Below, piece after piece: positions 1-26,862 of a stretch of DNA of 26,862 nt. Both the position numbers and the translations under genes were made by a program. A model generated the notes under the pieces. The model worked only from the letters and a program-made list of their open reading frames with translations, did not search any database and was not told where the DNA came from. Source of the DNA: a virus (Duplodnaviria; Caudoviricetes); IMG/VR virus record IMGVR_UViG_3300002301_000058, positions 1 to 26,862 of that record; one strand, given 5' to 3'. How positions within the stretch are numbered: the stretch's first letter is position 1; every line of letters begins with the position of its first letter.

Positions 1-5
1 CTCCT

Positions 6-209
6 TTAAAACGAACCCATTCCCGGCAACTCTCGCATCGGACCTTTGATATCCTCGCGGTTGAAAATTTGCTCGACGGCTTTGCCGTCCCGATTAGGCA
101 GCGCCAAGATCGCTTGATCTCCTGATGGGAGGACATGAACGCACAAGCCGGCGACCGCCGAACTATCGCGCTTCATGTACCACATGCCAACGCAGGGCGT
201 TAAAGCCAT
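6..209 (-). CDS. small hypothetical phage protein (left small-ORF array)
   Basis: 67 aa ORF, ATG preceded by AGGAG; packed head-to-tail with 219..485. Confidence 0.6.
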   Translation of the reverse strand: MALTPCVGMWYMKRDSSAVAGLCVHVLPSGDQAILALPNRDGKAVEQIFNREDIKGPMRELPGMGSF

Positions 210-218
210 CGGTCGCTC

Positions 219-485
219 CTATTTCTCTAGCGAGACTTCCCGACGCCCGATCTGTTCGAGCGTGAAAGTTCTGCCGTTGTTACTTCCCAATTCTTTGATG
301 CCTCGGGCACGCATCGCGGCAGCTACGATGTCGCAGAACTCTCCGTACCAGTCGCCAGTGTCTTTGACTTGTGCAATAGCGTCGATCAGGTTGCCCATCT
401 GATACTCGTTCAGCGGCACCATCGTATATTCGCTATACTGACCCGCAGTATGAATGAACTGCGCCCAATTCGAAATGTCGGTCAC
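219..485 (-). CDS. small hypothetical phage protein ending in LEK*
   Basis: 88 aa, GTG start after AGAAGGAG; C-terminal SLEK-stop matches the tails of the right-hand cassette ORFs. Confidence 0.65.
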   Translation of the reverse strand: MTDISNWAQFIHTAGQYSEYTMVPLNEYQMGNLIDAIAQVKDTGDWYGEFCDIVAAAMRARGIKELGSNNGRTFTLEQIGRREVSLEK

Positions 486-511
486 GGCCGCTCCTTCTCT
501 GTTGCCTTGAT

Positions 512-712
512 TTACCGGCCAATCGAGTCTCTGAGAATGATCTGAATTTGTCGCAAAGCATCCTCACCGGGGATCCCAACTTCCAATTGTCCCGGCAGTG
601 TCCGTCCAGCTTGGAAACCAGAAAGCCAGCAACGTACTTTGCCGATTTCACGATAAAGCATTTCGGCTCGCTCGGCGTCGCAGTCCTTAAGAGTGATATT
701 TTTCTCAACCAC
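512..712 (-). CDS. small hypothetical phage protein
   Basis: 66 aa, GTG start after GAGGAG. Confidence 0.6.
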   Translation of the reverse strand: MVEKNITLKDCDAERAEMLYREIGKVRCWLSGFQAGRTLPGQLEVGIPGEDALRQIQIILRDSIGR

Positions 713-803
713 GCTTTGGATCTCCTCGACGCGCTAAAGCACGCATAAAAATTTCCTCATAAGTTTCTGGCAATCGAACAAGTGCCCATGGACACCTCAC
801 CAT
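705..803 (-). CDS. 32 aa hypothetical peptide (not in ORF track)
   Basis: MVRCPWALVRLPETYEEIFMRALARRGDPKRG*; strong AGAAGGAG SD; end overlaps the next start. Confidence 0.45.
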   Translation of the reverse strand: MVRCPWALVRLPETYEEIFMRALARRGDPKRG

Positions 804-820
804 ATCAGTCTCCTTCTCTG

Positions 821-943
821 CTAATGCCACTCGATGGCAATTTCTCGGCCATGCCCGTCAAGCCAAATGAAGCAATAACGCCATTGCTGGTGACAGGCGC
901 TCGTCGTCGGATACAGCCGAAGAAATGGACCGATGATCGTCAT
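821..943 (-). CDS. 40 aa hypothetical peptide
   Basis: ATG at 943 (MTIIGPF...) follows GAGGAG just after the recombinase stop; shorter than the 821..1003 track ORF. Confidence 0.45.
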   Translation of the reverse strand: MTIIGPFLRLYPTTSACHQQWRYCFIWLDGHGREIAIEWH

Positions 944-960
944 TGGGACGCGCTCCTCAT

Positions 961-1575
961 CTATGAATCCTTTCGGACCCATTTTTGCTTTTGCGTATCC
1001 CAACGCCAGAAAGCATATATGCTCGCCGCCGAGACTTGGAACTGCTCTGCAACCTGCGGGCCGGTCTTGCCGCTGTTGAGTAGTTTACCGGCACGCGCGA
1101 TCTTCGCGTCGGTCATGATCCGCTTGCGGCCCCATTCCCACTTCTCGCCATCCTTGAGTTTTGCCCTGATCGCGTCGAGGCCAGCCTTGGTCCGCTCGGC
1201 GATAAGGTCGCGCTCGAAGGCGGAGACGGCGGTAGTTATGCCCATGACAAGCCGCCCAACTGCGGATTTGGTGTCGAGCATTTCCGTGAGGCTAACGAGC
1301 CCGACGCCCTTGGCTTTGAGCTGATCGAGCAGCGCGTATAGCTGAGGCGGCGATCGCGTAAGCCGGTCGAGTTTCCAAACAACCAGGGTGTCACCGTCCC
1401 GGCAGTCCATAAGAGCGTCCTTAAGCCCGGGGCGCTTCTTGCTGGTGCCGGATGCCTTGTCGAAATGCAGATTGTCCTCGAACACGCCGAATTTGCGGAG
1501 CGCGTCGAGCTGCAAATCGAGGTTCTGTTCCTGGGTAGAGACGCGGGCATAGCCGACAAACCGGATTTCTACCAT
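961..1575 (-). CDS. small serine recombinase (resolvase/invertase, Pin/Hin/TnpR family)
   Basis: GYARVST catalytic-Ser motif, QNLDLQ, GDTLVVWKLDRL, FERDLIAERTKAGL, GRKR arm and C-terminal HTH (GPQVAEQFQVSAASIY). Confidence 0.95.
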   Translation of the reverse strand: MVEIRFVGYARVSTQEQNLDLQLDALRKFGVFEDNLHFDKASGTSKKRPGLKDALMDCRDGDTLVVWKLDRLTRSPPQLYALLDQLKAKGVGLVSLTEMLDTKSAVGRLVMGITTAVSAFERDLIAERTKAGLDAIRAKLKDGEKWEWGRKRIMTDAKIARAGKLLNSGKTGPQVAEQFQVSAASIYAFWRWDTQKQKWVRKDS

Positions 1576-1603
1576 TTCCTGACCGAATATTTTCTGTCAG
1601 AAA
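1576..1603. promoter_or_regulatory. candidate resolvase binding/crossover site (res site I-like)
   Basis: 28-bp imperfect palindrome TTCCTGACCGAATA|TTTTCTGTCAGAAA, 11/14 positions paired, central AT, abutting the recombinase start codon. Confidence 0.65.
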
Positions 1604-1617
1604 GTCGTATGGCATTA

Positions 1618-1646
1618 TTGACAAGCCGTCAAGGCGAGATTAGATT
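1618..1646 (+). promoter_or_regulatory. sigma70-type promoter driving the rightward small-ORF array
   Basis: TTGACA (1618-1623), 17 bp, TAGATT (1641-1646); the -35 is part of a TTGAC-N5-GTCAA palindrome. Confidence 0.65.
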
Positions 1647-1668
1647 TTTCACACCATAGAGATCGCCG

Positions 1669-1911
1669 ATGACTGATCCCCGCTATATGCGCCCAGGCTT
1701 AGACTTTGCTCGCGGCAAAGCGATTGAAGAACTCGGCGAATTGCAGGCCGCACTGGGAAAGTCCTTGCGGTGGGGTTGGGAGAGCGCCAATCCAGAACTG
1801 CCCCCCGAACAGCGCGAAACGAATATCGTCTGGGTGCAGCGTGAAATGAAAGATGTGCGCGACGCTCTCGATAATCTTGATCGAGAACTTGACGCTTACA
1901 TAGAGGGGTGA
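1669..1911 (+). CDS. MazG-like all-alpha NTP pyrophosphohydrolase
   Basis: EELGELQAALGK...REMKDV, i.e. the EExxE and ExxD pattern; 80 aa. Confidence 0.55.
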   Translation: MTDPRYMRPGLDFARGKAIEELGELQAALGKSLRWGWESANPELPPEQRETNIVWVQREMKDVRDALDNLDRELDAYIEG

Positions 1912-1930
1912 CGAAAGTCACTAAACGCCC

Positions 1931-2107
1931 GTGGCGAAAGAGAAGAAAGACCGTCGCATCTGCAAGTGCGAATGCGGCGGCATTGTTCGCGGTATTGAGC
2001 AATTCGGACGACTGTTTACGTGGTGCGAGAAATGCAGTCCGGTCGTGAGGATCAGCATTGACAGCATGCGAGACGACCACGTTCGCACCCTAGCAGGAAC
2101 GAGGTAA
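1931..2107 (+). CDS. 58 aa Cys-rich (zinc-ribbon-like) protein ending in LAGTR* (not in ORF track)
   Basis: GTG start; MAKEKKDRRICKCECGG...WCEKCSP...LAGTR*; fills the gap in the array exactly. Confidence 0.65.
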   Translation: MAKEKKDRRICKCECGGIVRGIEQFGRLFTWCEKCSPVVRISIDSMRDDHVRTLAGTR

Positions 2108-2113
2108 ACGCCC

Positions 2114-2353
2114 GTGAGTTTTGTGGAGCGGCTGAGAGCGGCAGCTAAAGAGCAGAGAGAGTCGGCTGACCGCGCCGGCTTTACGAAAACATTCGTGCGC
2201 TCAGTCGCCCTTTACAATGAAGCGGCCGACCGGATCGAGGCGATGCAAGCAATTCTTGATGAGATGATGGTCAAAAATCCAGTGCATGTTAGTCCAGCCG
2301 GGAATAGCAATCTACTGGAGTGGCGCACTCGTTATAGCAACCTGGAAAAATAG
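2114..2353 (+). CDS. hypothetical cassette protein ending in LEK*
   Basis: 79 aa, GTG start directly after the junction motif. Confidence 0.7.
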   Translation: MSFVERLRAAAKEQRESADRAGFTKTFVRSVALYNEAADRIEAMQAILDEMMVKNPVHVSPAGNSNLLEWRTRYSNLEK

Positions 2354-2357
2354 GCCT

Positions 2358-2606
2358 ATGACCCGCAGACAAGGAACCATCGCCGCCGTGGGAGCCATCG
2401 TAGGCTTTATGTCTCGCGGAGCTGTAGCCCAAGAAGCCACAAAACAAAATTTATGGCAATCGAATGGGACAGCGGCGAGCATCGCTTTAGAGCCGATGAG
2501 CATGACATTTGATCTTCGAACATTTAAGGATTTTACCTTCACGGAAGGCGACAGAACCGTAACTCTAACCCCGGCGCAATTGATGGATGCGCTTTTGGAG
2601 AAGTAG
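2358..2606 (+). CDS. hypothetical exported protein ending in LEK*
   Basis: ATG at 2358 after the junction motif; MTRR + hydrophobic stretch + AVA-Q resembles a (Tat-like) signal peptide. Confidence 0.65.
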   Translation: MTRRQGTIAAVGAIVGFMSRGAVAQEATKQNLWQSNGTAASIALEPMSMTFDLRTFKDFTFTEGDRTVTLTPAQLMDALLEK

Positions 2607-2610
2607 GCCC

Positions 2611-2835
2611 ATGAAACTATCGCCAAAACAATGCGAACATCTTCTTGCTCTAAAGAATGGGCCGCGCGGTTCTTATCCAGGGCTCCACATGGGAGTTCTT
2701 AATTCTTTAGCTCTCAAAGGATTAGTGAGTGCTACGCACGGAGTTGGTTCAATCGCAATGCCGCATACGGCTATCAAATGGAAATTGACGGACGCAGGCG
2801 AAGGCATTCTTCATGCTCTAGCAGGAACGAGGTAA
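2611..2835 (+). CDS. small winged-helix-like protein ending in LAGTR*
   Basis: ATG at 2611; KLSPKQ...LNSLALKGLV...WKLTDAG pattern typical of small phage wHTH proteins. Confidence 0.6.
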   Translation: MKLSPKQCEHLLALKNGPRGSYPGLHMGVLNSLALKGLVSATHGVGSIAMPHTAIKWKLTDAGEGILHALAGTR

Positions 2836-2842
2836 AGGCCCG

Positions 2843-3016
2843 ATGCCGCCGCCATCATTGCAACAGCGTATACGCGATCTGCGAATGCTGGCCGCGAACG
2901 TCGCGAAAGAGGATGACGACGTGAACGATCGCCTTACGGAAGCGTGCAACGCCTTGGAGGAAGTCGCCGATATCTTCCAAGAATTTCTTGACGCGCTCGC
3001 GCCGCTCGGCAGATAG
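2843..3016 (+). CDS. 57 aa helical hypothetical protein (not in ORF track)
   Basis: MPPPSLQQRIRDLRML...APLGR*; starts right after the junction motif. Confidence 0.6.
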   Translation: MPPPSLQQRIRDLRMLAANVAKEDDDVNDRLTEACNALEEVADIFQEFLDALAPLGR

Positions 3017-3028
3017 CAGAGAACGCCC

Positions 3029-3274
3029 ATGCCTGCGCCTAATCATATCGCAAAGCATTTCCTCAATTTTGGCATCCAAAATTGGGGGCAAACAGAGGGC
3101 CAACGAAAACAGGCCAAGGACCAATACCTGATCGCCGCCGGATTCAATTTGCCGGCACAACGAGGCGAAGCCGAAGAATGGCTTGATACCGTACTCGACA
3201 AGATGCCCTGGGGAAAGTTCGAGCGCGAAGTTGACCATCTTAAAGCTGCCCTTGCCGCGCGTATAGCAGTTTGA
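3029..3274 (+). CDS. hypothetical cassette protein
   Basis: 81 aa, start preceded by CGCCC. Confidence 0.65.
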   Translation: MPAPNHIAKHFLNFGIQNWGQTEGQRKQAKDQYLIAAGFNLPAQRGEAEEWLDTVLDKMPWGKFEREVDHLKAALAARIAV

Positions 3275-3286
3275 AGGAGAGCGCCC

Positions 3287-3475
3287 ATGAAAGTCGAGCA
3301 GTTACGCGAGATCGGCTTAAAGGTGATAGACGTGCTGCCAGACAGCAAAGATGCAATTACCGTTTTGGCAATCGTTTATGTCAACGTGACGCGAGCTTTT
3401 GGCTTGCCGGACGATGGTGCGATGGCGACCGTCGCGGCAGCCCTCAAAGAGCCGCATATCGATTTGGAGAAATAG
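3287..3475 (+). CDS. hypothetical cassette protein ending in LEK*
   Basis: 62 aa, AAGGAG SD within the junction motif. Confidence 0.7.
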   Translation: MKVEQLREIGLKVIDVLPDSKDAITVLAIVYVNVTRAFGLPDDGAMATVAAALKEPHIDLEK

Positions 3476-3480
3476 GACCG

Positions 3481-3711
3481 ATGGCAAGTTTTCCGGTGCT
3501 CGACTCCGACGATCTGAAAAATCACCTGATCGAGATTTCGCGCGATCCGGCATATCCGCTATCGACCACTGAGCGCGCTCTATACTCTTTGCTGACGCTC
3601 CCGATCATCGCGCAGTCAGCCTGCACCGAGGACGAACGCGAAGCCGTGATCCGCAATGTGACTGCCGCTATGGACGCCGCCGTTGCGGCGAGTAGCAGAA
3701 AGGCAAATTAG
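3481..3711 (+). CDS. hypothetical cassette protein
   Basis: ATG at 3481 (MASFPVLD...) after the junction motif; 76 aa. Confidence 0.65.
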   Translation: MASFPVLDSDDLKNHLIEISRDPAYPLSTTERALYSLLTLPIIAQSACTEDEREAVIRNVTAAMDAAVAASSRKAN

Positions 3712-3715
3712 GCCC

Positions 3716-4000
3716 GTGCCATTTGAGCCTGTGAGAACAAAGGCGGATTTAGATACCCTTGAGCCTTCCGAGATTTTGGAAGGTTATATATCCGCCGAGC
3801 GGGGCGACCCGGAGCCGGGAGAAAATAGAGGGCGCGCATTCTGGCATGGATGGCGCAATCGGATGATTGATTTGCGAGAACTCCCCCCAGACGACGCCTC
3901 TCGGCAACTCGCTCATGAAGTTGTCACGGCTCAACTAAGAGCCGGGAATGCAATTGCGAAACATGCTGCCGCCGAACGATATGGCGATTTGGAGAAATAG
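3716..4000 (+). CDS. hypothetical cassette protein with Rmf-like motif, ending in LEK*
   Basis: GTG at 3716; EGY...R..FWHGWR resembles the ribosome modulation factor GY...W..GWR motif. Confidence 0.55.
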   Translation: MPFEPVRTKADLDTLEPSEILEGYISAERGDPEPGENRGRAFWHGWRNRMIDLRELPPDDASRQLAHEVVTAQLRAGNAIAKHAAAERYGDLEK

Positions 4001-4005
4001 GCCCG

Positions 4006-4278
4006 ATGATTGAGATTGCATCAAATACCGATCAGGATGTTTGGATTGGCGCGGTTGAGGCTTGCCGTCGCTGGGCAAAGGAAGGGCTTGGTTTTAACTG
4101 CACTTTTGTCGATGACGACATGCGAGTGATCGTCGGACTAGCGCAGCGTGCAGTGCTCGCAGGGCTCGCTAGTGATGCTAAACCGGATATGCAGCGACGG
4201 TTTCGCGAAGCCGCAGAGCCGCATCGCGCCGAACATGAGAAGCAATTGGGGTGGCCGATCCCTAATTTGGAGAAATAG
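4006..4278 (+). CDS. hypothetical cassette protein ending in LEK* (last in array)
   Basis: 90 aa; ends TTGGAGAAATAG. Confidence 0.7.
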   Translation: MIEIASNTDQDVWIGAVEACRRWAKEGLGFNCTFVDDDMRVIVGLAQRAVLAGLASDAKPDMQRRFREAAEPHRAEHEKQLGWPIPNLEK

Positions 4279-4355
4279 TTCCGTCAGGCGTGTGGAATTA
4301 TTTCAAGCTTATCTACCTGCCGGGCAACGGCGCACGCCAATAGTAAGCATGCCCA

Positions 4356-4565
4356 TCAAAGAGACTTGATCTGAATATCCTTTTTAATGGAACCATTTAA
4401 TGCTTTCCGGCTTGAATCCAGAGCCAGATTCTTCAATTGCCTCCTGCTCAAAATAACGATCATGCACTCGCCGGCCTCATTGCCGATGACTAATTCAGCT
4501 GGGCTGTGCGGAGTGCGCTCTCGCATGTAGACTAACTTGAATTTAAGACCCTTGCTCGGGTTCAT
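4356..4565 (-). CDS. hypothetical protein
   Basis: 69 aa from the ATG at 4565 (upstream in-frame starts exist); convergent with the cassette array. Confidence 0.45.
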   Translation of the reverse strand: MNPSKGLKFKLVYMRERTPHSPAELVIGNEAGECMIVILSRRQLKNLALDSSRKALNGSIKKDIQIKSL

Positions 4566-4729
4566 CGCCCCCGTAGCATCCATTGATGCCCTCGACGTCG
4601 ATTTCGAACTCATCCTCAATTTCCGAATCATCGGGCATTAGGAATCGCCGCCTGGACGGCTTACGCCGCTGGCGCACAAGCCAATTCGCCTTTCGCCTTT
4701 TGCGCATAGGGTGGATGTTATCACGGCGG

Positions 4730-6145
4730 TCATATCTGCTCCGTGACAGCCTTTACCCGGAACCGCGGGCGGAGGGGCCGATCAACCGGCGGCGGCTCGT
4801 AAAGCGAGCCTTCCGATGGATCGCCGACCTCAATCCAGCGGATTTGCGCGATTTTGTGCCGTGGATGCATGGTAAAGAAAAGTTGAACGGCGGGCGTTGG
4901 TCTGAACCGGCCATCGCGGGAATATTCGGTCGGACCAGGCAAACAGCCGTTAACGAATCCTTCCTCAAGCTGGAGTGCCGTGTGCCAGTGCGCGAGCAAT
5001 ATCAAGTCCAAATGAATGCCACGCGCGGCGTAATCTAGAGTCATGCGTTTTAAAGCGCGGGCGGCCGCTGCTGCAGGCCCGATGAAACCGTGACCACCTT
5101 TAGAGCCTGTTTTATCTCCATGCGAAGCTACCAGACGCCAGCCATAAACTGAGAATAGGGCATCTGGAGAAGCTGGAACAAAGAACGTGATTCCTTCCTT
5201 GCCGCGCAACGTTAATTCTAGGAAATCCGAAACCAGCACATCCATACTTGTTGAAGCGGCTTCTTTTGATTCCGGCTTTTGCGAAGTCCGGCCATGATTG
5301 CCGCTAAGTGAAATAATATCGATTGGACAATTAACAGTTTCCTTGATGAGATTAATCGCCGTGATGAGATGGTCGGCTACGTCCCGCGCAGCTGGCAATG
5401 GCTTGATCTCATCGGTTTTCTGAAGCTCAAGAAATATAGCCCCAGACAACAAATCTCCGCCAAGTATCAATATGATTCTGTCCGGCGGCGGCCCAACCCA
5501 GTGTTTGGTGCAGAGGTCGCAGACTATATTGGCCCATCGCCCGAGTCGATTGCGAGCAATCGCTAGATTGAATGAATTTAGACCATCCATTGCATCTAAA
5601 AAAACATGCTCGCCCCACTGCAAATCAGAAAGAAACAACACCACTGTCTCAGCTTGTCCTGCTCCTTCGCTCCGGCTCGGAAACGATACCGGCGTCGGCG
5701 GCATCGCCATCAGGCCCATGTAGTTTTCGCGGACATTCTGTAGTTCGACTATCTGACGATGTGCTGCGGTGAGGTCGGCTTTTAGCTTGGCATTTTCATC
5801 GGCGTACCGGCGTCGTTCTATTTGGTCGAGAGGCTCGCTAACGCTAGGAGCATTAGGAGCAGCCGGCCATGGATTCGGCTCTGATGGTGACGGTGGCTTG
5901 TATTTGGTCCAATCGACTGAAAGACCAAAATACTTGTGATAGGTGCCGGGACGTTCTGGCGTCCCGACGCGATTGCTTAGAGTATGCTGAGAAAGATTCA
6001 GGCGCTCCGCAACTACACGAACGGCACCTTGAATGTCGCGGCCAAGAAAGATGCCTGGGGGAGGATGCCCGACTGCTAGGGCTTGTTCGACTTCCGCGAT
6101 TTCAAATAACGCCCGGTCGCGATTAACGCTAAGTTTTTGCGTCAT
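4730..6145 (-). CDS. calcineurin-like metallophosphoesterase with N-terminal HTH and coiled coil
   Basis: Motifs SDLQ (DxH variant), GGD, GNHG, HGD, AHWH in canonical order; N-terminal AVRVVAERLNLSQHTLSNR is HTH-like. Confidence 0.85.
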   Translation of the reverse strand: MTQKLSVNRDRALFEIAEVEQALAVGHPPPGIFLGRDIQGAVRVVAERLNLSQHTLSNRVGTPERPGTYHKYFGLSVDWTKYKPPSPSEPNPWPAAPNAPSVSEPLDQIERRRYADENAKLKADLTAAHRQIVELQNVRENYMGLMAMPPTPVSFPSRSEGAGQAETVVLFLSDLQWGEHVFLDAMDGLNSFNLAIARNRLGRWANIVCDLCTKHWVGPPPDRIILILGGDLLSGAIFLELQKTDEIKPLPAARDVADHLITAINLIKETVNCPIDIISLSGNHGRTSQKPESKEAASTSMDVLVSDFLELTLRGKEGITFFVPASPDALFSVYGWRLVASHGDKTGSKGGHGFIGPAAAAARALKRMTLDYAARGIHLDLILLAHWHTALQLEEGFVNGCLPGPTEYSRDGRFRPTPAVQLFFTMHPRHKIAQIRWIEVGDPSEGSLYEPPPVDRPLRPRFRVKAVTEQI

Positions 6146-6237
6146 CGCGCATTAGCAAACAAGAAGGTCATCATCTGAGAACCTTTATTTGTTTGGTCCG
6201 CAGGTACTTAGCCGATATAAGGTGACGATACCATGAC

Positions 6238-6267
6238 AAAAAAATGAGGCCGCTCGGTGCGGCCCCA
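6238..6267 (-). terminator. rho-independent terminator ending the late operon
   Basis: Minus strand TGGGGCCGC-ACCGA-GCGGCCTCA followed by T7. Confidence 0.75.
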
Positions 6268-6322
6268 AGTTTGTGTCGGGGGGACAAAATGCCCAGAACA
6301 GGGCGGGTTGGAATATGGCAGG

Positions 6323-6694
6323 TTATCTGACGTGAGACAAGACCCATTCGACAAGCCACTTCAGCCCAGCCTCCAAGACCCAGCCGACTGATACCAAGAC
6401 CACGAATCCTATGGCAGCCAAGCTTGTCAATTTGGCTTTCGTCAATTGTAGACCGGCAACCACTGGACCCAATAATTCCAAGGTCATCAGGCGCTCGTCT
6501 GTCTTGATCTGATAGTCAGTAAACTGACGCGCGCGATCATCCAACATAGCCGACAATCGTCCAACAGAGATTTGATTCTCTTTGTGCTCGCGGTCGCGTT
6601 CTTGGCGGTCATCTTCGGCGCGACGCTCCAATCCTTCAATCTTAGCCTTAATCTCGCCGAGCAGGAGGCTGATGTCGTCAAGCTTGGATGGCAT
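6323..6694 (-). CDS. coiled-coil protein with C-terminal TM helix (lysis-region membrane protein)
   Basis: Heptad-rich N-terminus, hydrophobic LAAIGFVVLVSVGWVL. Confidence 0.7.
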   Translation of the reverse strand: MPSKLDDISLLLGEIKAKIEGLERRAEDDRQERDREHKENQISVGRLSAMLDDRARQFTDYQIKTDERLMTLELLGPVVAGLQLTKAKLTSLAAIGFVVLVSVGWVLEAGLKWLVEWVLSHVR

Positions 6695-6721
6695 GGCGTC
6701 ATTGTCCCGTTGCTGGAATTA

Positions 6722-7174
6722 CTATCTCTGCCCACGACCACGCGCGAGCGACAAAGTCTCATCTAGCTTGTTGGTGATGGTCGTGAGTTGACGGTCGAAC
6801 ATCTTGATTTGCTCATTCTGTACCTTGGCATCGGCGGCTAAGCTGAGGATACCTCTCGTCGTCTCCTGTGCATTCTTGAGAAATTCTTCGCGGAGCTTGT
6901 CGCGGCTGGCTCTATCTTCGGCTAATGCCGTCTTGGCTTCTTCCGCTGCCTTGGCGCGTCTAGCCTCGAAATCCTGGAACCGCTGTTCTCGTTCCGCCTT
7001 CTCCGTTTTCAGCGCCTCTTCGTTGGCGGCAAGTCGCCAGTTTGTGACGTAATAGAATCCGATCGTTGTCACCGCGCCAGTGAGAACCGCGCCGCCGAAA
7101 ACCGTAAGCATCAAAGTCAGCGCGCCGAAATGACGGCCTACCGCTGATACAGTGGCTCGCGGCCGGGTCGTCAT
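6722..7174 (-). CDS. N-terminal TM plus long coiled-coil protein (possibly spanin-like)
   Basis: TM ALTLMLTVFGGAVLTGAVTTIGFYYV, then charged coiled coil; ATGA overlap with the upstream gene. Confidence 0.65.
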   Translation of the reverse strand: MTTRPRATVSAVGRHFGALTLMLTVFGGAVLTGAVTTIGFYYVTNWRLAANEEALKTEKAEREQRFQDFEARRAKAAEEAKTALAEDRASRDKLREEFLKNAQETTRGILSLAADAKVQNEQIKMFDRQLTTITNKLDETLSLARGRGQR

Positions 7175-7413
7175 CGCCGCGGCTCAAGTTGTAGTTCGAC
7201 GAGGTAGTGGCCATTTGGTCCCTGCGATGCCCTGACGAACTTCACATCAAAGATGCCGACTTGAGAGGCGACCTGCTTTGGAAGTTGCGCGCCAGGGAAT
7301 AGGCCGTATTGACGCTCGAGTTCGCTGACGGTCGGAAATGATGAATGCGACGATGCCGCGCTCATCGCTAGAGCGAACAGAGGAATGATGGCGAGGAAGA
7401 CGGCGGCTTTCAT
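7171..7413 (-). CDS. small secreted protein
   Basis: ATG at 7413; MKAAVFLAIIPLFALAMSAASS signal peptide; ATGA overlaps at both ends. Confidence 0.65.
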   Translation of the reverse strand: MKAAVFLAIIPLFALAMSAASSHSSFPTVSELERQYGLFPGAQLPKQVASQVGIFDVKFVRASQGPNGHYLVELQLEPRR

Positions 7414-7610
7414 GTTCGTGGCGCATTCAAAACTTTTGTCCGCAGGGCTTCGATTGCGGCAATTGCCTGTGCCATGTTTTGCTTCTGCTCTGCGGCGGCT
7501 GATGGATCGTCCGGGATCGGGAGCGTTGGGATATGCTCCAATGTTGTATCGAAGCACATTATCAAAATGCCGACTTCATCGTCATTGAGCGAGAGTGTTG
7601 TGTCGCTCAT
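7410..7610 (-). CDS. hypothetical protein
   Basis: ATG at 7610 (MSDTTLSL...), 66 aa, overlapping-stop coupling. Confidence 0.6.
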   Translation of the reverse strand: MSDTTLSLNDDEVGILIMCFDTTLEHIPTLPIPDDPSAAAEQKQNMAQAIAAIEALRTKVLNAPRT

Positions 7611-8389
7611 AGCGACGCCATGTAGGCATTGAGTTGCGCCCAATTGATGCTTTCAGGCGATTTGCCCGTCGCGAGCAGATATTCCTGGCTGAGAAATGAA
7701 ATGCCACCATACGGAGCCGGGTACATATATTTTTCGACGTACTCTGGGGTAGCCGCTTGTAATCTGCCCCATGTCACGATTATTCGATTCCCGGCAGTGT
7801 TCCGACCGACATAGGCGGTGTAATGGCCGGCTCCGGGTGCGCCGCTGGTATCATCCCACGGCTCTTCTGCCCGGAATTGCGCCTCGGCATTATCGGGAAG
7901 CTGCCAGCAGATCGCGGCGGCCCCGAAAAGGTAACACGCCAAGTCGAGATGATCGAGGTCGCCGATAGAGGCAAAAGGCCCGATCTTGTGGACGCCGCCC
8001 GCCGCGTCCGTGATGCCCACGGTTTGCCGCCAGCTCGCCAAGGCTACCGGATCGAGTCCGGTATCGGTCGCCGGGTTGTTCGGGTCGTAGGATGCCCCGC
8101 CTTGGGCCACAAGTGCGCGGCTATAGTCCGCAATGCCGGAGGCGTCGGTGAAGGGAGGGATGGGCCGATGCGTAGCCCAGAACCACGTCTGTGTCTCGTG
8201 ACATGCCCCGGCTATACTACAGTCGCCCGCCTGGAAATTTCCGCAGCCACCCCAGCCGCCAGCGACGGGCGGTTGATCTGCGCCGACGTGCCCGAATACT
8301 TTGGGCACGGCCGGCAAGTTGGCGCGAACGAGGTAATCCCCGAAGCGAAGGCGGGGCGGCTCGGTTGGGAACAGCAGCCCTCGCTTCAT
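7607..8389 (-). CDS. papain-like cysteine peptidase
   Basis: ATG at 8389; Q-x-GDCSIA nucleophile, GHY, IVTWG in papain order. Confidence 0.7.
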   Translation of the reverse strand: MKRGLLFPTEPPRLRFGDYLVRANLPAVPKVFGHVGADQPPVAGGWGGCGNFQAGDCSIAGACHETQTWFWATHRPIPPFTDASGIADYSRALVAQGGASYDPNNPATDTGLDPVALASWRQTVGITDAAGGVHKIGPFASIGDLDHLDLACYLFGAAAICWQLPDNAEAQFRAEEPWDDTSGAPGAGHYTAYVGRNTAGNRIIVTWGRLQAATPEYVEKYMYPAPYGGISFLSQEYLLATGKSPESINWAQLNAYMASL

Positions 8390-8393
8390 CGGA

Positions 8394-8975
8394 CTACCGG
8401 AAGCGGCGATGCAGGCGACCGCTTGCGCGATGGACCAGCAGGTTGAGGTAGTATTGCGAGTTCTGGCCGAAAGCAGCGCGGAACTTGCCAGATGTCGTCG
8501 GTGCGGCCGGGGCAGCACTTGCGAGCGATTGAGCCTGCGGAATTAGCGCCGTGACCATCCCTACCATTGCCTCGATGGCCGGTAGAGCGGCGATGACAAT
8601 TCCGATGATTGAGGCCGCTGATCCAATGCCGGGGATAGCACTGATGAGTGGCAGGACAATCGGCGCAAGTTCGTTGATGTAACTCTCGATAGTAGTCAGG
8701 AGGCTCGCGCCTGCCGCTGGCGTGACCACACTGCTGACACCCGTAGCAACGGACTGAATGTCGGCAATGATGGTCTGGATGGTCGAAAGCGTGCCGGCAG
8801 CAATGGTGCCAGTCGGTAGTGCCGACAGGACCGAACCGAGCTCGTCTGATACGGCTTGGATGGCCTGTGCGAATGCAGCGACGTTGAACGTGGTCGTGCC
8901 GCCACTGGAAGCGCAGCCGGCGAGAGCAAGTGCAGCGGGAGCGGTCGTGAGAAGAAGAGCTCGACGAGAAAGCAT
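8394..8975 (-). CDS. twin-arginine lipoprotein, Ala/Ile-rich amphipathic
   Basis: MLSRRALL Tat motif and LAGC lipobox. Confidence 0.75.
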   Translation of the reverse strand: MLSRRALLLTTAPAALALAGCASSGGTTTFNVAAFAQAIQAVSDELGSVLSALPTGTIAAGTLSTIQTIIADIQSVATGVSSVVTPAAGASLLTTIESYINELAPIVLPLISAIPGIGSAASIIGIVIAALPAIEAMVGMVTALIPQAQSLASAAPAAPTTSGKFRAAFGQNSQYYLNLLVHRASGRLHRRFR

Positions 8976-8984
8976 TAGAAACTC

Positions 8985-9290
8985 CTATTTATTTGGGACC
9001 ACCTTATCATGGTCAAGTGAAGCTGCAGTAGCAGGTGAAACCTCAATCTTTGTGACGCTCGGATCATTTGCGGCGCTCGAGACGCGGCTTGCCGTGGTCA
9101 TCGCCGAGCCATTGAGCGCAGTAAGAAAGGCGGATCCAAGGGTTGCGAAAATTCCGCACCAAGCAGTGACAATCGGCACCCATCCTGCCGGGATCGCGCC
9201 AGTTAGAGCGAGCGTACCCTGTGAAACCGCGATGGCGACCGTGACGACGAAGCTAATCCAGAAGCGGATTGTCGGGTCAATGACTGGCAT
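8985..9290 (-). CDS. holin-like two-TM membrane protein
   Basis: ATG at 9290; two hydrophobic helices then a polar tail; lies in the lysis region. Confidence 0.6.
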   Translation of the reverse strand: MPVIDPTIRFWISFVVTVAIAVSQGTLALTGAIPAGWVPIVTAWCGIFATLGSAFLTALNGSAMTTASRVSSAANDPSVTKIEVSPATAASLDHDKVVPNK

Positions 9291-9435
9291 TGCAAGGCTC
9301 CTTGGCGAATCTTTCGTGCAGCTGTGATAGTAAGCCTTCCATCGCGACGCGACGAAGACGTAGCTTGCGGCGCGTCCACCAAACCCCGGCACCGAAACCA
9401 ATCCCGAAGATAACAGCGTCAATCACGATTGGCAT
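9277..9435 (-). CDS. 52 aa single-TM protein (not in ORF track)
   Basis: MPIVIDAVIFGIGFGAGVWWTRRKLRLRR...; fills the operon gap. Confidence 0.5.
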   Translation of the reverse strand: MPIVIDAVIFGIGFGAGVWWTRRKLRLRRVAMEGLLSQLHERFAKEPCNASH

Positions 9436-9847
9436 CATCGACCAGCGCCCGCAGCCGAGCCTTATCCTCTGGCAGTAGATACCATCCCTCGCGCGCCTGC
9501 ACCATCAGTTTTATGCCAGCCTTGGCCAGCTTGCGACCTGTCCTTGACGCAGTCTGGTGGATGATATTGGAGCCGGGATGGTCGACGTCGGCGCGTCCGG
9601 CATAAATCGCCCGGAAGGCGATCTCCTCCGAGACGATCTTGTGCTTGAGTACGAGACTCACGAATTGCCATTCAGTCTTGGTCAGGCCGGCGGGACGGAA
9701 CTTGGCCTCGGAAACCAAACCGAGAAGTGCTTCTAGCTCCTCGATACGGTCTTGAAGCTTTTGGATCTCAGCCGCGCATGAGCATCCAGAGCACGAGCAT
9801 CCCGGCGGCGATGCCGAAGCCGATGAGGGCGCGGACGAGGCGCTCAC
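9419..9847 (-). CDS. OmpR/CtrA-type winged-helix DNA-binding protein lacking a receiver domain
   Basis: GTG at 9847 (GTGA overlap); coiled coil LQDRIEELEALL, then GLTKTE...IY...RKL...GI.....GWYL. Confidence 0.7.
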   Translation of the reverse strand: MSASSAPSSASASPPGCSCSGCSCAAEIQKLQDRIEELEALLGLVSEAKFRPAGLTKTEWQFVSLVLKHKIVSEEIAFRAIYAGRADVDHPGSNIIHQTASRTGRKLAKAGIKLMVQAREGWYLLPEDKARLRALVDDANRD

Positions 9848-10041
9848 GCCTTCTCTGTGGCGCGGAATTTGTCGAGAACATCCACTGCCGTCTTGGCTAA
9901 TGCTGGCGAGAGATTGGCGGCGAGATCCGGTGGGATAAAACCCGCGGCCCATCCTGGAACTTCATTGTTGATGTCGGACTGCAGAACCGCTTGGAGCGCG
10001 GCGGAAACGGCAGCATAATCAGCAGCGGTTGCAGCCATCAC
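9844..10041 (-). CDS. hypothetical protein
   Basis: 65 aa, overlapping starts/stops with both neighbours. Confidence 0.6.
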   Translation of the reverse strand: MMAATAADYAAVSAALQAVLQSDINNEVPGWAAGFIPPDLAANLSPALAKTAVDVLDKFRATEKA

Positions 10042-10223
10042 AAAATCTCCTCATCGACTCCGACCTTGATCCAGATGCCCACGGCCAGCGGCCAAAGGAA
10101 GGCGAGCCAAATTAACAGAAGGATTGTCCGCACGCCATAGGTCGCCGGTCGGCCAAGCAGAAAACTGCCGATCCAGCCGAAGACCCAAAAAGCTATGAAG
10201 CACCAAAGGATCGTCAAATCCAT
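10038..10223 (-). CDS. small two-TM membrane protein
   Basis: 61 aa, two hydrophobic segments. Confidence 0.6.
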   Translation of the reverse strand: MDLTILWCFIAFWVFGWIGSFLLGRPATYGVRTILLLIWLAFLWPLAVGIWIKVGVDEEIL

Positions 10224-10330
10224 CGAATCACCAAACTGACGATCAGGCTGATGGCAAAAGCTATCACGGCCATTGCGACCAGCAGGCGACCGTACCGAGG
10301 CGGCGACGGGGGCGCGATGTAATCGTTCAT
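10214..10330 (-). CDS. 38 aa single-TM peptide
   Basis: ATG at 10330 overlapping the endolysin stop; LLVAMAVIAFAISLIVSLVI. Confidence 0.5.
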   Translation of the reverse strand: MNDYIAPPSPPRYGRLLVAMAVIAFAISLIVSLVIRWI

Positions 10331-11007
10331 GCCGCCGCCGCTGAAATTGCTGGACCGGGCCACGCTTGCATCAACATCTGTCTGTCGCCATTGAAGGCAT
10401 CCAAATCCGCGCCATTCTCTAGGCCTAGCACACTGTGCGGCTGCGGCCCTACGCCATCGCCGGTAAACTGGATCAGGAAGTTCGAAGTCCATGGCGGTAT
10501 TGGAGAGATCGATCTGAATAATTCTTCATTGTCTGCTGGCTGCAATCCGATATAGCGGGCTTGCCACAACGGCGTGATTTTCGCCATGTCGACCCACTTC
10601 GCCTGCTGAGGATCAATCTGCTCGCGTATTCGGTTGCCGCCGTAAATGATGCAAGCCCTTCCTCGTGCCTGATTGACTCGGTCTAAGAACTCGTAAGCTT
10701 GGTCCGCCGACATCTCCGACTGCGAGTTGTCCTCGAAATCAAGCGCCGCGAGATCCTCGCTAGCCAATTTGGCGAAGGCGAGGAAGCCGGCGACGTTGAC
10801 GGCCACGTTGTCACCAGTGCTGAAGTCGTAAGCGCCCCACAGGCCGCCCAGGCCCTTCCATGCGGCCATCCGCGAAGCATACGCTGGGTCACCATAGCCA
10901 ATGCCCTGCCGTGCCTTGTGAATGATGCCGAAGATCCCGGCCGCCTTGACCTGCGTGAAATTCACGGAATTGCCGTGATAAAGGTCAGCGACAGTCGGAA
11001 TGATCAT
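10327..11007 (-). CDS. endolysin, GH25 muramidase
   Basis: N-terminal DLYH, IHKA, GAYDF, catalytic LDFE (DxE), WQARY, QFT, C-terminal DLD. Confidence 0.9.
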   Translation of the reverse strand: MIIPTVADLYHGNSVNFTQVKAAGIFGIIHKARQGIGYGDPAYASRMAAWKGLGGLWGAYDFSTGDNVAVNVAGFLAFAKLASEDLAALDFEDNSQSEMSADQAYEFLDRVNQARGRACIIYGGNRIREQIDPQQAKWVDMAKITPLWQARYIGLQPADNEELFRSISPIPPWTSNFLIQFTGDGVGPQPHSVLGLENGADLDAFNGDRQMLMQAWPGPAISAAAA

Positions 11008-11018
11008 GGTCTCTTTCC

Positions 11019-11606
11019 TTAACCCTCCACGCCTCTAAGAAAACAACGTATATCGTGCAAGATTTGACTTTGAACGCCATTGTTATTTATCGTCGCGTAC
11101 ACTGGCCAGACAACTGTTCCGCCTGCTTTATTTGGCTCCGTAATAACAGCCTTATCTGGGACTAACCACCATTCATGCAAAAGGCGAACGCAATAATGTC
11201 CGACGTAATCTGCACCGTCGCCTTCGACTTTTTGACAAATTTGTCCTTCGCGCTGTACCGTCCAATCGACATCCTCAACCGTAATGCCGTCAGCATTTGA
11301 GCAGCAATTTCCTTTGCCGCTTGACAATTGATTGAACCAACCATGGAGCGGATTATTCGCATATCGCCCATCCAAGTCGCGCGAGAACGCGGCCACTACG
11401 AGAAATGTCCAGCCGACGAAAAGAATCAGCGTGATGAGAAGATATAGGATGAGCTTCGGGAGCCATTTGTCCTGCGGTATCGGCTGGAAAGTATCTCGCG
11501 GATCGCGCGGCCAATCACCGATTGGGGGGTCGATAAGTTTCGGATTCAAGGTTCGCTTGCGCTCATATTCCGCGCGTTTACTAATGATTCCGAAGTTTCT
11601 GCTCAT
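11019..11606 (-). CDS. membrane-anchored Cys-rich phage protein
   Basis: TM helix then CCSNADG...WWLVP..AV...IRCF. Confidence 0.7.
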   Translation of the reverse strand: MSRNFGIISKRAEYERKRTLNPKLIDPPIGDWPRDPRDTFQPIPQDKWLPKLILYLLITLILFVGWTFLVVAAFSRDLDGRYANNPLHGWFNQLSSGKGNCCSNADGITVEDVDWTVQREGQICQKVEGDGADYVGHYCVRLLHEWWLVPDKAVITEPNKAGGTVVWPVYATINNNGVQSQILHDIRCFLRGVEG

Positions 11607-13597
11607 CTGCGTGCCCTGAATGAATGCCGCGAGCGGAGGCTTTCCACTTCAGCGCGGAGATTGTCATTATCAGCTTTTAATTCTTTCACAGCACCGACGA
11701 GACGACCGATGATGCCAAATTCCTTCGGGCGTTCTGGCCGACCTTGGTCATCATAGCTAACGAGAAGCGGATCGGCTTTGGCTAGACTTTCCGCGCTGAC
11801 GCCATCTTGTCTCCCTGCGATGGCAGACTGATCATCATATACAAATGATATCGGATCGATCTTAGCTATTGCCGCAAGATTATTGATGAGCGGTTCGACA
11901 TCGTGTTTATAGCGCAGACTTGATGTGAGGCAACTGGAACTATCATGGCTAAAGCCATCGGTCGACGGATTCCAGCACACCAAATGCAAGGCGGCTGAAG
12001 TTGTCGGCAAAGCCACATATAGATTACCCCATGGACTCGCCGAAGTTCCTAAATATCCGCTGCCTCCAATAGTAATGAAACCAGTAGCAGTCATTGCATA
12101 TAGTGGCGTCGCTGCCTGTTCGAAATATATGGTATCGCCGCTTGCAGCATTGAGCACAGGATTACCCTGCAAGTTCAAATAAGCTCCTACAGCACCATTT
12201 ATCTGACTAATGGTCGGTGTCGTAATCGTCGGCGATGTCTGCAACACAATATCGCCAGAGCCGGTGACGATGCCGGCGATGCTGCTACTTACCGTCAAGT
12301 TAGTGATTGTCGGAGATGACAAAGCCGCCGATGAACTAAGAACCACGCTTCCGCTGCCGGTGACAGTTGCGAGGTCCGCTGTCGTCACCAAGCCAGTCGC
12401 AGTAAAGGTTCCGGTTATGGTCGGGCTTGCGATTGTTGGCGACGTAGCCAAAACCACCGATGAACCAGAACCAGTCTTGGTGGCAAGATCGGCTGCGGTA
12501 ACAAGTCCCGTAGCGGTGAAGCTGGAACTGACGGTCAAACCGTCAGAGAATGTCGCGGCACCAGTCCAAGTATTCGAATTGGCAAGATTGATCGCAAGCG
12601 TGACAGTTCCGGTATATGGCCCGCTCCCGGTGCCCGCGATCGTAAGCGTGGTGTCGGACACCGGATTGCCGACAGAAGCAACAGCGGCCGATCCGGTACA
12701 TGCTCCCCATGATGGCGCAGAGCTTGATCCGCTGAGTAGGCATTCACCAGCCGTAACCGTGCCGGATAGAACTGCAAACGCCGAGGAGGTCGAATAGACA
12801 ATACCGCCGTTGGAAGCCGTCAGACTAGCCGCCGTTCCCCCAGAAGCGAGGTTGAGTGGCGTATTGAGAAGAACCGTGCCGGTAACGGCCAAAGCGTTTC
12901 CGCCTATGGACGCCCCTCCTAGGGCCAATGAAGTGCCACTGGCGACGCCAAGGGTCGGCGTAGTCAAGACGATGTTGGTAGCTGCAAGTCCGCTAGGTAA
13001 CGTGGTAGACATCGACGGCACCCCGCTGCCATTTGTCCCCAAGACGGCATTGTTGGCGGTAGCTAGATTGCCAAGCACTCCGCCATTGTCATAAAGCACG
13101 CCATTGGTCGTTCCCGACGTGATATTAGTCGAACCGACGCCGATGCTGGTCGCAACGGCACCAACAGCAGTTATGACGCCACCACTAGAACAAGTGATGG
13201 TCGAGCCGTCGCATTGGACAATGCCAAGGCTGATGTTCGTTCCTAGCGGAAGTTGTCCGGTGCCAATCAGCGGCCCGATAGTGATGCCAGCGACCTGAAC
13301 AAATAAACCTGATGAAGTTGCCCATAGATCACCGTTGTTTGGTGACGTTGGTGCCGTACCGGGAGGAATGTTGAAGCCAGCCGCAGCGGTTGTTGCTGCC
13401 GCCGTGAGCAAAGGGCCGCCCATCGTGCAACCGGAAACAATGCAAGGCGCGGCTCCAAGATAGTCCTGCTTCCCCGCAAAATAACTATTCCACTGTCCCG
13501 CCGTTGGAACTTGCCCATACGAAAGATTCGGACTGGTCTGCGCGAATGCTGGTCCGGCGAGAACGATGCCGACGAAAAAGACTATCGCTCTGAGCAT
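11603..13597 (-). CDS. tail fibre/spike with C-terminal intramolecular chaperone (peptidase S74-like)
   Basis: Gly/Thr/Ser-rich repeats; TSSLRYKHDV autocleavage motif; terminal LVGAVKEL coiled coil. Confidence 0.85.
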   Translation of the reverse strand: MLRAIVFFVGIVLAGPAFAQTSPNLSYGQVPTAGQWNSYFAGKQDYLGAAPCIVSGCTMGGPLLTAAATTAAAGFNIPPGTAPTSPNNGDLWATSSGLFVQVAGITIGPLIGTGQLPLGTNISLGIVQCDGSTITCSSGGVITAVGAVATSIGVGSTNITSGTTNGVLYDNGGVLGNLATANNAVLGTNGSGVPSMSTTLPSGLAATNIVLTTPTLGVASGTSLALGGASIGGNALAVTGTVLLNTPLNLASGGTAASLTASNGGIVYSTSSAFAVLSGTVTAGECLLSGSSSAPSWGACTGSAAVASVGNPVSDTTLTIAGTGSGPYTGTVTLAINLANSNTWTGAATFSDGLTVSSSFTATGLVTAADLATKTGSGSSVVLATSPTIASPTITGTFTATGLVTTADLATVTGSGSVVLSSSAALSSPTITNLTVSSSIAGIVTGSGDIVLQTSPTITTPTISQINGAVGAYLNLQGNPVLNAASGDTIYFEQAATPLYAMTATGFITIGGSGYLGTSASPWGNLYVALPTTSAALHLVCWNPSTDGFSHDSSSCLTSSLRYKHDVEPLINNLAAIAKIDPISFVYDDQSAIAGRQDGVSAESLAKADPLLVSYDDQGRPERPKEFGIIGRLVGAVKELKADNDNLRAEVESLRSRHSFRARR

Positions 13598-13606
13598 TTT
13601 GCGTCC

Positions 13607-15016
13607 TCAATACTTGACCATCGTTGTCGCGAACTGGACGGGCTGAACTGAAGTAAATGGCGTGCCGCTTCCGCCTGATGCGGCCGTGCCACTGCCGCTG
13701 AAGCTTCCAGACATATTTGGCAACGTATTGGAATCGGTTATCGTCGGCGCTGAAGCAGTTAAAAAAATATTAGTGCCGGCACCATTAACGAAAGAGGCAT
13801 TATATGGTGGCCCAGATGCAGTAACGTATGAACCCGGAACTGGCGAAATAGAATGATTATGGATACCTTGACCCGCTGGAATATTAACGCTGCCATTGCT
13901 TCCGCTGACAGTGACCGAGAAATTTACGTTGGGCAGATTGGCTTGGGCGATGGTCTGGCTTTGCGAGCCGCATCTAGCGCCGATGGTCGTATCATTTCCG
14001 CAAGACGAAAGCCGCGAGGCATTACCATTGCTGCCTTGACTGTCTTGGCCGACAAGAAGTTGCCCGCGCCCATCTGGAAGTCTAAATTGACCGCCCGGAC
14101 ACCCGCCGCCGCCCCAATTCGCACCCACGACGGAATAAAGATCAGCATATGTCGTCGTGGATTGGCAACTGCCATCAATGGCAAGCCACCCTGGCGGCAA
14201 TGTTCCTGTGCCGGTGACATAGGTCTTAACCTCACCGATCAATGCCTGACCGCAGGACGTGCATTGATATTCGGCACCATCATAAATGAGCGTGATTTGT
14301 TGGCCGGCGATAATCTCTCCGCCGACTGACATCGTTGCCCCGAGTTGGCTCTGCCGATAGACATTAACGAGGCCGGTTCCTACAGCATTGACTTGAAGCG
14401 GACCAGTATTCGTGAATCCGGCCTTGAACCGTAATGTATTCCCGGCAGTGAGATTGAAGTTCGATGGGCTCGTTGTTGAAACGACCTGCGCATTAGCCGA
14501 TCCGGTTGATGCGGCGGTCGAGACAAATACATTGATTGCTGGTTGCGCACAGTATCCAAGCCAGTTTGCGCCTCCGGTGTCGGGATCGGACGTATTGTTA
14601 TCGACTGAGGATGTCCACCAGCAGTTTGCATTCGACGCTTGCTGAAGTATTGCACCCTTCGGATAGCCGCCGATCGAAGCCGAAAATGCGGAATCATATC
14701 CAACTGTCGCGCCCGCATTCTGCCACTGCGACCATTGCGTGATCTGGCGCAGGATGCCATTCATATCCTGGCCGAACGGCGGACAACCGCCAGCCGTCGC
14801 TGGAATGAACGTCAATGGCGGGAAACCATCAGTTAGAGACGCCGCGCAATTAACGACGCCGATCTGCGATGGGACTGGAATGTTTCGGATGTAATTCGTG
14901 CCGGCAGATTGTCCCCAAAAAAGCGGAAACTTAGAGGGTTCCGCCGATTGTTGCATCGCGCTGGCAGATATCGCCGAAAACGCGAGGATGAGAAGTCCGA
15001 GCACGAATTTTTTCAT
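13607..15016 (-). CDS. tail fibre protein with tail-collar domain
   Basis: ASLTDGFPPLT/PPFGQDMNGIL/IGGYPKGA baseplate-anchor region; collar motif PPGWLAIDG...YADLYSVVG...FRLPDGRG. Confidence 0.88.
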   Translation of the reverse strand: MKKFVLGLLILAFSAISASAMQQSAEPSKFPLFWGQSAGTNYIRNIPVPSQIGVVNCAASLTDGFPPLTFIPATAGGCPPFGQDMNGILRQITQWSQWQNAGATVGYDSAFSASIGGYPKGAILQQASNANCWWTSSVDNNTSDPDTGGANWLGYCAQPAINVFVSTAASTGSANAQVVSTTSPSNFNLTAGNTLRFKAGFTNTGPLQVNAVGTGLVNVYRQSQLGATMSVGGEIIAGQQITLIYDGAEYQCTSCGQALIGEVKTYVTGTGTLPPGWLAIDGSCQSTTTYADLYSVVGANWGGGGCPGGQFRLPDGRGQLLVGQDSQGSNGNASRLSSCGNDTTIGARCGSQSQTIAQANLPNVNFSVTVSGSNGSVNIPAGQGIHNHSISPVPGSYVTASGPPYNASFVNGAGTNIFLTASAPTITDSNTLPNMSGSFSGSGTAASGGSGTPFTSVQPVQFATTMVKY

Positions 15017-15685
15017 TTATGGCACCACCTGCTGCAGTTGAATTGCCACGCCGCACGGCGCCGGCAACGCCCCAGTCGTCGTCACGATTGCTAAGTCAGC
15101 TATCCCTAGCGCAAACTGGAACACCAGCGTCACGCTCATGTTCAGATTGTTGCGGACATAACACGTTCCCCGCCCCTCGAAAAGATTGAGCAGGATTTGA
15201 TTCCAAGCCGGGATAGAGCCGTCCCAGATATTCGTGGCGGCTTTGGCAAGAATCAGTCGGCGAAAATCCGTATCGCTGAGGTCGTAGTTGGTCGTGATAG
15301 AGCCGCCGCTATAGAAGATGCCTTGACCGAACCCGGTCCAGCTGGATCCTGCTTCTTGGAAGCCAAGATATTCCGCTTCGCCGGGAAGCTGTAGTGTGCG
15401 CTGGACGCCGACAATGCGGCCTAATGAGTCGAGGCCCTCGCCTTCGGCGGAATCAATCCACCAAACCCAATCAAAAAGGTTGTCAAAATTCTCCGTCATA
15501 TCGATCGCTGCGTTGTATGCAGTAATCAGCGAAAGAAGAATCGGAGAGTCGCCGTATTGAGCCAATACGGTAATAAAAGGATCCCACGGCGTAATCGTGC
15601 CGATGGGCGAAATACCAATCTGAAACTCGCCGATGGCATTGCTGCCTGGCGCAGGATTCGGATGTGGGTAGGGAATCGTAGCCAT
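15017..15685 (-). CDS. baseplate wedge protein (DUF2612-like)
   Basis: QY..SP, IDSAEGEGLDSLGRIVGV.R, LSDTDFRRLILAKA; located after baseplate J. Confidence 0.85.
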   Translation of the reverse strand: MATIPYPHPNPAPGSNAIGEFQIGISPIGTITPWDPFITVLAQYGDSPILLSLITAYNAAIDMTENFDNLFDWVWWIDSAEGEGLDSLGRIVGVQRTLQLPGEAEYLGFQEAGSSWTGFGQGIFYSGGSITTNYDLSDTDFRRLILAKAATNIWDGSIPAWNQILLNLFEGRGTCYVRNNLNMSVTLVFQFALGIADLAIVTTTGALPAPCGVAIQLQQVVP

Positions 15686-15689
15686 AACT

Positions 15690-17153
15690 CTAGGTCGTGT
15701 TCACTAAAATAGTTGGTGCCGAAATCTGCGGAACCTGATTAGCTTGGACCGCGACGAATGATTGGTTAGCGAGCGCGGCGATTATCGTCTGAGACGTAAT
15801 TGTCTGCGGCTGGTTCACGACATAAGTGCCGGTGCCACCAGATGGCCCACTGCTCTGCGAGACGATAAGGGTACCAATGATAACAATACCCGTACCCATG
15901 ATGGCGCCTGTGCCACTGGAACTGGATAGAAATTGGTTGTCGGCGAGCGCGCCAGATATTACCGATGTCACCGTCAGAGTATTTCCAGAAATGCTCCCGA
16001 TTATGGTGGCGCTCGGCATATTTGCGGAGCCGATAGTAATGGATGCGACCTGCGCCCATGTGCCTAATGCATTGATGGAACTTGTATAGGCTTGCGCATA
16101 AACGACACTTCCGATTCTCGCCCGCGGCGGAGTTGGCGCAACGGTTGAACTTTGGCCCGTCACTGCAGCTATCAATGCATTCTGCACCAAAGTAGAAACA
16201 TCGGAAGGCACCGTAGTGCTAGCGACAATCGTCACGTCGAACAGCAATTGCAGCGGCGCCGGCGTCTCGTAGGTGATTTGATATGCAATCGGCGAGGCAT
16301 AAAGCGGATTGCTGTCGTAGGCCGTGACAGTCGTGTTGCCGACCATCGGAGCGCCGGGGCCGATTTTGGAAAGGATGGCTTGAGCGATGGTCGCTTGAGT
16401 GCCGCCAGCAACGCAGAGATAAACTGAATATGCAGGGATCGTAACGCCGCCCACTGTCACATTGCCGCTGGTGGCGTTATTGTAGCCGAAAAAGTCGAGA
16501 ACATCTGGAACTTCCGCAATAGCTCCGATGACCGAACCGATGGCACCCGCGCTATTTCCCTCCAGACTATCTTGCCGCCTGATTTCAAATGCGGCCCGCG
16601 TCTCGACGTCTACGCCCTCGACGCCAGAACTGACGGCGGCGGAATCCCATCCGGAAATGACTTGATAGATCGAGACGGTTTGAGGAACCGCTACCGGGCC
16701 AGGGAGCGTGCATTGGAATGTGAGCGTGACTGTGCCGCCAGATCCAATCGTCCCGGCTTGGGCGCAGGCGTAGAGATTTCCTGCAGGATCGACGATGAGC
16801 GCGCCGACTGGAATCGTGAGGCCAGAGATGCCGGTGCAGAGTATCTGGAGTGATGTCGGCAATGCCGGATTACGCTCAAGATCATAGAACCGAGCGATAG
16901 CATCCTGCCAGCGGCCGAAGGCATAAGCCGGATCAGTTTGCTGCGATTGGATGAGAAAAATCTGATAGGCATTGTTGATTGACGCGGCCCAACTTACCGA
17001 GAGCTGATATTGCGGAGTGCCGGGCGTAAAACTTAGATTCCCGCCGAAAGCTGCGTTGATGTCCTGCATCACTCCTGTTAAAACAGCAGATACTGATGGG
17101 ATAATTACCCCATTTGGCCCAAAACTTGGTTGCGGAACGGCCGTATCAGCCAT
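15690..17153 (-). CDS. baseplate J-like wedge protein
   Basis: ATG at 17153; TPQYQL, DP..AFGRWQDAI, G.DVETRAAFE.RR. Confidence 0.88.
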   Translation of the reverse strand: MADTAVPQPSFGPNGVIIPSVSAVLTGVMQDINAAFGGNLSFTPGTPQYQLSVSWAASINNAYQIFLIQSQQTDPAYAFGRWQDAIARFYDLERNPALPTSLQILCTGISGLTIPVGALIVDPAGNLYACAQAGTIGSGGTVTLTFQCTLPGPVAVPQTVSIYQVISGWDSAAVSSGVEGVDVETRAAFEIRRQDSLEGNSAGAIGSVIGAIAEVPDVLDFFGYNNATSGNVTVGGVTIPAYSVYLCVAGGTQATIAQAILSKIGPGAPMVGNTTVTAYDSNPLYASPIAYQITYETPAPLQLLFDVTIVASTTVPSDVSTLVQNALIAAVTGQSSTVAPTPPRARIGSVVYAQAYTSSINALGTWAQVASITIGSANMPSATIIGSISGNTLTVTSVISGALADNQFLSSSSGTGAIMGTGIVIIGTLIVSQSSGPSGGTGTYVVNQPQTITSQTIIAALANQSFVAVQANQVPQISAPTILVNTT

Positions 17154-17163
17154 TGAGCGCCCC

Positions 17164-17838
17164 ATGAAAAAATGTCGAGACTGCGGTATTTATAAACCAG
17201 AAAGCGATTTTTGCCGACACTCTCGCGTAAAGGATGGACTCGATATTTATTGCCGTTCTTGCAAGTCTATTCGCGCCGCTGATTATTATGCGCGCAATGC
17301 TGATGATGTAAAAGCTAAAGTCAAAAAATATGCCGCCGAGCATGAAGAACAAATCCGTGCGCAGAAGAAGAAATATCGCGATGACCATGCGGAAGAAATA
17401 GCTGCCAAAGGGCGCGCTTTTAGACAAGAACATCCCGGATATCGAAAGGATTCTTACCGAGAATGGTATGCTGCCAATCGCGAGCAACAGCTTGTCAAAA
17501 TGAGTGAATATCAGAAGAATAATCGCGATCAAGCAAATCGTCGAACTCGTGAATATGCTAAAAGAAATCGTGGCAAAATGGCCGCTTGTTGGGCCAAATG
17601 GAATGCAGCGAAATTGCAAGCTACTCCATCGTGGGCCGATCTCGACGCTATCGAAGCTGTTTATATTGAGGCCGCGCGACTGACTCGCGAGACTGGAATT
17701 TCTCATCACGTTGACCATATCTATCCGCTGCAAAGCGATTGGTGCTGCGGCCTTCATGTTGTTGAAAATCTGCAAATCTTGCCGCATGTCGAAAATGTCC
17801 GGAAATCCAATCGTCGCATTCCAGGCCTTCATGATTAG
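17164..17838 (+). CDS. HNH endonuclease with N-terminal CxxC zinc finger, antisense to the late operon
   Basis: ATG at 17164; CRDC...CRSC; HVDHIYPL...GLHVVENLQIL...N..KSN. Confidence 0.88.
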   Translation: MKKCRDCGIYKPESDFCRHSRVKDGLDIYCRSCKSIRAADYYARNADDVKAKVKKYAAEHEEQIRAQKKKYRDDHAEEIAAKGRAFRQEHPGYRKDSYREWYAANREQQLVKMSEYQKNNRDQANRRTREYAKRNRGKMAACWAKWNAAKLQATPSWADLDAIEAVYIEAARLTRETGISHHVDHIYPLQSDWCCGLHVVENLQILPHVENVRKSNRRIPGLHD

Positions 17839-18218
17839 CCAACTCCTTGCGGATTTAGCACGGTAAAATTCGTTGCTGACGATTGGCCAGTGGTACTGAG
17901 AACTTGAACCTGCCCTGACAAGGCCCGATCGGTCAGGCTCATGATGTAGACCTGCGCCGATGCGATGCCGGGAACGGTAAGCGCGGCAAGGATCATCTGT
18001 TCCTTGATGGTGCCGATTGGCGGAGGCGAGACGCCGAAGATTTGCTGGAGATAGGGAACGCCAATAGTTGTGTCGTAATAGCATTCAGACAGCCAAATCT
18101 TGATTGCCGTCGCGGCGTCTTGCGCCAACTGGTATGGCTGGGATGCGACAGCGATGTTGCCAGAAGCATCGAGCAGCAAATCGTTGGTCCCCTGATCAAG
18201 CAAAAGAGTTTGGGCCAT
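17835..18218 (-). CDS. baseplate wedge/sheath initiator (gp25/gpW-like)
   Basis: LLLD...DLLLDASGNIA, W..ECYYDTTIGVPY; position between spike and J. Confidence 0.8.
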   Translation of the reverse strand: MAQTLLLDQGTNDLLLDASGNIAVASQPYQLAQDAATAIKIWLSECYYDTTIGVPYLQQIFGVSPPPIGTIKEQMILAALTVPGIASAQVYIMSLTDRALSGQVQVLSTTGQSSATNFTVLNPQGVG

Positions 18219-18773
18219 TTATTCAAATCTCGCAAATTCGCCGTATAATTCAACTGCTCGCGCACAATAAACCCGATGTCCTTCCTCTGGATTATTAAAA
18301 CGTCCCAAGTTTTCATATTTCCCTTTGTGGACTCTAGTGCGCACAACCCATTTGTTATTTATTGCATCCCAGCTAACACCTTTAAAACCGGACTTATTGT
18401 CTCGACGCTTCCTCGTATTTCTCATGTTTTGAACATGCGTTGCTGGCCGCAGATTACAAATGCCATCTCCAGCCTCAATTCCATTTTTGTGATCTAATTC
18501 TTTTGGCCATTCGCCATGAACAATCAGCCAAATAATATGATGCACTTGATAGGCGCGGTCCCAAATTCTGATGGTTCGATAGCCATTTTGAAGTTGATGC
18601 CCAGCTTCTTGGCCCGCATATGTCGAATTCCATCTTTTGCAAATCGTTTCTTTTGATAATCTTTCCCCATCTTCAAACATTTCTGGAATACGGGCTTTCC
18701 AAACGAGGCGACCTGTGGCCGCATCACAGATTAGTAAGGCCCGAACTTCCGTCGCTGTTGGTTTCTTTGTCAT
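18219..18773 (-). CDS. HNH-AP2 homing endonuclease
   Basis: HHIIW...DHKNG...NLR.AT..QN; NKSGFKGVSW...AP2-like tail ending YGEFAR. Confidence 0.92.
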   Translation of the reverse strand: MTKKPTATEVRALLICDAATGRLVWKARIPEMFEDGERLSKETICKRWNSTYAGQEAGHQLQNGYRTIRIWDRAYQVHHIIWLIVHGEWPKELDHKNGIEAGDGICNLRPATHVQNMRNTRKRRDNKSGFKGVSWDAINNKWVVRTRVHKGKYENLGRFNNPEEGHRVYCARAVELYGEFARFE

Positions 18774-18776
18774 TAA

Positions 18777-19463
18777 TCACCCCACCGGAGGTCCGGTATC
18801 GCTCGTTCCTGTCGTAACGCCCATATGAAGATGGCTCATCAGGCTTATCGAGCCAGCCACGATATCGCCTGTCGCTTTGATCGAGCCGTCCACGGTCAAA
18901 GTACCCCCAGCCGGGGTTATCGAGATTCCGGATGAGGTCATGTTTATCATATTTCCGTTCGAATCTACGATGCGAATTCCGGTCGACGTGAAGACAATGT
19001 ATTGGTTCGGCGTAACGTTCATTCCCATCGGGACGTAATAGCCATCAGAATAGCTGTATTGACGGCTGGTATTCGGAGCGGCCTGCTTGAATGTTTTTTT
19101 GAACGTCGAGATATCACGGTCTGCCGCAATGATGAAACCTAAGTCGTTGACTTGCGGGTCGATGATGATGGCACTCTGTCCGCTGGCGAGTCGAAACCAC
19201 GGGACATTTGTCACCGTGCCGCGTGGCGTCGCATTCGGTGGCGAGGCTCCATCAATCTGGCTGACGAGGAGTTGCACATCCACCGTGCCTGGTGCCGCGA
19301 TGGCTCCATTGCCGCCAGTCCTGACGCTCGTCACCTGACATGGCAGCATGCTCTGAAGTCGCGCAATGAAGCGCCGAATAATAAATGCCGTTCCGACTTC
19401 ATCCGTTGTGGCATCGAAGGGAAGGAGGTAGCCATTGCCAGTATTGGAATCGGTGAATGACAT
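18777..19463 (-). CDS. baseplate central spike (gpV/Gp138-like)
   Basis: OB-fold region DPQVNDLG...ADRDIS; beta-helical C-terminus with HxH (SHLH) tip. Confidence 0.88.
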   Translation of the reverse strand: MSFTDSNTGNGYLLPFDATTDEVGTAFIIRRFIARLQSMLPCQVTSVRTGGNGAIAAPGTVDVQLLVSQIDGASPPNATPRGTVTNVPWFRLASGQSAIIIDPQVNDLGFIIAADRDISTFKKTFKQAAPNTSRQYSYSDGYYVPMGMNVTPNQYIVFTSTGIRIVDSNGNMINMTSSGISITPAGGTLTVDGSIKATGDIVAGSISLMSHLHMGVTTGTSDTGPPVG

Positions 19464-19467
19464 CGGA

Positions 19468-20442
19468 TTATCCTGTTACTGGTGGAATGACATTGCGCGA
19501 AAAAGCAGGATTATAAGCAAACACCGTGCTCATCCATTGTCCGTTGCGGACGTAGGAATCCAAAGCATGATCCACTTTATTGACGGCATACGTTCCACTA
19601 ATGCTCAAGCCTTGCGCCTGTAAACTGCTCTGGACGCTGATTTGTCCGCCAAAGACTACATTCGGATTGAATACGGTTTTGACGATGATTCCTTGCTGCG
19701 TGAATGCGGGATAACCAATCATTCCAGTCGATGGCGATATCTGCGGCACGGTTGTCAAACTCGCCGCCGAGCCACCTTGCGGCCAAATTGAAAGGGTGGT
19801 CCCGATAAGACCCAAAGAAAATCTTCCGTGCTCTGCAATTGTTCGAGCTTGGTCATAAAGCGTACCCTCAACATACTCATCATCAATCGTTCCGCTGACG
19901 CCATTATTCTCGAAATTAAAATTCATTTTTCCCGCGATTGTTTGCATCGCGCTTGGAATGGAAGTGCCTAAAGGAAATGTCGTCGTGCTGGCTGGAGCCA
20001 CGACTGCGCCTCCGCCACTTGTTGCGATGAAGACCATTGGAACATCAGGTTGCTTTTCATAATCGCCGTAAGCTGCATAAATCGTGCCCTGAAACACAGT
20101 CGTCATGCCAAAAACATCACCGGCCATTACTGTGATGGTGTTCTTCGGAAGGATGTTGAAAGCCAGACCGAGCGTGGCAAGTTGATTCATCAGGGCTTGC
20201 GTAAGGCCCCAAATCTTAATCTCAGCATGACACCCGACCCATGCTCCCGCGCTGAAAATCCGCACGCTGGAACGCAATCCCGGAGCGATGTTAACTGAAC
20301 CTCCTGGAGCAACGCCACCCGATGCTTGCGGCGGAGGTCCGGTAAAAGCGCCAGTACCAGGAGGTGGCGTGCTCGTGCCAGTATTGGCCGGTGTCGCAAT
20401 GGTGAAACTCAATAGTTTTTGACTCCAACTCACTGTTGACAT
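19468..20442 (-). CDS. baseplate hub protein
   Basis: IWGL...MNQL, V.AGD, VFQGTI..A, ISPSTGMIGYP; precedes the spike gene. Confidence 0.82.
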   Translation of the reverse strand: MSTVSWSQKLLSFTIATPANTGTSTPPPGTGAFTGPPPQASGGVAPGGSVNIAPGLRSSVRIFSAGAWVGCHAEIKIWGLTQALMNQLATLGLAFNILPKNTITVMAGDVFGMTTVFQGTIYAAYGDYEKQPDVPMVFIATSGGGAVVAPASTTTFPLGTSIPSAMQTIAGKMNFNFENNGVSGTIDDEYVEGTLYDQARTIAEHGRFSLGLIGTTLSIWPQGGSAASLTTVPQISPSTGMIGYPAFTQQGIIVKTVFNPNVVFGGQISVQSSLQAQGLSISGTYAVNKVDHALDSYVRNGQWMSTVFAYNPAFSRNVIPPVTG

Positions 20443-20603
20443 CCGTCCGAAAATGAGGAAGATTTATTTCCATTCGCGGCTGCTAACGCGAAGAACGCGG
20501 CACCTCTCACGAACTTCCCCGTGTCTGAGTGTCGCAGAAATGTGACCCCTGAACCGCGTTCCGGGCTTAGCAGGCTCAGCGCGGGGGAGACCTTTTTGCT
20601 TGC

Positions 20604-20673
20604 GGCGCGCTTCGGTGTGGCTTGGTCAGGCTGCGTTGGGCAAGCTAAGGCAAGCATCGGTACGGTGAGGTCT
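20604..20673 (+). repeat. GGY-NN pentamer tract, unit 0 (5' of the RAMP-like gene)
   Basis: 14 in-phase pentamers, 10 starting with GGY; bracketed by GGAGACC (20586) and GGTCTCC (20669). Confidence 0.85.
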
Positions 20674-20699
20674 CCATCAACCACAATGGAGCAAATGCA

Positions 20700-21314
20700 A
20701 TGACTGCGACTAAAGCTAAAGTTATCAACATCTCGGAGCCGACAAACGGCGGCAACGAAACAATCAGCCATAGCGAACCATATCCGGTTCGCGTGACAAT
20801 CCAAGGAGCCGCCGATCTTCTGATGCACAGATGGAACAGCGAGGCAGTCGATGAAAAAGCCCGCGCTGCCAAAAATTCCAAAGGCAAAAAGACCGATGAT
20901 GTAGAGTCCTATGTCTATCGGAATGACGGAGGTGAAATTTGTGTTCCTGGTGAGTACCTTCGCGGCTCGATCATCAATGCCGCGAAGTTCCGACAGGACC
21001 CGCGCTCGCCTCGAAAGTCTGCGATGGATTTGTTCAAGGCGGCAATCGTCGTGACAACGCCGCTTTCTACTCTCGGCGTGAAGAATTGGGATTATCTTGA
21101 CCGTCGCCGCGTGATGATCCAACGGCAAGGCATCAATCGTGTTCGTCCAGCAATGCGCGCTGGCTGGAAAGTCACTTTCGATCTTCTGGTGATGTTGCCA
21201 GAATACGTCGATCACAATGCCTTGCGGGAGACTATCGAGAGTGCCGGTCGTTTGATCGGCATCGGTGACTTTAGACCGACGTTCGGAAGGTACGGCATTA
21301 TCAAATACGAATGA
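20700..21314 (+). CDS. stand-alone Cas7/RAMP-like RNA-binding protein
   Basis: 204 aa with GGAG SD; N-terminal strand VRVTIQG...LLMH, ICVPGEYLRGSI (cf. RAMP xxPGSSxKGxxR), C-terminal Gly-rich loop IGIGDFRPTFGRY. Confidence 0.8.
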   Translation: MTATKAKVINISEPTNGGNETISHSEPYPVRVTIQGAADLLMHRWNSEAVDEKARAAKNSKGKKTDDVESYVYRNDGGEICVPGEYLRGSIINAAKFRQDPRSPRKSAMDLFKAAIVVTTPLSTLGVKNWDYLDRRRVMIQRQGINRVRPAMRAGWKVTFDLLVMLPEYVDHNALRETIESAGRLIGIGDFRPTFGRYGIIKYE

Positions 21315-21319
21315 GTTGC

Positions 21320-21853
21320 GGCCGAGTTTGGCTCGGTCTGCTCTGGTGGGGCATGGCTCGGCTCGGCTAGGCAGGTAAAGGTTAGGCAAGGATACTTTGT
21401 TGATTTTTCTTGAGGCGGGGTGAGCTTGGGTCGGGTCGGATGTGGTTTGTTGAGGTAATGTCCGGCAAGCCAAGGCGAGCCAAGATGTGGTGAGGATACT
21501 TTGTTCATTTCCCGGCATGGCAATCCATGGCTCGCTATGGTGCGGCAAGGCTCGGCTAGGTTTGTGCGTGGCTGGTCTAGGTACGGCTTGGCAGGGCGAG
21601 GTACGGCAAGGCATGGATACTTTATCAATTTTCCGGGGTATGGCGATCTGGGGCGTGTCATGATTCGGTAGGGTTGGGCATGTTCCGGCTGGTTGTGGCA
21701 AGACATTGGTCTGGCATGGTGCGGTTTGGCTTGGCGAGGATACTTTGTTCATTTGTTCCGGCAGGCTCCGGTGTGGTTAGCCACGGTGGGGTTCGGTGTG
21801 GTGTTGCCCGGCTGGGCGAGGTTCGCCAAGGCAAGGTAAGGCATGGATTTTTT
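21320..21853 (+). ncRNA. array of five GGY-NN tracts separated by a conserved linker; putative guide-RNA array
   Basis: Tracts 21320-21389, 21414-21493, 21514-21614, 21637-21737, 21760-21844; linker GGATACTTTRTYSATTT at 21390, 21494, 21615, 21738 and truncated GGATTTTTT at 21845. Repeat structure is directly visible; RNA status is inferred. Confidence 0.8.
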
Positions 21854-22169
21854 AACCCTCGCCAACGGGCAAATCTGTCGGATACAAGTAAAACAACAAA
21901 TATCTACTGCCTAATCCATCATAGGTCGGATCATTTTCGCCTTGCGTATCAAAAAAAGCCATGTCTCCGGAAAATCCAAGGTATAGCGAGCGCACAATCC
22001 GATTGAGATTTTGACATACGACGCCTCCAATTATTAGTGTCGCGCCGACGTAAAGGCTGATCGCTAGTTGATAGTTTGTTTGCAGTAAATCTATCGATAC
22101 AAGCTGATTGTTCAGCGTTATCTGAAGATTTTGATTTGGAACGGCCTGTAGCGGGACAATGAGCGGCAT
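21852..22169 (-). CDS. small baseplate/tail protein
   Basis: PLQAVPNQ.L.I.LNNQ...YLGFSGD..F.DTQG..DP.YDGLGSRY.L.Y, typical of this myovirus tail module. Confidence 0.82.
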   Translation of the reverse strand: MPLIVPLQAVPNQNLQITLNNQLVSIDLLQTNYQLAISLYVGATLIIGGVVCQNLNRIVRSLYLGFSGDMAFFDTQGENDPTYDGLGSRYLLFYLYPTDLPVGEG

Positions 22170-22978
22170 TACATCAAACTCCCGCTTGGAAATGAGACTG
22201 ATGGAGTTTGCGGTTGCTGAACGCCAGTTGCTTGTTGAAGTGAATTCGTCGGGTTTGATGGGCTACCAAACGATGTCGATTGCGTCTGCCGAATCTGCAT
22301 GAAAGTGATATCGGCGATGATGAGTGTGGCACCCTCGTAAGACTTTCGCGAAAACTGCACGCGCCGCGCGCTCATGCTTTGATAGCTGCCTTCTGGCGTA
22401 ACAAGGGTGAATAGCGGCGGTGTCAATATCCCGCCAATGATGCCAGATGTCAGCGACGCGCCTAATGAACCTACGCCGAGGCTAGGCGAACTGCCGCCTA
22501 GTTGGCTAATCACGGAGTTAATCAGAGAGACGGAGCCAAGCGGAGAGCCGCCTGCAATGGCAAAAATCGAATTCAGAAATGCTGTTCGCTGAGATGTAGG
22601 ACCCCCACAAGCCATGCGGACGCGGCACTCAAACGGAAGCTGCACTTTGTCATAAGATTGGAACGAACCCTGCTCGACCGGATAATCACCGATCGTCCAT
22701 TCCTGATCGAAATCAAACTCAATCGTGGATGCGAATACCGGGAGCAGGTTTGGAATACCGAGCAGTGAAGCGACCTGTCCTATCGGTGCCAGCACGGAGC
22801 CGATGACCGAGGAAGCTATCGTGGCCGGCCAGATGACCGGGAAGCCGTTGTAGTAGATGCCCCACGTCGGGAGAAAGGCATTGACCACGAGCGCGGCATC
22901 AGCCGTCAGCAACTCGATGTTGTTGGTCGAGTAGGTGTTCAGGGCTGGCACCCCGGGGACATTCGGCACATTTGCCAT
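22169..22978 (-). CDS. tail tube initiator / Dit-like protein
   Basis: DYPVEQGSFQSYDKVQLP, LVTPE..Y; follows the tape measure gene. Confidence 0.8.
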   Translation of the reverse strand: MANVPNVPGVPALNTYSTNNIELLTADAALVVNAFLPTWGIYYNGFPVIWPATIASSVIGSVLAPIGQVASLLGIPNLLPVFASTIEFDFDQEWTIGDYPVEQGSFQSYDKVQLPFECRVRMACGGPTSQRTAFLNSIFAIAGGSPLGSVSLINSVISQLGGSSPSLGVGSLGASLTSGIIGGILTPPLFTLVTPEGSYQSMSARRVQFSRKSYEGATLIIADITFMQIRQTQSTSFGSPSNPTNSLQQATGVQQPQTPSVSFPSGSLM

Positions 22979-24613
22979 TTATGCCAATCCCGTATTCCAT
23001 GATGCTAAGGTCGCAACGCGCTTTAACTCTCCAGCGAACGCATCCGCCACGCCGCCGGCATCCCGAACGCCGGGGACGTGCATATTGATATCGCCCGTCT
23101 CAATATTGACGGTTTGCGACTTGTTGCTGCGGTTGTCGTAGAGGCTGCTGGACTTGCCGACGGCGGATGCTGGCGCACCGATCGGCGGCACGGTTTGCAG
23201 CGACGGCAATGGAGTACTTTGTATTCCGGTCTTATGGGAAGATGGAACGTGCGTGCCTTCCTGCCTGCGAATAGCGGCTTGGAGTCGCTCCATTTGGGCC
23301 GGATCAGCTAGATTAGGGATGTCGGCTGGACCATAGCCGCCATATCTCATCACGCCTGCGGCCCAGTTCGGGTCTTCGGCATATTTCGATCCCATCTGTT
23401 CGATGGTCATTCCGGAATATGCTCGCCGCAGCAATTCAGCCTGCGCGGCATTGCCAGCTTCCCAGTTCGGGAATATCGCATGGCCTTGAGAATCCGTACC
23501 AACAGCACCAAAAGCGCTGGCGACTGGCCCCATTTTTATGTTGCCTGGATTATTATTGCGGTCGCCAAGAGTCCCGCCAATGGTCTCATTATGGAGCCGT
23601 TGCGCCCTTGATTCCGCAACCTCATGTCCCGTCCGCGGCTTGCCGAGCAGATATTCCGTCAGCGCATCTATGGCACCGCCGGCACCAGGGATGGCACGCA
23701 ACGGGAAACTGCCGCCGAAGATCAGCGACCTCAGCAGTTTCTTCCACTGCGGGTCGATGGCCTCCTCGGCCTTCTGCTCTGGCGTATCCATGAAACCGTG
23801 GCGGAGCGCATCAAGCCATCCCTTCATCGCGACGGTAGCTGCAATTAATCCAGGTGCCACAATGTTGAAGAATGTGCGGCCAAGATCAGTAGCCGTGCGA
23901 TTCAGGAGAGCAAGTTCGCGCTGGTATTCGATGGCCGCTGCAGCACTTTCTCGTGTCGTTCCGCCGGCGCGCTCAGCCTCATTGAGCATCTGCTGCAATG
24001 CCTCGCGCCCATTTATCATCAAGTTGATGGTGTCTTGGTCCGCGCCAATCAGCGACAAGAACGCCCGCGCCTTAGCTGGATCCATCCCTTGGATCGCGCT
24101 GCTGAGTTCCAGCAAGACCTGCGTCGAGGTCTTCATCTGACCATTCGCGCCTTGGAGACTTACACCGAGTTGGGTGAGCGGTCCCAGCAATCCGCTCTGC
24201 CCTGTCAGCGAGAACTTGTTTATCTCGTTGCTCAGCGATGATAGCGTCGCCGTGATGCCGCTTGCGCTCCCTCCAGCTTGCTCTGCAGCACCCTGCCAAT
24301 TTGAGAGTTCGCGCGCCGAAATATCCATCGTGCGCGCCGTACGCGCCGTTGCGGCGTCAAGATTGGTTATGAACGATGTGAATTGCTCCACGCCGACGCC
24401 GCCGAGGAGTAGCGTCGTTACTCCCAGCAGTGCTTTCTTAGCCGATGTGAATGCTTCGGCGATCTGCTTGCCCGAAGCCTCGATGGCATTGCCGAACTTC
24501 TGCGCGTCGTTCTTCGTGGCCTGCAGTTGTTCCATGAACTGCCGCTGGCCAATCGTGAACTTGGATGAGTCCAACGACAGTTGGAGCACGAATTCATCTA
24601 GAACGGACGGCAT
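22979..24613 (-). CDS. tape measure protein with C-terminal lysozyme-like domain
   Basis: VLDEFVLQLSLDSSKF start, Ala/Gln-rich helices, RNNNPGNI...F.....G..A motif. Confidence 0.85.
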   Translation of the reverse strand: MPSVLDEFVLQLSLDSSKFTIGQRQFMEQLQATKNDAQKFGNAIEASGKQIAEAFTSAKKALLGVTTLLLGGVGVEQFTSFITNLDAATARTARTMDISARELSNWQGAAEQAGGSASGITATLSSLSNEINKFSLTGQSGLLGPLTQLGVSLQGANGQMKTSTQVLLELSSAIQGMDPAKARAFLSLIGADQDTINLMINGREALQQMLNEAERAGGTTRESAAAAIEYQRELALLNRTATDLGRTFFNIVAPGLIAATVAMKGWLDALRHGFMDTPEQKAEEAIDPQWKKLLRSLIFGGSFPLRAIPGAGGAIDALTEYLLGKPRTGHEVAESRAQRLHNETIGGTLGDRNNNPGNIKMGPVASAFGAVGTDSQGHAIFPNWEAGNAAQAELLRRAYSGMTIEQMGSKYAEDPNWAAGVMRYGGYGPADIPNLADPAQMERLQAAIRRQEGTHVPSSHKTGIQSTPLPSLQTVPPIGAPASAVGKSSSLYDNRSNKSQTVNIETGDINMHVPGVRDAGGVADAFAGELKRVATLASWNTGLA

Positions 24614-24791
24614 CTTCGTCTCTCTGCGCAGCGGCCTTCGCTAGCTTCCTCGAGTTGTGGTCATCAATCAGGATGACTTCAATCAAGTCGTGGACATCCT
24701 CGACGCTCATCTTGGTCCGCAACAATTCCAATGCCTGAACAGGATTCGCACTCCGCGATAGCACCATTCCAATGATCGGCGGCACATTCAC
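24594..24791 (-). CDS. tail assembly chaperone, downstream (T-like) ORF
   Basis: (DY)VNVPPIIGMVLS...EL....SVEDVHDLIEVILIDDHN; -1 frame relative to the upstream chaperone; true start uncertain. Confidence 0.65.
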   Translation of the reverse strand: MNVPPIIGMVLSRSANPVQALELLRTKMSVEDVHDLIEVILIDDHNSRKLAKAAAQRDEDAVRSR

Positions 24792-25297
24792 GTAGTCGAG
24801 GAGTCCTCCTCCTTCTTGCCAGCCCTCGCCAGAGTCGAGATCAACTCTGAAAGGGCTGCGGTTACTGTAAAAGAGGTGTGCACGCGGACAACCTCCGACC
24901 GCAACCATCCGATTGTCTTTGCTTCCATGATGCTGCCAGTGCCGGGAAGTATTGGCGTCGCGACCGGGCGACCCGTTGTCTTGTCAACGGTGCCTGGGTC
25001 GCGGATCATCTGCACGCATGTCAGCATCTCGTCCAACAGCGGCAGGAATTTTCTCTCATCGATGTCAGCCGCAAGCACGGCATTTATCGCCCGTATCATC
25101 ACGGCGACGCTTCCTAGCCTCGCGACATCTAGCGGGATTTCAGCCGTCGTGCCTTTGAGCACCAATGCAGCTCGCCACGCCCATTTCTCGACGGCGAAGG
25201 CGTCAGCCTCGGTTATCAGGAAGTGCTTGCCGGCATCGCGGCCATAGCTATCAGGGACCACGACGACCTCGGACTTCGGTCCCTTCATCGTCAACAT
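24788..25297 (-). CDS. tail assembly chaperone (G-like)
   Basis: GRDAGKHFLITE..A...EKWAWRA; between tube and tape measure. Confidence 0.8.
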   Translation of the reverse strand: MLTMKGPKSEVVVVPDSYGRDAGKHFLITEADAFAVEKWAWRAALVLKGTTAEIPLDVARLGSVAVMIRAINAVLAADIDERKFLPLLDEMLTCVQMIRDPGTVDKTTGRPVATPILPGTGSIMEAKTIGWLRSEVVRVHTSFTVTAALSELISTLARAGKKEEDSSTT

Positions 25298-25340
25298 GAA
25301 TGACTCCTCACAGGCCCCTACGGCCTAGGAGCCAGATTTA

Positions 25341-25769
25341 CTACGTCGGATTGGCGGCGACCAGATTCCAGCGAATGCGAAACCGCTGCGGCTGCAGCAA
25401 TTTCTTCGCCTGCGGAAGCGGCTTGTAGCCCACGAGATAGCCGTTGACCATCGTATATGACTTCGAGATTGCCGGCAGCGTCGTGACACCGGAAGCAACA
25501 TACGTAGTTTGCCCGGCCACCTGTTGCAGATACCAGATATCGAAAATGTCGATTGATGCGGAATCAGCCTGCAGCATGAATTCCTGGTCAATCGGTTTGA
25601 ACACGAAGCCGCCAGAGAGAACACCGTCGACGCCCATCAGTGTCTCGACGGACTCGACCTCTGGCACCTCGTAAACATCGTCCGTCGCGAAGCCTTGGAG
25701 CTGCTGCGGTGTCGTGAACAGCGGTGGTATCACCAAGGAAATCGAAGCATTGGCCGCGGAAATATCCAT
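25341..25769 (-). CDS. tail tube protein
   Basis: 142 aa; LQGFATDD, ETLMGVDGVLSGGFV, LQADSAS..IFD.W. Confidence 0.88.
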   Translation of the reverse strand: MDISAANASISLVIPPLFTTPQQLQGFATDDVYEVPEVESVETLMGVDGVLSGGFVFKPIDQEFMLQADSASIDIFDIWYLQQVAGQTTYVASGVTTLPAISKSYTMVNGYLVGYKPLPQAKKLLQPQRFRIRWNLVAANPT

Positions 25770-25771
25770 CG

Positions 25772-26530
25772 TTATAGCCCTACCATGTCATGTTGGACCG
25801 CAGCCTCGAAGTGGAGAATGTCTGGCCAGGCGCAGCAGCGTACCTCAGCAACTTCGCGTATTCTGTTGCCTTTCGATTGGTTCACTTTCGTCGGCACTAC
25901 TTGCAAATTCGTCTCAACATGAAGGCCGCACATCACTTTCGATTGCAGCGGATAGATGTGGTCCACTTCATGCGGAATACCTATCTCGCGAGTCAGTCGT
26001 GCGGCTTGTTCATAAATCATTTTGATTTTGTTCAAATCGGCCCATGCCGGAGTCGCATTTAATTTGGCCGCTATATAGCGCGCCAAAGCCGCCGCCTTCA
26101 CATGCGGTTTTTCTTTGGCATATTTTCTAGCATATGCAGAACGATATTCTGGATTACGTCGTAGCCAACTAGCATTAGAGGCCGCCATGATCTCTGGATG
26201 TTCTTCTCGATATTTTTTCGAATACGCCAGACGATAAGGACGATTTCGCTGCCGATAATCTGAATGACAATCACGGCACCATGAACTCACACCACTCGCT
26301 GTACTGCGATCTTTGCTGAACTCTGCAATTTCTTTCTCTATGCCGCAAGAAGTACAAGTTGCTTTCTCGCAGACTACAATAGTTCGCGCAGAGATGATTT
26401 GCTCGCGTCGAATGCTTCGACAATCTGAGCACCATTTACGTAGACTATCGCTTCGGCTTCTATCTTTGCCAAAAGCCGATAAAGGTTTTTCAATTTTGCA
26501 GCGCCGACAGATTTTCATCATGGCGCTCAT
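25772..26530 (-). CDS. HNH endonuclease with tandem CxxC zinc fingers
   Basis: Two CxxC...CxxC modules; HEVDHIYPL...GLHVETNLQ...N.SKGN; TAATG overlap with the sheath stop. Confidence 0.88.
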   Translation of the reverse strand: MSAMMKICRRCKIEKPLSAFGKDRSRSDSLRKWCSDCRSIRREQIISARTIVVCEKATCTSCGIEKEIAEFSKDRSTASGVSSWCRDCHSDYRQRNRPYRLAYSKKYREEHPEIMAASNASWLRRNPEYRSAYARKYAKEKPHVKAAALARYIAAKLNATPAWADLNKIKMIYEQAARLTREIGIPHEVDHIYPLQSKVMCGLHVETNLQVVPTKVNQSKGNRIREVAEVRCCAWPDILHFEAAVQHDMVGL

Positions 26531-26862
26531 TATTGGACCAAAACGCTTGATAAATCAAGGCTTTGCACGCTGCCGCGATCAAGAAACCAGAAAGTCAAAG
26601 GCCATGGTCCGCGTGCTGCACGAACTTGAGAACTCGGCAGATTCACCTGCAAATAGTATCCTTGGCTCTGCAGTACGTTGGCGATTGGTGCGCCGGCGGC
26701 ATTGTTCACTTCCGCAGCTTGCGCCGACGAGATATTGCCGGGACCGTAAGCTCCGAATGCAAGACCTTGCTGAATCACCGATTGGCAAGCTGCCGTAATC
26801 AAGCCAACTCCAGCGGTGCTGAATGGAACGGAGAGCGCATTCTGCAGCAGCGTCAGCAGCGC
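26530..26862 (-). CDS. tail sheath protein (DUF3383-like), C-terminal part, runs off the window
   Basis: Frame open to the window edge; QGYYLQV...VRAARGP.P.TFW.LDRGSVQ. Confidence 0.85.
   Translation of the reverse strand, partial: ALLTLLQNALSVPFSTAGVGLITAACQSVIQQGLAFGAYGPGNISSAQAAEVNNAAGAPIANVLQSQGYYLQVNLPSSQVRAARGPWPLTFWFLDRGSVQSLDLSSVLVQ

Follow-up and report, generated by a model that had tools for sequence, protein, structure and literature searches.

Several described systems come close to the locus that is presented here. Integrons and CALINs, with their IntI, attI, attC and Pc elements, are among the closest of them (PMC4889954). In Cluster K mycobacteriophages, the SAS/ESAS repeats follow one 13-bp consensus that extends over the right half of the genome and is kept with the same gene families, and the accessible sections of that report describe no link to a recombinase (PMC3203893). 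PeSL elements of T4-type phages are units of a promoter and a terminator stem-loop that are exchanged via recombination between repeats, and PeSL circles have been reported as well (PMC2839356). For the small serine recombinases, site III of Tn3 has the form TG-N21-CA, which site I exceeds by 3 bp (10.1101/2021.12.07.471667); the serine transposase of IS607 inserts at GG, a precedent for a target of two bases only (PMC6188088). Our search of the literature, outside of which supplementary files lay, found no description of the module reported below or of the large pseudo-recombinase family that adjoins some of its arrays.

A row of tiny genes beside a serine recombinase gene

The window, i.e., the whole stretch of 26,862 nucleotides that was analyzed, is a fragment of a myophage genome. 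A sequence-only reading had proposed that it carries an integron-like array of 11 tiny genes, joined by a conserved 23-bp junction, next to a serine recombinase gene. We confirmed both the array and the junction: 11 ORFs of 57-94 aa span positions 1669-4278 beside the recombinase gene, five of them ending in LEK-stop and two in LAGTR-stop as had been noted, and the nine 23-mers that had been quoted all lie at the positions assigned to them. The features of the locus are as follows.

6..943, minus strand: left-arm ORFs (821-943, 705-803, 512-712, 219-485 with LEK-stop end, 6-209)
6..943, minus strand: left-arm junction ahead of each of these five ORFs, AGG/AG replacing /CC (slash marks the core boundary)
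961..1575, minus strand: small serine recombinase, 204 aa, Resolvase (PF00239, E 7.7e-40) and HTH_7 (PF02796), first left-arm gene
1595..1623: 29-bp inverted repeat (TGTCA...TGACA), overlapping the -35 box
1618..1646, plus strand: sigma-70-type promoter TTGACA-17-TAGATT, predicted driver of the right arm
1666..1667, plus strand: CC preceding cassette 1, where homologues on other contigs start matching after unrelated tails
1669..1911, plus strand: cassette 1, 80 aa, weak match to MazG-like nucleotide pyrophosphohydrolase (phrog_4856, E 5.8e-4)
1904..1930, plus strand: GTGAC-hairpin-type junction, core CC at 1928, near-identical in locus L113 after an unrelated gene
1931..2107, plus strand: cassette 2, 58 aa, LAGTR-stop end; junction 2091-2113, core 2111
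2114..2353, plus strand: cassette 3, 79 aa, LEK-stop end; junction 2335-2357, core 2355
2358..2606, plus strand: cassette 4, 82 aa, LEK-stop end; junction 2588-2610, core 2608
2611..2835, plus strand: cassette 5, 74 aa, LAGTR-stop end; junction 2819-2841, core 2839
2843..3016, plus strand: cassette 6, 57 aa; short junction 3013-3028, core 3026
3029..3274, plus strand: cassette 7, 81 aa; junction 3264-3286, core 3284
3287..3475, plus strand: cassette 8, 62 aa, LEK-stop end; junction 3457-3479, degenerate core
3481..3711, plus strand: cassette 9, 76 aa; junction 3693-3715, core 3713; homologues change follower at 3714/3715
3716..4000, plus strand: cassette 10, 94 aa, phrog_4460 (unknown function), LEK-stop end; junction 3982-4004, core 4002
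4006..4278, plus strand: cassette 11, 90 aa, LEK-stop end
4260..4282, plus strand: terminal junction, orphan right-arm end with no array gene after it

The nine junctions listed in the sequence-only reading are all real, but the junctions at gene ends number 11, the additional cores being located at 1928 and 3026. When the sites were ranked with a leave-one-out PWM, seven of the nine beat all 53,671 other positions of the window on both strands, and the weaker sites at 2588 and 4260 were outranked by one and seven positions, respectively; this ranking rules out a chance repeat. At the fixed register, two of the 11 cores are degenerate (AC at 3477, TC at 4280), and TAGCA is present at -20 in five of the 11 window sites. 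A second arm, absent from the sequence-only reading, is formed by the five small minus-strand ORFs downstream of the recombinase gene (6-943); its junctions possess tails similar to those of the right arm but an AG core, which doubles as part of an ordinary Shine-Dalgarno sequence. PADLOC gave no match among 13 window proteins, and only five of 113 cassettes of relatives matched Pfam. A structured RNA was rejected, as Rfam gave no match across positions 1-7000.

The promoter at 1618-1646 agrees with the consensus at 10 of 12 positions; because three such sites were found compared to 3.4 expected, the call rests on position and conservation, and TTGACA or a close variant is present across the 13 intergenic regions listed. 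No promoter or terminator was called at the junctions on the array strand and, as in an integron, the promoter beside the recombinase gene is predicted to drive cassettes that are themselves promoterless. The inverted repeat at 1595-1623 is probably a res-like or operator-like site. It recurs identically in L001 and in versions of 25-33 bp in L003, L114, L115, L280, and L287; none was called in L116, L276, L285, and L289.

The recombinase and its association with the arrays

The Resolvase domain of the window protein comprises residues 7-139 and is followed by an HTH at 149-187. Its catalytic residues (R11, S13, R48, D70, R71, R74) are intact and invariant in 52 homologues, referred to here as family A. 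Judged by its R-x-S, R, and D-R-x-x-R signatures and the C-terminal HTH, it is a small serine recombinase. Among cultured phages, the top match was 47% identical, and the matches are annotated as DNA invertases.

All 10 close homologues of the recombinase are accompanied by the module, whose genes are nearly all different, and the phages concerned have little else in common. A bacterial prophage locus that had been held out beforehand possesses the same module. In a quick tree, the 10 relatives fall within one 15-row group (SH-aLRT 90); four of the remaining five rows were examined and have the module in other dialects, one of them weakly, and the dialect of the junction motif shifts on deep branches. 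A neutral count yielded 3-10 junctions in eight loci of the clade compared to 0-4 in the 189 loci of other serine recombinases, of which 162 scored 0-1. Scans of one of 64 metagenome parts and three of 64 genome parts saturated on generic resolvase patterns and added a single clade member along with numerous controls. In nine phage records that are otherwise unrelated, the resolvase-fold gene alone accompanies the arrays consistently: the nine share no further gene family, including any of annealing proteins, and a tyrosine integrase (PF00589) is present in only two of the 10 relative records. Locus L271 has three junction-linked genes and no resolvase-fold gene in the 750 upstream bases available. 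We infer that the recombinase may catalyze exchange at the junctions.

Geometry of the junction

Conserved information in the junction lies mainly in the 13 bases preceding the CC core and spans only -13 to +1. In the 75 distinct sites from protein-found loci, TG stands exactly 12 bases ahead of CC in 31 (control, 8.7% of 1,340) and at any other offset in 0-4; with more than 50% of the sites lacking it, this is a minority-to-half signal and not a universal one, and P-values overstate the independence of the sites since the tails share common ancestry. From TG to CC the spacing is constant, whereas that from CC to the start codon varies, which bears out the earlier remark that the spacing exceeds what ribosome binding requires, and TG often lies outside any stop codon. 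From its letters, the junction reads like a single resolvase half-site. In ordinary resolvase and invertase sites, a mirror half-site follows the core; beyond CC we found none, with CA at the mirror position in eight of 78 sites, like at neighbouring offsets. The junction thus has the TG-started arm of 12-13 bp of a crossover site and lacks the second, inverted half-site.

Junction dialects comprise at least 38 TG-type variants, and the exact window junction had no match in IMG/VR. Of 19 motif matches, seven singletons were taken as chance, and the one that was examined, in L284, lies inside a long tail gene. The arms terminate in an orphan junction, whose CC abuts the stop codon of a long convergent gene in four of 12 cases. 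An ordinary translation signal used throughout the genome, which the sequence-only reading had set against its own proposal, is ruled out: CC precedes 95 of 99 array starts compared to nine of 24 other starts in the window, and in the relatives the PWM matches cluster at one place per genome.

Turnover of genes and position of the breakpoints

Neither the content nor the order of the cassettes is fixed among the relatives, and the breakpoints are located at the CC of the motif, both in line with what the sequence-only reading had anticipated. One cassette-9 allele leads into three different sequences after 3714/3715 (runs X1/X2, X5, and X8). Homologues of cassette 1 begin at 1666 behind unrelated tails that have little in common except CC, and two such variants were present within one run. 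Homologous genes change their junction between loci, and different phages share tails of 13-25 bp almost letter for letter. Homologous genes also exchange tails and internal halves, leaving internally mosaic ORFs, so that other recombination must be active as well. In the assembled contigs of eight runs, the window array was unchanged, with no joint inside, and no excised circle or rearrangement of it was seen; since contigs drop rare variants, a missing excision joint there does not amount to absence. Shufflon-type inversion between the arms was judged unlikely because the heads stay arm-specific, with the exception of one right-type junction in the left arm of L003. Of the suggested site-specific shuffling of single-gene cassettes, the turnover and the breakpoints at CC have stood, but arrays also reside beside a protein that is catalytically dead.

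Arrays beside a catalytically dead sister family

In three phage records that are at least 99% complete, the arrays adjoin a resolvase-fold protein without the catalytic serine (family B), and neither a PF00239 match nor an active recombinase was found in these three phages. Arrays independent of the recombinase, which had been named as a counter-argument to the shuffling proposal, therefore exist in part. The TG/CC signature is present in 13 of 25 sites across four family B loci, and cassette 5 of the window has a 60% identical homologue with different neighbours in one of these arrays (L289).

At the columns of R11, S13, D70, and R71, family B has Q, L, A, and C; three of 148 distant matches keep the R-x-S motif, and neither the serine column nor its surroundings hold a conserved nucleophile. 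A resolvase fold is predicted from the structural model of family B (pLDDT 85.9), which aligns to gamma-delta resolvase with Z 14.7 and an rmsd of 2.6 over 111 residues (Foldseek E 1e-5) and keeps the C-terminal three-helix domain. The profile-profile comparison of both families is weak (probability 1.7, E 0.029), so that their homology rests on structure and later alignment. Their recognition helices differ, and the same tails are found beside both. Family B comprises 184 clusters at 50% identity and was found in three unrelated phages, with no match among cultured phages or in 401 genomes sampled from one alphaproteobacterial order.

Proposed mechanism and alternative explanations

We favour one-sided serine recombination at CC, with the dead-enzyme arrays as non-autonomous copies, and assign this reading a probability of roughly 55%. 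Its observed part comprises the module, its spread over unrelated phages, the near-total gene turnover, the breakpoints at CC, and TG at -12. The adjacent small serine recombinase would likely cut at CC, reading one half-site per cassette tail, and the mobile unit would consist of 0-8 nt, start codon, ORF, stop-bearing tail, and CC. A pair of directly repeated junctions would synapse and recombine at the 2-bp core, and the cassette circle released in this way could insert again at any of the other junctions, each product being a valid site again. Since the tails carry a stop codon and a presumed ribosome site, any new order would be translatable from one promoter. The AG core of the left arm would prevent recombination between the arms, and the dead resolvase-fold protein would regulate the arrays next to it, which a recombinase would serve in trans. 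The fuller picture, a phage analogue of the integron whose recombinase cuts out, inserts, and reorders single-gene cassettes by a half-site and a 2-bp core, with orthogonal CC and AG arrays at one divergent promoter, transfer to unrelated phages through insertion at CC/GG, and a widespread dead sister family hosting non-autonomous arrays, is offered tentatively, its chances being a little short of even.

The junctions might instead be stop-plus-restart linkers at which short-homology exchange by phage single-strand annealing or host functions takes place, as with the PeSL of T4, and the resolvase-fold protein, active or dead, would then merely regulate the divergent promoters or resolve the module at its own res-like site. 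Such linkers would suit the persistence of arrays where the only homologue is a dead one, the near-identical tails of 13-25 bp in different phages, the Shine-Dalgarno-like purines and stops in these tails, the mosaic ORFs, and the res- or operator-like repeat overlapping the promoter. They fit poorly with cassette-1 alleles behind tails alike in little but CC, with a fixed TG-CC distance next to a variable CC-start distance and a TG that is often not in a stop codon, with terminal junctions that are retained without a downstream gene, and with the lack of an annealing-protein family common to the nine records; we regard this explanation as rather unlikely.

A stoperator-like role, in which the junctions bind a resolvase-fold repressor or roadblock along both operons and border exchange is a by-product, would agree with an asymmetric, transcription-oriented intergenic site of about 13 bp clustered near the gene of the protein, with the fold and C-terminal three-helix domain retained by the dead family, and with dialect changes on deep branches. 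It is highly improbable in our view, given that the same tails stand beside families A and B despite their different recognition helices, that the site is low in information, and that the CC breakpoints and the invariant catalytic residues of family A are left unaccounted for. Still less credence is given to CC as a true recombination site of another enzyme, from the host or a helper element, or of non-canonical chemistry by family B: breakpoints and spacing name no enzyme, and family B is large, conserved (184 clusters), and present in three unrelated phages, but the nine records have no further gene family in common and family B is devoid of a conserved nucleophile around the serine column.

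One-at-a-time gain and swapping of tiny orphan phage genes is an old question that is usually answered by rare illegitimate recombination. With site and breakpoint defined and a candidate enzyme at hand, it becomes reducible to a plasmid assay. Exchange through one half-site and two bases of homology, if true, would be a new mode of small serine recombinases and a possible tool, and the arrays are an easily mined pool of accessory genes. Even if the junctions are linkers, the module and the pseudo-recombinase family of 184 clusters did not appear in our search of the literature.

Comparison with known systems

Among PeSL-bearing phages, repeated intergenic elements likewise lie in hyperplastic regions that gain, lose, and replace genes, as far as the accessible description extends; the present module differs in having one promoter per arm, no promoter or terminator per gene, and switches that share only CC. 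With SAS it shares a short asymmetric repeat in a single orientation before the starts of small non-structural genes, with SD-like purines, an internal stop codon, and a CCC end. Unlike SAS, the sites are confined to one module by a resolvase-fold gene while the genes change around them, and many dialects exist, with the sites in one cluster per genome.

Tn3/gamma-delta resolvase, Hin/Gin, and Sin resemble the window protein, in the available parts of their description, in fold, catalytic residues, C-terminal HTH, a TG-started arm of 12-13 bp, and a res-like inverted repeat at a divergent promoter; the lengths of Tn3 sites III and I there imply arms of 13 bp flanking a core of 2 bp, which differs from the junction spacing by no more than one base (10.1101/2021.12.07.471667). 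These enzymes use two inverted half-sites and two copies of one site, whereas the junction is one half-site present many times per genome. IS607 offers serine chemistry, a GG/CC dinucleotide that alone is needed on one side, and no target duplication; in the portion of the source at hand, its TnpA binds DNA through an N-terminal domain and mobilizes a single element, whereas the HTH of the protein studied here is C-terminal and its cargo would be gene cassettes without promoters.

Integron-like traits are single-gene cassettes, mostly of unknown function, that stand in a row behind a promoter and diverge from the recombinase gene, a site at the 3' end of each cassette, and cassettes that are gained, lost, and reordered with breakpoints at that site, as found here; duplicated and empty cassettes and arrays without a working enzyme recall integrons and CALINs too. 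attC sites are long imperfect palindromes with RYYYAAC/GTTRRRY boxes. None of the 11 gene ends has either box, folding of the bottom strands gave z below -2 for two of the 11 and no structure shared among them, and the gene beside the array encodes a PF00239 protein instead of IntI; these findings rule out a classical integron, and the module is not one. It resides in phages, has a serine in place of a tyrosine enzyme, a junction of 13-23 bp without attC boxes or consistent fold that runs across the stop codon and provides the ribosome site, and two arms with different cores. If confirmed, it would represent integron-like gene shuffling built on a different enzyme, with the recombinase likely doing the swapping.

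Organization of the cassette module

All nine 23-mers and 11 small open reading frames that the sequence-only reading had claimed for the window were found as described, and seven of the nine junction sites scored above all 53,671 other positions of the window in a leave-one-out matrix test. The array forms one of two arms of small genes around a serine recombinase gene:

6-943 (-), left arm: five further small ORFs behind the recombinase gene and on its strand, with similar tails followed by AG, not CC
961-1575 (-), complete small serine recombinase (domain match)
1595-1623, 29-bp inverted repeat between the recombinase gene and the array
1618-1646, predicted sigma-70-type promoter between the recombinase gene and the array
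1669-4278, right arm: the array

Only three of the 11 array proteins had any match, either weak or to entries of unknown function, and PADLOC returned no match among them. Two long tail types, each recurring behind unrelated genes, contain small GAAA-loop hairpins (window 1908-1921; right arm of the related locus L113). The record is a single-contig virus record, and its genes outside the module (baseplate, tape-measure, tail-fibre, endolysin) lie on the minus strand; an exonuclease-family gene adjoins the lysis genes, and among the tail genes lie two of HNH/endonuclease VII type (4730-6145, 18219-18773 and 25772-26530, all minus strand). Positions 900-4400 were nearly unchanged in sequencing runs dated 2017 to 2024 with freshwater, soil and marine labels; the DNA of the window possibly derives from several of these runs.

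Association with a recombinase clade

Close homologues of the recombinase (49-67% identity, near full length) were found at L001/L002, L003, L033, L113, L114, L115, L116, L280 and L323, and a divergent array is present at every one of these loci. As a neutral count we used stop-CC-start links per 2.5 kb; the eight clade loci long enough for it gave 8, 10, 3, 9, 7, 8, 6 and 3 links, and 189 other serine-recombinase loci gave 0-4 (0 at 115, 1 at 47, 2 at 12, 3 at 10, 4 at 5). A quick tree built from 75 proteins places the ten array rows within one 15-row group (SH-aLRT 90); inspected by eye, four of the five remaining rows also show the module, with other junction dialects and, at L117, only in weak form. 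Nine module-bearing records have few gene families in common and none that spans all nine; in this comparison, family A (the recombinase of the window type, with its catalytic residues intact) occurred in 5/5 of its records and family B (a resolvase-fold protein lacking the catalytic serine) in 3/3. Since L280 encodes GcrA and a genome belonging to the same family as a Tardiphaga MAG carries a prophage-like module copy, we infer alphaproteobacterial hosts.

Among deep-branching recombinases with other dialects, L191 (up- and downstream of 1697) has GTGAGT-type junctions in both arms, and at L121 (upstream of 2984) TG lies one base nearer CC, a hint of covariation between protein and site. A transposase-like ORF, presumably IS1595-like, splits the left arm of L323 (360-1420). 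At L324 (about 5620-5700) a sequence resembling the 3' end of a tRNA lies close to where the arm stops, which suggests a prophage boundary.

Anatomy of the junction

CC lay within nine bases of the start at 95/99 internal junctions, a partly circular count because 15 starts were hand-placed from mostly CC-containing anchors, versus 9/24 other window genes. Matrix matches formed one cluster per genome above a scattered background in the module-bearing records; both results bear out the view that the motif is not an ordinary translation signal. In a CC-anchored alignment of 112 of the 127 gene ends, information was limited to -13..+1. TG occupied -12/-11 in 31/75 distinct sites from protein-found loci (at most four at any other offset; control 8.7% of 1,340 sites), and -12 still in 28/69 once the commonest tail was removed. 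The distance from CC to the start varies, so ribosome spacing does not account for the fixed TG-CC distance. Before the AG core of left arms, TG at -12 was seen in 11/54 sites and TA in 10/54 (control TG 8% of 804). Of nine script-called sites at L324, a held-out locus, two had TG and two had TA at -12. An identical tail is translated in different frames by different genes. Arms terminate in a gene-less junction; in 4/12 arms its core directly adjoins the stop codon of a convergent ORF at least 150 codons long. According to 10.1101/2021.12.07.471667, Tn3 site III has the form TG-N21-CA and site I exceeds it by 3 bp, corresponding to arms of 13 bp and a core of 2 bp; the junction fits one such crossover-site arm within one base, and no mirror half-site was found past the core among the junction sites.

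Cassette turnover and breakpoints

Gene order in relatives is not fixed, in line with the cassette proposal: a comparison of 119 right-arm cassettes (17 loci) showed homology between loci in only a few groups, and recurring cassettes had changed neighbours. Window cassette 5 recurs in L289, the second gene of L001 recurs in the left arm of L003, and one gene is shared by L281, L278 and the L001 left arm, each time with other neighbours. Cassette 9 is present at 91% in L293 with its tail and both neighbours replaced; L033 and L323 have their first gene in common and diverge directly past the junction. The sharpest evidence comes from short, low-depth contigs of runs containing window DNA, in which one cassette-9-homologue allele, identical at its variant positions, leads into three different sequences past 3714/3715 (X1 and X2; X5; X8), and cassette-1 homologues, each preceded by an unrelated tail, start matching at position 1666, in the CC ahead of the start codon (two variants in X2). 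Within the array of the window itself, no joint was seen in eight runs, although the window DNA may come from about seven of them.

At two places (L033, about 6650-6690; run X8, record 24) a pair of tandem junctions encloses no gene and so forms an empty cassette. Duplicated cassette ends with different followers occur at L281:1-90 and 393-480, in L287 cassettes 4 and 7, and at L323:3290-3509; in this set, a partial tandem copy consists of the head and tail of one cassette. The cassette at L293:1091-1282 has a match to PF04957, the family of ribosome modulation factor (E 5.7e-7). At L271:750-1480, three junction-linked genes lie in what looks like an ordinary early region, and the 750 bases of sequence upstream contain no gene for a resolvase-fold protein.

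A sister family without the catalytic serine

A motif-first scan yielded 19 rows (four beside family A, three beside family B, five arrays near contig ends, seven single matches), and all three rows obtained with a second motif lay in modules. The family B genes are:

L276:7810-8388 (-), resolvase fold, no catalytic serine
L285:3806-4390 (+), the same
L287:10270-10827 (+), the same
L289:8998-9570 (+), the same

By structure comparison of a model, family B folds like a resolvase (Z 14.7, rmsd 2.6, 111 residues), with Q, L, A and C at the positions of R11, S13, D70 and R71; R-x-S is retained in 3/148 distant matches. The family is large (184 clusters at 50% identity), and some members reach about 290 aa and so have an extra domain. 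Family B arrays have TG at -12 in 13/25 sites and one cassette in common with the window, and three records of 99-100% completeness gave no PF00239 match; an array can therefore be carried without an active recombinase in cis. Of the proposed cassette array with serine recombinase, gene turnover and breakpoints in the junction motif stood and the need for an active enzyme in cis did not; these family B arrays are the main evidence against the proposal as first worded.

Mechanism

The module, its turnover, the breakpoint position, the spacing and catalytic conservation are established. The likely mechanism is a one-sided exchange by serine chemistry, in which family A would act at the CC core; we assign it a probability of roughly 0.55. 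The family A protein would bind cassette tails, two junctions in direct repeat would synapse and a cassette circle would form; CC and AG arms would be orthogonal, and family B arrays may be served in trans by an active recombinase, by analogy with CALINs, arrays that lack a working integrase. PMC6188088 describes serine chemistry by IS607 TnpA with only GG needed as target. A less likely alternative is that genes are exchanged through short homologies at translation linkers, the resolvase-fold protein being a regulator only; the catalytically dead family B speaks for it and the fixed TG-CC distance against it. That the junctions are stoperator-like binding sites is improbable, a reading that leaves the breakpoints at CC and the conserved catalytic residues of family A unaccounted for, and recombination by another enzyme is slightly more so.

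Comparison with known systems

The module is real, and no description of it was found in the literature searched, which included only a minority of subscription papers. In look it resembles the start-associated sequences of Cluster K mycobacteriophages but lacks their defining features as set out in PMC3203893; in effect it resembles the PeSL repeat elements of T4-type phages but lacks theirs as set out in PMC2839356. Membership among integrons was rejected, the neighbouring recombinase being of the serine type and attC features being absent; the module differs from integrons in integrase and attC, although it works alike.
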